From IMG/VR virus record IMGVR_UViG_3300042301_004094, positions 1 to 64,000 of that record: a stretch of 64,000 nt of DNA; one strand, written 5' to 3'. Each line of letters opens with the position of its first letter. Position 1 is the stretch's first letter. Both the position numbers and the translations under genes were made by a program. The notes under the pieces were generated by a model. The model worked only from the letters and a program-made list of their open reading frames with translations. It was not told the DNA's origin and made no database searches. Origin of the DNA: an uncultured virus (IMG/VR IMGVR_UViG_3300042301_004094). Its lineage: Duplodnaviria > Heunggongvirae > Uroviricota > Caudoviricetes. This document shows positions 1 through 64,000 of the stretch, one piece after another.

Positions 1-100
1 GCTTCCAATAAGGGGCTTCAGCCGAACCGTAGTTCTCATGGATCTGAGCCGTAATTCTTACTAACGTGTCTTTCATAACCTTTATATCTTTAAGTACAAT

Positions 101-132
101 GTAAATATCGGAACAAAACCCTGCCCAACCAA
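101..132 (-). promoter_or_regulatory. class-1 phage promoter
   Basis: Sense TTGGTTGGGCAG...CGATATTTAC; matches the recurring intergenic motif. Confidence 0.6.
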
Positions 133-135
133 CCG

Positions 136-291
136 TTACTTCACAAATCGGCCGTTACGCAAGTCACGCTTACGAACAACCCCACGTTTGTCGGCCACCG
201 TAACGATGAAACGATTTTTAAACATGTTGTAGAGAAACATCCCCCCAAAAGCCAAAAGTACGGCCGATCCTAAAATTTGAAATAATTCCAT
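136..291 (-). CDS. small membrane-anchored hypothetical protein (51 aa)
   Basis: Hand-translated MELFQILGSAVLLAFGGMFLY...RKRDLRNGRFVK*; hydrophobic N-terminus, basic tail; below ORF-track cutoff. Confidence 0.55.
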   Translation of the reverse strand: MELFQILGSAVLLAFGGMFLYNMFKNRFIVTVADKRGVVRKRDLRNGRFVK

Positions 292-315
292 TTATTATTT
301 GTGTTTAAGTGTAAA

Positions 316-525
316 TTACTTTTTTGTAAATACTGCCTGCATTTTGTCCAAACCATACCTTACTCCAGAATGAAAAATGAACAACAAATCAGTGTCTCTT
401 CTTAACTCAATTGAGATTTTCACCTGACCTGACTCATCTTCTTCCTGCAAAACAATGATTTGATCCCCTAATTCCTCTTGTAAATAAACAAGACGTTCTG
501 ATTGAATATAAATTTCTGCTTTCAT
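316..525 (-). CDS. hypothetical protein
   Basis: ORF with A-rich leader ending GTTATG and an upstream promoter motif. Confidence 0.65.
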   Translation of the reverse strand: MKAEIYIQSERLVYLQEELGDQIIVLQEEDESGQVKISIELRRDTDLLFIFHSGVRYGLDKMQAVFTKK

Positions 526-546
526 AACTTATTAATTTTTATTGAC

Positions 547-579
547 GTAAATGTACGAAGTGGGTTTTGCCCCACCACA
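547..579 (-). promoter_or_regulatory. class-1 phage promoter
   Basis: Sense TGTGGTGGGGCAAAA...TCGTACATTTAC. Confidence 0.65.
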
Positions 580-735
580 CTAGAATGAAATGTAATCGAT
601 TGCTTTCTCACCTATCGACTTTCCATCTCTGGTGATCTCGTAATCAGGATCCATACCAGAAATCATGATATGAGCAATCAAATCACCAATACAGGTAAAT
701 TCGGCTCTGTAATAATCACATTTTAAACTATACAT
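580..735 (-). CDS. small hypothetical protein (51 aa)
   Basis: Hand-translated MYSLKCDYYRAEF...KAIDYISF*; preceded by promoter motif at 758-790. Confidence 0.55.
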   Translation of the reverse strand: MYSLKCDYYRAEFTCIGDLIAHIMISGMDPDYEITRDGKSIGEKAIDYISF

Positions 736-792
736 ACGTTTTAATTTTTAGTACGTTGTAAAGGTACAAAAAAAACTGTGACCGAACAAAAC

Positions 793-1443
793 CTATCGCC
801 TAGATGTTTTCGGACGGCCGCGGCGGCCTCCAGTGCGTGCCTTAACCAGTGCCTTTTGAGCCGCGCGTGAGGAAATCATTTCACTAGTGAGTGAAGGACG
901 TCCGCGCTTTCCTCCGGTGGAAGTTTTTGGTGTCTTTGGAGTGACACCAGAAGCGGGCCTTCCTCTCCGGCCTCCACTTCTTTCTGCACGCGCGACCTTC
1001 TCAAGTTCACGTGCGGCCTTCACCTCTGGATCAAGTGCTGGACGTCCCCTACGGGTGCCCTCGACCTTCTCCTTCTTCGGTTTTAAACCACGTTGCAGAT
1101 CACTGACGCGCTTACGCTCGGCTTTCTCATCACTGCGATTCATCATGTTAAGGGTGCGTCGGTGCTTAATCACGGACGGGTGTAAAATTACCTGATCCAG
1201 ATCAAAGCAACGACTAGCACCTCCCTCATCACGTACCTCATATCCACCACGGGGCCATCCTGGCTCACCTGGTTCGCGTTGTTTGATCAGTGAAAAAAAC
1301 ATACGCGTCTCATAAAAGTACGGTGCGGGTAAAACCCTATCACGTGGCTGAGGATTAGCTAGCTCAGGGAAAATATCAGCGTAGCGTTTCACAGTTCCTA
1401 TTTGGTCCTCACCAACCATAAACGGGGTTTCAATTATCTTCAT
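793..1443 (-). CDS. basic DNA-binding protein with four AT-hook motifs
   Basis: RRGRPA, RRGRPA, KRGRPS, RRGRPK in a K/R/G-rich C-terminal half. Confidence 0.7.
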   Translation of the reverse strand: MKIIETPFMVGEDQIGTVKRYADIFPELANPQPRDRVLPAPYFYETRMFFSLIKQREPGEPGWPRGGYEVRDEGGASRCFDLDQVILHPSVIKHRRTLNMMNRSDEKAERKRVSDLQRGLKPKKEKVEGTRRGRPALDPEVKAARELEKVARAERSGGRRGRPASGVTPKTPKTSTGGKRGRPSLTSEMISSRAAQKALVKARTGGRRGRPKTSRR

Positions 1444-1461
1444 ATCTTAATTTTTATTGAC

Positions 1462-1493
1462 GTAAATGTACGACAAAAACTCTGCCACAACAA
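1462..1493 (-). promoter_or_regulatory. class-1 phage promoter
   Basis: Sense TGTTGTGGCAGAG...TCGTACATTTAC upstream of the AT-hook gene. Confidence 0.65.
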
Positions 1494-1494
1494 C

Positions 1495-1875
1495 ACCCTC
1501 CTGCAACAAAAACGTCACAAAAAACCGCGACAAAATTGCTACAAAAAACACCTAAAGGTACGAACACTTTGTGCAACAACCAAAAAAAGTTATGCAACAA
1601 AAAAGTGTAGTTGTGCGTCAAAAAAGGAATGGGGTTTGGGACAAAAAGTTCATAAAAAAAAGTTTGGATCGCGTGGAGAGAAAATGGGGTGGAACTCAAC
1701 ACCAAATCACCGTCACCAACCAACTCGTCACATACTATAACGAACCTAAACAAAACATTACGTGGATAAAAATCCGACTCGTTCCATACTATCCCTATTC
1801 CTCACCCATTATATAACCTACGCTATAAAAAACAGCGCAAATTCAACGCAAAAACAACGCAAAAAACGGCGGCCT
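1495..1875. repeat. A-tract-rich non-coding region with short CAACGCAAAAA-like repeats
   Basis: Many A4-A8 runs on one strand at roughly helical spacing; no credible ORF. Confidence 0.55.
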
Positions 1876-1913
1876 CTACACAACAATATCACTCACCGTC
1901 TCCGTATCTCTCG

Positions 1914-2168
1914 CTATTTAACCATATCTTCAGGATAACATTGTAACAAAAATTTCTTATTGTACACGGTATCCCATGCTCGTCCGTCCAACGTACTCAC
2001 AGCAGCATAATGAGCCGCCATTAGTGATTTGCGCACGTGCATCCTAGCAAACTCAGTCATCAATTCCTCCGTGTTCATTATACCACCAAGTTGCTTGATT
2101 AGTTCTTTCGCCGTCACCGTCTCACCCGTATGCTGAGTATTCATTATCCTATTCATCATCGTCCTCAT
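1914..2168 (-). CDS. hypothetical protein
   Basis: ORF in a co-oriented gene string. Confidence 0.55.
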   Translation of the reverse strand: MRTMMNRIMNTQHTGETVTAKELIKQLGGIMNTEELMTEFARMHVRKSLMAAHYAAVSTLDGRAWDTVYNKKFLLQCYPEDMVK

Positions 2169-2448
2169 CCCCTTTCATCATTTTAACCCGTTGCTGTTGT
2201 AGCCGTTGAATCTCTAGTTTCAAATCCTCGTTTCCCGAACGTGTTTTTAGTTCAATTACCTTTTTAGCCATCGAATCCATTTTACCGTTTTTATGTTCCC
2301 TAACCATATGATCCAGTACGTCCTTAACCATATCAATACCGTGTTTGGTTTGTGTATCAATATATCCTGGATATTCTACTGTGGCTTTTGAGTAGTTACC
2401 CTCATCATCCACCAATTTAATTTCAATGTGTTTCAACTTGCTCATGGT
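2149..2448 (-). CDS. hypothetical protein
   Basis: ORF; start probably near MSKLKH (start coordinate approximate). Confidence 0.5.
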   Translation of the reverse strand, partial: TMSKLKHIEIKLVDDEGNYSKATVEYPGYIDTQTKHGIDMVKDVLDHMVREHKNGKMDSMAKKVIELKTRSGNEDLKLEIQRLQQQRVKMMKGDEDDDE

Positions 2449-2629
2449 TCGTGATTTTATATATGATTGTTCTATCAATTGGGTAACACGCTACTATCTC
2501 ACCTTGCTCCATTTTGAATAGATATATTCCATTCTCCACTGTGAATCCCTCCGCGTTGCATGTTGTTACATACGTTCCATTATTAACCGCCTTATTTCCC
2601 GTTATTATTTGTAGATGGAATGTTTTCAT
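2423..2629 (-). CDS. hypothetical protein
   Basis: ORF in a co-oriented string. Confidence 0.55.
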   Translation of the reverse strand: MKTFHLQIITGNKAVNNGTYVTTCNAEGFTVENGIYLFKMEQGEIVACYPIDRTIIYKITNHEQVETH

Positions 2630-2762
2630 TGTCTTGAAATAGTTTTAACTCGCTCTTGATTCGGTAAATGTAGAGCATCTGTGCTCCGATCATTCCCATT
2701 AGTATTAAGTACACTACTAGAATTAGGTTCCATTCTGTAATGAATCGTTTTATTCTTTCCAT

Positions 2763-2975
2763 TTAATATTGTCTAATATGCTTGCTATATGCTTCTTCAA
2801 TCGTTTGCTCAAGTTGTCTGGCTACGTTAAACACGATCACTGATAATTCCTTTATATGCTCACTATACTCGTCATGTTTCTCATAGTTGATGCCCTTGAT
2901 TATCTGCATCTTATACCATTCCAACATTTCGTTGTAGCGATCATACATCGCCTTCATGTCTGCTATTGTTAGCAT
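2763..2975 (-). CDS. hypothetical protein
   Basis: ORF in a co-oriented string. Confidence 0.55.
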   Translation of the reverse strand: MLTIADMKAMYDRYNEMLEWYKMQIIKGINYEKHDEYSEHIKELSVIVFNVARQLEQTIEEAYSKHIRQY

Positions 2976-2998
2976 ATACTTCGTTTTAATATTCTATT

Positions 2999-3211
2999 CT
3001 ATTGATTTGGTCTTCTATAACTATTGAATGTGCTTTCGGTTGCTGTCCACTGTGACTTTCTCTTAAACGTTGGATCATAATTCTCTATACCCTTCAAATA
3101 CATTTCCTTCATTTGCTTCTGTTCCATCTCCAACGCTTCCTGAAATACACCTGATGGTAATGTTTCACCACGCTCAATGTATTGTTGTTTTAGGTATTCT
3201 ACTGCTGTCAT
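2999..3211 (-). CDS. hypothetical phage protein
   Basis: TAVEYL...FQEALEMEQKQM pattern of small phage proteins. Confidence 0.6.
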   Translation of the reverse strand: MTAVEYLKQQYIERGETLPSGVFQEALEMEQKQMKEMYLKGIENYDPTFKRKSQWTATESTFNSYRRPNQ

Positions 3212-3215
3212 CTAT

Positions 3216-3461
3216 CTATAATTTTAAATACCATTTACTAATCATGTATAGTCCCTTACATAATCCAACTGCGATTAATACTGGTACTATCATGAACCAC
3301 ATTACTGAGAATCCGAAGTATGCTTGTTCATTGCTCTCCCAATCTTCATACCATCCATCTTTATTCCATTCGTCATAATCGAATCCGATTCGCTTTCCAA
3401 AGTATTTGAAGAACGTTAACGTTATTAAGAATCCAAGTGGGTATATTAGCATTAGTATCAT
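3216..3461 (-). CDS. small two-TM membrane protein
   Basis: Two hydrophobic segments flanking an acidic loop. Confidence 0.6.
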   Translation of the reverse strand: MILMLIYPLGFLITLTFFKYFGKRIGFDYDEWNKDGWYEDWESNEQAYFGFSVMWFMIVPVLIAVGLCKGLYMISKWYLKL

Positions 3462-3580
3462 CTATCCTTCGTTTTAATTACTTCGTTAATTGGGTACCAT
3501 GGAATGAATCTATTCATAGCGAATCGTATATACGTATTTAAGTATTGTGTGGTGTGGCCACCAACTTTTGTGGCTTAACT

Positions 3581-3865
3581 TTAGGGTGCTATTTCTAGTT
3601 TCTGTATTTGTTCTAGTAATTTAGTTACATCTTCTTCACTTAGATATCCAACAACATCTCCGTTAGCAACAGGATTGTCATAGTGAAGTTCTCCATTACT
3701 ATCTAATACCGCTAATTCATATAGACCGTTTTTACCACCATATGACATTGGACCTTTAACTACACTTGCTCCATACCCGTTATCAAACGAAATACGACTG
3801 ATTATACCTCCATATTCTGCTCCCATTGGGTGATCAATGAATTCTAGATCATTAAATGTTTTCAT
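3581..3865 (-). CDS. conserved hypothetical phage protein
   Basis: FDNGYGASV...SYGG..GLYELAVL pattern. Confidence 0.7.
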   Translation of the reverse strand: MKTFNDLEFIDHPMGAEYGGIISRISFDNGYGASVVKGPMSYGGKNGLYELAVLDSNGELHYDNPVANGDVVGYLSEEDVTKLLEQIQKLEIAP

Positions 3866-4025
3866 ATCTGAATTGTTTTTTAGGATGGAACGCTGCTCTA
3901 GCCTCGTCCAATCGTTTTAGGAATTGTCTATTCTTACTATCGCCCTTGTCCCATAGTGTTGATACACCATGCTTGCGAGCCCATTCTTCCAGTGTTAATT
4001 CGTTATTCGTCTTCATATTATGAAT

Positions 4026-4901
4026 TTACGCTACTTGTTCTGCCTGTCCAATGTATCTATTGTAACGAGCCGTCTCATCAGCTTCTTGTCTCGCCTTATT
4101 ATTTGTTTCCCAGGCATATACGCTTTCAATGAATGAGTCGAAATAGTCATGTTTAACCTCGATATCACTCCATTGTTCATCACATGTTCTCTTAACCTGT
4201 AATGCTATTTTATTATACTTAGCAGGTCCAACTACTCTATAGACGTTTACATTTGTGTAATCCCACTTACCACGTCCTGTTTCTAATACGAGTGAATTTG
4301 GTGTTTCTACTAATTCATATTGATTGGTATCGTAATTAAATTTACAATGTAGGTAAGGCGATATGGTATGTTCGAATCCTGGTACTTTATATTCTTCACG
4401 TTTAGCAACGTGAATCTCTTGTTTAACTCTATTTATTTCTTGTTCCAACCTATAAAGTTCACTATTCAATTCCCAATATGGTTTGTAGATTTCTTTGTAT
4501 GCTGGTTTCCACTCGTTCTCTATATTGTCAATAATTAAAGCAATATGCTGCGCTACTTTACCTAATATAGTTAAGTAGTACATGTTAGTAGTATTTATTT
4601 TGGTATGGCTACTTCTGTAGTCAATATCATAATAAGCATCTTCATCTCTATAGCTATATTGTTTTCTAATATTAATAGCACTAGGCCATCTACCATCTTC
4701 TACTGGAACGATTTCTAATGTATTATCTGTGTATTTAACGTTATATGGACTTACACTTAATACGCTACTGAACCAATCATGAATAGATTGATTTAATCTA
4801 ACTAATGCGGGATTATACACTGTTGTTTCGTATTGTTCGAACTCGTTCTGCTTAACTGCGAACTGTGATGCGAGTGCATCTAAGATGATTTGCTTATTCA
4901 T
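4026..4901 (-). CDS. hypothetical protein with a coiled-coil segment
   Basis: Start moved to MNKQII, which follows the AAATTAAAGGTTATG leader and the promoter at 4925-4955. Confidence 0.7.
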   Translation of the reverse strand: MNKQIILDALASQFAVKQNEFEQYETTVYNPALVRLNQSIHDWFSSVLSVSPYNVKYTDNTLEIVPVEDGRWPSAINIRKQYSYRDEDAYYDIDYRSSHTKINTTNMYYLTILGKVAQHIALIIDNIENEWKPAYKEIYKPYWELNSELYRLEQEINRVKQEIHVAKREEYKVPGFEHTISPYLHCKFNYDTNQYELVETPNSLVLETGRGKWDYTNVNVYRVVGPAKYNKIALQVKRTCDEQWSDIEVKHDYFDSFIESVYAWETNNKARQEADETARYNRYIGQAEQVA

Positions 4902-4966
4902 AACCTTTAATTTTTTAGTACGATGTGAATATACGAACGGAACCCTGCCAACCAATAAGAAAGCGC

Positions 4967-5560
4967 CTATTGGCGCTCCTTAATTAGTTTTAAAGCATTC
5001 GAGTCGAAACACAACTCACTAAATTCACCTGCAGTGATATTTTCAGTATCATTTACTGCTACCTTATAGCTTTCAATCTTACCTGTTTTAAGGTTAACTA
5101 ATGCTACTTGATTTGATACACGACCACCTATTAGGAGGTAACGATTACCATCTTCATGTTTATATCTGTTACCTACTTTATGAGTAGCGAAATACTCAGG
5201 GAATTGTAGTTTGATTTGCTCTTTTAGTTCTTTAAGAGCAGCAATCATTGATGCTGATAATTCCATACTGTTTAAATTAAAATATTCTGGGTTGTGGGTT
5301 TGTGGTTCATTTACATTTGAAATATACTCCTTTGCATCTACAGGAATGAAATATGATTGGAATTCACCTACTGGTACAGCAATGTTAACTCCACGACCTG
5401 ATGCTTTTTCCATAACATAATAGCCTGTAAATTCATGTTCGTCGTGTTCAGTACTCCATTTGAATTTTTGACCTGATCTGCAGCGATCGTTATATTGGTC
5501 TGTAAATCCTTTGTAACATTCGTAAGTAACGCCGTGATGTGGTTTGATTTTTGTGCTCAT
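4967..5560 (-). CDS. hypothetical protein
   Basis: ORF with leader and promoter motif (5590-5622). Confidence 0.7.
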   Translation of the reverse strand: MSTKIKPHHGVTYECYKGFTDQYNDRCRSGQKFKWSTEHDEHEFTGYYVMEKASGRGVNIAVPVGEFQSYFIPVDAKEYISNVNEPQTHNPEYFNLNSMELSASMIAALKELKEQIKLQFPEYFATHKVGNRYKHEDGNRYLLIGGRVSNQVALVNLKTGKIESYKVAVNDTENITAGEFSELCFDSNALKLIKERQ

Positions 5561-5604
5561 AACTTTTATTTTTTATTTATTTGTGTAATGTAAATATACG
5601 AACC

Positions 5605-6180
5605 TTACTCTGCCAAGAACAATCTATTGTAATTGTAGAAGGCAACTGGATTTTCCTCAACTATTAATTCATAGTTATCTATGACGTGCTCATAAATAAC
5701 ATTTAATGGTTCATTAATCACTTCACCTACTAATTTAGAGAAATAATTATTAGATACATTTACTGTATCTTGGGATATACCTGGTAAGCCACAATATAAT
5801 GCTTCGCTTACTTCACTAATGAACATACCACTATAAAATCCATTTAATTGATGTTCACTCATGAATTGATCAGCATTACACCATATTGCAATACATTCTT
5901 TATCTCTCAGTAATGGTACTGTTGAACTATCAATAGCATAAGTATGGTTAAATCGTTGTGGATATATAGATGATTTAGCATCACTAAACATACCTACAGC
6001 AAATAATCCACTAGGCGAGCCATGTCCCATCATTATGATGCGATCATGTTCTTTAATTAGTTGTGTTAATTGATCTTTACTAACCCCACCATTAACAATA
6101 ATGGCGTCGTTAATGTTACTATATATCGGCTTTAAAAAGTCCGTTGTTGGATCCGATGGGTGAATAATTAAATTTTTCAT
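5605..6180 (-). CDS. putative caspase-hemoglobinase-fold cysteine peptidase-like protein
   Basis: IIMMGHG and IAIWC strand-end motifs resemble the His-Gly/Cys dyad. Confidence 0.45.
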   Translation of the reverse strand: MKNLIIHPSDPTTDFLKPIYSNINDAIIVNGGVSKDQLTQLIKEHDRIIMMGHGSPSGLFAVGMFSDAKSSIYPQRFNHTYAIDSSTVPLLRDKECIAIWCNADQFMSEHQLNGFYSGMFISEVSEALYCGLPGISQDTVNVSNNYFSKLVGEVINEPLNVIYEHVIDNYELIVEENPVAFYNYNRLFLAE

Positions 6181-6376
6181 GACATAAAGATAGGCAAATT
6201 ACTTTGCCCATCCACATTTAATTCATTATTCCTATTATGTTTCGCCTCCACCACTTTGCAAAGCGAGTATTGGGATTTTTAGTTGATACTGATTCTCCAA
6301 CTACTAACCCTATTGTAAATAGTGCTGATAGTAAACACAATAATATTAAAATTTTAAATAATGCCATTACTATAGT

Positions 6377-6592
6377 TTAATAATTGTCATCATAATCATC
6401 ATCATTATTCATAAAGTCTTCATCAAGTGAAGATTCGGAATAAATCAATTCCCCTAGGTCATCTAGTTCTTCATAATACGATTCTAAAGTATAAATGAAT
6501 TCTTCTAGATCAAAGTTATCAGGGTGGCCATTATGATTTAACTCATTGTTTGCTACTAGGATTAGCTCCTTTAAGACATCTTTAATTTCCAT
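6377..6592 (-). CDS. highly acidic small protein
   Basis: D/E-rich 71-aa ORF. Confidence 0.55.
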   Translation of the reverse strand: MEIKDVLKELILVANNELNHNGHPDNFDLEEFIYTLESYYEELDDLGELIYSESSLDEDFMNNDDDYDDNY

Positions 6593-6594
6593 TT

Positions 6595-7029
6595 TTAATT
6601 TTGTTTTTTCTTGCTATAAATATGTTGATAAAATTCTAACAATGTACCATCAAATTGAAGCATTTCTTCTTCTAGTTCTTCTTTTTCCATTCTAAATTCA
6701 ATCCAGAAATCTTTATACATTGCCTCTAATATTTGAGCTTCTTCTCGCTCAAAATCTACAGTTAGTCTGCGTATACGTTCACTATGTAAACCTCTCAATT
6801 CATGTACTAATGCTATATCTGTTACATCTTTGATTGCGTCGTTTTCTAATTTCCTCTCCCACATTAACCACCAATGATAATCACTTATTTCATAATCACC
6901 ATTTTTAATTTTGCTTTCAAGTGGTTGGTATTTATGAAGTGGACTTTTACTATTTTTAAAACGCCTCCACCAATAATACGGATTGTATTTTGTTGGAGTG
7001 TAGGTTGCTATACGTTGACTTAATTCCAT
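6595..7029 (-). CDS. hypothetical protein
   Basis: ORF overlapping the stop of the upstream gene. Confidence 0.65.
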   Translation of the reverse strand: MELSQRIATYTPTKYNPYYWWRRFKNSKSPLHKYQPLESKIKNGDYEISDYHWWLMWERKLENDAIKDVTDIALVHELRGLHSERIRRLTVDFEREEAQILEAMYKDFWIEFRMEKEELEEEMLQFDGTLLEFYQHIYSKKKQN

Positions 7030-7382
7030 CCGTTTTCAGTTTTTACTTGATCAATATGTTTACATTTTCGAGAATTACCTGACCAGCCAAATGCAGGACA
7101 AGTACAACTCCATCTATTGTCTTCATTTTTAACTGTGTATTTTTTACCTTTACTACCATCAACCTCCTGTTCAAATGTATTTTTGAACGCTTCGTTTTTA
7201 GTATTTCTATCTTCTTTTCTAAACCACACTATATCTTTATAGGTGAAATGGTTTGGAACCTCTACCCATCCATCTTCAGATGTAATAGCATATTTCTTTT
7301 CAGGTTCTTGAATTGAATTAAATAATACTGGTACTCGCCAACTATGAATAACTAATTTATCCCCACCAATAATAACTGACAT
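7020..7382 (-). CDS. SWIM zinc-finger protein
   Basis: WSCTCP...RKCKHI motif; start moved to MSVIIG after the leader motif. Confidence 0.8.
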   Translation of the reverse strand: MSVIIGGDKLVIHSWRVPVLFNSIQEPEKKYAITSEDGWVEVPNHFTYKDIVWFRKEDRNTKNEAFKNTFEQEVDGSKGKKYTVKNEDNRWSCTCPAFGWSGNSRKCKHIDQVKTENGWN

Positions 7383-7403
7383 AACCTTTAATTTTAGTAC
7401 GTT

Positions 7404-7436
7404 GTAAATGTACAAACGTTGCTCTGCCTATTCAAA
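7404..7436 (-). promoter_or_regulatory. class-1 phage promoter
   Basis: Sense TTTGAATAGGCAGAG...TGTACATTTAC. Confidence 0.6.
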
Positions 7437-8510
7437 GTCCCTAATTGCGATTACCTTTGGAAAGCGAGGGATACCATCCTCAGTTAATTCAAAGTATTTA
7501 ACTGTTGCTTGCTTACCAATCAAATCATTTCGTTGTAGCAACTCAGCTAAGTATTCCCAATCACCATTAACAGCAGACTCAAACGGTTTACCATCAATTT
7601 CAAATTGCAATTTACCTACTTTACCTGTTAAGTTACCTTTACCTTCAATCACACCCAATATTGTAAACTCAGCGTCACTGAATGTTTTATGTTTTAGAAG
7701 TGATTTACTACGTTTATTCTCATATTTGGAATCAGTTCTTAATATCTGTCCCTCATAACCCAAATGCATGTAATCATAATAATAAGCTAATAAATCGTTT
7801 TCATTATCGATTTGATCAGTTTGTACTATAACACAGCACTCTGGTAGTTTTAATTTGAATAATGATTTGAATCGTTGAATGAACGTACCACCATTGCTTG
7901 GTAAATCATAAATGTGGTATTGAATACAATCAGCACTTAACTTCAAATCATCTCTAGTTGGTTTAGTTTTGCGAACACAAGATATAATTGTGTTAAAGTC
8001 AGCTACTGATTTGTCAGCATATAATTCACCATCAAGAATTAAATCTGGGTCTTGTTCGAATAACGATCTAAGTGAATAATAGATATGGGGTGCTGAGATA
8101 ATTGGTTTACCATTTCGAGACCACATTCCATCTGCTCTAATGATACATCTCACACCGTCTAATTTTGGTTGGCCAAAGATAGGGAATGTAATCTTATCTT
8201 TATAGTCCTCATAGTCATGAGCCAACATTGGTTTGAAATATACTGGTGTGTCTATTTTATTAATGTCTTCCCAATAACCTAGATCTTTGCGTTTGGTATA
8301 CATTGCTTCTACTTCAGCATGAGCTTGTTGTTCATCAGTAGTAGAATTTTTCTTACCAACGTTTTTAGCCTTACAACACGTCCATTCAGATGTTACTTTT
8401 TGACCATCTGAGAATCCACTTATTGTTCTAAAGCAATTACCTTCGATTTCGGCTTGCCATGTTGATACTTTTCCAGTAACGGAACGTTTGTATAGAATTG
8501 GATACATCAT
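7428..8510 (-). CDS. lig: ATP-dependent DNA ligase
   Basis: PMLA, KLDGVR adenylation motif, LDGELY, EG..LR, LLKHK, C-terminal OB fold with PRFP. Confidence 0.93.
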   Translation of the reverse strand: MMYPILYKRSVTGKVSTWQAEIEGNCFRTISGFSDGQKVTSEWTCCKAKNVGKKNSTTDEQQAHAEVEAMYTKRKDLGYWEDINKIDTPVYFKPMLAHDYEDYKDKITFPIFGQPKLDGVRCIIRADGMWSRNGKPIISAPHIYYSLRSLFEQDPDLILDGELYADKSVADFNTIISCVRKTKPTRDDLKLSADCIQYHIYDLPSNGGTFIQRFKSLFKLKLPECCVIVQTDQIDNENDLLAYYYDYMHLGYEGQILRTDSKYENKRSKSLLKHKTFSDAEFTILGVIEGKGNLTGKVGKLQFEIDGKPFESAVNGDWEYLAELLQRNDLIGKQATVKYFELTEDGIPRFPKVIAIRDFE

Positions 8511-8540
8511 AACTTTTAATTTTAGAACGTCAATGTACGC

Positions 8541-8849
8541 TTAGAACTTTACCTCCCAAAACTGCCACCATTTTCTCTTCTTAGGAGTTTTAGGTTCAAA
8601 TGGTTTTGTATTGTCATAACAATTGATAATACCCCCATAACGAGCAGCCATCATCTGTATCATTGTAGAATGCCATTCAGATGGAATTTTTTCGAAATCA
8701 GCTTTAATTTCAACAATCAATTCAACCTGCTTATCTCTCCCTGTTAATAATACTAAATGATCATTCATTTGAACAATCTGAGAAGCCTTCATTGTTATTT
8801 GTTGACCCTTACCTATGGATATCGATCCGTTATTTTCTAATTCCCACAT
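8541..8849 (-). CDS. hypothetical protein
   Basis: ORF ending KKRKWWQFWEVKF. Confidence 0.6.
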   Translation of the reverse strand: MWELENNGSISIGKGQQITMKASQIVQMNDHLVLLTGRDKQVELIVEIKADFEKIPSEWHSTMIQMMAARYGGIINCYDNTKPFEPKTPKKRKWWQFWEVKF

Positions 8850-8850
8850 A

Positions 8851-9039
8851 TTACTTTTTCGGATTTACAATTATTTCTAAATTATTATCTTCAAATCTAA
8901 GTCCAACAACTTCACCACCATACTCTGCAGCTTCTACTTTTTCTAAGAACTTCTTTAAATCAAATGCTCTTATAAAGAATCCACCTTTGGCTTCCCCATC
9001 GGTGAAATCTTCCTTCCAAAATACTTGTCCGTCAAACAT
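8851..9039 (-). CDS. hypothetical protein
   Basis: ORF in a co-oriented string. Confidence 0.55.
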   Translation of the reverse strand: MFDGQVFWKEDFTDGEAKGGFFIRAFDLKKFLEKVEAAEYGGEVVGLRFEDNNLEIIVNPKK

Positions 9040-9056
9040 TAGTATATTATTTAAGA

Positions 9057-9803
9057 TTAAAGATATGATTCTGCTAATTCAAATAATTGCTCGTTCAATT
9101 GGATATCCTTTTGGAAGTTCTTTACTGATCTAGCCTTACGACCACCAGATGTATATGAACCACCTAATATTTTCTCTTGAACACGATTGAATACAACCCA
9201 CAAATCATTACCTTGATCCTCAGTACGTGTAGCACTAAGTACATCCATGATATTAACTGTTTTCTTAGTTCTTAACTGAGATGCTTTGGTTGCAAAGTCA
9301 TTCATTTCAACTTCAGTTAATGTTTTAGCTTTGAATACATTAATCTTATTTACCAACCCTGGTAATTTAGCAATAATCTCATTAATCTTGGTTTGTAATG
9401 ATTCGAAGGTATAATTGGTATGTCTAATAGATACATTATTAAAATCAGCATCACTGATTACCAACCCATTACTACATACTAATCTGAAGATACCAACTCT
9501 GAAATTGAAAGCGGCTTTACCATCATGAGAATTAGTTAATAGGATTTGAGGAAACGAATCGTCTCCATTTTCACCCTTAATCATAATATCAGGATTGCGG
9601 AACACAACTAAGTGTTTTTGGAAACCTTTGTACTTACGAGATTTAACCTCTTGTACTTTAGTTACTACCCAACCTAAATTCATTAAATCCTCTACTACAC
9701 GTGATGTAGGAGTTTGTACATACTTGTCTGACAAGTGAGATGCTTTTTCAGTTGTAAATACTGACGGTGCAATTACCTTGATGTTTTCTAAACTGTAGTT
9801 CAT
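9057..9803 (-). CDS. DUF932/DUF945 family protein
   Basis: NSHDG, GIFRLVCSNG, R.EDQGNDLW..FNRVQE motifs. Confidence 0.88.
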   Translation of the reverse strand: MNYSLENIKVIAPSVFTTEKASHLSDKYVQTPTSRVVEDLMNLGWVVTKVQEVKSRKYKGFQKHLVVFRNPDIMIKGENGDDSFPQILLTNSHDGKAAFNFRVGIFRLVCSNGLVISDADFNNVSIRHTNYTFESLQTKINEIIAKLPGLVNKINVFKAKTLTEVEMNDFATKASQLRTKKTVNIMDVLSATRTEDQGNDLWVVFNRVQEKILGGSYTSGGRKARSVKNFQKDIQLNEQLFELAESYL

Positions 9804-9870
9804 AACCTTTATATTTTAAATATTAATTTTTACGTTGTAAATATACGTTGACAGCCTTGCCCGGCCACCT

Positions 9871-10056
9871 TTAGTTTAATACTCCTAAGCGAGCATAAGC
9901 AATCGCTTCACTGTATGCTTCCATTTCATCTAACGATTCAGGTTCATACATTTCATCAATTTTAGCTACGATTTCTTCTTTATCAACTCCTCTCAATGTG
10001 AGCGATCGGGTCCAGTTCTCTATCTCCAGACATTTAATCTGCAATTCTGCTATCAT
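9871..10056 (-). CDS. hypothetical protein
   Basis: ORF with leader and promoter motif. Confidence 0.6.
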   Translation of the reverse strand: MIAELQIKCLEIENWTRSLTLRGVDKEEIVAKIDEMYEPESLDEMEAYSEAIAYARLGVLN

Positions 10057-10079
10057 AACCTTTAATTTTTAAGTACGAT

Positions 10080-10112
10080 GTAAATGTAATCGAAGGGCCC
10101 TGCCCATCCAAA
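10080..10112 (-). promoter_or_regulatory. class-1 phage promoter
   Basis: Sense TTTGGATGGGCAGGG...TTACATTTAC. Confidence 0.65.
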
Positions 10113-10304
10113 CTACATTTCTCGCTCTTTTTGTTTGCGTCTCAATACGATCCACTGTTCTTGCTCAGCCAATGAAGCGCCTCGTCTATTTAAATCATCC
10201 CAACTCTCCTGGCTTAATGGCACTTGTTTCTTTTTCTTGTTTAATACTCTGTCTAACTTTTTACTTACTTTGTCTTGAGCTTCGTCTCGAGTTTGAAATG
10301 CCAT
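10113..10304 (-). CDS. small basic hypothetical protein
   Basis: ORF with promoter motif at 10320-10351. Confidence 0.6.
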   Translation of the reverse strand: MAFQTRDEAQDKVSKKLDRVLNKKKKQVPLSQESWDDLNRRGASLAEQEQWIVLRRKQKEREM

Positions 10305-10334
10305 ATTTTATTATTTGACGTAAATGTACGACTC

Positions 10335-10733
10335 TTATTTTGCCATCCACTTTCCACTGCTAATCAATTCAAATTCATCTGTATTTCTATCTATGAACTG
10401 CCATGTTGCTGATTGTAGAGTAAAGTATTCATTAATGTGGCTTAATACTTGATCAGGGGTAAATTCAGAACAACTATATAAATCAAACTGAAACATAGGT
10501 AATTCTAAAGCATCCCATACATGAATCGAAGCATGTGATGTTGCTAAAGTTACTGTACCTGTTATTCCTTCATTTCCAGGTTCATTAACATATATTGAGG
10601 TAGGACCAGCAACAACTACCATTCCTACTTTACTTACTAATTCTCGAAGCCAGTCATTTAATAATTCTTCTGATTTGGGTGGGTTAGTGATGTAACCTTT
10701 CACTAATAGGTGTAAATGGTTGGGTACAAACAT
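10335..10733 (-). CDS. speD: S-adenosylmethionine decarboxylase-like pyruvoyl proenzyme
   Basis: GITG..TLATSHASIHVW and DLYSC motifs of the prokaryotic AdoMetDC family. Confidence 0.8.
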   Translation of the reverse strand: MFVPNHLHLLVKGYITNPPKSEELLNDWLRELVSKVGMVVVAGPTSIYVNEPGNEGITGTVTLATSHASIHVWDALELPMFQFDLYSCSEFTPDQVLSHINEYFTLQSATWQFIDRNTDEFELISSGKWMAK

Positions 10734-10749
10734 TATTCTTGATTATTTT

Positions 10750-11370
10750 TTATTGATGATCAGATGGTGGGCAAATCATTTCTAATTCACTCCACTTAAA
10801 TTTAGGTTTTTCATTTAAGAATACATAGCATTTCCATTTCTTTTGTGTTTCGAAATAGATATGTTTCTGAAGATGTGAGGGGATTGCTGCGTTTGTAGGT
10901 ATTCTTTTTACAGGATTATCAAAATGAACTGTAATTAATACTGTTAAATTTTCAGCATCATCCCACTTTCTTTCTTGTTCCTCTAATAATCTCCATTCAC
11001 CTCTATTAAGGTATTGGTCTTGTAGGATACAATTTAGGTAGGAAAATGTTTGCTTTAAATTTTCTTGATTATCAGAAAATGTAGCAGCTGGTGCTCCATG
11101 TCCTTTATCGTAGATGTTTGCTTTGTAGTCATCCGCATCTGATGTTTTGATGTTTGGTTCCTTATAGAAATCCATTGAACCTCTATTTACATTCGTGGGA
11201 CGGTTTGTTGATCTATATTTAATTTTAAGAGGTTGTTCTAAACTTTGAGAATAAAGAACTTCAAATACATTATTTTTGATTATAATGTTTTGTGTAATTG
11301 GTGTTATACCTTGACTATAAGATACAACAGCTACTAATGTTAATAGTAGGGATATTAGGCATTTTTTCAT
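10750..11370 (-). CDS. secreted DNA/RNA non-specific endonuclease
   Basis: Signal peptide; YDKGH.APA, TF...N...Q...LNRG.W..LE motifs (NucA/EndA family). Confidence 0.85.
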   Translation of the reverse strand: MKKCLISLLLTLVAVVSYSQGITPITQNIIIKNNVFEVLYSQSLEQPLKIKYRSTNRPTNVNRGSMDFYKEPNIKTSDADDYKANIYDKGHGAPAATFSDNQENLKQTFSYLNCILQDQYLNRGEWRLLEEQERKWDDAENLTVLITVHFDNPVKRIPTNAAIPSHLQKHIYFETQKKWKCYVFLNEKPKFKWSELEMICPPSDHQ

Positions 11371-11511
11371 GCCTATAAATATATACGATTAGCCTATTTT
11401 ATTACCCAATCAGTTAATAATGATACTATAATGGTAATAACCATGCAGATCAAAGCAAACACAGCAAATGAATTACTATCTTCTACCTGATTGTCTCTTT
11501 TACCTTGATTT

Positions 11512-11709
11512 CTATTCACTTAAGTGTTCTTTAATCGATTCATAATACTCTTCACGTAAACGCCTAACGGCTGCCTCAGCACTAGCTACACCCGCCTTAA
11601 ACATTTGTTCCTGATCCCCGTACCCACGCTCATTAATTGCTTTAAATACTGCTTCGAATACTTCAAATCCAAATAAATTGTTACCTAGCGCTTGATACTT
11701 ATCGCTCAT
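11512..11709 (-). CDS. hypothetical protein
   Basis: ORF in string. Confidence 0.55.
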   Translation of the reverse strand: MSDKYQALGNNLFGFEVFEAVFKAINERGYGDQEQMFKAGVASAEAAVRRLREEYYESIKEHLSE

Positions 11710-11710
11710 A

Positions 11711-11995
11711 TTAGAATCGTTTTGATAAATTAATAATATATTCTTCTTCTTCTTTAGTTAGCTTCCACCCATTTCCAAACAATTTATGTAGTGCTAAATT
11801 AAAATCATCTGTACTTTCATCTAATGTTCTTCGTTCTACATGGGCTGCTGCTTTTACATGACCATCATTTGTAATAACACATGATTGAGAAATATAATCA
11901 TTATCTTGCATTGCTTTAAATAATGCTTTTCTATCATAGGTTCCCATCCCCCAGATAATATCTTCAATGTCTATATCAATACTAATTGAGTTCAT
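11711..11995 (-). CDS. hypothetical protein
   Basis: ORF in string. Confidence 0.6.
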   Translation of the reverse strand: MNSISIDIDIEDIIWGMGTYDRKALFKAMQDNDYISQSCVITNDGHVKAAAHVERRTLDESTDDFNLALHKLFGNGWKLTKEEEEYIINLSKRF

Positions 11996-12001
11996 AATTT
12001 A

Positions 12002-12193
12002 TTAGTTAAAATTGAAAAATTTTTGTTTTTGATTTAATGGTCTTTGTACTACTACTCGTTCTTTTGGTTTACGGCCTCTAGACTTAACGATACGATCTTC
12101 ATCTTGACCCCAATTTGTTTCTCGTACTTGTTTATAGAAGCGTTCACGAACATGCTTCATGTATTCCTCATCTAATCCAAATTCGTTTTCCAT
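12002..12193 (-). CDS. hypothetical protein with an RGRKPK motif
   Basis: ORF; AT-hook-like motif. Confidence 0.55.
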   Translation of the reverse strand: MENEFGLDEEYMKHVRERFYKQVRETNWGQDEDRIVKSRGRKPKERVVVQRPLNQKQKFFNFN

Positions 12194-12209
12194 AACTGTT
12201 TATTTAAAT

Positions 12210-12275
12210 AGGAAAGGTTGCCTACTAACACCTCACACCCGAATTGTAGGCAGGTCGGGTCGCTTAACCTTTCCT
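12210..12275 (-). ncRNA. candidate pseudoknotted intergenic RNA element
   Basis: 10-bp closing stem, 6-bp inner hairpin, and loop GCCTAC complementary to GTAGGC. Confidence 0.5.
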
Positions 12276-12479
12276 TTAATTTATATAATCTAAGACAAGT
12301 TCTTCGCCCCAACACATTCTTTGTAATGTTTTAAATTTAAGTTCATTATCTAGTGGTTTTGCTTCTTTATAATCACTACACCACACTGATTTCCCACCAT
12401 ATGCTAACCCACAAAAATATTCTAATTGTGAATTCATTACAATAAATTCTTTACGCTTCTCTTTTTTCTTCCCTGTCAT
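12276..12479 (-). CDS. hypothetical protein
   Basis: ORF in string. Confidence 0.55.
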   Translation of the reverse strand: MTGKKKEKRKEFIVMNSQLEYFCGLAYGGKSVWCSDYKEAKPLDNELKFKTLQRMCWGEELVLDYIN

Positions 12480-12619
12480 CTTGAATTAGTTGTGAATTTG
12501 TTTCTAATATGTTTGCTATTGAATGTACGATCTCTTCGGGTCCAAAAGTGGTTTTCCAATCAAATTCATCTGATACTTTATTTACCCACTCCATGTAAAG
12601 TTTATACAATTCGTCTCTA

Positions 12620-12913
12620 TTAATTTTCATAAATACAATTACTAAATTTTAAACCCCACATAAGTGATATCATTCCCATTTCTCTTTCAGCCCACTGTTT
12701 ATTATACCTGAATCTCTTTTTCATTTCCCTAATCCCCCATTCTTTCCAGGTATCATTTTGCTCCACAGTCATTGTCCATTGAGCATACCAATCATCTTTT
12801 CTATCTTTAATATCATCAAATGTAACAGTATGTCCTGCAATCTCAAACATTTTATTGATTACATCCACAATAAAGATATCTTTTTTTTCCTGAAGTGTTA
12901 ATCTTTTAGCCAT
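12620..12913 (-). CDS. conserved hypothetical phage protein
   Basis: W-rich ORF overlapping its neighbour. Confidence 0.65.
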   Translation of the reverse strand: MAKRLTLQEKKDIFIVDVINKMFEIAGHTVTFDDIKDRKDDWYAQWTMTVEQNDTWKEWGIREMKKRFRYNKQWAEREMGMISLMWGLKFSNCIYEN

Positions 12914-13509
12914 TTTGATTTGAGTATTTTAGTATAGTAATCTGTTGTTACTGGTTCTTCATTATATCTGCTTGAAGTCCATGTTTGTGGAGCTTCTTTT
13001 CTACATTGTTCTATTCTCTCTCTCTTTGATTTGGTTTTATCAGTAGCATACTCATAATATAACCATGGTTCCCAATAGTGGGAATGATATGGACTGTAAA
13101 ATGTTAATGCAATTTGATATCCGAAAAATACGAACGACAATACTGGATTCCACTCATGTCTAAAATCCTCAGATGACCATTTTGTTTTCCACCCTAACCC
13201 ACAGTAACTAAATCCGACTTTAAGAGGTACTGGGAAAGTATAGTTTAATTTTTCATGAAATAATTCTCCAATTGATTTTATTTTACGTGCATGTTCAGGA
13301 TTAAGTTTGTTCCATTTTTCTTGTTGTTCAATCTCCTCACTAGCTGCTTTATATGCTAGTTCTGGTGTTGCTTTTACCCATTTACGAGGTAGGAAGTATG
13401 GAGTACCCACCTGTGTTTTACCAGCGTATAATTTAACTTTGAATGGTTTGAATGGACTATTCAACGCCTTTAGCCATCTCAAATCGGTAAGAATGTATTT
13501 TAGTTTCAT
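12898..13509 (-). CDS. conserved hypothetical phage protein
   Basis: Aromatic-rich 203-aa ORF. Confidence 0.7.
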   Translation of the reverse strand: MKLKYILTDLRWLKALNSPFKPFKVKLYAGKTQVGTPYFLPRKWVKATPELAYKAASEEIEQQEKWNKLNPEHARKIKSIGELFHEKLNYTFPVPLKVGFSYCGLGWKTKWSSEDFRHEWNPVLSFVFFGYQIALTFYSPYHSHYWEPWLYYEYATDKTKSKRERIEQCRKEAPQTWTSSRYNEEPVTTDYYTKILKSKWLKD

Positions 13510-13514
13510 AACCT

Positions 13515-14255
13515 TTATTTTAATTCTCCTAAAGATACGTCTCCATCTTTGACAATCAAATATTGTCTTGGTATTGTGTCTATAAAATAATAACGACCAC
13601 CAGTGGATTTACCTTCAATATCGATTTGTCTTTGACCTGTATGGCCTACTACTTGTCTAATCTTAGTACGTAATGTATCGTAATTAGCTTTCATTAATGA
13701 TTTAGGTCGAATCCAAATTGGACCTTGGAATGTCTCATCACCATAACCTCCAGTACCATACACTTGATCTCCAATTTGTTTATATGAACGATATCCTATT
13801 TTAAGGGGTTGATACTTGAATAAATCATTTAAGTACATAGCTAGATTAGGTACATCCCACATTACAATACTATCATTTAACCATTCACTACTTACACCAG
13901 CATGAGTAACTAAGAAATCATCAAACTGATAAGCTAGTTGTAAATGGTTTCTGTTAATATCAACAATATGTTGAATTGTAGGTGCCATTCTAACTTGGTA
14001 ACCCGAACAGCCATTTTCCCCAATTTCAGGGAAATAATGATAATCATGATTACCAATCAACAGTATAACTTCTTTATCTGTTGTAGTTTTAAATTCAATA
14101 ATATCTTGAAAATTTTGGCATTGTATTAAACCAGGAACATCAAATGAATCAAAATAATCACCTACAAAGATGAATCTATCTGCGTCTTGTTCTTGATTAA
14201 TAATTTGTTTCCATGCATCACGACCATGGATGTCTCCGATTATCACTGTTTTCAT
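13515..14255 (-). CDS. calcineurin-like metallophosphoesterase
   Basis: GDIHG, GDYFD, GNHD, THAG, VGHT motifs. Confidence 0.92.
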   Translation of the reverse strand: MKTVIIGDIHGRDAWKQIINQEQDADRFIFVGDYFDSFDVPGLIQCQNFQDIIEFKTTTDKEVILLIGNHDYHYFPEIGENGCSGYQVRMAPTIQHIVDINRNHLQLAYQFDDFLVTHAGVSSEWLNDSIVMWDVPNLAMYLNDLFKYQPLKIGYRSYKQIGDQVYGTGGYGDETFQGPIWIRPKSLMKANYDTLRTKIRQVVGHTGQRQIDIEGKSTGGRYYFIDTIPRQYLIVKDGDVSLGELK

Positions 14256-14284
14256 AACTTGAATTTAATAACCTATTTTTGCCA

Positions 14285-14509
14285 CTACCAAATCTTCCAC
14301 CAAGGTTTCTTAGTTTCGGGTTGTGATTTTGCTATTTTGAAAGGACGATTGAAAAATAAATTAGCATTACGTACAATGATTAATCTTTCAGATGTATCTA
14401 ATTTACTTATGTCAATATTAATTTGAACGTACGTTTCAACACCATGTGCTGTAAATGTTGTTGTAACAACACAATATTCTTTTCCTTTAATATTAATTGT
14501 ACGTGTCAT
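14285..14509 (-). CDS. hypothetical protein
   Basis: ORF ending KKPWWKIW. Confidence 0.55.
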   Translation of the reverse strand: MTRTINIKGKEYCVVTTTFTAHGVETYVQINIDISKLDTSERLIIVRNANLFFNRPFKIAKSQPETKKPWWKIW

Positions 14510-14530
14510 AGCATATATAAATATATGCTC

Positions 14531-14965
14531 CTATTGTTTTATAGAAACCATGTCACTTGAGTTGTATATTTTATCTCCCAATCCATCAACAATTTTTATT
14601 CCTAAAGAATCACAAATCATTTTTTCAGGAATCTCATTTGCAAATCTATCTCCCCCCTTTGTAAAAATAATTTCAGACTCGGGATCTAGAGATTTAATTT
14701 TATTATAAAGTAACTGAATTGTTTTACAAACACTACTATCTTGATCAATTGATATTTTTACATGATCAACATATCTGATAGATTCAATAACGGTTTTACG
14801 GTATTGTTCGTTTTGGAACGAAGGTATCCCACGTTTTAGTTCTGCTTGTTTATCATTATTTACTATAACCCACAATTCATCAACAATTTCTTTAGATAAC
14901 ATTAAACATTCAATATGGCCTGGATGGATTGGGTTTCCATACATTGAGGTTATTCCGTGTTTCAT
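14531..14965 (-). CDS. cytidylyltransferase-family (HxGH) nucleotidyltransferase
   Basis: NPIHPGH, VNND, KGGDR, NSS motifs. Confidence 0.85.
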   Translation of the reverse strand: MKHGITSMYGNPIHPGHIECLMLSKEIVDELWVIVNNDKQAELKRGIPSFQNEQYRKTVIESIRYVDHVKISIDQDSSVCKTIQLLYNKIKSLDPESEIIFTKGGDRFANEIPEKMICDSLGIKIVDGLGDKIYNSSDMVSIKQ

Positions 14966-14982
14966 ATCTAACCAGAAATATT

Positions 14983-15243
14983 TTATTCAGTCTCGTGGTT
15001 CATAAAATTTACAAACTGAAGAGCAGCATTAGGATTTACTTGTTGTAAATGATCTAAAGTTAATTCATACCTATCAAGTTGTACATGATTTATAAAATTT
15101 TCATCACGTAAACTATCTACAGTGGATTGTAATGTTTTTACTTCAACCTTAAATTGATTAATTCTTTCGTTCTGAAAGTAAATGGTTGTTAATAGTGCTA
15201 ACAGTGAACATGCTGTTAGTATTGGGTTTATATACTGTTTCAT
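14983..15243 (-). CDS. membrane-anchored coiled-coil protein
   Basis: N-terminal TM segment followed by heptads. Confidence 0.6.
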   Translation of the reverse strand: MKQYINPILTACSLLALLTTIYFQNERINQFKVEVKTLQSTVDSLRDENFINHVQLDRYELTLDHLQQVNPNAALQFVNFMNHETE

Positions 15244-15425
15244 AATACATTATCTTTATCTTCTTCATCGAATAAATCATATCCTTTATAATCAGGATGG
15301 TTTTCTTTCATAAAATCAATTCCTACCACCCATCTCCAAGCTATCAAAGCGGATGCTAATACTATACTGATTATTGCTATTGCCATTTTATTGTTGTTTA
15401 TATAATTAATCCCACCATCTTTCAA
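15240..15425 (-). CDS. small membrane protein
   Basis: One TM then HPDYKG motif; start may be MAIAII. Confidence 0.55.
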   Translation of the reverse strand: MKDGGINYINNNKMAIAIISIVLASALIAWRWVVGIDFMKENHPDYKGYDLFDEEDKDNVL

Positions 15426-15924
15426 TATTTTCTTCTAAAATACTGAATAATAATTTTTTTGCTCTTAAATGATTTATATGACTCATGTTAATAGCGATTC
15501 CATCCTTAGTGTCTTTTGAGAATGGAGGATTATCCATTTTGTTTACCGCTACCCAAATACGAGGATATTTTACAAAATAATCATCAAAATTTTCAGATAT
15601 TTCTTTCAAATCCAATTCATAATTACCTGGATGGGTTGGACTTGGAGTAGTTATAAATTCTGTTTGATGATAATTACTATATTCATGTAAATAATATTGT
15701 GATTGTATTTTTTCAATTAAACGAGTACATAACATCATTATCTCAGCATCACGTTTAGCACTGACGTGTCTATTGTGATAACCAATGTATTTAGATTGAT
15801 TCTTTAATTTGAATTTTAATATTTCCCAAATGTAATGATCATCCCAATCTTGATCTTTCCAAATAATTGGAAACCAACGAATTAGGTTACGGATACGTTT
15901 AAAGAAGCGTTTGATCTTATACAT
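15406..15924 (-). CDS. conserved hypothetical phage protein
   Basis: WFPIIWKD.DWD...WWD pattern. Confidence 0.7.
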   Translation of the reverse strand: MYKIKRFFKRIRNLIRWFPIIWKDQDWDDHYIWEILKFKLKNQSKYIGYHNRHVSAKRDAEIMMLCTRLIEKIQSQYYLHEYSNYHQTEFITTPSPTHPGNYELDLKEISENFDDYFVKYPRIWVAVNKMDNPPFSKDTKDGIAINMSHINHLRAKKLLFSILEENIERWWD

Positions 15925-15982
15925 GACATAAATGTAAAGCAGAAATTTGGCCCAACCAAATTAATGGTGGGGCCAAAATAAC

Positions 15983-16150
15983 TTACTTAGTTACAGTTGT
16001 ATCATTAGGTGCGATACATTCTGTTGAATCTGTTACTACTGCTGTAGTGTCAGTTGATACTGCTGTTGAATCAGTTCCTTCAGTTGAAGTACCTTTACCA
16101 CCACATGCAGTCAAAGCTGCGATTGCGAAAATTGCGATTACTTTTTTCAT
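15983..16150 (-). CDS. small Thr/Asp/Ser-rich lipoprotein (55 aa)
   Basis: Hand-translated MKKVIAIFAIAALTA-CGGKGTSTEGTDSTAVSTDTTAVVTDSTECIAPNDTTVTK*; lipobox; promoter at 16183-16215. Confidence 0.75.
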   Translation of the reverse strand: MKKVIAIFAIAALTACGGKGTSTEGTDSTAVSTDTTAVVTDSTECIAPNDTTVTK

Positions 16151-16217
16151 TTGTTTGTTTTTGTTTAATAAATTTATTTGATGTAAATATACGATTGAGG
16201 TTTTGACCGAACCAATT

Positions 16218-17618
16218 TTATAGTTGAAGTCTTGAACCTATTAGAAAGAAACTTAATATTGGAGAGCCAGGTACCGTTGATACACTAGCTTTATAATCAA
16301 TGTTAAATCCAAATCTTTTGCTCAATTTAAGACTGTATCCTGTGCCCACCAAACTCATTACATTATAATTCCAAGTACTTCCTAACTTACTGTTGTATGT
16401 GTATGGAGAGGCCATTAAGAACACTCCTGGAGATAAGGTTGATTTTCTGCTTATTTGATATGGTTTAGTCCAAAATGCTGTAGCTGATGACATCATTGAG
16501 TATGAATAACTATTTTCAGCTAATTTCAGTTTAATATTAATAATAGATAAGTTATACCCATATGTTCCATATTTCGGGTGAGGCACAACATGGGTGAAAC
16601 CACCAAAAGTCATATGTGTACCTGCTACGTAAGCAACGGTATATGAATAGGCATCTATTGATTTGAGTGCTCCGTTTTTAAAATTCATCGTGCTTTTATT
16701 AGCAGATAAAGCAAATGATTTAAAATCCATCCAAATCATACTTGATACACCCCAACTAGATTCACCTGTAGTTGATGCTTGAGACATACTTAATGACATG
16801 ACAGGTGTAAACCCACCAGTGGGATTTTGAGCTACAGTTAAATCAGAACCCAACATTATTGGATTCATTTTAACTTGTTTCTTTTCTTCTTTTTTATCCT
16901 CTTTCTTTTCTTCTTTAGATTCTTCCTTTTTTTCTTCTTTCTTTTCTTCTTTAGACTCAGATTTACTTTCTTCTTTTTTCTCTTCTGATTTGGATTCAGA
17001 CTTAGATTCAGATTTACTCTCTGACTTTGATTCGCTGCTTGAACTGCTGCTTTCGCTTTTCTTTTCTCCACCAGAATTTGATGAAGAGGAAGACCCAGAA
17101 GATGAAGACGATTGGGAAGATGATGATGAGGATGAAGAGGATGATGATTGGGTAGATGTACCACTCGAGGTAGCTGCTCCTGAACTTGCTGCTGACGCTC
17201 CTGTAGATGCGGCTCCTGAAGCTGCTCCACTTGCTGCTCCTGAGGCTGCATTTGATGCTGCTGAACTTGCTGCTGATGATGCTGCTGAGCTTGCTGCTTG
17301 AGATGCTGCTTGTGATACTGTATTTTGTACTGTTTGTGTTACTACGGGTGCTGCTACGGGACATGCTAGTGAATTATAGTAAGCGTAAGTTGTTTGGAGC
17401 CATATTTGTAATTCTCCACTTGCCACTTGTGCTGGAGTAAATGATCTTACCTGTCCATAAAATGATACTATTGAGTTACCATTTACTATGGTTGTAGTAG
17501 CAATTTTAACTTGACCTGAACATTTATCAATAAAAGTTTGAGTATAAACCTGCCCACTTGCTGTTTTAGCAAATAGGAAAAGGGTGATTAATAATAAACT
17601 TATTAACCATTTTTTCAT
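16218..17618 (-). CDS. exported protein: small N-domain, long S/A then S/E/K linker, C-terminal putative beta-barrel
   Basis: Signal peptide, low-complexity tract, alternating amphipathic strands at the C-terminus. Confidence 0.65.
   Translation of the reverse strand: MKKWLISLLLITLFLFAKTASGQVYTQTFIDKCSGQVKIATTTIVNGNSIVSFYGQVRSFTPAQVASGELQIWLQTTYAYYNSLACPVAAPVVTQTVQNTVSQAASQAASSAASSAASSAASNAASGAASGAASGAASTGASAASSGAATSSGTSTQSSSSSSSSSSSQSSSSSGSSSSSNSGGEKKSESSSSSSESKSESKSESKSESKSEEKKEESKSESKEEKKEEKKEESKEEKKEDKKEEKKQVKMNPIMLGSDLTVAQNPTGGFTPVMSLSMSQASTTGESSWGVSSMIWMDFKSFALSANKSTMNFKNGALKSIDAYSYTVAYVAGTHMTFGGFTHVVPHPKYGTYGYNLSIINIKLKLAENSYSYSMMSSATAFWTKPYQISRKSTLSPGVFLMASPYTYNSKLGSTWNYNVMSLVGTGYSLKLSKRFGFNIDYKASVSTVPGSPILSFFLIGSRLQL
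16880..17310. repeat. coding low-complexity tandem repeats
   Basis: Encodes (AASS/AASG)n, poly-S, (SESK)n and (KKEE)n. Confidence 0.8.
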
Positions 17619-18337
17619 TAGTTTGGAAATATGCCTTTCTTAACCATTCTATCTAAAATTCTAGCACAAGCGATATCTAATGCTTTCTTTGTTGCTATAG
17701 AAATAGTTGATTGATTGAATTTCATTTCATCCACAGTTGCATCTGATAAGAATGTTAATTCTCTAGTTGTAGTGGCTTCACCTAAACCAGATGCTGCAAA
17801 CACAACACCAGTCTCAGCATTAGTAAATCGAACTTGTAAACCAATACGAGTTACCATCATGTTTTTAACTCCATCTTTTAGGTTGATAGTTTCATCTTCA
17901 GATACTGAGTAATCATAACATTCGATTGTAACGAAGTATTCAGCTAGATTAATTTTACCTCGACCATCTAATTTATTCTCAGAAATACCTGCTTGTGATG
18001 CTTGGAATTGCTTAACCATTCTGTTTTTAATTTCTGTTTTATCTTCAGTAAATTTAAAACGATTAAGGTTCTCTAAATATTCCATTGAAATGTTAGCTAC
18101 ACCTAAACCAACTCTTTTTTCTTTTAATTCAGGATACATCTCATACATTTCATCAGATATACCTGCCTTTAAGATTTGAATTGGGATTTGTTTACCTTCA
18201 TAATCCATAAAACGAGAAATATCAATCGCAGTTTCGAATGATGCTTTATATTGTTCAGTTTTTGTTGAACCTACGTTTTGAGCCACAGCAATGTTGCTTA
18301 GTAAAAAGCAACTTAATAATATAAATAAATTTTTCAT
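17618..18337 (-). CDS. CsgG/HfaB-like exported protein
   Basis: Signal peptide (start MKNLFI); L.NLNRF, AEYFVT, IGLQVRFTNAETG.V, ATKKAL pattern. Confidence 0.65.
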   Translation of the reverse strand: MKNLFILLSCFLLSNIAVAQNVGSTKTEQYKASFETAIDISRFMDYEGKQIPIQILKAGISDEMYEMYPELKEKRVGLGVANISMEYLENLNRFKFTEDKTEIKNRMVKQFQASQAGISENKLDGRGKINLAEYFVTIECYDYSVSEDETINLKDGVKNMMVTRIGLQVRFTNAETGVVFAASGLGEATTTRELTFLSDATVDEMKFNQSTISIATKKALDIACARILDRMVKKGIFPN

Positions 18338-18352
18338 ACATGTTTTAAATTT

Positions 18353-18377
18353 AAAAAAGGGAACCGAAGTTCCCTTT
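18353..18377 (-). terminator. intrinsic terminator-like hairpin
   Basis: AAAGGGAAC-TTCG-GTTCCCTTT with a U-run on the minus strand. Confidence 0.75.
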
Positions 18378-18389
18378 AGTTTTGTTTTT

Positions 18390-18629
18390 TTAATCTTCTT
18401 TCTTTTTATGAGAGAATTTATCGAATGTATCAGCACCCATTCCAATCGCGGTAATTACCATTACTGCGTTTACTAATTCAGCTGATGGAGCAAAATCAGC
18501 ATGTGAAAATGAGTTTAACATCATTGTAACACATAAGAACATAGCTCCTACAAATGCGATAACCGGTTTTACTGAAGTTGATCCTCTTTCATCTTTGAAT
18601 AGATCAATAACCCACTGTTTGAAATTCAT
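18390..18629 (-). CDS. small two-TM membrane protein (holin-like topology)
   Basis: Two TM segments, charged C-terminus. Confidence 0.6.
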   Translation of the reverse strand: MNFKQWVIDLFKDERGSTSVKPVIAFVGAMFLCVTMMLNSFSHADFAPSAELVNAVMVITAIGMGADTFDKFSHKKKED

Positions 18630-18647
18630 ACTTTTAATTTTTAATGG

Positions 18648-19256
18648 TTAGTGAGATTCGTCGTAAGCATCTTTCAATAAACCACACTTTTGACACTCTA
18701 ATTCACCGTCATTGTCTGAGTCACCCCAAACGTGTTCACAGTATCTATGTGCTTTCATTTCATGCTCTAATTTTAATTTAGCCATTTCTTGCTCATGTTC
18801 TTGAGCATCTTTAGCCATTGCTTGATTATGTTCTTGTTGATCAGCTGCTAATTCATGGTTTTGTTTATTTTCAACTACAGCTAAATCTCTAGCTGCTGCA
18901 GCACCTGCTACAAATGCATCTGGGATCAATGGAGTAACTGGTTTGTTTGTTTCTTTCATATCATTAGTATGACCTAAAGTAACACCATCTTCTTCATCCA
19001 TCTTCTGTACTAACATTTTATCTTTGTCAGTATCACTGAACCAGTAATCAATAATCTTACCATAACTACCAATGAAGGCACCTAACAATAACATTAATAA
19101 TTCTTTCCATGCTGCTGCCATTGGTGTTTGTCCCACAACAGCAGCAAAAATACCTGCTATTATTAAAATAAACCCACCTAATACCATTGCTGTGATGTAC
19201 CATCTTCTGGCCATCATCTTGTTTAATAATTCTTTAAATCCTGTGTTTGGTTGCAT
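18648..19256 (-). CDS. two-TM membrane protein with coiled coil and C-terminal Cys/His motif
   Basis: TM pair, IIDYWF, then CEH...CQKC. Confidence 0.65.
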   Translation of the reverse strand: MQPNTGFKELLNKMMARRWYITAMVLGGFILIIAGIFAAVVGQTPMAAAWKELLMLLLGAFIGSYGKIIDYWFSDTDKDKMLVQKMDEEDGVTLGHTNDMKETNKPVTPLIPDAFVAGAAAARDLAVVENKQNHELAADQQEHNQAMAKDAQEHEQEMAKLKLEHEMKAHRYCEHVWGDSDNDGELECQKCGLLKDAYDESH

Positions 19257-19275
19257 ATCTAATTTTGTTTATAAA

Positions 19276-19599
19276 TTACCACTTAGGAGCTTCTTCCTTA
19301 AACTCATCACCCTCTTTTTTCTTAGCAGGTTTAGCTGCGGGTTGAGCGGCTGCTGGCTTTTCAACAACTCTTTCTTTAATTATAGTAGTTCCACCTGCAG
19401 ATTGTTGTTGTTGATTTGAGTTAGTAATGTTAATTACTGGAGCTGGTGCTGTAGCAGGAGCTGCTTCTTTATCACCACCTGTTAATTGAGTTACACCCCA
19501 AGTTCCTAAACCCATAACTGCTGTTGTAGCAACACCAATAATAGTCTTTTTTAATCCAGACCAAGTACCATCATTGTTTTGTTCTAATTCTTCTGACAT
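19276..19599 (-). CDS. single-TM protein with Pro/Ala/Gln-rich tail
   Basis: One hydrophobic segment followed by a disordered tail. Confidence 0.65.
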   Translation of the reverse strand: MSEELEQNNDGTWSGLKKTIIGVATTAVMGLGTWGVTQLTGGDKEAAPATAPAPVINITNSNQQQQSAGGTTIIKERVVEKPAAAQPAAKPAKKKEGDEFKEEAPKW

Positions 19600-19610
19600 T
19601 TTATTTAAAT

Positions 19611-19979
19611 TTATAGTTTGTTAAAATCTGTTATTCCTAATTCAATACCTTTAGAATCGTATAATCCAATTCTATAAGCAGATGAAGGCAATGCTGATGT
19701 ATATACTTTAAGTAAGTTATCACCTGCTTTAACCACTACGGTTTCTTTTGATACGACTCTATTGGAGATATCAAAAATCTTAATTGTAACGGATTGTGCT
19801 GTTTCTAACTTAACATTCATAGCAACTTCAGTTGTCACGAATGCTGATTCTAGTTTAAGTCCAACTGCATTTTGGATTTGCAATTCTTTTTTAACTTCTA
19901 AAACAGGTTCAATTAAATCATCTTTATAACATCCAGATAATCCAACTGCTAGTAATACTACTACAAGTAATTTTTTCAT
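19611..19979 (-). CDS. lipoprotein with Ig-like domain resembling the T9SS C-terminal domain
   Basis: LSG-C lipobox; VTIKIFDISNRVV...SALPSSAYRI. Confidence 0.6.
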   Translation of the reverse strand: MKKLLVVVLLAVGLSGCYKDDLIEPVLEVKKELQIQNAVGLKLESAFVTTEVAMNVKLETAQSVTIKIFDISNRVVSKETVVVKAGDNLLKVYTSALPSSAYRIGLYDSKGIELGITDFNKL

Positions 19980-19980
19980 T

Positions 19981-20325
19981 TTAATTAATTTTAATGGTTG
20001 TTTTAGCTATTTGAGTTCTAGACCCATCTTCTAATACTAAGTATAAATATTGAGACTGTATTGAACTCGTGTAAATCTTCTTTATATTTTCGCCCGTTTT
20101 ACCAGTGAATCGTTCTCTACTAACAACTTGGTCATTTTTCTTATCAATCAGGGTTAATGTATATACTCCTGGTGATGGTAAATCAAAATGTATAGATTGT
20201 CCATCAGTTACACTACTCTCAGATACATTAAATATCTTTTGAACAGGGGTTGGAGTTGGTTCTATTTCCATTTTAGTACACCCCACTAATAAGACCACAA
20301 ATATTAGTAATATCTTTTTTATCAT
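19981..20325 (-). CDS. lipoprotein with Ig-like domain (likely paralog of neighbour)
   Basis: LVG-C lipobox; shares VVS.E...K.G.N..K.YTS with 19611-19979. Confidence 0.6.
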   Translation of the reverse strand: MIKKILLIFVVLLVGCTKMEIEPTPTPVQKIFNVSESSVTDGQSIHFDLPSPGVYTLTLIDKKNDQVVSRERFTGKTGENIKKIYTSSIQSQYLYLVLEDGSRTQIAKTTIKIN

Positions 20326-22598
20326 TTGATTTTTACTTTTAATTGTTTACCAGCTTTATTAACAGCATCTGTTGTTGATATTGATGTCAACCCTAATATA
20401 TCAGATATATTACCTACGGGAGTGAATATAACTCGATATTCAGTTGTCTTATCTAATACATCTCCACTTGTTATCAATGATCCTATATTAATTAAATTAC
20501 CTTTATCAGTTCCAAAATTAGTAGGATTACCTTTTGTTATAAATTCAACTTTTTCAAACTTTAATCTAGTATTATCATAATTTAATTGAAATTGTGTACC
20601 TACTAATTCTTGTTGTAATGGGTCTACTGATAATATAATTATAACCTTATTATTTATAATTTCACCTATAGTTGATACATTTATTTCATTTATAATAGCA
20701 TTACTCATTAAACTCATAGTTCTAATTGAATTGCTACTAACATTAGTAATGCTTTGTTGAGCTGAATGTGATTGGTTTACATCACCTAACCAAGTTACAT
20801 TTATGTTGTACGTATTATTCATTCCACTTAAAGTAAATGGAATTAAATTACGAGTTGAATTAAATTGAGTTCCCCAATTGCTCGTTGTTATAGCATCATA
20901 ATCTGATTTATTGTATAGCTTTATTAAATTTGTTAGAGTAGTATTTTGGGTAAGTGATTGAGTACCTGTTAAATGTTGTAATAATTTGTATGTGTCATTT
21001 TCATTAAATACACCATTACCATCAACATCAGCATTCATATATTGAATACCATTTGTTAAGCCTAATCCACTTTGATTACCAAATATACCTCCATCTGCTA
21101 ATTCCTTAAATGCTAGATAAACATCTGATACACCCACAATGTTATTATATAATGTATTCAATTCAGTTTGATTAGTATGAGATAATTCTATCCCATGTTG
21201 TTTAAACATCATATTAGGTGTGAATGTAAATTCCGCTCTTAATCCCCAGAAAAATCCAGCTCGTCTTATACTAGATGTAAATGATGAGCCTGAGAAATTA
21301 AGTTCTGTTGGTGATGAAATCCAATAAGCTGCCCATGTTCCATCATCCCATTGATATGTTACAGGCCCATTCCATAAATCAAATAACTGTAAACTTGTAA
21401 CATTACTTGCTGAGGTGCCTTGTGGAAATTCTCTCTTATCAATTAAAATTTGGTATCGTTGATTTTGAGGTTCATAATCATACACCACACACCACTCTAC
21501 TTCTCCACCTGTTGTTGTTGCTCTTACTCCCTCACCACTTACTTTTACTGTATCTAAATCATTTGTTAAATCTACTTTACCTAATCCACTTAATGCTCTT
21601 GATGTATTTGTTGTTACACCCCATGTATTATTTACAAACGTATTTGCTTTTGATGTAAATTTTGTTTCATCAACATTACCACCAAAATCAAAATTAAATC
21701 TTGCAGTTAATACATCTCCGTTTGTATGTGTTACTGAGTTAGTGTAGAATTCAGTGAATGTTGCATCATCTGGGTTGGTCCAAGTTCCATATTCAATTAC
21801 ATACGGATTTGAAAAATGATTTGGTAAATCGTTCCATTGAGAACCATTCCATTTAGTTACTGCATAATCTTCGTTACTACTATTGTTTGGTTCACCGGGT
21901 GCCCAGTTATTATACTGCCCTTGAATGTTTCCGGCAAATTGTCCGTTTGATGTTTTGATTAAAGTTCCTGCTTCCGGGCCAGCATCGATTCTCCATTGAC
22001 CTTCGACTAATTCATCAGTTAACGCAAACCAAATATTACTTTGAGGCACATTATTAAAAATAAATGCATCTTCATCTGCTGAAGTGATTGTTACTAAATA
22101 TCCTCTTTGTCCTTTAAATGTTGTATTTAATGATGCTGATCTTGCGTTTGTATAAGTTGCTCCGGTTGTTATTGGTCTATAAAAGTGTCCGTTTACACCA
22201 TTGTAATAATATCCTACTGGATTGACTGTTGCTGCCACAGATAATGCAACATTACCTCTTACCGAACCTGTATTTACTTTTAAAGATGCTAATGCCGTAT
22301 TAATACTTACCATCGTTCCAGTAACTACTAATCGAGTTTTATTACCTGTTAAAGTGAATCCACTTGCCGCTGTTAGACCTGTTGTTGTAGTTAAATTAAA
22401 TGTTGTACCAGTTGGTGGATTAACTAAACTAATTGATGCTAATAAAGTTGCAGTAGAATTAAATCCACTTAATACAAACCCACTAGCATCTTGTCCTGAT
22501 GTAGATTGTGTAAAAGATTTAGAGTCCGGAGCAGATACACTCTGTCCGAACCCTAAAAATGATGTTAATAAAAATAATGTAACTAATAGATATTTCAT
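20322..22598 (-). CDS. exported adhesin-like protein: C-type lectin, dockerin-like and C-terminal cohesin-like domains
   Basis: Signal peptide; YLVTITS..E, WAPGEPNN, QWNDL; ADVDGNGVFNEND; GTQFQLNYD...F. Confidence 0.75.
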   Translation of the reverse strand: MKYLLVTLFLLTSFLGFGQSVSAPDSKSFTQSTSGQDASGFVLSGFNSTATLLASISLVNPPTGTTFNLTTTTGLTAASGFTLTGNKTRLVVTGTMVSINTALASLKVNTGSVRGNVALSVAATVNPVGYYYNGVNGHFYRPITTGATYTNARSASLNTTFKGQRGYLVTITSADEDAFIFNNVPQSNIWFALTDELVEGQWRIDAGPEAGTLIKTSNGQFAGNIQGQYNNWAPGEPNNSSNEDYAVTKWNGSQWNDLPNHFSNPYVIEYGTWTNPDDATFTEFYTNSVTHTNGDVLTARFNFDFGGNVDETKFTSKANTFVNNTWGVTTNTSRALSGLGKVDLTNDLDTVKVSGEGVRATTTGGEVEWCVVYDYEPQNQRYQILIDKREFPQGTSASNVTSLQLFDLWNGPVTYQWDDGTWAAYWISSPTELNFSGSSFTSSIRRAGFFWGLRAEFTFTPNMMFKQHGIELSHTNQTELNTLYNNIVGVSDVYLAFKELADGGIFGNQSGLGLTNGIQYMNADVDGNGVFNENDTYKLLQHLTGTQSLTQNTTLTNLIKLYNKSDYDAITTSNWGTQFNSTRNLIPFTLSGMNNTYNINVTWLGDVNQSHSAQQSITNVSSNSIRTMSLMSNAIINEINVSTIGEIINNKVIIILSVDPLQQELVGTQFQLNYDNTRLKFEKVEFITKGNPTNFGTDKGNLINIGSLITSGDVLDKTTEYRVIFTPVGNISDILGLTSISTTDAVNKAGKQLKVKIK

Positions 22599-24247
22599 TA
22601 TTCTATTATTAAGTCTATTTTATTTCCTTTAGCATCTACCGCATCTGATAATACAAAATAGAATAAACCTGCAGTATTTGTTAATTGTACTTTAGGGGTG
22701 AATATTAATTTATATGGTGTACCAATTTTGATTCTTGCTGTTTTTAATTGATCAATAGAACCAAATGTTAATCTACCATCATTATGAGTTGAAAAGTTAG
22801 TAATAGTTGAACCTGAATCAAATATGATATTGTCTAATGTTAATTTAGATTCATCATAATTCATTATCACTTGTAACCCAGCTAATTCTGCTTTAGTTAA
22901 TGTTGTTGTTAATATTACTTTACCATTTTCTAATGTAGATGTTACACTTAATTTAGCAGTTTCTACAGCTTCAGTTCTATATGCCATCACAGGTGTTGAA
23001 CTCATTGATTTTTTCAAATTCACTTCACCATTAACTGAGTTGGTATACAATCCACTACTAATTCTAGTAGCAATTACAGCAGGGTCTGATGAGTGTGACC
23101 AGTTCAAATCACCACCCCAAGCAAATACGGCATGTACTTCTTTTATTGGTGTATCAATTAATACTTTATTTTTAGCAACACCATCTAACCAACTCTGGTT
23201 TAATAGTCCACTTTGCCATCTTACTGATGTTGAGGTTGATGTTGGGATCATTGCTACTGAACTCATATTTTGTCCCATTACGTGAGCAAACAATGCATAT
23301 GAATCGGATTCGTTAAATGTATTATCATTTAGTGTTACATTACCTACTCTAGTTTCTAAATTAGGGTAAGTAAAGAAATTAGGTGTTCCACTAATATCAG
23401 TTTGAGAATGTCCTAAAAATGCTTTGTATGCATCTGATACTGTTATGATATTATTCATCCAAGCTTTAGTCATTGATGGACCAACAAATACACCAACCGA
23501 ATCACCAACTTTAACTTGTGTTGTAAATAATGCTTCACCACTACCATCTAAGGGTAATTGAGCAATAGGTTGTTTTGTCCAATCAATATTACCATCTGTT
23601 TTAAGTGGCATTAATTGAACATTGTGATCAGTAATAGTATACCCTTGTGGGAACAATACTTTAACTTTGAATTGAGATGTGTTACCTGTTACATTTGTTA
23701 ATGATAAATTAGTAGCACTACGAGTAATTGGAGTAATTGGGGAAGAAGTATCATTTACTGCATAAGCTAAATCCAATTTATGAATATCATTGTAAGTGTT
23801 TTGGTCTTTTAATACAAACTTCTGTGTTGCAATATCACCATTCACTGCAGCATCTGTTCTTTGAACTGTTAATTGTCCAACATTCCAATCATTATTTACG
23901 GCATAACCCCAAGGAGTTGCTTGATATTGTCCAGATAAATTAGTTTCAGCAACATTTGCTGCAGGGGTAAATCTGTAATTATTCCAACCTGTAAAGAATG
24001 TTTGAACTGATGTACCTTGTGAGAATACTGTACTATTTGGTACCATCGCTAATGCCTTGTTATTAAATGAGTATCTCAACCAAAAATAACGAGGTGTTGT
24101 TGTTCCTCTAGCTATTGTGTATTTTACAGTTAAAGTATCACCAACTTCATAAGGTGGGGCTGGAGTAACTGATTGTGATACAGTAATCTGACTAAATGAT
24201 GTTAATGATGTTAGGAATATTCCTAAAAATAATAATAATTTTTTCAT
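22598..24247 (-). CDS. exported cohesin/dockerin-like protein (partial paralog of neighbour)
   Basis: Signal peptide (start MKKLLL); VGDTLTV; ITVSDAY, FNESDSY, WGGDLNWSHS; GLQVIMNYD...YKLIFTP..DAV. Confidence 0.7.
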   Translation of the reverse strand: MKKLLLFLGIFLTSLTSFSQITVSQSVTPAPPYEVGDTLTVKYTIARGTTTPRYFWLRYSFNNKALAMVPNSTVFSQGTSVQTFFTGWNNYRFTPAANVAETNLSGQYQATPWGYAVNNDWNVGQLTVQRTDAAVNGDIATQKFVLKDQNTYNDIHKLDLAYAVNDTSSPITPITRSATNLSLTNVTGNTSQFKVKVLFPQGYTITDHNVQLMPLKTDGNIDWTKQPIAQLPLDGSGEALFTTQVKVGDSVGVFVGPSMTKAWMNNIITVSDAYKAFLGHSQTDISGTPNFFTYPNLETRVGNVTLNDNTFNESDSYALFAHVMGQNMSSVAMIPTSTSTSVRWQSGLLNQSWLDGVAKNKVLIDTPIKEVHAVFAWGGDLNWSHSSDPAVIATRISSGLYTNSVNGEVNLKKSMSSTPVMAYRTEAVETAKLSVTSTLENGKVILTTTLTKAELAGLQVIMNYDESKLTLDNIIFDSGSTITNFSTHNDGRLTFGSIDQLKTARIKIGTPYKLIFTPKVQLTNTAGLFYFVLSDAVDAKGNKIDLIIE

Positions 24248-24251
24248 GATT

Positions 24252-24902
24252 TTATTTTTCAAATAATTTTGTGACTAATTTATCACAACCTTTTTTGAGA
24301 GCATTACTTAGTGAAGTTTGATTAAATTTACCACCTTCATCCACAAGTAAAGTAGACATGGAAACTTCAGATGAAGATTCTTCAACAATAATTTCTTTTT
24401 CTTTTATACCATCTTTATATAAGATTCCTTTTAAACGAATAATGACTTCTTCTTCACCTTTATGGAAAACTGAAATATTTTTCTTAGTAGTTAATACATC
24501 TAAATAAACAATTTCGACACGTAATTTGTTTGTAGCGTCTGATGATATATTATAGCCTTTATCTTGTAAAAATTCTTCTAATACATTCTTAACACCAAAT
24601 TCTAGATTACGATTACCTGCTAATTTACCAACAACTATTTTATTAGTAACTTTTTCAACATAGATATGTTCATCTGCGTTATACCAGATATTACCTGGGG
24701 AATTTTTAAATGTACCGTCAATTTTATGACTAATTGCATTAGACATTTGTAAATTTTCATCATAAGATTTAAAAATTTGACAATATACAAAATACAATTG
24801 TACTACTAATGCAGCTATTACAAGGGATCCTAGTAAATAGAACACACCTAGCGCGAACACATCACGCAGTTTGGTGGCCATGTTTATGGCTATTTGTTTC
24901 AT
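24252..24902 (-). CDS. membrane-anchored protein, CsgG/LptE-like alpha-beta domain
   Basis: N-terminal TM; FGVKNVLEEFL and KFNQTSLSNALKK resemble LGVANISMEYL and KFNQSTISIATKK of 17618-18337. Confidence 0.55.
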   Translation of the reverse strand: MKQIAINMATKLRDVFALGVFYLLGSLVIAALVVQLYFVYCQIFKSYDENLQMSNAISHKIDGTFKNSPGNIWYNADEHIYVEKVTNKIVVGKLAGNRNLEFGVKNVLEEFLQDKGYNISSDATNKLRVEIVYLDVLTTKKNISVFHKGEEEVIIRLKGILYKDGIKEKEIIVEESSSEVSMSTLLVDEGGKFNQTSLSNALKKGCDKLVTKLFEK

Positions 24903-24939
24903 CTTCTTTTAATTTTTAATGGTTCGAACATAAATATGC

Positions 24940-24970
24940 AAAAAAAAAGACAACCATTTCTGGTTGTCTT
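24940..24970 (-). terminator. intrinsic terminator after tmRNA
   Basis: AAGACAACCA-GAAA-TGGTTGTCTT followed by a long U-run. Confidence 0.85.
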
Positions 24971-24976
24971 AAATTG

Positions 24977-25367
24977 TGGAGGTGAAGGGAGTCGAACCCT
25001 TGTCCAGATACGGATTTAATAAATCTCGTTCACAAGCTTAGTTAATTTTTCTAAATTAACAAAATATGAAGTTTGATGTATGTGGGAATCATACTTCCAA
25101 ATTACCTGGTTGTGGAATTATTTTATGAGGGCTCCACCCTAAGACCCCCTTTGTAGGCACTTCTGTTCCTAGGTTATATGTGCACCGACCCGAGTTGGAC
25201 TAGGCAGCTACTGCGTAATCCGCACCAACGAATGCCATAGCATCTTCGAAGGTCATTGTAGATAATTCTACGTCATTTATTGTTCGATAGGTATTTACGG
25301 ATTTCCATCTAACCCGGCTTGCATCAACTATACCAACTCATCGCACCTGTCAAAACCAGGCACCCCC
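24977..25367 (-). ncRNA. ssrA: tmRNA
   Basis: 5' GGGGGTGCCTGGTTTTGACAG; 3' T-arm GGGTTCGACTCCC and CACCTCCA giving G3:U70; internal tag ORF ending YAVAA*. Confidence 0.93.
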
Positions 25368-25372
25368 ATGTG

Positions 25373-25696
25373 TTAAATAACTTCTGCTTTTTTCTTTCGT
25401 TTTTTGCCTTCTAATATTTTTTGAATATCAGCACACAATTCATATTCTTCTAACTTGATCAAATCATCCATACAATTACTTAACAATTCTTTGTATTGTG
25501 ATTTCTCAATGTTAAATATCATCCCACTTGTGTCTTTGAATGTAATATCAAATATATCTATTCGATCTTTACCTCGTTTATGAGCACTAAGAACACATCT
25601 AACCATTTTAAGTATTAAATCACTATCCCTATCCCTCATCATTTGAAGGAATTGACGATTACTTTCTAACATTAATACCCAACAGGCCATATCCAT
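25373..25696 (-). CDS. protein with C-terminal UVR-like motif
   Basis: LIKLEEYELCADI; start moved downstream of tRNA-Leu. Confidence 0.6.
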   Translation of the reverse strand: MDMACWVLMLESNRQFLQMMRDRDSDLILKMVRCVLSAHKRGKDRIDIFDITFKDTSGMIFNIEKSQYKELLSNCMDDLIKLEEYELCADIQKILEGKKRKKKAEVI

Positions 25697-25704
25697 AATT
25701 ATTG

Positions 25705-25788
25705 TACCAGGAGCGGGAATCGAACCCGCACTCGCGTTGGCGAACAAGATTTTAAGTCTTGCGTGTCTACCTATTCCACCACCCCGGC
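25705..25788 (-). tRNA. tRNA-Leu(TAA)
   Basis: CAAGA-CTTAAAA-TCTTG anticodon arm, long variable arm, GTTCGATTC T-loop; CCA not encoded. Confidence 0.92.
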
Positions 25789-25791
25789 ATG

Positions 25792-25900
25792 TGCAACTTT
25801 TGTATTACCCTATGAGTTGCCAACATCGCCGTCATACGATACGGAGAGTTTCATGTTGCCAGAGGAGTTACTCTGTCTTCGTCGTTCCACGTTCGAACGA
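25792..25900 (-). ncRNA. candidate structured RNA of four tandem hairpins
   Basis: TCGTTC/GAACGA, CAGAG/CTCTG, CAACAT..CCGT/ACGG..ATGTTG, GCAACT/AGTTGC. Confidence 0.4.
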
Positions 25901-25903
25901 TTG

Positions 25904-26062
25904 CTGTAGGGGAAGGATTCGAACCTCCACGCGGCGATTCAACAAATGACACTTTTGCTAGCTAGCCTGTGGTCAACCCATTATCATTTGTCTATCTCGA
26001 ACTCCGCACCCTCGAGACGGGAGGGCATGTCTGCCAAGCGTACGCCTTTTCACCACCCTACA
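25904..26062 (-). ncRNA. atypical tRNA-like RNA with giant variable arm
   Basis: Acceptor TGTAGGG/CCCTACA; T-arm GGAGG-TTCGAAT-CCTTC; CCCTC-CCGTCTC-GAGGG arm; about 80-nt paired insert. Confidence 0.7.
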
Positions 26063-26077
26063 ATTCCAGCTTAATAA

Positions 26078-26287
26078 CTATTGTTTGAAATGTCTTTCAA
26101 GCGTGGCAATTTTATCTTCAGCATCAACTAACATTGTAAGCGCTTCTTCAGCGTTATTGTAGAAGTCTTTTGTTGAATGATCACCAATACCAGCGGCGTG
26201 ATAAGACAATAGATCCAAAGTTAATAGAGCTTTTGTTTTGTCAGCTATTGCTGAAGCCATAAGCATGTCGTATAATTCTTTTTTCAT
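26078..26287 (-). CDS. conserved small phage protein
   Basis: GIGDHS motif between helices. Confidence 0.65.
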   Translation of the reverse strand: MKKELYDMLMASAIADKTKALLTLDLLSYHAAGIGDHSTKDFYNNAEEALTMLVDAEDKIATLERHFKQ

Positions 26288-26365
26288 ATGTGGTTAATTT
26301 ACAATTTTCTTTTTGCCCGTCCAACATTTTTTCTAAATTTCCTTATGTCAAATAAACGTTGCACG

Positions 26366-26439
26366 TGGGCCTGGTAGGAATCGAACCTACTACCTTCACA
26401 TTATGAGTGTGCCGCTCTAACCGATTGAGCTACAGGCCC
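26366..26439 (-). tRNA. tRNA with CAT anticodon (probably Ile2)
   Basis: GGGCCTG acceptor, CTCATAA loop, A73; lacks initiator features. Confidence 0.88.
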
Positions 26440-26445
26440 TTGTTG

Positions 26446-26517
26446 AGCTCCCACTCGGAATCGAACCAAGTTATCATGATTACAAGTCATGCGCATCGCC
26501 TGCAATGCTTTAGGAGC
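26446..26517 (-). tRNA. tRNA-Thr(TGT)
   Basis: CATGA-CTTGTAA-TCATG arm; GCTCCTA/TGGGAGC acceptor. Confidence 0.88.
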
Positions 26518-26526
26518 ATTAATATG

Positions 26527-26611
26527 CGGAAAGACAGGGATTCGAACCCCAGATACCTTTCAGTATGCCGGTTTTCAAGACCGGTGCATTCAACCACTCT
26601 GCCATCTTTCC
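26527..26611 (-). tRNA. tRNA-Ser(TGA)
   Basis: CCGGT-CTTGAAA-ACCGG arm, long variable arm, G73. Confidence 0.93.
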
Positions 26612-26666
26612 TGGAGTGCAGTGGGAGCTAGCTTCCCTGTGGTTACTGCACATTTTATCCACTTTG

Positions 26667-26738
26667 TACTCAGTACGGGATTCGAACCCGTATTACATCC
26701 GTGAAAGGGATGTGACCTAACCCTTAGTCGAACTGAGC
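26667..26738 (-). tRNA. tRNA-Glu(TTC)
   Basis: CATCC-CTTTCAC-GGATG arm; canonical T-arm. Confidence 0.92.
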
Positions 26739-26744
26739 AGCTGT

Positions 26745-26972
26745 TTATTCAGCTTCTACAGAGTCTAGTAAAATTACTTCTGCAATTTTAGCTTCAGATG
26801 CTGATTTTACTTCAAACTCATCTTCTCCTCTGCTTACTAAATATTGTACTGTTCTAGCTTCTGCTTCAGTTACTGACTGAGCATCAACTAAATAATTTAC
26901 ATTTTGTTTTTTTACTTTACCTCTATCGTCTTCAGTTGTAAACTGAACTTTTACTTGGAAAAACTGTGCCAT
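26745..26972 (-). CDS. DUF4494-like protein
   Basis: GKVKK....YLVDA.S.TEAEAR motif known from Bacteroidota. Confidence 0.75.
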   Translation of the reverse strand: MAQFFQVKVQFTTEDDRGKVKKQNVNYLVDAQSVTEAEARTVQYLVSRGEDEFEVKSASEAKIAEVILLDSVEAE

Positions 26973-26973
26973 G

Positions 26974-27267
26974 TTATTTTATTTTTTTTGTGTATACTGA
27001 ATAATCATAAATGTGTGCTCTATATTTGAATAGTGCTTTTTGAAATTTAGTGCGGTTTCTGTAATCTTCTAATGACTCGCTTTCTCTACGAGCAGGACCA
27101 ATTCCTGAGTAATAATCAATCATGTTATTGTTTAATTTTACTTCATTAGCAAAGAACATCATTTTAGCCATATTTCTAGAGCCAAATGGTTGATAGCCAA
27201 CTTTGTACATTTGATTTACTTCTTCTGGTAATTCAAAACCAGCGTATTGGTTGTGTAATCCTTCCAT
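26974..27267 (-). CDS. hypothetical protein
   Basis: ORF with promoter motif at 27288-27320. Confidence 0.6.
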   Translation of the reverse strand: MEGLHNQYAGFELPEEVNQMYKVGYQPFGSRNMAKMMFFANEVKLNNNMIDYYSGIGPARRESESLEDYRNRTKFQKALFKYRAHIYDYSVYTKKIK

Positions 27268-27305
27268 ATTTTATAACTTTATTTAATGTGAATATACGAC
27301 GGGCA

Positions 27306-27899
27306 TTATAGGATTCCAAGCGCTTTCATATTTTCTATTTGATCTTCTGAAAGCTGGAAATCCGGTTCCTCTACTTTGAATTTGTTAGTGGTGAAACTCT
27401 CAATTTTATCCACTTGATCAGGGGTAAACACGTCACCTATGAATAGAAAATAGCAATTGTAACATAACAATTCTAAATTCTCTAAACGATAATTACGTTT
27501 ATTATTATCTTTAAAATTAAGTAACAATGGTATCTTGTAATCAGTTACTCGACGCTCACAGAATCCACAATTAGCACAATCTTCAGATATTTTATTTTCA
27601 TAAATCAATCTATTCTTAATCTTTTCAGGATTAAAATGAGATGGATCCATCTGCCCATTTAATATCTGTTCTAAAGCAGGTTCTTTTTTAACTCCAACTA
27701 AATGTTTTGGAATGCCTTTACCAGACTGGTTAAAGTGAGTATCAAATAGAGTTTTACCAGTTTCATCATCTTTATAGAGCTTAGCGTATGCTTTGTAATG
27801 AGTATAAGAACAATCTAAGTAACGAGCAGCTGCTCTATTACTACGAGTGTGTCTCATAGCCCTTAAGATATCATCTTTCGAAAACGGTTTTGGTTTCAT
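27306..27899 (-). CDS. HTH plus degenerate HNH-like zinc-binding protein
   Basis: SNRAAARYLDCSY; CANC...LLLNFKDNNKRNYRLENLELLCYNCY. Confidence 0.7.
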   Translation of the reverse strand: MKPKPFSKDDILRAMRHTRSNRAAARYLDCSYTHYKAYAKLYKDDETGKTLFDTHFNQSGKGIPKHLVGVKKEPALEQILNGQMDPSHFNPEKIKNRLIYENKISEDCANCGFCERRVTDYKIPLLLNFKDNNKRNYRLENLELLCYNCYFLFIGDVFTPDQVDKIESFTTNKFKVEEPDFQLSEDQIENMKALGIL

Positions 27900-27901
27900 A
27901 A

Positions 27902-28315
27902 CTATTTTTTCTTCTTCTCATTCCCATTTATAACTTGTAATAACATCCACAAATCATCAGGATTTTGCAAGAGTATTTCGTTACCATTAGGATCAACTAA
28001 AACTTGTATATTTCCTTCAGGATCAATTCGATCATATAAATAGAAAAATATTAATTCAGATGCTTCTTTTCCAAAATGTAATATAATTAAATTATCAATA
28101 GCCTCATAAAATACATCATCGTATTTAGTAAGATCTAATTGAAAATCACCACTTAATAGAAAAGATCTTGTGTTTGCTTGTTCTAGATTAATTATAATTT
28201 TATTAAATAATTCTCTAGTAGCATCAGCTTGTGTCTTTTTTCTTCTTGTAAGTGTTGTATCAGAACCTAAAATTAAATCTATTGATTTTTTTGCGTCATC
28301 AACATTTCCTTCCAT
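27902..28315 (-). CDS. hypothetical protein
   Basis: ORF in string. Confidence 0.65.
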   Translation of the reverse strand: MEGNVDDAKKSIDLILGSDTTLTRRKKTQADATRELFNKIIINLEQANTRSFLLSGDFQLDLTKYDDVFYEAIDNLIILHFGKEASELIFFYLYDRIDPEGNIQVLVDPNGNEILLQNPDDLWMLLQVINGNEKKKK

Positions 28316-28317
28316 AA

Positions 28318-28617
28318 CTAAATTTGTTTTATTAAATCCCTTATCTCAATACATCTATCATAGTCTTCGTTTTCTACATAGTGCTCTAATAGATTTTCAA
28401 GAGTTGGTTGCCATTTCTCTTTTTCTAATTCCAAATATGAAGTTGTACCTGCAATTTGAAATAAAGAAATTGATTTTTTCTTCTTTTTAATTCCGTCTTT
28501 TATAGCAAATATTGTTTCCTCTATAACTGCTTTTCTAATTGCAGGATGTGTACTTACTTGTTCATAGGTTGCCCCATCACCAAGTGATATTTTAAACACT
28601 GGAATTCTCCTTTTCAT
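28318..28617 (-). CDS. protein with C-terminal UVR-like motif (paralog of 25373-25696)
   Basis: YVENEDYDRCIEIRDLI. Confidence 0.6.
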   Translation of the reverse strand: MKRRIPVFKISLGDGATYEQVSTHPAIRKAVIEETIFAIKDGIKKKKKSISLFQIAGTTSYLELEKEKWQPTLENLLEHYVENEDYDRCIEIRDLIKQI

Positions 28618-28638
28618 ATTATTCCTTTTTAACAGTGA

Positions 28639-28983
28639 TTACTCAGCTGTAACTTCTTCTTCTGGCGCTGCAGGGGCTTCTGTTGGAACTTCCTCTGCTG
28701 GTTGTTCTTCAGGCATAATTGCCTTTTTAATCATCAATCGGATATCCTGAATAGGAATTAGAAAACCAATAACATTATCAAAAGGAACATCTGTGTCCAT
28801 ATTTGCAGTCATATTAAATTGTTGCAAACCTTGGTTTAATTTTGATTGTAGCTTTTGAGTCATAGCAGCTTTATCATCACCCACTAATGTTTGAGGTAAT
28901 GCAAATTGTACCTTAATACCCTTTTTTGTTGGGTTATGGTTTACATCTACTTTAAGTTTTGGTTTTATGTTTAAATCTGCCAT
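28639..28983 (-). CDS. hypothetical protein with acidic Pro/Ala tail
   Basis: ORF preceded by ATATTTATA motif. Confidence 0.65.
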   Translation of the reverse strand: MADLNIKPKLKVDVNHNPTKKGIKVQFALPQTLVGDDKAAMTQKLQSKLNQGLQQFNMTANMDTDVPFDNVIGFLIPIQDIRLMIKKAIMPEEQPAEEVPTEAPAAPEEEVTAE

Positions 28984-29010
28984 TATAATATGTTTATATA
29001 TAAATATTAA

Positions 29011-29553
29011 TTATTCTATGATCTCATCAACAAGACCATATTTTTGTGCTGTTCTAACATCAAAATACCACTCCGCTTGCCTGTCTCTGTGAGGTTGTAA
29101 TATTTTTGGTGTTAGTTTTGTTTTAGAAATCAGATAAGTATCACATAATTTATCAATACGTTCTGTTTCTTTTAATTCTTGTTTATGAAATGCTACTTTA
29201 CCATTAATTTCATATGCCGCTTCGTGATACATAAATGTCGAATATTTACTCGCAATTCTGTGATGTCCCGCAGCATATACTATTAAAGCCATTGACATTG
29301 CTGTACCATGGCATATAGTATGGATTGGAGTCTGCGAATTATCAATTACATCAATTAAAGCCAATCCACTGAACACTTCCCCACCAAATGAATTAATAAT
29401 GAGTTTAATTGGTTCTACTGTTTGCTTTTTAGCGTCTTCATTGTTAATCTCATATATATCTTGTATAATTTGATTAACAGTTTCACACTCAATATCCCCC
29501 AATGTTATGATCCGACTTAATGGGTCTAATTTGGAACGACGCTCTCTTGACAT
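29011..29553 (-). CDS. clpP: ClpP-like protease
   Basis: INSFGGEV, GTAMSMA (catalytic Ser), FMYHE (His), A.KYGLVDEII. Confidence 0.88.
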   Translation of the reverse strand: MSRERRSKLDPLSRIITLGDIECETVNQIIQDIYEINNEDAKKQTVEPIKLIINSFGGEVFSGLALIDVIDNSQTPIHTICHGTAMSMALIVYAAGHHRIASKYSTFMYHEAAYEINGKVAFHKQELKETERIDKLCDTYLISKTKLTPKILQPHRDRQAEWYFDVRTAQKYGLVDEIIE

Positions 29554-29588
29554 AATTTATAATTTTCTCTTATAAATATAAGTCCAAA

Positions 29589-30371
29589 TTATTGCTTAAA
29601 CAAAGGAGGACAGTTAGAATTTGTTTTTCCGTCTCGGTACCCATAGAAACCCCATTTATATTTAAAATATTCATGGCATTCCCTCTCAATTAATCCTTTC
29701 TGATATGTTACTTCAGGTTCTACTTTTCTAGTACCTACTGAAACAAAATGATAAAAGTGAGTATTATATGTTCTTTTCATCTCCATCCCCATCATTTCAC
29801 ATTTCATAAAAAATTCCCAATCAACAACCCAAGGACCAGGATATGTTTCGTCCCAACCCCCAACTTGGAGATATTTGGTTTTATTCATGAATATAGGAAG
29901 AGTGGAACCACAGTTATCAGATTCTTTTCTATTGATTGTTTCAGTATATTCCCAAAATTTATTAATATCAAATTCTTCTACTGTTCCTAAAGGATGAATT
30001 ACAAACTGTTGAAATATTCCTGGATTAGGTTCTATTTGGTTTGGAGCCCAAACAATGTTTGGATCATATATTTCTTCTAATTTAACATCCCAATCTTTAT
30101 CAAATACATTATCATCATTTACAATTAATATCTTATCTGATGATGCATTGTATACTCCAAAATTAGTAGCTGTATTTAATCCTCTATTTTCAGGTAAATT
30201 AAGTACATCAATATGTTTAGAATATTTATCTAATACCTCTTTATTAATATCGTAGAAACCATCTACAACAACTATAATTTGGTTTTTATTTGTTTGTCCT
30301 TCAATTGCTGATTTTAGACATACGTCTAAAGCGTGAGGTTCTTTATATGTTGGAATTATTACGGATACCAT
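29589..30371 (-). CDS. glycosyltransferase family 2
   Basis: VSVIIPTY, VVVDG, VNDD, VGGWDE motifs. Confidence 0.88.
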   Translation of the reverse strand: MVSVIIPTYKEPHALDVCLKSAIEGQTNKNQIIVVVDGFYDINKEVLDKYSKHIDVLNLPENRGLNTATNFGVYNASSDKILIVNDDNVFDKDWDVKLEEIYDPNIVWAPNQIEPNPGIFQQFVIHPLGTVEEFDINKFWEYTETINRKESDNCGSTLPIFMNKTKYLQVGGWDETYPGPWVVDWEFFMKCEMMGMEMKRTYNTHFYHFVSVGTRKVEPEVTYQKGLIERECHEYFKYKWGFYGYRDGKTNSNCPPLFKQ

Positions 30372-30916
30372 CTTAATGAGTTATATGTTGATAATACCTT
30401 AGGAATATACGACTTTGTTTTTGCTTTACCAAAACATTCTACAGCAAAATACCCATCAGCATCATATTTTTCAATTTGAAATCTTGTATCACCTATAGTT
30501 TCTCTATCAACTATAAAATTATGACTATCAACTCTATGTAAGGCGATATTGTCTCCGTTTAGTCTAAAAGTTCCATTTTGATTTTCCTGATCAAATGAAA
30601 TAAAATTTTCATTTAGGTCTTTAATATTATTCCATAAATCATAATGAATAACAGTATCATCATCATTTGAATAAACATACCCTTCATTTATAAGAGAAAT
30701 AGCATAATTTCTTTGAGCATGACCTGCTATACTTCCTTCTTCTTGATAATTATGAAACTCACAATTTTCAGGTAAAATATATTCACTTAATGTAGATAAA
30801 TCAGAAGCGTCTAGTACAACTATCCATCTATAATTCTCTTTAGGAATATTAATACTTTTACTTATTGTCATTAGGTTTTGTGGCCTAGAACATGGTGTTA
30901 TAATATTTAAAAACAT
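30359..30916 (-). CDS. GT-A fold glycosyltransferase
   Basis: IITPCSR, WIVV.D, QRN.A, NDDD motifs. Confidence 0.75.
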   Translation of the reverse strand: MFLNIITPCSRPQNLMTISKSINIPKENYRWIVVLDASDLSTLSEYILPENCEFHNYQEEGSIAGHAQRNYAISLINEGYVYSNDDDTVIHYDLWNNIKDLNENFISFDQENQNGTFRLNGDNIALHRVDSHNFIVDRETIGDTRFQIEKYDADGYFAVECFGKAKTKSYIPKVLSTYNSLRWYP

Positions 30917-30918
30917 AA

Positions 30919-31479
30919 TTATACTCTTTTAATCCAACTAGTATCAGAAAATGTTTGATCTATCTTTAGCATCTCATTTATCCCATCAATAACACCTTGG
31001 TGGTTTGGGTGGTAATCATGTCCTGCTATAAATCCTCCTTTTTTTATTAAAGGGAGATAGTTTTCAATATCTTTTTTTATTTGATCGTAAGTGTGGAGAC
31101 CATCAATATAGATAAAATCAAATGATTGAGTTTTTAAATCTTCAATAGCATCATCTGATAATTTCTGAATGTGTTTAATATTATTTTTATCTTCTATATT
31201 TAGTAAAAATTGTTCGTGAACTACTGATAAAGAAACATGTTTACAAGTCTCGTCGTTTGGGTCATAATCATCTAAAAAAGGATCTATTGTAATAACCTCT
31301 TTAAAATGATCAGCAAATACTAAAGTAGATTCGCCTAAATAAGATCCTATTTCAACCATTTTCATTTTTTTGGTTGGGGATATTTCATTTATATACTCAA
31401 TGAGATCATATAACCCTTGGATCATAATAGATTCTGTTCTCATATACCTAAAGTTAGGTAATTTTTTCTTTATCTCCAT
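30919..31479 (-). CDS. class I SAM methyltransferase (Methyltransf_24-like)
   Basis: VEIGSYLGES, DFIYIDGLH, GGFIAGHDY. Confidence 0.88.
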   Translation of the reverse strand: MEIKKKLPNFRYMRTESIMIQGLYDLIEYINEISPTKKMKMVEIGSYLGESTLVFADHFKEVITIDPFLDDYDPNDETCKHVSLSVVHEQFLLNIEDKNNIKHIQKLSDDAIEDLKTQSFDFIYIDGLHTYDQIKKDIENYLPLIKKGGFIAGHDYHPNHQGVIDGINEMLKIDQTFSDTSWIKRV

Positions 31480-32105
31480 TTTAATTCATTTGATATTGTG
31501 TTGTGAGGATATATAGAACCATTAGTATAGTTCTTAAAATTATTAATTATTCTATTAGGGTAGTTGGAGATATATTTTTTATCTTTAATATAAACTGATA
31601 TATAATCACTCCAAATGTCATTTTCTTTATCACTAGTATATTGTTCTAATACACCACAATTATATCCATTTCTAACTCCCCAATTAGATAATGAATGTGC
31701 ACTATCTGGGAAGAATCTCCAATAATCCATAGGGTATCTGTGAAATGCTCCTATAGATGGAGCATTGATATAAAGAACTCCTGTTGGTTTTAATATTCTT
31801 ATTGCTTCTAAGAATGTTAACCAGAAGAATTCAATATGTTCAAAGCATGAAGAACTCACAATAAAATCTACAGAATTATCTTCAATAGGAAATTTATAAG
31901 GATCCTCTAATACTACATCTACCCCAGGCATTTTTTCTAAATCTATTCCTATGTACTTAGAACCTGATGGGGCTAATGAACGGATATTAAATTCTCTCCC
32001 ATTTCCCCCTATTTGAGATCCTATTTCAGTTATAATTGGGTTTGAAACTTGATTAACATAAGTTCCAAAAAATCTTCTAGCGTTAGCTTCAGCAGTTGCG
32101 TGCAT
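31470..32105 (-). CDS. class I SAM methyltransferase (Methyltransf_11-like)
   Basis: EIGS, YIGID, SSCFEH, RILKPTG, HRYPMDYWRF. Confidence 0.88.
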   Translation of the reverse strand: MHATAEANARRFFGTYVNQVSNPIITEIGSQIGGNGREFNIRSLAPSGSKYIGIDLEKMPGVDVVLEDPYKFPIEDNSVDFIVSSSCFEHIEFFWLTFLEAIRILKPTGVLYINAPSIGAFHRYPMDYWRFFPDSAHSLSNWGVRNGYNCGVLEQYTSDKENDIWSDYISVYIKDKKYISNYPNRIINNFKNYTNGSIYPHNTISNELKWR

Positions 32106-32536
32106 TAATCTTGTTTAAAATATTCAATGTAATTTAAAGCCTCCATGTATGTGCTTCCAAAGTGTTGAATTGTTTTCATATCTGCTTTGTGAGTAGCACC
32201 TTCAGGGAATTTTGCTTTTTCTTCTTCAGTAATAGGAGTAGCTTTAACTCCAGCCCACTGCCAAACATTATCGGCTAAATCAACAAATACCATTCCTTTA
32301 GTTGGGTGGTTGATTGTTGAAGGATACCAATAATATCCGTTGTTATCTAGTTTTTTAATAGCTCTATATAATTCGGGTAATACAGCTTCTGTTTGTTCTA
32401 AATTGATTTTTTCAATATGTTGATCTGAATTAGAAGCAAATCCACATCCAAAACAATGCCATAGTTTCTTTTGCTCTTGTTCTACTTCATAACAGAAGTC
32501 TGAACTACAAATAGGGCAAGTGATTAATTTATCCAT
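32105..32536 (-). CDS. zinc-ribbon hypothetical protein
   Basis: CPIC...CFGC. Confidence 0.65.
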   Translation of the reverse strand: MDKLITCPICSSDFCYEVEQEQKKLWHCFGCGFASNSDQHIEKINLEQTEAVLPELYRAIKKLDNNGYYWYPSTINHPTKGMVFVDLADNVWQWAGVKATPITEEEKAKFPEGATHKADMKTIQHFGSTYMEALNYIEYFKQD

Positions 32537-32822
32537 TATTTTTTAATTTATTTGTTGTTGTTGTAACCCAATTTCCACCTAAATCTTCTGCGTTGTAGTG
32601 AAGACCTTCGTTTCCATTCTGTCCTATAATATCCATTCTACGTTCTAATTCTTCTTCATTCCAGCTTTCTTGATCATGACCTGAGCAAGGGGGTGTTTTA
32701 GAGGTATCATTTACTTCTTCTAATTTTTCTTTCAATGTATCCCATTGTTTTGGAGTAAGATTATACTCATGTACCCCTTCTGTAAATCCCTTCAACCAAA
32801 TTACAAATTCTTTACTTGTCAT
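32529..32822 (-). CDS. hypothetical phage protein
   Basis: MT..EFV.WLKGF N-terminus; RMDIIGQNGNEG.HY motif. Confidence 0.6.
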   Translation of the reverse strand: MTSKEFVIWLKGFTEGVHEYNLTPKQWDTLKEKLEEVNDTSKTPPCSGHDQESWNEEELERRMDIIGQNGNEGLHYNAEDLGGNWVTTTTNKLKNNG

Positions 32823-34116
32823 CTTCAGCTTTATTTAAGGTTGGTAATGTTGTTTTGCTTAGCTTAGGAAGTGGTATTTCTTTAGTAAAATTAGCATCTA
32901 ATATTTCAACTAATTTTTCACCCATTTTTTCTAAACTAAAATCATTACGACAAATATACGACTGTCTCTTTGCTTTTTCAACATACTCATCATAATCTGC
33001 ATAAACTGCTTTTAATGCTAATGAAGCTTGGTTATAGTCCGGAGTAAACCATTTTGATTCTAATATCAGCATATTTTCAACAACAGCACTCTTATCTATT
33101 GGCTTTATTTCACCACCAACAAACACACTAAATTCTTTACTTAAGAAATCAGTATGTCCACTCCATCCACTAACAACAATTGGTTTTTGTGCTTGAGTGA
33201 ATTCAATTAATGGTCTACCATATCCTTCACCTTTAGTTAAGCTTAGCATTGCTTTTACTTTGGAATGATTATATAAACCATTCATTTCGTCATCTGTTAA
33301 TTCACCATGTAATAAATAAATGTTTGGTAAATCACCATCAACCATTGATTTAACTTCTTCTATTTTAGCAATCATTTGGTCTCTATCCATAATTGAATAA
33401 TTACCACCATTTACTTTTAGAATAAGTCCTGGTTTTATTTTTCTATTTTTAAAGGTTTCAAGAAATGCTTTAATGGTTCCACCCATATTTTTTCTATCTT
33501 CCCCAAAATTACCTTGTAACCAATGACCAACAACTAAAAAATTAAAATGCTCAGGAATGCTTTTTAATATATCGTCTAAAGTTTCATCAACTTTATTTGT
33601 TTTTTTATAAATTTGAGTATCAACTCCTTCAAACAACACTTCTACTGGTACTGTTGTTTCAATTATTCCAACAACTTCTTCAGGATTGTCTTTTTTACGT
33701 TGTTCGTATTTTGAATTTAAGAATACCTTTTTAGAATGGTTACATGAAGTTAATACTAAATCCATTCTATTACATCCTTCAATCCAAGTAGTAGCACATA
33801 AATCCGTTTCAATACCAGCAGTAATACCAATATTGTATTTACCTACCTTTTGAAATTCGTTAGGTACTGTAATTTGAATCCAAATATCAGGAACTCCTTC
33901 TAATTTATTATTGCTTAGCTGAATGCAATCAATAATTTTTTTATGGTCTGGGTTTGATGGATTTAAAAATCCAAATGGAGTACTACCCCATCTTTGTGAT
34001 AGGATTTTAACTTCATATTTTTCTGAGTTGATAAGTGCTTTAACTACATCTCTCGATCTTGCTCCATAGCCACTAAATGTATCTATTGGGCAACTAATTG
34101 CTATAACTGGTTTCAT
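32812..34116 (-). CDS. GT-B (family 4-like) glycosyltransferase
   Basis: SGYG, DRKN, KGEGYGRPLIE motifs. Confidence 0.85.
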   Translation of the reverse strand: MKPVIAISCPIDTFSGYGARSRDVVKALINSEKYEVKILSQRWGSTPFGFLNPSNPDHKKIIDCIQLSNNKLEGVPDIWIQITVPNEFQKVGKYNIGITAGIETDLCATTWIEGCNRMDLVLTSCNHSKKVFLNSKYEQRKKDNPEEVVGIIETTVPVEVLFEGVDTQIYKKTNKVDETLDDILKSIPEHFNFLVVGHWLQGNFGEDRKNMGGTIKAFLETFKNRKIKPGLILKVNGGNYSIMDRDQMIAKIEEVKSMVDGDLPNIYLLHGELTDDEMNGLYNHSKVKAMLSLTKGEGYGRPLIEFTQAQKPIVVSGWSGHTDFLSKEFSVFVGGEIKPIDKSAVVENMLILESKWFTPDYNQASLALKAVYADYDEYVEKAKRQSYICRNDFSLEKMGEKLVEILDANFTKEIPLPKLSKTTLPTLNKAEDDK

Positions 34117-34118
34117 AA

Positions 34119-35573
34119 CTATTCTGCTATTAAATAAGGGTTATAATGTTGTGGTTGATCCGGGGTTTCAACAGGAATTAATTCATATGTGTATCTTGGA
34201 GTCCATTTTTTAAATGTTTCTTCAATACCGTCTATAACATTTTTAGACATTAATCTAGCTGACATCATTGATTCATCTGATGTTACCCATTTATAAGCTG
34301 CTTGGCCTCTTTCTTTAAAGTTTTGAGGTGTGATTGTTTTAAGACCATATACTACTGAGATTTGTTCAGCAATAGCAAATGGTTCAGCTCTATCATCAAA
34401 TATGTAAGGTGTTGGTTGAGAACCTACTAAACTTAAATTGTTTGGAAATACGGGGAATGCCCACCCACCACAGTTTTTATATTTACCTCTATGGTTGGAA
34501 CCAAACTCTTCAGTGAATTTAATCCACTCACCTAATTCATTTTCAAATCGCATTTGGTCTTGCATACCACCTGTTACTGTAGCTATAATAGGTTTGCCAC
34601 ACATCATAGATTCAGTTAAACTTAAACCCCATCCTTCATTACTACTAGGTAATACAGTTGCATCACAAGCATTGTAAAGTAAATTCATTACTTGTGCTGG
34701 TTGTTTACCTTGAGAGAAGATAATGTTTCCACCTTCTTTTCCAAAGATCATATCTCGCACTGCTTCTAAATCAGTACCATGCTCATCTTTTACATGAGTA
34801 TGCATTACTAAACAAGTTTTACTTGCTTTTTCTTTAGGTAATTGAGAACGAAATTTATTCCATGCTAACATCAAATCAGGTACTGATTTGCGTCTTATGT
34901 TTCTAGCATTATATAATAATGTAAAATCATATTTTTTATCACCAAACAATTGTTTTTTAAACTCTTGTAAAGCTAAATATTCAGGTTTATCTTCAGTGAT
35001 AGGGAAGAAAATATTTTCATTTATTCCATGAGGAACATATTTAATTACTTTTTCTTCAGCTGCCTCCCCTAATACAACCCTATTAATGTTTTCTGTTTGT
35101 TTACTAATTGCTAGTAAAGCATCACATGACTCGTAGTATGATTTATTATACATTGGGTAAGGAATACTATCCCAAATGTTTAAATAAATAAGAGGCATTT
35201 GTTTTCTTATCTCATGCTCATTTTGAAATAACCAAATCCAATAACGAGGATCTGTAAAGATCATCATTGCATCTGGTTTTTCATTCTTGATGATTTGGCG
35301 TACAAATTCTATAGTGCCGTATCCTTTTACAGGATAAATAAATACACTAGAATCTTCAATACCAGCATGTTCGTTAGTACTAGCACAAATATCTAATTTT
35401 TTACCTTCTTCAGGGTGGTTTACACCACCACCTAAATTGACCCAATTAAAGTGATGAGCGGTACCCACTACTATTTCTCTAGCCATAGTGGATATACCGC
35501 TCGTCATTCTAATATCATCACAAAGTAATAGGATTTTCTTTCTATCCTCTTGTTTAATATAACCTTCTTTCAT
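34119..35573 (-). CDS. GT-B (family 4-like) glycosyltransferase
   Basis: VPHGIN, RNIRRK, NEGWGLSLTESM..GKPII...TGG. Confidence 0.88.
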   Translation of the reverse strand: MKEGYIKQEDRKKILLLCDDIRMTSGISTMAREIVVGTAHHFNWVNLGGGVNHPEEGKKLDICASTNEHAGIEDSSVFIYPVKGYGTIEFVRQIIKNEKPDAMMIFTDPRYWIWLFQNEHEIRKQMPLIYLNIWDSIPYPMYNKSYYESCDALLAISKQTENINRVVLGEAAEEKVIKYVPHGINENIFFPITEDKPEYLALQEFKKQLFGDKKYDFTLLYNARNIRRKSVPDLMLAWNKFRSQLPKEKASKTCLVMHTHVKDEHGTDLEAVRDMIFGKEGGNIIFSQGKQPAQVMNLLYNACDATVLPSSNEGWGLSLTESMMCGKPIIATVTGGMQDQMRFENELGEWIKFTEEFGSNHRGKYKNCGGWAFPVFPNNLSLVGSQPTPYIFDDRAEPFAIAEQISVVYGLKTITPQNFKERGQAAYKWVTSDESMMSARLMSKNVIDGIEETFKKWTPRYTYELIPVETPDQPQHYNPYLIAE

Positions 35574-35580
35574 AACGTAG

Positions 35581-35775
35581 TTAGTCTTCTTTTTTCAGTT
35601 GTGTATTTAATTGGTTATGTACCGTTTTACGAAATTCTTCATCAGTTAAATATAAATACATTGCACGCTCTGTTAATTTTTGAATGCTGAATTTATGTTT
35701 AACACAGGCTATTTTGAATTCTTCAAATAACGATTCAGGCACCTTTACACTTGTTAATTGCATTTTTTCTGCCAT
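35581..35775 (-). CDS. ribbon-helix-helix-like DNA-binding protein
   Basis: LTSVKV strand followed by two helices. Confidence 0.6.
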   Translation of the reverse strand: MAEKMQLTSVKVPESLFEEFKIACVKHKFSIQKLTERAMYLYLTDEEFRKTVHNQLNTQLKKED

Positions 35776-35817
35776 AGTTTGTAGTTTTTATATATTCGGA
35801 TATAAATATATAAATTT

Positions 35818-36759
35818 TTAAGAAACTATGATTTTGTCGCAAAGCTCTGGTGAATCATTATAAGGACACCATTTACATGAGCTTTCGCCTACATTTTTAA
35901 GGTACGATTTTATTTGTGGTTTCCCAAAACCATCGAAACAATCTTTAAGAAAATTATTAAAATTATCTATTGCTTGCTTTCGTTTGATTTTACCACTTGC
36001 TGGTTTAAATGATTGGACTCTTGGAGTTGGGTATTCTGATTGCTCCCAGATTTTTCGTTTAACAATGAAGTATTCGACTTCAATTTTCTCAATATCGACC
36101 CCAAATTGTTTTGAAAAGTACTCCTTGTATAATAACACTTGAGCAATTTTATTATCGTCTTTCTTTTCTCTATCTCCCCACCCTCGTGTTGATGTTTTGA
36201 TATCATATATATAAATTTTATCTAAATCTTCATCATACAACACAAAATCAATAAATCCTTTTAAAAATACATTATTAGCAACATTTGTTAATATTGGTAT
36301 TTCAATACCTAATAATTTTACTCGACGAATACTAAATAATATATTTCTATTTTTCTTAATCCACTTCATTATAGCAACAGCATCCTCATAAAATTCTCCC
36401 ATTTCTTGAGGTGTAGTAAAATGAGATCCCATTTTCTTATATTCCTTAGAATATACTTCTGAGAATTTAGCTTGGAATAATTCTTCCAAATCCATTCTGT
36501 CTGCTGCAGCTCCACTTACATTATACATCGTTTCAAGATACGATTGTATAGTTTCATGAAATGCTGTTCCAAATACAGTATGAATACTAGCTTGGTATGG
36601 TTGTTTGTTTTCTACGTAAGTTAAATACCACTTATGAGGACATGAAGCCCACATAGTATATTGAGAGTAAGATACAGTTTTATGAAATGCAGGATTAACC
36701 TCAGGTTGTTGGTGGTTTTTTATCTTAAGTTCAACCTCAGTTAATTTTTTCTTTCCCAC
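35818..36759 (-). CDS. PD-(D/E)XK exonuclease (RecB/Cas4-like)
   Basis: SYSQ...CP, FGTAFH, GFID, DIKTS, Q...Y, CKWCPY......C. Confidence 0.85.
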   Translation of the reverse strand: MGKKKLTEVELKIKNHQQPEVNPAFHKTVSYSQYTMWASCPHKWYLTYVENKQPYQASIHTVFGTAFHETIQSYLETMYNVSGAAADRMDLEELFQAKFSEVYSKEYKKMGSHFTTPQEMGEFYEDAVAIMKWIKKNRNILFSIRRVKLLGIEIPILTNVANNVFLKGFIDFVLYDEDLDKIYIYDIKTSTRGWGDREKKDDNKIAQVLLYKEYFSKQFGVDIEKIEVEYFIVKRKIWEQSEYPTPRVQSFKPASGKIKRKQAIDNFNNFLKDCFDGFGKPQIKSYLKNVGESSCKWCPYNDSPELCDKIIVS

Positions 36760-36991
36760 TAATTTCTTGTTTAATTTTTTCTAAATACAAGATAGCATCC
36801 ATATGCTCTTGTTTAGCGTGCTCAATCCACTCAAGTAAAGATAAATCAGTACGGTCTAAAGTAACACCATATTTTTTCTTTCCCATAATAGCTCTTGTTG
36901 TAAACTGAGTAATAATTGAACTTACAACTGAGTCTATTTGGTGTAATTCTCCATTCTCGTCTTCAGTATAATAGTATTCTTTACTTTCCAT
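36737..36991 (-). CDS. small all-alpha protein, possible nucleotide pyrophosphohydrolase
   Basis: RA..G.KKYG..L...W..HA.QE.MDA..Y pattern. Confidence 0.45.
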   Translation of the reverse strand: MESKEYYYTEDENGELHQIDSVVSSIITQFTTRAIMGKKKYGVTLDRTDLSLLEWIEHAKQEHMDAILYLEKIKQEISGKEKIN

Positions 36992-37355
36992 TGATTTGTG
37001 ATATTATATTATTTAATTCGTCTTTAGGAAGCATTGAAATATATTCTTTAGCTTCCTTCTTACTTACTTCGAAGTACAATGATACTGCTTCTACTTCGCC
37101 AGCATCATAATCTTTCTTATTTTTAGGCTTAATATATTTAAGATACTTGTATTGTTTGGGAATAAGATCCTTATACAAATTGTATAGGTGTTCGCCCTTC
37201 ATTTGCCAAGTATTCTTTTGAACAACATTAACTACTTCACAATAATCAGGATCCATACTGAGAAAACGATTAATCATCCAGTTGTTCCAACCTTCATCTC
37301 CTAAGTATGTTCCTTTATTAGTTGTGATATTTTTAATATGATCAAATATATTCAT
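36981..37355 (-). CDS. clamp loader small subunit (T4 gp62-like)
   Basis: WMINRFLSM, YF.VS.KEAKEY; near gp44-like gene. Confidence 0.75.
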   Translation of the reverse strand: MNIFDHIKNITTNKGTYLGDEGWNNWMINRFLSMDPDYCEVVNVVQKNTWQMKGEHLYNLYKDLIPKQYKYLKYIKPKNKKDYDAGEVEAVSLYFEVSKKEAKEYISMLPKDELNNIISQINGK

Positions 37356-37624
37356 TAGTATTGTCTTGTATTTTGTAATACGTCATTCTTCAATTTATCC
37401 ATACGACTTGTAAAATGGCTATATTGAGATTTGATTTGTTTATCTAAATTATCATTAATTGCTCTTTGAAGATTTTCTGATCGTTCAAATAGGGAATTAG
37501 TGTCATAGATTTGTTGACCTAAATCATTTATTTGGTCTTGGAGTTTATCCATTCTTTTAGTGCTATAGTATACTGTAACTGCATTGGCAATTGCTACTAT
37601 AAGTAATGCTATTGATGTTATCAT
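37355..37624 (-). CDS. membrane-anchored coiled-coil protein
   Basis: TM segment then heptads. Confidence 0.55.
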   Translation of the reverse strand: MITSIALLIVAIANAVTVYYSTKRMDKLQDQINDLGQQIYDTNSLFERSENLQRAINDNLDKQIKSQYSHFTSRMDKLKNDVLQNTRQY

Positions 37625-37627
37625 AAT

Positions 37628-37909
37628 TTAAAATTTAATAATTCGTCCACCTTCTTCTTCAGGTTTAGTAGTGGGTTGTGATTGTGGTTGCTGTCTCATT
37701 TGTATTGGTAAGAATTCTTCATTCACACTTCCACAACTCATACAGGCAAACACTTGAATAGGAATCAAAGCATCTTGTGCTGTTCCTGTTAATAATCGAG
37801 ATGCTTTTCTAAGCAATACTCCTTCTTGGAAAACTTGACTACCACACTTATCGCAAGATACTGGTGATGTCTTGTCTAAACCAATGTTTAGGTTCATTTG
37901 TTGATCCAT
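37628..37909 (-). CDS. zinc-ribbon protein
   Basis: CDKCG...CMSCG. Confidence 0.65.
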   Translation of the reverse strand: MDQQMNLNIGLDKTSPVSCDKCGSQVFQEGVLLRKASRLLTGTAQDALIPIQVFACMSCGSVNEEFLPIQMRQQPQSQPTTKPEEEGGRIIKF

Positions 37910-38829
37910 TATAATACTTGTTTTTTGATTGTTTCTAATACTTTAGCTATACAAGCAGCAAAGTTAATTTCTTTATCAGGCACTACACCTGCTCTCCAGA
38001 TAAAATCATCTAATATAACTGATAGTTGAGCATCATTTCCATAACTAAATTCAGCTAAATGCTCAAACATATAACGATAAGCGGTTTGAAAATCGTCTAC
38101 TTGAGCGTCAGCTACAAGTTGGCGTACTTGATACCAAGCGTTTTTCTCGCGTTTAGATAGTATTTGAACCAATTGTTTAGTCCAGTTATCATCTAAAGCA
38201 GTAACAACTAATTTACTTTCCTTAATATTAGATTGTAATACTTTGATTACAGAACGAATATCAGGATAAAATTCATTAATGACTTTAGCTACATCAACCA
38301 TTTCATATGTAATACCTTCAACATCTAAAATATTGATGCAGATATGTTTTGCAACAGCACCTTTAGTTGGTGGTTTAAGCATATGTAACTCACAACGTGA
38401 TTGAAGTGGTTCAATTAAGCGCTCAACATAATTACAAGTCAATATAAAGCGAGTATATGCTGAATATTCTTCAATTAGGTTACGTAATGCTGCTTGAGCG
38501 GGCTGTGTTAGGAAATCTGCTTCATCCAATATTACAACCTTAATAGGTTGAAATGATGCTGTTGAGGCAAATCCTTTTACTTTATCTCTAATTGTATCAA
38601 TTCCATTCTCATCGCTAGCGTTGAGGTAAAGATAGTCGCATTGAATGTTTCCCACAATTAGTTTAGCTAATGTAGTTTTACCTGTACCTGCGCTGCCAGC
38701 GAATATGAAATGGGGTATATCATTCTTAGCAATACAATCAGCAATACGATCTTTAACAACATCGTTACCAATGTATTGTTCTAAGGTTTGTGATCTGTAT
38801 TTTTCTATCCAGAGTGTGTGTTGTTTCAT
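37909..38829 (-). CDS. clamp loader AAA+ subunit (T4 gp44/RFC small)
   Basis: WIEKYR, GSAGTGKT, NASDE, DEAD, SRC motifs. Confidence 0.95.
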   Translation of the reverse strand: MKQHTLWIEKYRSQTLEQYIGNDVVKDRIADCIAKNDIPHFIFAGSAGTGKTTLAKLIVGNIQCDYLYLNASDENGIDTIRDKVKGFASTASFQPIKVVILDEADFLTQPAQAALRNLIEEYSAYTRFILTCNYVERLIEPLQSRCELHMLKPPTKGAVAKHICINILDVEGITYEMVDVAKVINEFYPDIRSVIKVLQSNIKESKLVVTALDDNWTKQLVQILSKREKNAWYQVRQLVADAQVDDFQTAYRYMFEHLAEFSYGNDAQLSVILDDFIWRAGVVPDKEINFAACIAKVLETIKKQVL

Positions 38830-39191
38830 AACTGATTTTGATGTTTAATTACATTGTTAATGTATGCTTCTATATTTGCCTTACCAACAGGATTTGCAGA
38901 ATGACAATTCCATTTTGGGTAAGGAGTATCGGTTAACAGACAATGTCGTCCTAACCATATTGCAGCGTCATAACCACTTTTAGTTTCCTTCTTTTGCTCT
39001 CTTGCTTTACGTTTAGACATTCCTGCCTCTACTTTTTCTTTAGCAACATCTTCTCCCAAATCATGGTCGAATGATACTTCATCAGGAACACCATTTAATC
39101 TAATCCATGCTACGAAATCATCGTAGTTACGAACGATAACCCACCCCTCTGTTTGAGGGGTGCGGATATCGTCTAAGTATAACTTTTTCAT
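38826..39191 (-). CDS. cyclic-phosphate processing receiver-like domain protein
   Basis: LYLDDIR, SFDHDLG, GYD, HSANPVG motifs. Confidence 0.75.
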   Translation of the reverse strand: MKKLYLDDIRTPQTEGWVIVRNYDDFVAWIRLNGVPDEVSFDHDLGEDVAKEKVEAGMSKRKAREQKKETKSGYDAAIWLGRHCLLTDTPYPKWNCHSANPVGKANIEAYINNVIKHQNQL

Positions 39192-39200
39192 GTATTAAAT

Positions 39201-40826
39201 TTACATACCAAATCCTGCCATACCACCCATGTCATCCTTCTTTTCATTAGGTTTTTCATGAACAACACATTCAGTCATTAGTAATGTAACAGCAGCTGAT
39301 GCTGCATTTTCTAGGGCGCAACGTACTACCTTAGTTGGATCAATGATACCTAATTCAAACGCGTCTACTACTGTATTATTTGTTAAATCTGGTACAGATG
39401 ATGAATCAGAATTTATAATTTTTATCCACCATTCAGTAGCATCTTCACCAGCATTTTTTAGAATTTGTTTAAATGGAGCCGCACAAGCTTGAAATACAAT
39501 TTCAGCACCTTTAGCTATGTCTTCTTTTTTATCTAAATCAGCTAATAATGTTTTTCTAGCATTTAGTAATGCTACACCTGCACCTGGTAAGATACCTTCT
39601 TCAAGAGCGGCTTTAGTTGCTTGTAAAGCATCATCAATACGATCTTTTTTCTCTTCGATCTCAATTTCATTACCACCACCAACATTGATGATAGCAACTC
39701 CACCTACCATTTTACCTAAACGCTCTTGATATTTTTCAATTTCATAAGGTGTAGTATCTGGTTTGTCCATTTGAGCTTTAATATTCAAGATACGCTCTTC
39801 AATTTTATCAACATTACCTTTACCATCAACGATTGTAGTAGTATCTTTACCAACAGTAGCAACTCTAGATTTACCTAACCAGTTAATATCTAGTTTAGCT
39901 AAAGTCATACCTTTTTCAGATGAAACTACTTGTCCACCAGTTAATGTAGCAATGTCTTCCAAAATTGCTGTTCTACGATCTCCAAATTCAGGAGCTTTAA
40001 CAGCACATACTTGTAATACACCTCTTGCTTTATTCATTACTAATGTAGCTAACGCTTCACCATCAATGTCTTCAGCAATAATTAAAAGAGATTTACTTTC
40101 AGTAGAAACACGTTCAAGTAATGGAAGTAAATCCTTAACCGCACTAATACGCTTATCATAAATTAAAATATAAGGGTCATTTAATGTAACTTGCATTGAA
40201 TTGTTATCGGTTACAAAGTAAGGTGATTTATAACCTCTATCAAATTGCAAACCTTCAACAACTTCCAATGTTGTCTCACCTGTACGAGATTTCTCTACAG
40301 TTACTACTCCATCTCTACCTACTTTATCAATAGCTGTAGCTACAATATTACCAATTTCTTCATCACCATTAGCTGATAATGTAGCAATTTGTTTAATTTG
40401 TGCTTCATCTGTAATATCCACAGACATTGCTTTCAATTCAGCAACTACTTTCTTAACAGCCTGTTCAATACCACGCTTTACCTGAGTGGCATTTGTTGAA
40501 GCATAAGATGTTGCTTGTAATGCTTGAATTGCAATTGAATGAGCTAGTACAGTAGATGTAGTTGTTCCATCCCCTGCTTGATCAACTGTCTTTGATGCTG
40601 CTTGTTTAATAACAGTTGCAGCCATGTTTTCAATTGGGTCTTCCAATGTAATTGATTTAGCTACAGTAACACCATCTTTAGTAGATGATACTTGACCATA
40701 TTCTTTTTCAATTAATACATTACGTCCGAAGGGACCCATTGTTGTTGCTACAGCTTTGTAGACCTTGTCTACACCTTCCTGTAGTTTTTCTTTTGCTTCG
40801 CGTTCGAAACTGATTATTTTACTCAT
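39201..40826 (-). CDS. groEL: chaperonin GroEL
   Basis: TMGP.GRNV, TKDGVTVA, GDGTTT, FDRGY.SPYF, GGM tail. Confidence 0.97.
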   Translation of the reverse strand: MSKIISFEREAKEKLQEGVDKVYKAVATTMGPFGRNVLIEKEYGQVSSTKDGVTVAKSITLEDPIENMAATVIKQAASKTVDQAGDGTTTSTVLAHSIAIQALQATSYASTNATQVKRGIEQAVKKVVAELKAMSVDITDEAQIKQIATLSANGDEEIGNIVATAIDKVGRDGVVTVEKSRTGETTLEVVEGLQFDRGYKSPYFVTDNNSMQVTLNDPYILIYDKRISAVKDLLPLLERVSTESKSLLIIAEDIDGEALATLVMNKARGVLQVCAVKAPEFGDRRTAILEDIATLTGGQVVSSEKGMTLAKLDINWLGKSRVATVGKDTTTIVDGKGNVDKIEERILNIKAQMDKPDTTPYEIEKYQERLGKMVGGVAIINVGGGNEIEIEEKKDRIDDALQATKAALEEGILPGAGVALLNARKTLLADLDKKEDIAKGAEIVFQACAAPFKQILKNAGEDATEWWIKIINSDSSSVPDLTNNTVVDAFELGIIDPTKVVRCALENAASAAVTLLMTECVVHEKPNEKKDDMGGMAGFGM

Positions 40827-40829
40827 AGT

Positions 40830-41120
40830 TTATTTTTCTAATACAATTAACAAATCTGATTCCTTCATAATAATGTATTCTACATCATCAACAGTAATTT
40901 TAGTACCCCCAAATGAAGGAAATACCACAACGTCCCCTACTTTAAGTGTTGTTGGAACAAAAGCCCCTGTTTCTGTATATCTACCAGGACCAATTTCTAC
41001 AATTTCACCTTGTAGTGGTTTTTCTTTACCTAGATCGGCAACAACAATGTTACCATACTTTTGTTCTTGATTTTCATCTTGTTTAATCACAACGTGATTA
41101 TGCAACGCATTTATTTTCAT
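40830..41120 (-). CDS. groES: co-chaperonin GroES
   Basis: GEIVEIGPG, LKVGD.V, ESDLL; adjacent to groEL. Confidence 0.95.
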   Translation of the reverse strand: MKINALHNHVVIKQDENQEQKYGNIVVADLGKEKPLQGEIVEIGPGRYTETGAFVPTTLKVGDVVVFPSFGGTKITVDDVEYIIMKESDLLIVLEK

Positions 41121-41145
41121 TATTATTATTTTTGTATGTAAAATG

Positions 41146-41832
41146 AAGATACTGACAGGTCTTCGGTTTTCAAAACTATTTGATGGTTACTTTCTTAGGT
41201 TTGTTTTCTTTTGCAAATGGAATTTCCAAAATTAACAATCCTTTTTCTAGTTTAGCATCCATTTTCTGTAAGTCATACTTACTTGAGATTTTAATCCCAA
41301 TATCAAAACTTGCTTTTTTAATTGTTCTTAACAAGTATCTATACTCGTTCTTTTCTGCTTCTTCTTCCTTATCTGATTTACGATAAGCCACACGTAGTGT
41401 TTCTGAATCCACAATTATGTCCAGATCTTCTTTATCTAGACCTACTGCTGCAATTTCTATCAGCAATCCATTTTCTGTTTCTTGAATATCGCAAGGAATA
41501 CTTGCTACTTTTTCCTTAATAGGACGATAACCTGCATTGCTATCGAAGAAAGACTTCCACAGCAAATCAAACTCCTCATTGAAGTTCCAAAAGTCATCGT
41601 ATGTTGGTTGAATTAATGAGTTACCACTATTGAAAAGTGTAGTGGTACCAATAGCTGGTGAATAACCAAATGTAAGGCTTGAATTTCCTCCTGTTGTGTT
41701 AATTACGGCGGATGTTGTTGTTCCTTGCAAGGTAACAGGGACATCCCCAAAGTTTGTTTTTGTCATTTTTTAAACGTTTGTGCTTCCCTAAGGTAAGCGG
41801 TTGATAAATAAATAAGACCTGTCAAGTATCTT
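41146..41832. repeat. 18/19-bp inverted repeat pair flanking hsp20
   Basis: 41146-41163 AAGATACTGACAGGTCTT versus reverse complement of 41814-41832 AAGATACTTGACAGGTCTT. Confidence 0.75.
41176..41766 (-). CDS. small heat-shock protein Hsp20
   Basis: Alpha-crystallin domain (DI.E...IEIAAVGL.KEDL, AKLEKGLL.LEIP). Confidence 0.88.
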   Translation of the reverse strand: MTKTNFGDVPVTLQGTTTSAVINTTGGNSSLTFGYSPAIGTTTLFNSGNSLIQPTYDDFWNFNEEFDLLWKSFFDSNAGYRPIKEKVASIPCDIQETENGLLIEIAAVGLDKEDLDIIVDSETLRVAYRKSDKEEEAEKNEYRYLLRTIKKASFDIGIKISSKYDLQKMDAKLEKGLLILEIPFAKENKPKKVTIK

Positions 41833-41851
41833 AAATATAAATATAGTGTTT

Positions 41852-42574
41852 TTAGATTTTTGCTAAAATTATATAAGAGGATTTCTGTCCATCTTCACTT
41901 GCAAAATCCAATTTCATTGCACCCTCATTGCTTATCCACATAGTACCTGCTGCTCCATAATTAGCATCAAATATTGATTTTAAATATTCGGCATTGAATT
42001 GCAATGGTGTATGGATAGTATGTTTTGATTCTAATGGCACTTCCTCAAATTCAATTTTATTTGAATGACCTTCGGGCTCACCTAAAGTAAAATTAATCAC
42101 ATTACCTGTGTCTTTAGTTGTTAAACCAATAGTACAAAATTCACTACCTAATGCTTTTTTAGCTTTAATCCATTTACCAATAAATTCATTTGTAATGCTA
42201 AATGAATAATCACTTTCAAATTCCTCAACTGTAAAGTTTACTTGTGGTGCTAACATCAAATTAGCAAGCGCATACTCTAAGTTGTATTCATTATCGGCTA
42301 CTAGTAATTTAGTGGCGATATTGCCTTGAAATTGTATATCCGTAGTAAGGAATTGGTTACATATACCAACAAGCTTTAGAAATTTACTTGTGTCAAATAT
42401 AACAAACTCACTATCGACTAATTCAACAGCGCCTGTTACTACTCCTACCATGTCTTTAGTAGCAGAGAATGTTTTGATAGTAGCTACACCATCTTTAACA
42501 CTCCACCTTACTTTCTCACCTACCCCATTTAGGTAGTACTTATCGATTAACGAAACGAATGATTGTTTTTCCAT
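41852..42574 (-). CDS. sliding clamp (T4 gp45/PCNA-like)
   Basis: Size 240 aa, FNAEYL, ISNEG.MKL.F; context between clamp loader and PolB. Confidence 0.7.
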   Translation of the reverse strand: MEKQSFVSLIDKYYLNGVGEKVRWSVKDGVATIKTFSATKDMVGVVTGAVELVDSEFVIFDTSKFLKLVGICNQFLTTDIQFQGNIATKLLVADNEYNLEYALANLMLAPQVNFTVEEFESDYSFSITNEFIGKWIKAKKALGSEFCTIGLTTKDTGNVINFTLGEPEGHSNKIEFEEVPLESKHTIHTPLQFNAEYLKSIFDANYGAAGTMWISNEGAMKLDFASEDGQKSSYIILAKI

Positions 42575-42575
42575 A

Positions 42576-42914
42576 TTATTTCCAAAGTATTTGAATTAAA
42601 ATTATGCAGATTCCTAGGCCCAAACAAGTAAGTGTTTTAGGAGTTAGAGGTTCATCAAACATATAATATGACATAGCAGTAAATACTACTACACCAATAC
42701 CAAACCCGATCAAACGAGATGGCCATATAGCACCATCATATGCTCCTACAAAGTTACGTACAGAATACATAAATAACAATGATATTGGTATTCCCATACA
42801 TGCTACTAAGAATGTATTGTTTTTAAACCATTCTATCTTCATTTGTCCTTGTAATTGGAGGAATGTAAGTACTTGAGCAAATAGACCAAATATAAAACCT
42901 TTTAATAATTGCAT
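42576..42914 (-). CDS. four-TM membrane protein (DMT/SMR-like)
   Basis: Four TM segments; F.EPLT.K...L.L pattern. Confidence 0.65.
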   Translation of the reverse strand: MQLLKGFIFGLFAQVLTFLQLQGQMKIEWFKNNTFLVACMGIPISLLFMYSVRNFVGAYDGAIWPSRLIGFGIGVVVFTAMSYYMFDEPLTPKTLTCLGLGICIILIQILWK

Positions 42915-42917
42915 AAC

Positions 42918-42950
42918 GTGAATATATGATTAGTATTTGGACTATCCAAA
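42918..42950 (-). promoter_or_regulatory. class-1 phage promoter
   Basis: Sense TTTGGATAGTCCAAA...CATATATTCAC. Confidence 0.55.
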
Positions 42951-45515
42951 TTTAAAGAACTTGCTTGCTTTCTCATGCATTGATGGAAAGTCCCAACCTA
43001 AATCCTCATAAATACCCACTAGTTTATTCATCAATGTTGCTTCAAATCCTTCATCTCTGTCGGCATACTGATCAATAAACTGCTCAATAAAATCAGGGTC
43101 TTTACCTGTGAAACCAATTACATCAATTCTATATGGGTTATCCTTTAATTGGATATATTTCATTTTATCACCTTCAGTAAAACATGGATATTGCTTATCT
43201 AGTTTCTTGAATCGCAATAAATCATTGTACCATATTGCTGCTTTAGTATTGATGGGACATTTTAACTTTAATGTACTAAATATTTCACCAACACCTGGTT
43301 TGCGATCAATATATGATGATACTTGTTTTACTCCTGTAGGTTTAGCTAGTTCAGCAATAGGGATTGTTTTAACGTGTTTCTTAAAGTCAATTATTTGTTG
43401 GTCGATTTCTGCTTTAGGTTTACCAAACATAATGTCTTGAATTAGTTTTTCACCAAATTTAGAATACATTGGAGTCATATTTGATTTCATCAAATCAAGA
43501 CCTTTCATATCTAATTCATCAACAGTAACACCTTCCTTATTTACAATATACATTGCATAACGACGTTTGCCTGCAAAATAACCTCTTTCAATAATCACTT
43601 CCTGTTTTAATTCAAAGTAATGTGGACGTTCTTTAACATTGAAATATTCTCTAGTTACTTTATCAATATTATCATTTGCTGCTTTTTGTATTTCGGTAGC
43701 AATCTCTAATACTGCTTTAATATATTCGTCCTTTGTTTTGGTTTCAGGATAACGTTGCAATACTAAGTCCTTACACTCAATAAACAATGAATCGGTATCA
43801 GAAGTAACTACATAATCTTTATCTGTAGTGCCTAATTCATTATTCATCCATTTATTTACAAACTTAATTGATTCTTGTGTTACACGCTGGCCAGTTAATG
43901 TAATTGCTTTAGATATTAATTTATGACCATCGGTATATCTCCAACCATTGATAGCATAACAACCATAAACGTCATTCAATTTAATTTTGTAAGCATGTTG
44001 GCGTCTATTATAAAATTCCCCTTTTACAGCATCACCTGCTTTGTATGCTGTTTTCATCAGGTTCTTATATTCAACACGTTTATTAAACCAATCAGTTAAT
44101 ACATCACATACAACTGATGAGCGATCTGTTCTGAACATAGCACCTGATGCTGCAACTAATATATCTCCATCTTCAATAAATTTAATGATTTGACCTACTG
44201 TAGCTTGAGATTGATTAGTTGTCTTATCATCTTTTAATCGCTCAATAGTAATCAATTGTTCAGGATTCATTCGTTTTAAATCACCCAATGTCCATTGATT
44301 GTCGTATTTATCATTATTAACTATTCGGCCAACGTATGTTTCAATACCAATATTTAACGAGCGTATAATTGACGGATACAACGATGTAAAGTCAAGATCA
44401 ATAACCCATTCATATAACCCAGGTACTGGGTCTTTTAGGTACCCACCTGCATATTCTTCTTTAATATCATATAATGAAGGACGAGTGGTAGTTGGTTTAT
44501 TTGGTGAAACTATACCTTGACGTTTTAGATATGTTAATATAGCTCCATCATTTAGTGCTGTAGATAGATAAATTTGTTCGTAAGGCACATGACACAAATG
44601 GCAAATAGCAATTGTTAATTCAATAAATTTAAATTTCTTTTCTAATTCAATTAGAATCTCAACGTCACGAATATTGTACTCAATAAACTTATTTATATCC
44701 TCAGCAAATAATCTATCAAGATTACCTTCATATTCTATTTTAGATAACTTAGCATACTTTTCTCCAATATCACCTAATCTGTAAGATGGTTCTTGTTTAG
44801 CATTATATTTTTTAAATAATAACATATAATCTAAATGATTAACACCTGCTAATTCTACAGGGGAATCATTCACATATTGTCCAAATTTAACCTTCTTAAG
44901 TGGAGATAAACGATTTGCTTCATTAGTACCTAATTGATTTTCTATTCTGTAATATAAGAACGGAACGTCAAAATATTCACTATTCCAACCAGTAATAATA
45001 GTTGGATCTAATTGCTCCCATAAATTAAGGAAGGCATGTAATAAATCATGCTCATGGGAGAATGGAATAACAGCTCTATTTTCTTCATTAATAGTTTGGA
45101 GTTGCTTCTTCTCATCTAAGATTAAACAGTAATACTTTTTAGTAGTATTATCATAAACAGCAATAGAGGTAATTTTAGTTGGAGCACGTTTAATAAGATC
45201 AGGTGTTAATGCACCTGCGATCTCACACTCAATATCAAAATAAACTATGTTTTGCCATTCAGGAGCATCATCACTATCTCTGTATTTATCAATTAATACT
45301 GCTGTATTAGCATCTAAATCAGATTCATATAATGAATTATCTTTCCACTCATATTTAGTAATTGGATTGGCTCGTTTACCATCTAAAGTAGGAAATTGAC
45401 CATTTGGGTCAATAATAAAACGGGGGCGAGTGTACTTAAATTCACTCCACCCCTTTTTATCATCACGTAAGTGAAATGTGTAGGTTGACCTATCGTAATA
45501 AATTGCTTGATACAT
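42942..45515 (-). CDS. polB: family B DNA polymerase with 3'-5' exonuclease
   Basis: FDIE, GWNSEYFD, YNIRD; DFTSLYPS, KIKLNDVYG, SDTDS. Confidence 0.96.
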   Translation of the reverse strand: MYQAIYYDRSTYTFHLRDDKKGWSEFKYTRPRFIIDPNGQFPTLDGKRANPITKYEWKDNSLYESDLDANTAVLIDKYRDSDDAPEWQNIVYFDIECEIAGALTPDLIKRAPTKITSIAVYDNTTKKYYCLILDEKKQLQTINEENRAVIPFSHEHDLLHAFLNLWEQLDPTIITGWNSEYFDVPFLYYRIENQLGTNEANRLSPLKKVKFGQYVNDSPVELAGVNHLDYMLLFKKYNAKQEPSYRLGDIGEKYAKLSKIEYEGNLDRLFAEDINKFIEYNIRDVEILIELEKKFKFIELTIAICHLCHVPYEQIYLSTALNDGAILTYLKRQGIVSPNKPTTTRPSLYDIKEEYAGGYLKDPVPGLYEWVIDLDFTSLYPSIIRSLNIGIETYVGRIVNNDKYDNQWTLGDLKRMNPEQLITIERLKDDKTTNQSQATVGQIIKFIEDGDILVAASGAMFRTDRSSVVCDVLTDWFNKRVEYKNLMKTAYKAGDAVKGEFYNRRQHAYKIKLNDVYGCYAINGWRYTDGHKLISKAITLTGQRVTQESIKFVNKWMNNELGTTDKDYVVTSDTDSLFIECKDLVLQRYPETKTKDEYIKAVLEIATEIQKAANDNIDKVTREYFNVKERPHYFELKQEVIIERGYFAGKRRYAMYIVNKEGVTVDELDMKGLDLMKSNMTPMYSKFGEKLIQDIMFGKPKAEIDQQIIDFKKHVKTIPIAELAKPTGVKQVSSYIDRKPGVGEIFSTLKLKCPINTKAAIWYNDLLRFKKLDKQYPCFTEGDKMKYIQLKDNPYRIDVIGFTGKDPDFIEQFIDQYADRDEGFEATLMNKLVGIYEDLGWDFPSMHEKASKFFKFG

Positions 45516-45555
45516 AACTTAAATGTAAGATGGGGGTTTTGACACCCCCAATTAC

Positions 45556-46083
45556 TTATAATGAATTTCTTTGCTTATCACCTTGCCACTGCCCATTATA
45601 TTCTTCAGCAGAGTCACATTTGTGGAAATAAATTTGTGCTACACGAGCATCTTTTTCAATGAATATGGTTTCATGAACATACAATATAGTACCCATGTTT
45701 TCAGTTTCAAATCCTGGATCAAATACAGGGCTATTAATAATTGCTCCATTACGATATAATGATGATCGTTGTTTAATGAATGCTACTCTGTTGTTTGGTA
45801 TTTTACAACCTTCATTAAATGTAATATCGTATACACCTTCATATAATAACCAACCTTCAGCGCCATCTAATTTGATAGATTCTATTGGTGTGTATGTAGT
45901 TAATTCAGTTTTGTCTTTTAGTACTTTACCAATTTTACCATCCACCATAAAATTACCACCAATTCTATTACCGATTTTCTGTACTGCTTTAAGTGATAAA
46001 TCATAACCTACTTGAGCAGGTTTACCTTTAGTGTTTTCTAACTTAAGTAGTCCTTGTTCAAGGATTTGTTCTGCGTTTAACAT
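45556..46083 (-). CDS. dCTP deaminase/dUTPase superfamily protein
   Basis: GYDL, RSSLYR.G, FDPGF, RVAQI, YNGQWQG. Confidence 0.85.
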   Translation of the reverse strand: MLNAEQILEQGLLKLENTKGKPAQVGYDLSLKAVQKIGNRIGGNFMVDGKIGKVLKDKTELTTYTPIESIKLDGAEGWLLYEGVYDITFNEGCKIPNNRVAFIKQRSSLYRNGAIINSPVFDPGFETENMGTILYVHETIFIEKDARVAQIYFHKCDSAEEYNGQWQGDKQRNSL

Positions 46084-46093
46084 AATTTATATT

Positions 46094-46255
46094 TTATAAT
46101 TCTTCAATAATACCTAACATTTCAGCAAATGCAAAAGCAAAAGCTGCTTGTTGGATGAAACTGTATCCTAAAAGAACACAAGCTCCTAATCTAATAACAC
46201 TTTTAATCATACTAAGAATAAAGTGTGTGTTTGTTTTACTTTCCTTTGGCTGCAT
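46094..46255 (-). CDS. small membrane protein
   Basis: HF..S.IKS.IR...AE.LGI.EEL; start moved to MQPKES. Confidence 0.6.
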   Translation of the reverse strand: MQPKESKTNTHFILSMIKSVIRLGACVLLGYSFIQQAAFAFAFAEMLGIIEEL

Positions 46256-46649
46256 AATCTTGAATTGGTTTTGAATCTGCTCTTTCCCATGGATATACAA
46301 TCCAATCATCTCCCACTACTTCATAATGGAAGGTTGGTTGAACAGATGCTGTTAGTTTAGTATGAATTGTTGCGAATGGAATGCCATATTTCCAATAATT
46401 GTACATTGTTGTGCCAGAATCACAAATATCATCTACTACCAACGTTGTACTACTTATCACCATCCCTGGTGTAAATAAAGGGATACTTAGTTTATGAGAT
46501 AACATTACTGTAGGGATTAATCCTCCCCTAGGCATACCATAAACATGTTCAATCTGATGATCACTGGACAATATTTGAGCTGCTATATTTTCTATAGCAG
46601 CATCAATATATTCCCAGGTAATAAATCTTTTATTAGAATTTTGCTCCAT
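46236..46649 (-). CDS. type I purine phosphoribosyltransferase (Gpt-like)
   Basis: RGGLIP, LVVDDICDSGTT PRPP loop, VYPWE. Confidence 0.88.
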   Translation of the reverse strand: MEQNSNKRFITWEYIDAAIENIAAQILSSDHQIEHVYGMPRGGLIPTVMLSHKLSIPLFTPGMVISSTTLVVDDICDSGTTMYNYWKYGIPFATIHTKLTASVQPTFHYEVVGDDWIVYPWERADSKPIQDYAAKGK

Positions 46650-47265
46650 TTACTTCAATTGCGTGTAAGAATTCTTCTCTAATTAAATTATCTTTTTCCA
46701 TAAACACACCACTAAATTTATTTGTAGTCATTACAGAACCATGTTTGATACCTCTATGTGAACAACAAGTGTGTTTACAAGCAATACTAACTGCTACTGA
46801 CCCACATTCCATCTTATCAGCAACATAATCATGGATTTGTGTTGTTAATGACTCTTGCATTTGTGGTCTACGTCCAAACCATTCAACAATACGATTTAAT
46901 TTACTTAAACCAATAACGTTTTCAGCAGGTACATAAGCTACTGTAGCATAACCTGTAAATGCTAAATTATGGTGAGCACACATACTAACAATAGGAATAC
47001 CTGATTGAATTACTAATCCATCATATCCTTCATCATTAGGGAATACTGTAATGTTTGGTTCATCAGTAACAGAACCTACAATCAAATCCTTTAACCATGC
47101 TTTAGCAACACGACGAGGTGTATCTACTGTTTGACGATCAGCCTTATAATCAAACCCAACTGCTGTAAGGAACTGGGCATATGCTTCAGAAGCATTTTCG
47201 ATCATTTGCTCAATTTCTTCTGGTGTGCGAGCTAGATTACCATTTGATTTTTCTAATAACTTCAT
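46633..47265 (-). CDS. folE: GTP cyclohydrolase I
   Basis: TPRRVA, SMCAHH, GLSKLNRIV, RPQMQE, HTC...RG. Confidence 0.95.
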   Translation of the reverse strand: MKLLEKSNGNLARTPEEIEQMIENASEAYAQFLTAVGFDYKADRQTVDTPRRVAKAWLKDLIVGSVTDEPNITVFPNDEGYDGLVIQSGIPIVSMCAHHNLAFTGYATVAYVPAENVIGLSKLNRIVEWFGRRPQMQESLTTQIHDYVADKMECGSVAVSIACKHTCCSHRGIKHGSVMTTNKFSGVFMEKDNLIREEFLHAIEVNGAKF

Positions 47266-47290
47266 ATTTTTATTTTTATTTTGAATATAA

Positions 47291-47527
47291 TTAAAGAGAT
47301 TTGACATCCCAATATAATTGTCTTACTTTTGCTCCTAACTCATTATTATTTGGAGTACCATTAATAATATATTCAGGTACTAATATGGATTTATGAACAC
47401 TACCTCTATCATAACAACTAGGACATAATTGCCCAAACCCTTCAATATAACCCATTCTCATATCAATATGAGTATTTTTATCGTAAGCGGTCTCTACCTT
47501 ACAAATCATGCAATGATCTTTTTCCAT
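47291..47527 (-). CDS. small Cys-rich phage protein
   Basis: CMIC...YIEG.GQLCPSC. Confidence 0.65.
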   Translation of the reverse strand: MEKDHCMICKVETAYDKNTHIDMRMGYIEGFGQLCPSCYDRGSVHKSILVPEYIINGTPNNNELGAKVRQLYWDVKSL

Positions 47528-47625
47528 ATTATTTTAGTTTATTAATTTGTCTAATCATATTTACAGCACCAAATGCTGATAGTATAGCTATAACAACATA
47601 ACCCCAGATAATTAACTCTTCCATA

Positions 47626-48456
47626 TTATACATTTAGTGTTTTATTCCAAGCAGCAATATGCAATCTTGTTAAACCACGGAAACGATATTTTTTAGCCAT
47701 TTCAAGACAGAATTGAGTACGTTCTTCAAATTCAGCAGCATCGTCTAAACCAGGCATACAAACAACGTTTTTAAGTGGAATATTAAATGGTACTACAAAG
47801 TCACGGAATAATTCTTGTACATCTTCTTCTGTGCTGATAACGAACTTAAATTGATAGTTCTTATGTTCCATAATACGCTCAATAGCAGCAGGAACAATAC
47901 GTTGCTTTTCAGTCATACCTGAATTGGCTAGCTTAGGAGAACAGTTAATTTGGTCTAGTTGATTGAATAATTCGTCTCCAATATAGATTGTACCATTTGT
48001 TTCAATCTCACTATATGGAGTAACTGAAGTATCTAATTTATACCAGTAATATAGAAAATTACAAATGGCTTCTTGATGTCCTTTAATTGTAGGTTCACCT
48101 CCAGTCCAAATAATATGAATGTTACCATCTTTGATATCATCATAAATGTCCTGTTCTTTCCATCGATCGATTAGATATTGGAAATCTTTATCTTCACCTC
48201 TCCACAACCACTGGCTTGTAGAATCACAAGTCCAAGTTGCTTTACCTTCAGCATGAAGGTCACCAACGAATATTTCTCCATCTTCTAATGTTTGTTCTTT
48301 CATTAACTTGTTGGTAAACATTCTACTCATACCACAGGTAAGATTACAAACACCAAAACGTACGAAGTACGAAGGGACACCAGATGAAATACCTTCACCC
48401 TGCACACTGTAAAAATCACTACTGATTAGTAGTTTATTTGGATCAATTTTGCTCAT
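47626..48456 (-). CDS. queE: 7-carboxy-7-deazaguanine synthase (radical SAM)
   Basis: FYSVQGEG, CNLTC...CDS with insertion, TGGEP, ETNG, SPKL, RLH. Confidence 0.92.
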   Translation of the reverse strand: MSKIDPNKLLISSDFYSVQGEGISSGVPSYFVRFGVCNLTCGMSRMFTNKLMKEQTLEDGEIFVGDLHAEGKATWTCDSTSQWLWRGEDKDFQYLIDRWKEQDIYDDIKDGNIHIIWTGGEPTIKGHQEAICNFLYYWYKLDTSVTPYSEIETNGTIYIGDELFNQLDQINCSPKLANSGMTEKQRIVPAAIERIMEHKNYQFKFVISTEEDVQELFRDFVVPFNIPLKNVVCMPGLDDAAEFEERTQFCLEMAKKYRFRGLTRLHIAAWNKTLNV

Positions 48457-48577
48457 TTAAATATTGTTTTTATATAATTGAATATAGGACTAAAATTATG
48501 CCATTCCAAAATAATGAACATAATGCTTGGATGTTTATCTCCGCAAAACCCTAATACGTGGATTATTTCATGCATGT

Positions 48578-49423
48578 TTAAAGTGAATTTATATATTCTT
48601 GTAATCTATCTTTTGGTTCCCATACTAGTTTTTCTAATGCGGAATCGTTTTCACGTAAAGTTTCTCTGTAGTTTCCTTTTTGATCTGACATGTATACTTT
48701 TACACAGTTAAATCTTTTAATAAACATATCTGCTACTTCGTTTATAGAATAGTTTTTACCTGTTCCTAATTCCCAAGCATCATTTTGTTTATGGTATGTT
48801 AAACCTATTTTATAAAGACCTTCTACTATATCATCTACATGAGTAAAATCTCTTTTCTGTTTACCATCACCAACAATTGTAATTGGATGGTTTTTTTTAA
48901 TCTGTCCTCTCCATCTACCTATAACTGCTGCCCAATCTCCTTCAGTAATTTCTTTAGGACCATAAACGTTATAAAATCTAACTATTTCAACATTTAATTC
49001 ATAAACCTCTTTATACATTTTACAAATTTCTTCTCCGATGTATTTGTAACATGCATATGGGGATCTATGTGGGTTGTGCCATCGAGAAGATGAACCAGCA
49101 TATATTAATTTAGCACCTATCTGTTTTGCAAAATCACAAACAGCCTGAGTGCCCATTGTATTTACTCTAAAAGTTTCTGATGGATTCTCAAATGAGGGTT
49201 GTATTCTACTAAGTGCTGCTAAATGGTAGATTATTTTAAAATCTTTATCCATTAATGATATTTGTTCAATATCACCTGAATGGTAACTACAACCATCAAT
49301 TTCGTTCTCTTTTGAGCCGCTATCATAGTTATCTAAAGATACTACTGTGTGTCCTTCTTTAAGCAATCTTGCTATAAGATTTGAACCAATAAATCCTGCT
49401 CCTCCAGTTACTAATATTTTCAT
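48578..49423 (-). CDS. NAD-dependent NDP-sugar epimerase/dehydratase
   Basis: TGGAGFIGS, YACYK, RFYNVYGP, RDFTHV; start moved to MKILVT. Confidence 0.92.
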   Translation of the reverse strand: MKILVTGGAGFIGSNLIARLLKEGHTVVSLDNYDSGSKENEIDGCSYHSGDIEQISLMDKDFKIIYHLAALSRIQPSFENPSETFRVNTMGTQAVCDFAKQIGAKLIYAGSSSRWHNPHRSPYACYKYIGEEICKMYKEVYELNVEIVRFYNVYGPKEITEGDWAAVIGRWRGQIKKNHPITIVGDGKQKRDFTHVDDIVEGLYKIGLTYHKQNDAWELGTGKNYSINEVADMFIKRFNCVKVYMSDQKGNYRETLRENDSALEKLVWEPKDRLQEYINSL

Positions 49424-49434
49424 AGTTTTAAAAT

Positions 49435-49472
49435 AAAAAACATCTCCCCCATCCATAGACGAGGGAGATGTT
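49435..49472 (-). terminator. intrinsic terminator-like hairpin
   Basis: AACATCTCCC...GGGAGATGTT followed by a U-run. Confidence 0.7.
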
Positions 49473-49483
49473 GGGTGGTTGAA

Positions 49484-49720
49484 TTAAGCAGTTGCTAATT
49501 CTGTGTTTTTAACACGACGACGAGTTAAATTATACATTGCGTTTGCAATTGGATCATTTACTCTACGTCTAAAGGCTGTAATGTTAGATAAATGACTAAC
49601 AGAATAACCTGTTTCTTCAGATAATCTTGTCAAATCACCAATACGTTGACGGTGAGTGAAGAATGACAATTTTGCTGTGCGGTTTAAGTAGTTCGCACGT
49701 ACTTTAGTTTGATAACTCAT
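49484..49720 (-). CDS. basic helix-turn-helix protein
   Basis: DLTRLSEETGYSVSHLSNI. Confidence 0.7.
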   Translation of the reverse strand: MSYQTKVRANYLNRTAKLSFFTHRQRIGDLTRLSEETGYSVSHLSNITAFRRRVNDPIANAMYNLTRRRVKNTELATA

Positions 49721-49740
49721 AACTATATTTGATTTATTGT

Positions 49741-50628
49741 TTACGAATTGTGTTCAGCTAATACTTTTTCTACATGAGCCTTAGCTACTTCCCATGTTAC
49801 AGGACCTGTTTCGTCAGCATATGCTACAGGATCAGGACGTCCTAATCTAATGAATGCTTCAATACGCTCTACTGATGCTGCTGATTTATAATCAGAATAC
49901 CATTCACCATATTCATCTCCTTGACAGTAGTAAATTGGTTTATAAGATGTATTAGTACGTCTATACACTTCATCAAAATCGAGATTCAAGATACCACAAG
50001 ATCTTTGCCCATCCTCTAAAATGTCAAATTTATTTAACTCAAGATATGGAGTATAATGGTATACTAATTCAGAATCCCAGTTACCAATTTTAAACGCTTC
50101 AAAATCAACATCGCGGAACTCTTGTCTACAATCAGGATAAATTGCATGATCACCAGCATGAATCCCCATTGCGATTGCTACTGAATCTCCTATAGCACAA
50201 TCATCACCAATATTTTTAGTTGCAACTGATAATGCTACAGCTTGAATCAATGAAGCAAATATTTTATTACGATTAGGTACAACTGTTTCTTTCATGTTGT
50301 CCTGCTCATAATGTCCTTCTGGTACATCGGAACCACCAGTTACTAAAGCTGAGTTTAATAATTGTGATAAACCATCTAATTTAATAATTTGAAAGTTTAC
50401 TGTTGGGTAGAATTCTTCAAACCCGTTTGGAGCACGATCATGATGGAATACTCTTAATGGATTAGAGTTAATGTACTCTACTAATGATGTAGCACGCTCT
50501 AATTCTACTTTGTGTTTTTGACCATAATCAAAACCTAATGCTGTTACTTCATAGCCGCTAGCTAATAGGTGTAACAATAATGAACTACTGTCCATACCAC
50601 CTGATAATGATAAAACTGCTTTTTTCAT
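49741..50628 (-). CDS. queC: 7-cyano-7-deazaguanine (preQ0) synthase
   Basis: SGGMDS, FDYGQKH, VPNRN, YPDCR. Confidence 0.94.
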   Translation of the reverse strand: MKKAVLSLSGGMDSSSLLLHLLASGYEVTALGFDYGQKHKVELERATSLVEYINSNPLRVFHHDRAPNGFEEFYPTVNFQIIKLDGLSQLLNSALVTGGSDVPEGHYEQDNMKETVVPNRNKIFASLIQAVALSVATKNIGDDCAIGDSVAIAMGIHAGDHAIYPDCRQEFRDVDFEAFKIGNWDSELVYHYTPYLELNKFDILEDGQRSCGILNLDFDEVYRRTNTSYKPIYYCQGDEYGEWYSDYKSAASVERIEAFIRLGRPDPVAYADETGPVTWEVAKAHVEKVLAEHNS

Positions 50629-50680
50629 TCTAAATGAATTTATTTGGGATCGTATTTATTTATTAAACGCTTACTCCCGT

Positions 50681-50893
50681 TTAAGCGTTGTTGAATAATG
50701 CTTTAATCTTGAAAAACTGATCTAAAAACGGTTTTTCATAGGTAATAATAATGCCATTCTTAAATGGAGAATGAGCAACAATCTTAGTACCACGTCTCGC
50801 GTTTACAATCTTAGAGAAGTCATGTACTTGTTTGCCCAAAGCAGAACCTGCTGGTTTGCCTAAATAATCATAAAGTGAAATCATTGTTATCAT
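50681..50893 (-). CDS. hypothetical protein
   Basis: SLYDYLG..AG..LGKQV. Confidence 0.6.
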   Translation of the reverse strand: MITMISLYDYLGKPAGSALGKQVHDFSKIVNARRGTKIVAHSPFKNGIIITYEKPFLDQFFKIKALFNNA

Positions 50894-50900
50894 AACTTTT

Positions 50901-51686
50901 TTATTTTATAAATTTTCTGAATTGTTGTACGTTGAATGTAATATCTTCTACCTGCCCACTCAAGTCTTTCTCAAAGTAATGCTCTAATTTTTCCTTTGGT
51001 TTCCATGTTAAACCACTATCAGTGTATCTTTGTCCTTCAGCACCAACTAAAATAGGATTAGACGTATCTACTGATTTAACAAATGTCCAATCTTTATATG
51101 ACATAAACTCTTGTGGTAATGAACATCCTAACAAATGGTGGTAATGTGACTTTCTGATAGTATTAGATGCAACTAAACGTCTAATAAACTCCATTCTACC
51201 ATACATTGCTGCTTTTAAATGATCCATTCCTTCATATTCATATTGGTATGCAATGCTTGAATGATTAAATGCAATATGAGTATAACCTAAATCAACTAAT
51301 GTTTGATATGTTGTAATTAATTCACCCATGTCTTTACCTTGACATACAGCCATTAAATTAACTCCTTCAGGTAGATTTGGTTTATGATTAATCATCCAAC
51401 TTTTAGCATTAACTAATGTTGTTGTTGAATCGTTCCAGGCATCAGGTACAATGAATATATCAGGACGAACTAAATTAATCTTTTCTAATAAATCTTCTGT
51501 TGTATGCAATACACCTTCAAATAAACCATTATCCATGATAATGAAACGTTTATCTAAACGTGATTTTTGAAAGAATATTCTATATTGATCGTACTGATCA
51601 ATTAAGTGAGGTAAACAATAATCATAATCATTCCATTTATATGCATGGTGCATTAATGCTAAAGGTAATTCATGACTAATCTTCAT
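50901..51686 (-). CDS. dpdA: putative DNA 7-deazaguanine transglycosylase (DpdA/TGT-like)
   Basis: IMDNG.FE, VPD, AVCQG, HLLG, SVDTS motifs; located between queC and queD. Confidence 0.68.
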   Translation of the reverse strand: MKISHELPLALMHHAYKWNDYDYCLPHLIDQYDQYRIFFQKSRLDKRFIIMDNGLFEGVLHTTEDLLEKINLVRPDIFIVPDAWNDSTTTLVNAKSWMINHKPNLPEGVNLMAVCQGKDMGELITTYQTLVDLGYTHIAFNHSSIAYQYEYEGMDHLKAAMYGRMEFIRRLVASNTIRKSHYHHLLGCSLPQEFMSYKDWTFVKSVDTSNPILVGAEGQRYTDSGLTWKPKEKLEHYFEKDLSGQVEDITFNVQQFRKFIK

Positions 51687-51963
51687 AGTGTTTTAATTTT
51701 TTCTTTAATCTATTAATTCTAATTTGACAATACCATTTACCCATATTACCAGATGCATTTTTATATCTTTCTTCCCAATACTTAATACCTTTGTTAGTTT
51801 TAGCATTTGCTTTTTCAAGATAATCAATGTCCCAATAACTGTTATTTTCCAACATAGCTTCTTCCCAATATCCTTCAGTATAATGGGGAGCTTGTTGTTC
51901 ATACTCTTCGCGAAGAGCTTTGCGTCGTGCTTTTTCTAGATTTTTACCTAGTTTCTTATTCAT
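51676..51963 (-). CDS. hypothetical protein
   Basis: ORF overlapping both neighbours. Confidence 0.55.
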   Translation of the reverse strand: MNKKLGKNLEKARRKALREEYEQQAPHYTEGYWEEAMLENNSYWDIDYLEKANAKTNKGIKYWEERYKNASGNMGKWYCQIRINRLKKKLKHYED

Positions 51964-52417
51964 ATATGGCGGTATTTTTGTTGTTTTCCATGAATTCTAC
52001 TCTTACAACACTAACCCTACCATTAGTTTCTTCTTGAACAAATGTATTTAATTTTTCAAAAACATATTTTGCGAACTGTTCTGCGCCAACAGCTGGTAAT
52101 ATTCTAAGTTGAATAATACCAAGTTCACCCATTGTTTTAAACCCACCCAATGCTGGATCATCTTCAGTTATAATTGTAGTATGGTCAAACATATAGTCCA
52201 TCCATTCTTTAGGGTTTTTACCATCAATGTTTCCTTTAGCACGTTTCATACCACCAAAATCCCAAACCCAATTACGTTCATCTAATTCACCTTCAAACCA
52301 TACTCTAAATGATACTCCATATCCATGGAGGAATCTGCAGTGAGTACCTTCTGCTTTCCATTGACGAAATACTGTACTGAAACCGTCAAACAACTTTGTT
52401 GATTGAAACTTTGCCAT
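51956..52417 (-). CDS. queD: 6-carboxytetrahydropterin synthase
   Basis: HCRFLHGY, WVWDFG, FDHT, GAE.FA, VEFMEN..N.A.Y. Confidence 0.88.
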   Translation of the reverse strand: MAKFQSTKLFDGFSTVFRQWKAEGTHCRFLHGYGVSFRVWFEGELDERNWVWDFGGMKRAKGNIDGKNPKEWMDYMFDHTTIITEDDPALGGFKTMGELGIIQLRILPAVGAEQFAKYVFEKLNTFVQEETNGRVSVVRVEFMENNKNTAIYE

Positions 52418-52418
52418 T

Positions 52419-52637
52419 TTATTTATCTTTTTTTATTGTAATATTTGATCTGAATAAGATTCCTGCCATTAGATTTAATCCACATGCTTCCCAAAAATTA
52501 ATATATCTTAACCCAAAAATATTTGGCATTAGTTGGTTCCATAAAAATTGTAGAGGTAGACCAAATAGCAAAGCAGCTAAGGCTAATAATCCTACAAGGT
52601 ACAAGGCTTGTTCAATTGGTTTCATGTTGTTATTCAT
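52419..52637 (-). CDS. small membrane protein
   Basis: LWN.LMP.IFGL..I.FW.A.GL. Confidence 0.65.
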   Translation of the reverse strand: MNNNMKPIEQALYLVGLLALAALLFGLPLQFLWNQLMPNIFGLRYINFWEACGLNLMAGILFRSNITIKKDK

Positions 52638-52833
52638 TTTCTATTTCGTCGTTATTTAATTCGTCTAACTCTGTTTGATTTACTATTTTCCAGTTTTTAT
52701 CATCATCAATAATACTGTAAACTTGATCCATAATTTCTTCCAACTCTTTAGTTAATGAAGTAATGTCAACATCGTCTTCTGTTAATTTGGTTTGGATTTG
52801 TTCTGCTTTATTTAGTAATTCTATTAAGTTCAT
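52630..52833 (-). CDS. acidic hypothetical protein
   Basis: ORF in string. Confidence 0.55.
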   Translation of the reverse strand: MNLIELLNKAEQIQTKLTEDDVDITSLTKELEEIMDQVYSIIDDDKNWKIVNQTELDELNNDEIENE

Positions 52834-53039
52834 TTTTTCTTATTTGGAGTGAATTTAAGTATTTCCTCTGACAATACCACCCTTCCTTTAGTATCTCTTG
52901 GTTCATAAGGGCAATGTCTGCAATGATCACCACAGCAACTGCCTCTATTAATATGAGTAAGCGCAGTGAAAATCACGCGCTCACCCTCTATATAGTAATC
53001 AACTCCGTTTCTTAATTGCTTATCCTTCACAAGATACAC
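52830..53039 (-). CDS. small Cys-rich protein (DUF5522-like)
   Basis: RGSCCG..CRHCPY. Confidence 0.7.
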   Translation of the reverse strand: MYLVKDKQLRNGVDYYIEGERVIFTALTHINRGSCCGDHCRHCPYEPRDTKGRVVLSEEILKFTPNKKK

Positions 53040-54744
53040 ATTCAGATAAACGTTGTAAATTGTCTCCTCTCAATACTGATTCGGTACGTAAGTAGTATAA
53101 TGTTTTAATACCAGCTTTATGTGCTTCTTTATGTACTTGAGATATCCATTTTGGAGTGTCATTTGGATCAAAACATAAATTTAATGAAATTGCTTGATCA
53201 ATATATTGTTGTCTAATAGCGTTTTGTTTTACTATTTCTAATTGATTAATTTCTTTAAATGTTAAGAACACTGATTTTTCTTCATCAGTTAAAATATAAC
53301 TAGGAACATTAATTACTGATCCTTGATCTTTTAGGATTTGATCCCAAACACTATCAATATTATATCCTTTTTTATCTAGTAATTCTTCTAGAATTTTATT
53401 TCGTTTAATGAATACGCCTTTTGCTGTTTTAAGGTTATATACATTCGCTGGAATTGGTTCAATCGATGGTGACACACCTCCCGAGATATGAGCATTTGAT
53501 ACCGTTGGTGCAATTGCTAAATGGTGGGAATGTCTTAATCCAGTACCTTTACACCATTCTGGCTCACCGTATAGTTCTGCTTGGTCACGTGATGCTTTTA
53601 AAGTTTCTGTCTGGATAAATTCAGATATAACTCTAGTCAATGCTGATGATTGAATACTAGCAAATGGTATTCCTTTTGATTGTAGTAATGTATGCCATCC
53701 TAAAACACCAATTCCAATTGCTCTACCTTTAGTAGCAGAACGAACTGTATTTTCCATAAATTTGATATTCTTAGCTCTATCAATAAATTCTTGTAATACA
53801 CCTTCTAAGAACCAACATGCTACTTCTGGTAATGTCATACCATTTTCGAATTTATAGTCTTTCCATTCATCCCAACGTGCTAAATTTAATGATGATAAAC
53901 AACAAATAAATGAATGTAATTCGTCTGTGTATAATGAAATCTCACTACAAATGTTTGTCATTGATACATGAAGATTTAACTTCTTATATCCTTCAGGATT
54001 TGCATTGTTAACATTATCTTCAAACATGATATAAGGTTCACCAGTTTCAAGACGTGTTTTTAATATATCACCCCACAAACGCATAGAACGTTCATCCTTA
54101 TTTTCTAACTTATCCATAAATGTATCATCAATAACAACACATTGGTGTAAGTTCAAACATTGACGATTAACATCACCTTTTGGTCTACGGATTTGTAAAA
54201 ATTCTTCAATATCTGGGTGGTTGATACTTAGGTTAACAGATGCTGCACCTCTTCTAACTGATCCTTGGTTTGTAGCAAGAATAGTTGAGTCATAAATTTT
54301 ACACCAAGGCACTACACCTTCAGACACACCATTATCTCTAATGGCTTTACCTCTACCTCTAATACGAGATACTCCAATACCAACTCCACCACCTTGAGAT
54401 GATAATCTCATTAATTCAGAGTTTGCATCAGCAATACCTTCAATAGAATCACCAACATCAATACCAAAACATGAAATAGGCATTCCACGCTCAGTACCTA
54501 AATTTGATAATACTGGGGATGCTAAACATAGCCAGTTTTTTACTATCGCTTCATAGAATATTGGTTGTAAGTCTTTACGTCTTAATCTACGTGAAGAAGC
54601 TTTACTTACTCTTTTAAACGCACCAAATACATCTTCATCAGGCATTAAATACCCTTTAGAAATCATACTTAATGCTATTTCATCCATCCAAGAAGGAAAA
54701 TCTTTACCTTTAACCCAGGTACTGGTGTCTACTTGTATACTCAT
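53020..54744 (-). CDS. nrdA: ribonucleotide reductase class I alpha subunit (compact)
   Basis: SPVLSN, ISCF, GGGVG, TNICSEI, APTVS, LYY, C-terminal CVSCEG. Confidence 0.95.
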   Translation of the reverse strand: MSIQVDTSTWVKGKDFPSWMDEIALSMISKGYLMPDEDVFGAFKRVSKASSRRLRRKDLQPIFYEAIVKNWLCLASPVLSNLGTERGMPISCFGIDVGDSIEGIADANSELMRLSSQGGGVGIGVSRIRGRGKAIRDNGVSEGVVPWCKIYDSTILATNQGSVRRGAASVNLSINHPDIEEFLQIRRPKGDVNRQCLNLHQCVVIDDTFMDKLENKDERSMRLWGDILKTRLETGEPYIMFEDNVNNANPEGYKKLNLHVSMTNICSEISLYTDELHSFICCLSSLNLARWDEWKDYKFENGMTLPEVACWFLEGVLQEFIDRAKNIKFMENTVRSATKGRAIGIGVLGWHTLLQSKGIPFASIQSSALTRVISEFIQTETLKASRDQAELYGEPEWCKGTGLRHSHHLAIAPTVSNAHISGGVSPSIEPIPANVYNLKTAKGVFIKRNKILEELLDKKGYNIDSVWDQILKDQGSVINVPSYILTDEEKSVFLTFKEINQLEIVKQNAIRQQYIDQAISLNLCFDPNDTPKWISQVHKEAHKAGIKTLYYLRTESVLRGDNLQRLSECVSCEG

Positions 54745-54758
54745 CTTATAATTTAATT

Positions 54759-55709
54759 TTAAAGGTCTGACCAATCTGCGTTTGACTTTGAATAACTAGT
54801 CACGCGTCCTGCGAAGAAATCTTGGTGTGTTTTTCCACTTGTTAAATGTCCAAACCATTCCATTTGTTTTAGTAAGTTAGGATCAATATCATTGAAAATA
54901 CCATTATAACCTAATTCAACCATTTTTTCATTTGCTCTTGCTTTGATAAATGTTTTTAGTTGAGGGATGTTTAAACCTTCAATATCTCCCATTTCAAATG
55001 CTTTATCAATAAAATCAAATTCTAACTGAACTGATAATCGACAAGCTTCTGCTACACCTGATCTCATTTCTGCTGTATTTAATTCAGGTTGTTCTTCTAA
55101 TAATTTTTTAAATAACCAACATCCTGCTTTTGAGTGTAATGACTCATCTCTAACACTCCATTCTACAATCTGACCAGTTCCTTTCATTAAATTTCTTAAT
55201 TGAAAAGACATCAATATAGCAAATGAAGAGAATAAATTAACACCTTCAGTGAATGCTGAGAATATAGCTAATGATAATGCTTTTTCTTCAATATTATCAC
55301 CAGGTACTTCAATTAAGCGATCAATTTTTGCTTTTGATGCTTCGTCTTCCATAAATGCTTGGAAATCATCTAGTCCTAATTCTTCATTTAATCGAGCATA
55401 GGCTTCAGCATGAATACTTTCAAAATCAGCAAACACACGAGCCATAGCTTGAATCTCTGGTTTTGGGAACCATAATGATACTTTAGTAGACCAATAATCA
55501 TTAACGTGTACTTCTGTTTGAGCGAATGATTTTAGAATATTTCCTATCAAATTCTTTTCTGAATCGGTTAATTTTAATTTCCAATCATTTAGATCAGAAG
55601 CCAAAGGTACTTCATCAGCCAACCAGTGTACTCTATGTTGGTCTTTATAAAAGTTGAATGCTTCTTGGTATTCAAATGGTTTGTAGAAAATACGTGGTTC
55701 AGTTATCAT
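54759..55709 (-). CDS. nrdB: ribonucleotide reductase class I beta subunit
   Basis: ESIHAEAY, TEGV.LFSSF, RDESLH, DFF...V..Y. Confidence 0.95.
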   Translation of the reverse strand: MITEPRIFYKPFEYQEAFNFYKDQHRVHWLADEVPLASDLNDWKLKLTDSEKNLIGNILKSFAQTEVHVNDYWSTKVSLWFPKPEIQAMARVFADFESIHAEAYARLNEELGLDDFQAFMEDEASKAKIDRLIEVPGDNIEEKALSLAIFSAFTEGVNLFSSFAILMSFQLRNLMKGTGQIVEWSVRDESLHSKAGCWLFKKLLEEQPELNTAEMRSGVAEACRLSVQLEFDFIDKAFEMGDIEGLNIPQLKTFIKARANEKMVELGYNGIFNDIDPNLLKQMEWFGHLTSGKTHQDFFAGRVTSYSKSNADWSDL

Positions 55710-55966
55710 TTTAATGAATTTAATAAGTTAATTAATGTTGGTTTTGATTGCATACCCAAGGTACGCTTTACTTCTTGCCCATCAACTTCTATTACTAAAG
55801 TAGGAACTGAACGAATGTTATATTTTAGTGTTAAATCTGGATTGCTATCTACATCTATTGTTTCAAAATTAACATCTGTTAATTCTGATTGAACTTGCGC
55901 TACTAAAGGAGCAAGTTGCTTACATGGGCCGCACCAAGCAGCCGTGAACCTTTTTACCGTTACCAT
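55706..55966 (-). CDS. trxA: thioredoxin
   Basis: WCGPC and SVPT motifs. Confidence 0.95.
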   Translation of the reverse strand: MVTVKRFTAAWCGPCKQLAPLVAQVQSELTDVNFETIDVDSNPDLTLKYNIRSVPTLVIEVDGQEVKRTLGMQSKPTLINLLNSLK

Positions 55967-56001
55967 AATTTTTATTGTTGTAGTTATAAATATAGTATAT
56001 A

Positions 56002-57384
56002 CTATTGGTTTTTACTAAGCTCAAAAAACTTCTGTTGAAGATAATCTCTGTCGTCATTATTAACGCTACTGTATTGATTTACAGGTTTAGAGTCATCTTC
56101 ATCATCATCGTCTAATGGTGTTTCGTATATATCTATTTTTCCGTTTGATGTATCTATTTTGGAACCAAATGTTAATCCGTCAGCACCATATCTATTTTTC
56201 ATGACGTGCCAACGTCCTGTTCCGTTTACTTTATCTTTTCTTCCTCTAGCTAGAGATAAAATAATATCTCCAATCATAATCTTTTCATACGATCCTGCTG
56301 CATTATCACCTTCAATAATACTACTTTTAGCAGCACCTCTATTTGCTTGTGAAGGGGATATAACTGGTATTCCTAGTTCCTTAGCTAATGCTTTAGCTCC
56401 AACATAAACATCATCAATTTCTTCCTTACGTTCTCCATTTCTAGAACGAGATGAACTCTTAACATAATCAAGATAATCAATAATGATTAAATCTGGTTTG
56501 AAACCATGTTGCATTTCTAATTGTTGGAGATGAGCCTGAATTGTATCGAATGATGCTCTTTTAGGTGGGTATTCTTTAATAACAACTTTACCTCTAACTT
56601 TACTAATAGTTTCTTCAACTTTAGCTCTATTTTTATCCAAAGTATCAACAGGAATACCTGTAAATACAGCATCATATCTTTTACCTACGTAACCTTCAGC
56701 TAATTCAAGTGAATAGTGTACTACATTATACCCCATAGCAGCAGCATAAGCTCCCATATCAATAACAGCCCATGATTTACCACCCCCAGGATTACCAAAT
56801 ACTAGTACTAAATCACCTTTACCCATTCCCCCCTGAGTTAGACTATTGAATACAGGCCAAGGGAAAGGTATTGCATTTCTATCATCTATTCTGTATCTTG
56901 ATTCAATATCTTTATCATATTCATGACCAATATTTTTATCTTCACCTGCTTTTAGAGCATTATTCATTAGTGTTTTAATACTATCATAATCACCCATTCC
57001 AAGCAAGTCAACAGAAGTCATGATTGCTTTCTTTACTTGTTGGTTTTTACAAAAATTAGTAAATTCATTTTCTACCCACTCTAAATCATTGGCTTGGGAT
57101 TCTTTATAAGCCTCTCTTAGCCCCTCAGTAATAGCAATTTTTAAAACATCATTATCAACTTTTTTTACTTCAGTAGATAGTACCTCCATTGTTGGTACTG
57201 TATGATACTTAGAAAAATATGATTGTATTTCTTTAATAACCCATTGATTGGCTTGATTTTCGAAATATTCTTTTTCTAAAGAATCAGACACATTTACTAA
57301 GAAATTTTTCTGTGTTAATAGTGCTCCAATTACTTTCGTTTGAAACTGAGGTCCGTATGCTTGTAATTTTTGTAATGTTGTCAT
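56002..57384 (-). CDS. replicative DNA helicase (DnaB/T4 gp41-like)
   Basis: GNPGGGKS, SLE, IIDY, SQANR, KNRYG. Confidence 0.92.
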   Translation of the reverse strand: MTTLQKLQAYGPQFQTKVIGALLTQKNFLVNVSDSLEKEYFENQANQWVIKEIQSYFSKYHTVPTMEVLSTEVKKVDNDVLKIAITEGLREAYKESQANDLEWVENEFTNFCKNQQVKKAIMTSVDLLGMGDYDSIKTLMNNALKAGEDKNIGHEYDKDIESRYRIDDRNAIPFPWPVFNSLTQGGMGKGDLVLVFGNPGGGKSWAVIDMGAYAAAMGYNVVHYSLELAEGYVGKRYDAVFTGIPVDTLDKNRAKVEETISKVRGKVVIKEYPPKRASFDTIQAHLQQLEMQHGFKPDLIIIDYLDYVKSSSRSRNGERKEEIDDVYVGAKALAKELGIPVISPSQANRGAAKSSIIEGDNAAGSYEKIMIGDIILSLARGRKDKVNGTGRWHVMKNRYGADGLTFGSKIDTSNGKIDIYETPLDDDDEDDSKPVNQYSSVNNDDRDYLQQKFFELSKNQ

Positions 57385-57396
57385 AACTTTTTAAAT

Positions 57397-58425
57397 TTAA
57401 TTAAGAGAATTTATATAACCAAAAACTTCTGTAAGCCAATTATCTACATTCGGTATTGATTCTCCCAATTTATCATTTACATATATTTGGTGAAATAGAT
57501 ACTTATTTAATTCATATGAATCGTTAAAAGCATCTTTTACCAATTGTTTATTTTCAGGTGATAAGAAACTTCCATCTAAAGACATTAATTTTCTATTAAT
57601 TTCTAGTTGATGTCTTCTTTCTACTACTGACAGATACAATTTATTTTCATCTATTTTATTAGCAGATGACTCGATAATATCACTTAATTCTAATTTATTC
57701 TCACTGATTAATTCAGGAAATAATTTAAGTAACTTAACAGGTCCTAAGCCAGTAACCCCAGGAATGTTATCAGATTGGTCACCCATCAATATCTTGTAGT
57801 TAAGAAAATTATAACTACTAACACCGAATTCTTCTAATACATCTTTTGGTTTGTATACTTTCTTTTTAACTGGAGAATATACTTGTACTTTGTCTGAGAT
57901 TAATTGTAAGAAATCTTTGTCCGCAGACATGATTGTTACACTTGTTGTCTCATTATACGCCTGGAATTTATTTGATAAATAGCCAATAATATCATCTGCT
58001 TCCAAACCATCAATACTAATAACAGTAACTGGAAGGCATTTAAGATACTGAATCAATCTTGCCATCTGATTGTTTATACTCTCTGTTTCTTCTTCTTTTG
58101 AAGAGAAAATAGAATAATTTGTCATGCGATTAACATGACGATTTGCTTTATACTCAGGGTATAAGTTTCTTCTAGCATTCGAACCACCAACACCATCAAA
58201 TACAATTATCACTTTGGTTGGATTAAGCATTTTGATTGCATAACCAATTGATTTTAAAAATCCAGTTAGACCACCAATATGATGACCATTTGGATTAATG
58301 TGATTAATCATAGTAAACGACCTCAAGAATGTATTGAGGCCGTCTATGATTAAAATTGAGTCTAATTGTGTCCTAGTGTCTGGTTGAATACTTGAGATTA
58401 GATCAAAGTATTTATTCTTGGACAT
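57397..58425 (-). CDS. 5'-3' exonuclease / flap endonuclease (T4 RNase H-like)
   Basis: IDG.N, VFDG, YKANR, EADD, SADKDF.QL, GD.SDNIPGV.G.G. Confidence 0.93.
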   Translation of the reverse strand: MSKNKYFDLISSIQPDTRTQLDSILIIDGLNTFLRSFTMINHINPNGHHIGGLTGFLKSIGYAIKMLNPTKVIIVFDGVGGSNARRNLYPEYKANRHVNRMTNYSIFSSKEEETESINNQMARLIQYLKCLPVTVISIDGLEADDIIGYLSNKFQAYNETTSVTIMSADKDFLQLISDKVQVYSPVKKKVYKPKDVLEEFGVSSYNFLNYKILMGDQSDNIPGVTGLGPVKLLKLFPELISENKLELSDIIESSANKIDENKLYLSVVERRHQLEINRKLMSLDGSFLSPENKQLVKDAFNDSYELNKYLFHQIYVNDKLGESIPNVDNWLTEVFGYINSLN

Positions 58426-59503
58426 CTACTAAGTTTATTTCTTTAAAATTTTCTTCCATTTCATCCTCTTCAACAATATCAAAATCAGCTGATCCTAGAA
58501 TTTGGAGCCATTCATTTGAATGTTCTTTTTTATAATTATCAATTGCTTTTTTATCATCAGGGATGAAACCATGAACTGTCATTGTAACAGTACCTTTTGT
58601 TTGTACTCCAGTAACGTGATTTTTATCAGCAGATATCTTAGTACGTTTAGCAAATTCAACGTCTTTACCATCTTTAGTTGCTTTAATTTTGCTAGTACCA
58701 CTGTTTGATACATTACCAAAAGTAATTACAAAAGATGAATCGAAGAACATTGTATCACCACCTTTATTTTTTAACTTAGGTTGTTCCATAGGTGAATTTG
58801 GTTTTGCAACCCACACCTTATTAACTGCTACAAATGTATTTGTATACGGTTGATTTTCTTTACGAGATAAGATAATCTTTTGGTTGATAAAGTTACCAAA
58901 TGTTTGAGACATTGCTCCAGCATTCCACTCATTGTTATTTTTATTTGATTCAACAGATAATCTACAAGGAATTGATCCTACTGAGTCCCACAGGAATAGT
59001 AGATCAAATGGTAATTTCCCTGCTGCTTGTTCACTTAACAAATCAGCTACGAAAGCACCCACATCTTCAATTGTGTTTAATGAACCTCTATCTACATAAA
59101 GGAAAAAACCTTTATAATCAATAACTTCACCTGTTTCAGGATCAGCTACAGATGTTAGTTCAAAACCCATTTGTACAGCATGTTCCCAATTCCATTTCAT
59201 CTCAGTGATGATAAAAACTGGAAGTACACCCATTTTTTGTGCAGACACTGCTGCTTCAAGCATTGCTGTTGTTTTACCTGTATCTGAATGGCCTCGTAAC
59301 AGGGTTATATGGCCCATAGGAATACCAGGAATCGACAATACGTCTTGGAATGCTTTTGAAAGCGGGATCCACCTTTGTGGTTTAAATTTAACAGATTGAT
59401 CTAAGAATTTAGATTTCTTAAACGCATCAATGTTAAATGATTTCTTTAACGATTCGGATACAACCGTCGTTAAACTGTCTTTACTTTTAGCCATTTTAGC
59501 CAT
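58412..59503 (-). CDS. recA: RecA/UvsX-like recombinase
   Basis: GIPMG.IT..RGHSDTGKTT, WDSVGS, KGG. Confidence 0.88.
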   Translation of the reverse strand: MAKMAKSKDSLTTVVSESLKKSFNIDAFKKSKFLDQSVKFKPQRWIPLSKAFQDVLSIPGIPMGHITLLRGHSDTGKTTAMLEAAVSAQKMGVLPVFIITEMKWNWEHAVQMGFELTSVADPETGEVIDYKGFFLYVDRGSLNTIEDVGAFVADLLSEQAAGKLPFDLLFLWDSVGSIPCRLSVESNKNNNEWNAGAMSQTFGNFINQKIILSRKENQPYTNTFVAVNKVWVAKPNSPMEQPKLKNKGGDTMFFDSSFVITFGNVSNSGTSKIKATKDGKDVEFAKRTKISADKNHVTGVQTKGTVTMTVHGFIPDDKKAIDNYKKEHSNEWLQILGSADFDIVEEDEMEENFKEINLVDVQE

Positions 59504-59509
59504 TATTTA

Positions 59510-60328
59510 TTAATCATTAAATAGTGAATCAAACTTATCAGTTGCTGTTGCTCTTGGTTTTACATCCAAAGAGTAAGGTTGGATTGGAGAATTGAGTTCT
59601 TTCAAGAAATCATCTTCCTCATCCACAATTGATGTTGGAGTTGCTTCCGGAGTTGATTCATCTTCAGGAGATAGCCACTTCTGCAATATATCTTTTAATG
59701 CATCATAAGTGTACTTTCGATTAATAGATAAGATGTCGGGTTGTTCTTCTAATGATTTAGTTACAAGTGCAGCATCATCAGAGATTGGTGTGGATTTTGG
59801 TTTTGGTCTTAGAGTACATTTAATACCTTTTCTACCAGCAATTACATCTTCAATTGCTTCAACTGTAAAATCACGACCGTCTGTAATGTCTGTAAAATCA
59901 CCGTAATCTTCATCACTAGCGATACCCATTAATTGGTCATTAACTAATTTACCAACTTCCCATAGACGTACACCTTGACTCTCTTCACCGCGAACGATTA
60001 CTGGAGCAAAATAGCGTGTTTTAGGAGAAATTTTGTTGGCTAGAGTCCAATCATCTTTATCAGATGATTTACGTAGTTTCTTAGCAAAATCTGTGATTGG
60101 GTCTTCTTCACCCCAGTTACTTAGTGCTAAGATTGGTCCTTTTGAAAAACCATAGTGCATTTGAACTTCGCGCAATGGCCACTCTTTTCTAAAAGTGTTT
60201 GGGACGATTCTGATCTGGTGTTTACCTGCTTTTGGTTTCCAGAAAATTTTAGTGTAGTCGATTTTTTCACGACCTGCGCCTTTGTTGGCGTTCGCTTCAA
60301 GCTTCTGCTTGACAAAACTTAAATCCAT
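59510..60328 (-). CDS. single-stranded DNA-binding protein (gp32-like)
   Basis: FWKPK.G...IRIVP, D.TDGRDF, acidic C-terminus. Confidence 0.8.
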   Translation of the reverse strand: MDLSFVKQKLEANANKGAGREKIDYTKIFWKPKAGKHQIRIVPNTFRKEWPLREVQMHYGFSKGPILALSNWGEEDPITDFAKKLRKSSDKDDWTLANKISPKTRYFAPVIVRGEESQGVRLWEVGKLVNDQLMGIASDEDYGDFTDITDGRDFTVEAIEDVIAGRKGIKCTLRPKPKSTPISDDAALVTKSLEEQPDILSINRKYTYDALKDILQKWLSPEDESTPEATPTSIVDEEDDFLKELNSPIQPYSLDVKPRATATDKFDSLFND

Positions 60329-60374
60329 ATTGTTTTTGTTTTAATTGTAAGTCGTTCTATGAACGGAATATATT

Positions 60375-60407
60375 GTGAATCTATGATTCTAAATTTGGCC
60401 CTCCAAA
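60375..60407 (-). promoter_or_regulatory. class-1 phage promoter
   Basis: Sense TTTGGAGGGCCAAA...CATAGATTCAC. Confidence 0.55.
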
Positions 60408-60824
60408 CTATTTGTTGAAGTCTATTATCCTATGGATTGCTGTATCTAATCGACGTAGGCCAGGGCCATCTGTTAATAAAATACAATTTTTATAGTCATT
60501 CCAATTTACGATAAAGTTCTTGTCCATCACACCATTATTTAAAGTTCTTATTAAAGTATTAAGAGCATTAATGGTGTATAATGTATTTGATTCTTTTTTA
60601 CGATGTAACAAGATAGTATTGGCCATCGGTGCATCTTGTACGTTGCCCGAGTCAATATTATAAGTACACATCAATTCTTCGCTTTGTGGAGATTCAAGAA
60701 TGAATATCTTGTTAAAGAGAATAGCGTAACGACGATTGATTGTGTTAACTGTATTTTCCAAATCCAATGGAGTTGTAAATGTACAGAATAATTTGTTCAA
60801 GTCTAATTCGTTTAATTGTTCCAT
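60408..60824 (-). CDS. conserved hypothetical phage protein
   Basis: LFCTF...HRKKE.NTLYTINALN; within the replication block. Confidence 0.7.
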   Translation of the reverse strand: MEQLNELDLNKLFCTFTTPLDLENTVNTINRRYAILFNKIFILESPQSEELMCTYNIDSGNVQDAPMANTILLHRKKESNTLYTINALNTLIRTLNNGVMDKNFIVNWNDYKNCILLTDGPGLRRLDTAIHRIIDFNK

Positions 60825-60833
60825 AATAAATAT

Positions 60834-62123
60834 TTATATTTTCTCCAAACCGTGGTACGATTGGCCTTGTTTAATGGTTACTGGATATTTTAATGTATTT
60901 ATTATATCCGAAATTAATTCTTTATCTTCTTCACTATAATCAAATAAGAAAGCATCATAAGTATACAATACTAATTTTGTTTTTCTACCTTCTAATTCAT
61001 TTAATACTAATCTTAATAACCCAACATTGGTTGATGTTTCTTTACTTTGAATTATATAATTAAATAACTTTGATCGAGTCATATCAGCGTCAAACATAAA
61101 TATTTTATTATCTGTCACTAAATGCTTTCCATATTGGTACGTATCCCACATACCATCTATAAACATATCTACTTCTTTAAAGAAGGGTTTATTTTTATAT
61201 TCAGCCCAAACACCACCATACAATTGTTTGAATGTTAATTCTTTGGCTTCTTGTTGTGTTACGCCTAATATTTCACCCAGATATTCATATGTGTTTCTAT
61301 TTTTAGGAAATTCAAAACCTACTAATTCGCCAATTAATCGTGGATGATAACCCTGAAAATCAATTTCAATAAATTTATCATTTTCTGATTTAAAACAGGC
61401 GCGTTCACCATCATCTTTATTTAATGCTGCGAAATTAATGCTATTAAATGTATTAGATGGACGTGAAGTTGTGGTGTATAGATTATATTGAGTGTATATT
61501 CTACTGCGGTTTAAATTAAATTGTGGGGTTGTTAATTTCCCATTGTAATAATCGATGAAGCAGTTTTTATCGACCATTATGCCGTTTTTCTCAATATGAT
61601 AAAATACATCTGATGTATAGAAATTTTGGAATTGAAACGGTGTATCACCTAATGTGTGTTGTTTAATGACAGGTAATGCCATATCAAATATAGCCTCACA
61701 CATTTCATAATGTTTACTAATTGGTATTAGACAATTAACATTAGGTAATGAATAATGTTTGCTGTAATAATAATTAATGCAAGTATTGTCTAGTGATTTG
61801 ATATCAACATGTTCAATAAAATTTACATCATATAATTTATCAGACAGTGGATATAAGTAATGTAATGCTTTTTTCTTATCTAATGTCCATAATTTATCAG
61901 TGTTATTTAATAACCAATCAGTTAGTTCTGATTTGTTTATTCCAAATGATTCATTATGGTTTAGGCAAAATATGTACCCCTTTTTATCCTTAAGTGGCCT
62001 AAGATATATTAAACTTAACTCAGTAAGAGATGGATGGAAATTGTCATTGAATGGGATGAACCGAATGAAACAATCTCCAAATGCGCGAGGCAATTGCGAT
62101 GATTTTTCAACAATATAAAACAT
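60834..62123 (-). CDS. divergent, compact family A DNA polymerase-like protein
   Basis: IEKNGI, TTTSRPS, IDFQGYHPR (motif A), AKELTFKQLYG (motif B), NYIIQS, YTYDA (motif C). Confidence 0.75.
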   Translation of the reverse strand: MFYIVEKSSQLPRAFGDCFIRFIPFNDNFHPSLTELSLIYLRPLKDKKGYIFCLNHNESFGINKSELTDWLLNNTDKLWTLDKKKALHYLYPLSDKLYDVNFIEHVDIKSLDNTCINYYYSKHYSLPNVNCLIPISKHYEMCEAIFDMALPVIKQHTLGDTPFQFQNFYTSDVFYHIEKNGIMVDKNCFIDYYNGKLTTPQFNLNRSRIYTQYNLYTTTSRPSNTFNSINFAALNKDDGERACFKSENDKFIEIDFQGYHPRLIGELVGFEFPKNRNTYEYLGEILGVTQQEAKELTFKQLYGGVWAEYKNKPFFKEVDMFIDGMWDTYQYGKHLVTDNKIFMFDADMTRSKLFNYIIQSKETSTNVGLLRLVLNELEGRKTKLVLYTYDAFLFDYSEEDKELISDIINTLKYPVTIKQGQSYHGLEKI

Positions 62124-62166
62124 AACCTTTTTTTTGTAGACTTAAATGTAATATAAAAACTTTGAC

Positions 62167-62661
62167 TTAAAAAGTTTCTTCTTGAAGATAAAGTTTTATT
62201 CCAGGCATTTTTTTATCGGCCTGTTCTACTTCATCTATGTTAAAAGTTCCCCCTTTTCTAAAACCTCCTGTTACATCACAATTTAATACTACTGTTTGGT
62301 ATAAAGGATTATTTTTAACAGAATTATAAGTATCAATATTTATTTCTTTTATATAAACAGGAATAGTATGGATGTATTTAATAAAATATCTTAACACAAA
62401 CTTTTCATCAGTTGATATATTCCCTTCTTCATCTTCTTCAGGAATGACATCATTTAAATTAAAATAATATCCATTTACTTTATTATTTTTAACTAAACTA
62501 GATGCTAATATTAACTGTTTTGATCTTCCTGTATATACTTTTCCAGGATATGCTTTACCCTTCACCTCACAGTAATATCCTGTATAGGGGTTATAATTAG
62601 AATCTAAATATTTTTCCCCTGATGTATAATTTACTTTTGCTACATTTTTAGGTACTCTCAT
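62167..62661 (-). CDS. hypothetical protein
   Basis: YTSG...Y.GYY pattern. Confidence 0.65.
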   Translation of the reverse strand: MRVPKNVAKVNYTSGEKYLDSNYNPYTGYYCEVKGKAYPGKVYTGRSKQLILASSLVKNNKVNGYYFNLNDVIPEEDEEGNISTDEKFVLRYFIKYIHTIPVYIKEINIDTYNSVKNNPLYQTVVLNCDVTGGFRKGGTFNIDEVEQADKKMPGIKLYLQEETF

Positions 62662-64000
62662 TATAAATTTTTAAGTATATACTGTTTAATTGTTTGTCCT
62701 TCAGATGGGGCTTTTGTAGCACGTCCTTTTGAATCTTTTGGAGCAATTTCACCATGTCCAAAGATTTGACTCTTTTTAAATCCTAAAAAGTGTATAAGGC
62801 GTGCTGCTGCTATCACCTGAACTGGTAATACATCTGCATCATTTAGTGCTACTACCTCTACTCCTATTGATTTACCATTATAATTTCCAGCATGCCATCC
62901 TTTAGCTCCATCTGGCATAAATCTATAAATTCCTCCATCCCTTCCAATTACATATTGTGCTGGTAGGCCCCTATCATAAAAAGTTCTGTATGTGTGTATT
63001 GATCCTTCACGTCCGTCTCTTCCAGTGCTACCCGCAGTGTGGTGAACTACAAATGCTGTTGGGGGTGAGGAAATAGTACCTAAATTAAATCTATTTAATT
63101 TTGTATCATCAATAATTCCCGCTTCTGTTAATAGCGGTATTTTTTGTTTTGATAAATCTATATCTGATGTTCCTTTAATAAATTTGTAATTTGGATAGTA
63201 TTTAGAGAAATTTTGAGTTGATACTGCTTCTCCTACTTTAACTAAAGTCCCTCCTTCTGCATTTTTTACATTTTCTTTCCATGTTCCAGTACCATCTGTG
63301 TAGTTAGAACTTCTTAATCCTCCACCACCATTTCTAACTTTAGCAGTAGCACTAGTAACTCTACTTCCTTGTAAAGTAACATCAAATAAATCTACTTCTT
63401 CACCATCTGGGTCTTCTAGAATAATTGTTTGTCCCTCTAATTTAGTTGTCCAACCACTGTCATTAATTGTATGTCCTATACCTGTTAAAATATATCCTAA
63501 TCTTCTACCAACTTCACCATCAGTTTTATATCCTTTAGGAAGTAAATCTGGGTGGATATTAAACATATGTCCTATAATTAGATTTGATATACCATCTATT
63601 TCTAATGATAGTTTTGTTGGGATAATTGCTTTAAATTTAATTGGATTTGCAGACAATGCTCTAAAAATTGCTATAACATCTCTAAGAGCACCTTCATATT
63701 TAGATGCTTCAGTTACTTCAAAATCTGCTTCAAAATCACCAATCCAGCTTTTACCCATCCAACTAATAAATTCATATATAGGTAATAAATTAGTTAATAA
63801 ATTTTCTAATTGAATAGCAGTGCTATCATCAGCACTCGTTGTATTCATAGCATTTATTTTTTTCTTTAAACGGTCTTTTACACCTTGGTTAAAACCAACC
63901 ATAGTATCATTTTCTAAGCCTAATTGACCACCCCCTGTTTGGGCTCCTATTGCTACGATAGAAGATTGTTCAGAAAATATTTGTGATTCTAATGAATAAT
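62661..64000 (-). CDS. large protein with C-terminal N-acetylmuramoyl-L-alanine amidase-like domain (5' end outside window; possibly virion/tail-associated)
   Basis: VVHHTAG, WHAG..N..SIGVE, FGH; frame stays open from 63902 to the window edge. Confidence 0.75.
   Translation of the reverse strand, partial: YSLESQIFSEQSSIVAIGAQTGGGQLGLENDTMVGFNQGVKDRLKKKINAMNTTSADDSTAIQLENLLTNLLPIYEFISWMGKSWIGDFEADFEVTEASKYEGALRDVIAIFRALSANPIKFKAIIPTKLSLEIDGISNLIIGHMFNIHPDLLPKGYKTDGEVGRRLGYILTGIGHTINDSGWTTKLEGQTIILEDPDGEEVDLFDVTLQGSRVTSATAKVRNGGGGLRSSNYTDGTGTWKENVKNAEGGTLVKVGEAVSTQNFSKYYPNYKFIKGTSDIDLSKQKIPLLTEAGIIDDTKLNRFNLGTISSPPTAFVVHHTAGSTGRDGREGSIHTYRTFYDRGLPAQYVIGRDGGIYRFMPDGAKGWHAGNYNGKSIGVEVVALNDADVLPVQVIAAARLIHFLGFKKSQIFGHGEIAPKDSKGRATKAPSEGQTIKQYILKNL

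Follow-up and report, generated by a model that had tools for sequence, protein, structure and literature searches.

The 64,000-nt stretch analysed here (the window), part of an uncultured caudoviricete genome (IMG/VR IMGVR_UViG_3300042301_004094), carries on its minus strand a tRNA array that also holds a tRNA-like RNA with a giant variable arm (Table 1). The original prediction had described a perfect 7-bp acceptor stem with G73, a canonical T arm, an expanded D region, an abnormal anticodon loop (CCGTCTC) and an insert of about 80 nt closed by GCGG/CCGC, and all of these are present when the RNA is read on the minus strand from 26062 to 25904. The acceptor stem consists of seven Watson-Crick pairs (26062-26056 with 25911-25905), the T stem of five pairs including one G.U, and the D stem of three pairs under a 21-nt loop; the anticodon loop has GUC at its centre, with C33 and U37, and the insert measures 77 nt and contains an inner 11-bp helix. 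The core letters U8, A14, G18G19, U54-U55-C56 and A58 can be read directly from the sequence. The D loop holds A14, G18G19 (within UUGGCAGA) and an inserted mini-hairpin of about 10 nt, which is missing or of other length in relatives, 24 of the 50 phage copies in the alignment having a plain class-II-type loop.

Table 1. The tRNA-like RNA, its parts and its neighbours in the window
Feature	Position	Strand	Remarks
Upstream part of the tRNA array: tRNA-Glu(UUC), Ser(UGA), Thr(UGU), Met(CAU)	26365..26738	-	ARAGORN and Rfam RF00005
Whole tRNA-like RNA, 159 nt	25904..26062	-	RNA nt 1 = 26062, nt 159 = 25904
Acceptor stem, 5' strand UGUAGGG	26056..26062	-	U1, G2 and U3 near-invariant across the family
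D arm	26027..26053	-	3-bp stem GUG/CAU and 21-nt loop (26050-26030)
Anticodon arm CCCUC-CCGUCUC-GAGGG	26009..26025	-	loop 26020-26014 = C32 C33 G34 U35 C36 U37 C38
Variable arm, 77 nt	25931..26007	-	P1, P1b, P2, three-way junction
Variable arm P1, GCGG/CCGC	26007-26004 with 25934-25931	-	4-nt bulge after P1
Variable arm P1b, CGA/UCG	25999-25997 with 25937-25935	-	followed by internal loop
Variable arm P2, 11 bp	25992-25982 with 25951-25941	-	leads to three-way junction
Junction hairpin UGGGUUGACCACA	25980-25968	-	
Junction mini-hairpin GCU-AGCU-AGC	25966-25957	-	
T arm GGAGG-UUCGAAU-CCUUC	25912..25928	-	one G.U pair
Acceptor stem, 3' strand CCCUACA (25911-25905), and discriminator G73 (25904)	25904..25911	-	
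tRNA-Leu(UAA)	25704..25788	-	116 nt downstream of the element, same strand; ARAGORN, Rfam
Phage tmRNA closing the array	24976..25367	-	ARAGORN; Rfam RF00023, 100.1 bits

Standard tools pass over this RNA. ARAGORN left it uncalled in the window, in 49 phage loci and in 47 host loci, and Rfam 15 gave no match to it at the gathering score, nor at E up to 10 on 25780-26370. The general tRNA family RF00005 did not match it at E<=10 in the window or at E<=0.01 in seven further loci (four host-type, one host with a tandem pair, two phage), where no other Rfam family overlapped it at E<=0.01 either. Searching 50,697 GenBank phage records by blastn with the window element and its flanks, or with a consensus-like member, returned no match, and no cultured phage relative is thus apparent at blastn sensitivity. 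We found no description of the family in Rfam or in the literature searched. In the catalogue of candidate structured RNAs from IMG/VR (PMC10690425), the entry DNAVirus_1850, which overlaps one tRNA-Asp call, proved to be a 66-nt marine motif; six family contig identifiers are absent from the searchable supplements of that catalogue, and overlap in its remaining supplement files is possible.

Two other kinds of RNA were considered and set aside. A tmRNA has a tag reading frame and a tRNA-like domain that lacks an anticodon arm; the element is not the tmRNA, which RF00023 and ARAGORN both call separately in the window, and it has a covarying anticodon arm. The 'species 1' and 'species 2' RNAs of phage T4 are tRNA-like in their processing. 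Encoded by rnaC and rnaD, they resemble the element in being stable RNAs of about 120-140 nt, without assigned function, from a phage tRNA cluster, and rnaC has a tRNA-type T arm, but no anticodon arm or class-II D arm could be seen by eye in rnaC. We rejected them as homologs, as the covariance model described below (R1) gave no hit to T4 68000-76000 at E<=1.

Taken alone, the window element folds no better than shuffled sequences (z = -0.91), so that one sequence by itself proves nothing, and the case for its structure is a comparative one. Pattern searches of IMG/VR returned 13 and then 78 loci, giving 49 distinct phage copies, and the same pattern found 60 loci in genome_contigs, about 47 of them family members; in all, the family has about 55 copies in Bacteroidota chromosomes. 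With model R1, derived from 50 phage copies, the window element scores 150.7 bits (E 3.4e-39, positions 1-151 of 151). Across 106 family members, 96.9% of cells are paired, compared with 77.4% in shuffles, both sides of the pair change in 33 of 42 pairs, and none of 500 shuffles matched any of five covariation measures. When the 3' partners were shifted by 1-3 columns, pairing fell to 44-56%. The first three acceptor pairs are nearly fixed (1:72 is UA in 106/106, 2:71 GC in 105/106 and 3:70 UA in 105/106), and covariation is found at acceptor pairs 6:67 and 7:66, at D-stem pairs 10:25 and 11:24, in three of the five T-stem pairs and, as compensatory changes, in four of the five pairs of the anticodon stem. 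In the variable arm, double changes affect 3/4 pairs of P1, 3/3 of P1b and 7/9 of P2. After G73, the next templated base is C in all extracts examined. The invariance of the T loop is uninformative, since that loop was built into the search patterns. Altogether, the comparative evidence for the structure is decisive.

Four metatranscriptome studies yielded contigs over the element. Contig depth over 25860-26051 was 276-355, 19-53, 28-106 and 8-11, and over 25412-25667 it was 7.6, 20, 0 and 0 in the same four studies, figures that come from assembled contigs, which may be partly DNA-derived and are blind to ends, strand and level; the uncovered parts of the stretch carry no evidential weight in these RNA runs. 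The contigs also bear on whether the locus could be a decayed or interrupted tRNA gene, either a pseudogene or a tRNA with a spliced intron in its variable region. In run X16, one low-depth RNA contig (depth 4, shorter side 29 nt) connects 25931 directly to 26009, a 77-nt skip equal to the arm length, as splicing would produce. However, joints of less than 95% likeness or with a side below 30 often derive from other organisms, a variable loop of just 3 nt would remain after the skip, and contigs of three other runs continue through the arm without interruption (X15, 25875-26036; X17, 25906-26158; X18, 25910-26243), that of X15 being chimeric over the element. The insert sits between positions 44 and 48, not in the anticodon loop, and gave no match to a group I intron or another Rfam family, with no Rfam intron family at E<=10. 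It also covaries (helices 4-8), in a family conserved in phages and at least four bacterial orders, which contradicts a pseudogene and makes decay or splicing highly improbable. The original prediction had favored a tRNA mimic over decay, and the covarying homologs, the RNA-library contigs over the element and the lack of a match to a described family or intron all support that view.

All copies retain a full class-II tRNA body, and the family shares much with canonical bacterial tRNA-Asp(GUC): the tRNA core, G73, G2-C71 and the loop C/U32-U33-G34-U35-C36-x-C38, the host canonical tRNA-Asp having these same letters except for its A37. It departs from tRNA-Asp in U1-A72 and U3-A70 (G1-C72 in tRNA-Asp), in a pyrimidine instead of A at position 37, in a class-II D arm and in a variable arm of 31-130 nt instead of 4-5 nt. 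A decoding tRNA is expected to have U33 and a purine at 37, the latter being near-universal. All 105 parsed family loops have GUC, pyrimidine-37 and C38, and U33 predominates among them (89 loops, with C33 in 12 and A33 in 4); C33 is particular to the sub-clade that includes the window copy. A bulged base in the 5' strand of the T stem occurs in 28 of 105 parsed relatives and is absent from the window copy. Canonical tRNA-Asp genes coexist with the RNA in all five hosts tested, and lie within 2 kb of the element in phage loci L019, L062, L063 and L133.

These observations bear on one functional explanation, a working elongator tRNA-Asp isoacceptor with an oversized variable arm from which phages, as from their other tRNAs, would gain decoding capacity. 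The complete core, the invariant GUC anticodon, the U33 of most copies and the placement within phage tRNA arrays would suit such a role, as would the small repertoire of the window phage, whose 133 kb encode five tRNAs in all and no second RNA with an Asp anticodon. Nevertheless, pyrimidine-37 in all 105 loops, C33 or A33 in 16 copies, the bulged T stem in 28 and the coexisting canonical tRNA-Asp argue that the RNA is not a decoding tRNA-Asp, and the U1-A72 acceptor end and the dedicated regulator of the host gene (see below) point the same way. We consider an elongator role unlikely.

In bacteria, the RNA is a stand-alone gene, often in tandem, with no tRNA within 2 kb at 44 of 47 host loci. 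Host records that carry it belong to Chitinophagaceae, Cytophagales, Sphingobacteriales, Saprospiraceae and Flavobacteriales, spanning at least four orders, and include strains of Ravibacter arvi and Algoriphagus aquaeductus. Among 151 sampled Bacteroidota genomes, 15 matched at E<=1e-12, a lower bound given the stricter filters, the 20 candidates scored per genome and one carrier (G047) that was missed. Downstream neighbors vary (GT2, a TrmB-like methyltransferase, MerR, an aminotransferase, SufB). Phage copies lie on the same strand as the tRNA array, often 5-8 nt from the adjacent tRNA, and large freshwater (lake) phages appear to have taken up the RNA from Bacteroidota, into tRNA clusters, more than once. 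A two-helix membrane protein of about 76 aa is found upstream at 17 of 49 phage loci, and a PF04308 RNase H-like protein downstream at 8 phage loci; both look like lineage synteny.

At 33 of 47 host loci, an AsnC-like gene lies adjacent to the RNA in divergent orientation, 51-558 nt upstream. Its best NCBIfam match is AsnC (E 7e-49) and its best PDB match E. coli AsnC, 2CG4 (E 2e-33). All 15 RNA-bearing genomes have an ortholog, compared with 1 of 20 genomes without an RNA call, a co-occurrence that may be partly taxonomic; the one ortholog-positive genome among the 20 holds an RNA copy cut by the contig end. In the hosts, the RNA is kept together with a dedicated AsnC-type regulator. No AsnC-family domain was found in three phage records.

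The RNA could also act uncharged, as a regulatory mimic or decoy of tRNA-Asp for a protein that reads it (a defense anticodon nuclease, tRNA-guanine transglycosylase or AspRS itself), or by occupying ribosomes during famine. The near-invariant host anticodon arm (CCCUC-YUGUCUC-GGGGG) suggests reading by a protein, pyrimidine-37 and the big arm would bar decoding, an amino-acid-responsive regulator of the Lrp/AsnC type fits signaling, and the phages express the RNA without the regulator, as judged from the three records. Yet the acceptor stem and G73 are conserved as strictly as the loop, with a G discriminator in 105 of 105 parsed sequences, which argues for use of the 3' end and makes charging likely. 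Transglycosylase requires U33-G34-U35, and the window clade keeps the RNA despite its C33, which speaks against that target. An anti-defense decoy would not be expected as a regulated chromosomal gene of hosts across at least four orders, and phage and host loci have neither a nuclease nor a toxin gene as a conserved neighbor. An uncharged mimic or decoy therefore seems improbable. As for the original prediction, which had read the RNA as a tRNA mimic, the mimicry stands and two of the suggested uses lose ground. The native place of the RNA in Bacteroidota chromosomes, with a dedicated regulator, weakens the idea of an anticodon-nuclease decoy made by phages, and a long arm that is conserved only at its base and varies from 31 to 130 nt overall weakens that of a tRNA scaffold carrying a small RNA. 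A synthetase binder, also suggested there, is the best-fitting of the proposed roles, as G34, U35, C36, C38 and G73, all within the bacterial AspRS identity set tabulated in PMC9976931, are invariant.

That set, as given in the table, comprises G73, G10, G34, U35, C36 and C38; five of these six letters are invariant in the family, and position 10 is A, G or U, so that G10 is not kept. The acceptor end has another likeness. According to the same source, amidotransferases rely on U1-A72, and this first pair of GatCAB substrates is found in 106/106 sequences. Together with G73 it recalls tRNA-Asn and tRNA-Gln, from which the element differs in its GUC anticodon (not GUU or YUG) and in a class-II-type D loop of variable size. 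With class II tRNAs (Ser, Leu, Tyr) and tRNA-Sec, the element shares a 3-bp D stem, a GAAAUUGGCAGA-type D loop and a helical variable arm that exits the core between positions 44 and 48, and R1 weakly matches a tRNA-Leu (37.8 bits) and an 87-nt class-II tRNA in locus L151 (44.5 bits). It differs from them in its Asp-type anticodon and in its arm, which is several-fold longer, branches at the tip and has a bulge and an internal loop that are conserved; the Leu, Ser and Tyr identity sets in the table of PMC9976931 are only partly present in the element or absent from it. In our reading, the element combines a complete class-II body, an Asp-type loop that pyrimidine-37 would disable for normal decoding, an acceptor end of the Asn/Gln type (U1-A72, G73) and a variable arm that is long and structured. 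An invariant GACCAC motif was also noted, for which a pairing partner, sought by eye elsewhere in the RNA, was not found.

The class-II body raises the prospect of charging by SerRS, an enzyme that reads G73 and a long variable arm regardless of the anticodon, with the RNA serving, like an allo-tRNA, as a serine carrier with an Asp anticodon for recoding or for tRNA-bound amino-acid conversion. Four of the seven bacterial Ser determinants listed in PMC9976931 are found (G73, G2-C71, R4-Y69 and a large variable region), and, as described in PMC7609411, the long arm and G73 are what SerRS depends on, and GUC is frequent among allo-tRNA anticodons. Allo-tRNAs, non-canonical tRNAs that also came from metagenome mining, share a long variable arm, G73 and often GUC with our element (PMC7609411). 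They are defined, however, by an 8/4 or 9/3 acceptor/T layout (Mukai et al., PMC5389517), whereas all 106 family sequences have 7/5; pyrimidine-37, a far larger arm and a dedicated regulator further set the family apart. A72 replaces C72 in 106/106, C11-G24 occurs in only 25/106, and 30:40 is U.G, not G-C. The 4-nt bulge after 4-5 bp would redirect the arm, and an invariant anticodon would be unexplained if SerRS were the sole reader. Charging with serine is very unlikely on these grounds.

The reading we prefer, held with moderate confidence, is that the window phage carries a copy of a tRNA-like RNA from Bacteroidota for which we found no description, host-derived, processed as a tRNA, probably charged with aspartate and non-decoding. 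The RNA would be transcribed with the phage tRNA array and accumulate as RNA, a step that the RNA-library contigs support. The tRNA maturation route (RNase P, trimming of the 3' end and addition of CCA) would then excise and complete it, as suggested by a tRNA core that is intact and by neighboring tRNAs 5-8 nt away. Host aspartyl-tRNA synthetase would charge it, given the five invariant letters of the identity set. The charged RNA would have no ordinary elongator role and may serve a pathway linked to amino acids, as aminoacyl carrier or tRNA mimic; in bacteria, that pathway would be switched by the dedicated AsnC-type regulator. As the phage supplies the RNA without the regulator, production during infection would be constitutive. 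This reading does not account for the internal loop conserved at the base of the long arm.

A bolder reading, tentative and on balance unlikely, is that tRNA-dependent asparagine synthesis uses the RNA as a dedicated, non-translational scaffold. AspRS would load aspartate by reading GUC, C38 and G73, and GatCAB would accept the RNA via U1-A72 and convert the bound aspartate into asparagine by amidation. The resulting Asn-RNA would be kept off the ribosome by pyrimidine-37, the giant arm and the bulged T stem, so that Asp codons would not be misread. In E. coli, asnA adjoins asnC; here the RNA gene would take the part of asnA, activated by the AsnC-type regulator upon asparagine shortage, and phages that copy the RNA without the regulator would increase their asparagine supply.

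The best matches of the regulator, AsnC itself, are consistent with such a scaffold, and gatB is present in 15 of 15 RNA-bearing genomes. All 15 of these genomes have AsnRS and 12 have GlnRS, so that in those 12 GatCAB is unneeded for ordinary charging. AsnB-type genes count against the idea, as they occur in 13 of 15 RNA-bearing genomes and in 8 of 10 relatives without the RNA, showing no complementarity, and so does GatCAB, which is equally common without the RNA. The distribution of asnA is uninformative (4 of 151 genomes, none RNA-bearing); in genomes that have asnA, the nearest regulator homolog is not adjacent to it, a further point against. asnS is present in 25 of 25 genomes, each of which has one aspS and no dedicated second AspRS; the class IIb synthetase domain PF00152 was not found in the three phage records. 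We know of no release step for free asparagine.

tRNA-shaped RNAs with non-decoding jobs are rare, and tmRNA, the cell-wall tRNA-Gly and the Y-RNA-like tRNA mimics each opened new biology. The family described here, missed completely by standard tRNA and Rfam scans in annotation, is under strong structural selection, tied one-to-one to a dedicated AsnC-type regulator and common in environmental Bacteroidota (at least 15 of 151 sampled genomes). It makes testable in cultured strains what use a cell has for a presumably decoding-dead tRNA with an invariant Asp anticodon and an Asn-type acceptor, and why GatCAB persists in bacteria that have both GlnRS and AsnRS.

Parsed as a tRNA, the element has the parts that the original prediction described: a perfect 7-bp acceptor stem with G73, a canonical T arm, an enlarged D region (a 3-bp stem enclosing a 21-nt loop), the anticodon-position loop CCGUCUC on a 5-bp stem, and a giant variable arm of 77 nt with a GCGG/CCGC closure and an 11-bp helix inside. 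In two of the checks named with that prediction, ARAGORN did not call the element and Rfam 15 gave no match there, whether at the gathering score or with E allowed to rise to 10. Folded as a single sequence, it scored no better than its shuffles (z = -0.91). An Rfam search of five host and two phage loci also returned nothing at the element, and blastn against 50,697 GenBank phage records found no relative.

A first pattern scan of IMG/VR returned 13 loci and a second one 78, of which all except 4 are relatives; together they give 49 distinct phage sequences. The same pattern on one-genome-per-species bacterial contigs found 60 loci, with ~47 family members and 11 chance matches in other phyla or genes. 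Among 50 phage copies, 96.7% of paired cells could pair, against 81.3% after shuffling, and 24/36 pairs by RNAalifold, or 28/42 in a structure that we extended, had changed on both sides. With 106 phage and host copies these values were 96.9% against 77.4%, and 33/42; 0/500 shuffles reached any measure, and sliding the partners by 1-3 columns cut pairing to 44-56%. The larger alignment was fitted by R1, the covariance model built from the 50 phage copies, and is thus biased towards the structure; a MAFFT-based count free of this bias agrees. All nine helices are supported, four of them in the tRNA body (acceptor, D, anticodon and T) and five within the long arm, so the family is a real structured RNA and not a decayed gene, in keeping with the earlier argument from the paired insert.

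Across the family the tRNA core letters are constant. U1-A72 is found in 106/106 copies, G2-C71 and U3-A70 in 105/106 each, G73 in all 105 sequences parsed, and G34-U35-C36, pyrimidine-37 and C38 in 105/105 loops. Conservation extends to the foot of the long arm: helix P1, a bulge of 4 nt, P1b, an internal loop and P2. At position 33, 89 loops have U, 12 have C and 4 have A, and the C33 of the window copy is a sub-clade trait. Other parts vary: some copies carry an additional hairpin in the D loop, a single T-stem base is bulged in 28/105 copies, and the long arm spans 31-130 nt for a total RNA length of 99-233 nt. The motif GGG-K-W-GACCAC, part of which was contained in the second search pattern, forms a hairpin at the three-way junction of the arm in most phage and many host copies; short host forms lack it.

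We class the element among non-canonical tRNA-like RNAs, with no Rfam match for the family and no description of it found by a full-text literature search (two large supplements of PMC10690425 lay outside the search). Its closest counterparts are class-II tRNAs, allo-tRNAs and the T4 species 1/2 RNAs. This family does not share the acceptor/T layout of allo-tRNAs, which is 8/4 or 9/3 (PMC5389517). The T4 RNAs occupy the same genomic niche but show no homology to the element.

The element is a bacterial gene first. All ~47 host members come from Bacteroidota (Chitinophagaceae, Cytophagales/Spirosomataceae, Sphingobacteriales, Saprospiraceae, Cyclobacteriaceae, Flavobacteriales and Bacteroidia); a chromosome of 4.2 Mb and two isolates are among the records. 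Matches at E<=1e-12 occurred in 15/151 genomes of an even Bacteroidota sample, a lower bound given the strict filters and one more genome whose copy is cut by a contig end. The host gene stands alone, with no tRNA within 2 kb in 44/47 loci; the three tRNA-flanked loci resemble phage contigs that ended up in genome bins. By eye, the loci inspected carry a preceding TAnnTTTG motif, which we take to be the -7 promoter box of Bacteroidota. Loci with a second copy in tandem are frequent (L094, L096, L100, L110, L119, L121, L130, L136, L138, L146, L147, L150, L152), some pairing a long-arm with a short-arm form (166/116 nt in L096, 158/117 nt in L119). L136 additionally holds a 99-nt copy with a degenerate anticodon loop. 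In a FastTree phylogeny of 148 columns, 44/51 phage copies fall into two phage-only groups (38 + 6) and the other seven take mixed or single-sequence positions, two of them pairing singly with host copies; at this low resolution, more than one transfer is likely.

In phages (49 loci) the element shares its strand with tRNA arrays, often with a tRNA 5-8 nt before or after it, a spacing like that of tRNA precursors that are processed together. A conserved ~76-aa protein with two predicted membrane helices is encoded in 17/49 loci (e.g., L051:291-587 and L037:1665-1910, in oriented coordinates), in many of them ending 4-6 nt 5' of the element, and a ~153-aa RNase H-like protein (PF04308, E 4e-16) in eight, including L020:1508-1969 (-), starting within ~150 nt downstream and mostly at 29-42 nt. 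A 297-kb phage contig, L036, also carries a GOLLD RNA (RF02032, 316 bits; 2850-3254, +) ~780 nt downstream of its copy, so that two large or odd structured RNAs share one tRNA region.

The window phage is a 133-kb IMG/VR virus record, 78% complete and of ~32% G+C, and its DNA is present in metagenomes from lakes and fresh water. Among its gene products are a family-B DNA polymerase, a clamp loader, GroEL, a UvsX-like recombinase, ribonucleotide reductase and proteins resembling QueC and QueE; it has only five tRNAs and a tmRNA. The same-strand array reads tRNA-Glu, Ser, Thr, Met, a 69-aa ORF in place of the ~76-aa membrane protein, the element, tRNA-Leu and tmRNA; tmRNAs with similar tags adjoin the element in related phage loci. 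The nearby HNH gene resembles the situation in the T4 tRNA region, which is interrupted by homing endonucleases (segB).

Features of the window and summed contig word depths in four metatranscriptome runs (X15-X18)
Feature	Position	Strand	Details
Element	26062 (5') to 25904 (3')	-	159 nt
69-aa ORF	26078-26287		phrog_1811
tmRNA	24976-25367	-	Rfam 100.1 bits; long tag peptide ending ...YAVAA
HNH endonuclease gene	27306-27899	-	near tRNA array
QueE-like gene	47626-48456	-	7-deazaguanine pathway (PHROGs)
QueC-like gene	49741-50628	-	7-deazaguanine pathway (PHROGs)
Depth, element	25860-26051		X15 276-355; X16 19-53; X17 28-106; X18 8-11
Depth, flank	25412-25667		X15 7.6; X16 20; X17 0; X18 0
Depth, flank	26180-26243		X15 0; X16 9; X17 0; X18 11
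Depth, tmRNA	24964-25283		X15 80-454; X16 0-501; X17 58-169; X18 25-202

Assembled contigs cover the element in these four runs, from four studies; contigs cannot reveal RNA ends, strand or level, and the libraries may contain DNA. The contrast between element and flanks is weak in X16 and X18, and the X15 element contig is chimeric with tRNA-Leu. Contigs from X15 and X16 (two studies) both stop at 26036, RNA nucleotide 27, immediately before G18G19 of the enlarged D loop; this weak hint might reflect a stop at a modified base or a break in the assembly. A single contig of X16 (depth 4, with 29 nt on its shorter side) joins 25931 to 26009, skipping exactly 77 nt, the arm length. The three other runs read through the arm, the tool warns about such joints, and the skip may come from the tRNA of a different organism or represent an infrequent processing product.

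In 33/47 host loci a divergent ~157-aa gene lies 51-558 nt upstream of the RNA, the remaining flanks differing by host lineage. In NCBIfam its product is closest to "transcriptional regulator AsnC" (E 7e-49, 165 bits against a cut-off of 227; next family 77 bits), Pfam finds AsnC-type HTH and ligand domains, and the closest relative of known structure is AsnC of E. coli (2CG4, E 2e-33; next at E 4e-20). A single ortholog of 52-66% identity occurs in 15/15 RNA-bearing genomes, adjacent and divergent in 8 and unlinked in 7. Among genomes lacking an RNA call, 1/20 had the regulator, and there the RNA is present, cut by a contig end (78.9 bits), correcting the tally to 16/16 with the RNA and 0/19 without. 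Shared ancestry may account for part of this co-occurrence; that it holds even when the genes are unlinked argues for a functional pair. The AsnC-family domain was absent from three phage records searched, two of them >=97% complete. A search of three phage records for a mini AsnRS-like partner enzyme (PF00152) was likewise negative. Four host loci, including L097:1016-1789 (-), have a TrmB-type methyltransferase (PF02390), presumably the tRNA m7G46 enzyme, downstream of the element.

The RNA has a complete covarying tRNA architecture, sits in tRNA arrays and is present in RNA libraries; we infer that it is matured as a tRNA. The bacterial AspRS identity set, in the table of a review (PMC9976931), includes G34, U35, C36, C38, G73 and G10. 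All but G10 are invariant in the family, and the host's own tRNA-Asp shares them plus G2-C71, so that, judged from these letters, aspartate charging is our best guess. U1-A72 and G73 give the RNA an acceptor end of the Asn/Gln type, and amidotransferases depend on the U1-A72 pair according to a passage of the same review. AspRS could thus load aspartate onto the RNA, GatCAB, reading U1-A72, could convert it to asparagine on a ribosome-excluded RNA, and the AsnC-type switch could govern the RNA gene, a scheme that we consider rather unlikely. It survives the gene inventories without gaining phyletic support from them. gatB is present in 15/15 RNA-bearing genomes and 126/151 overall; with AsnRS in 25/25 genomes and GlnRS in 12/15 RNA-bearing ones, GatCAB is not needed for ordinary charging in those genomes, as is likewise the case in 7/10 relatives without the RNA. 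AsnB-type genes (13/15 RNA-bearing genomes versus 8/10 without) show no complementarity, asnA is rare and not adjoined by the nearest regulator homolog, and each genome has one AspRS.

Canonical tRNA-Asp was not found in the 133 kb of the window phage; in L019, L062, L063 and L133 a canonical tRNA-Asp(GUC) is found no more than 2 kb from the element. Of the original prediction of a tRNA mimic, the conserved, covarying tRNA-shaped RNA stands. That this RNA is no normal decoder is argued by the universal pyrimidine-37, by some clades having lost U33, by the bulged T stem and the very large arm, and by the coexisting canonical tRNA-Asp and the private regulator.
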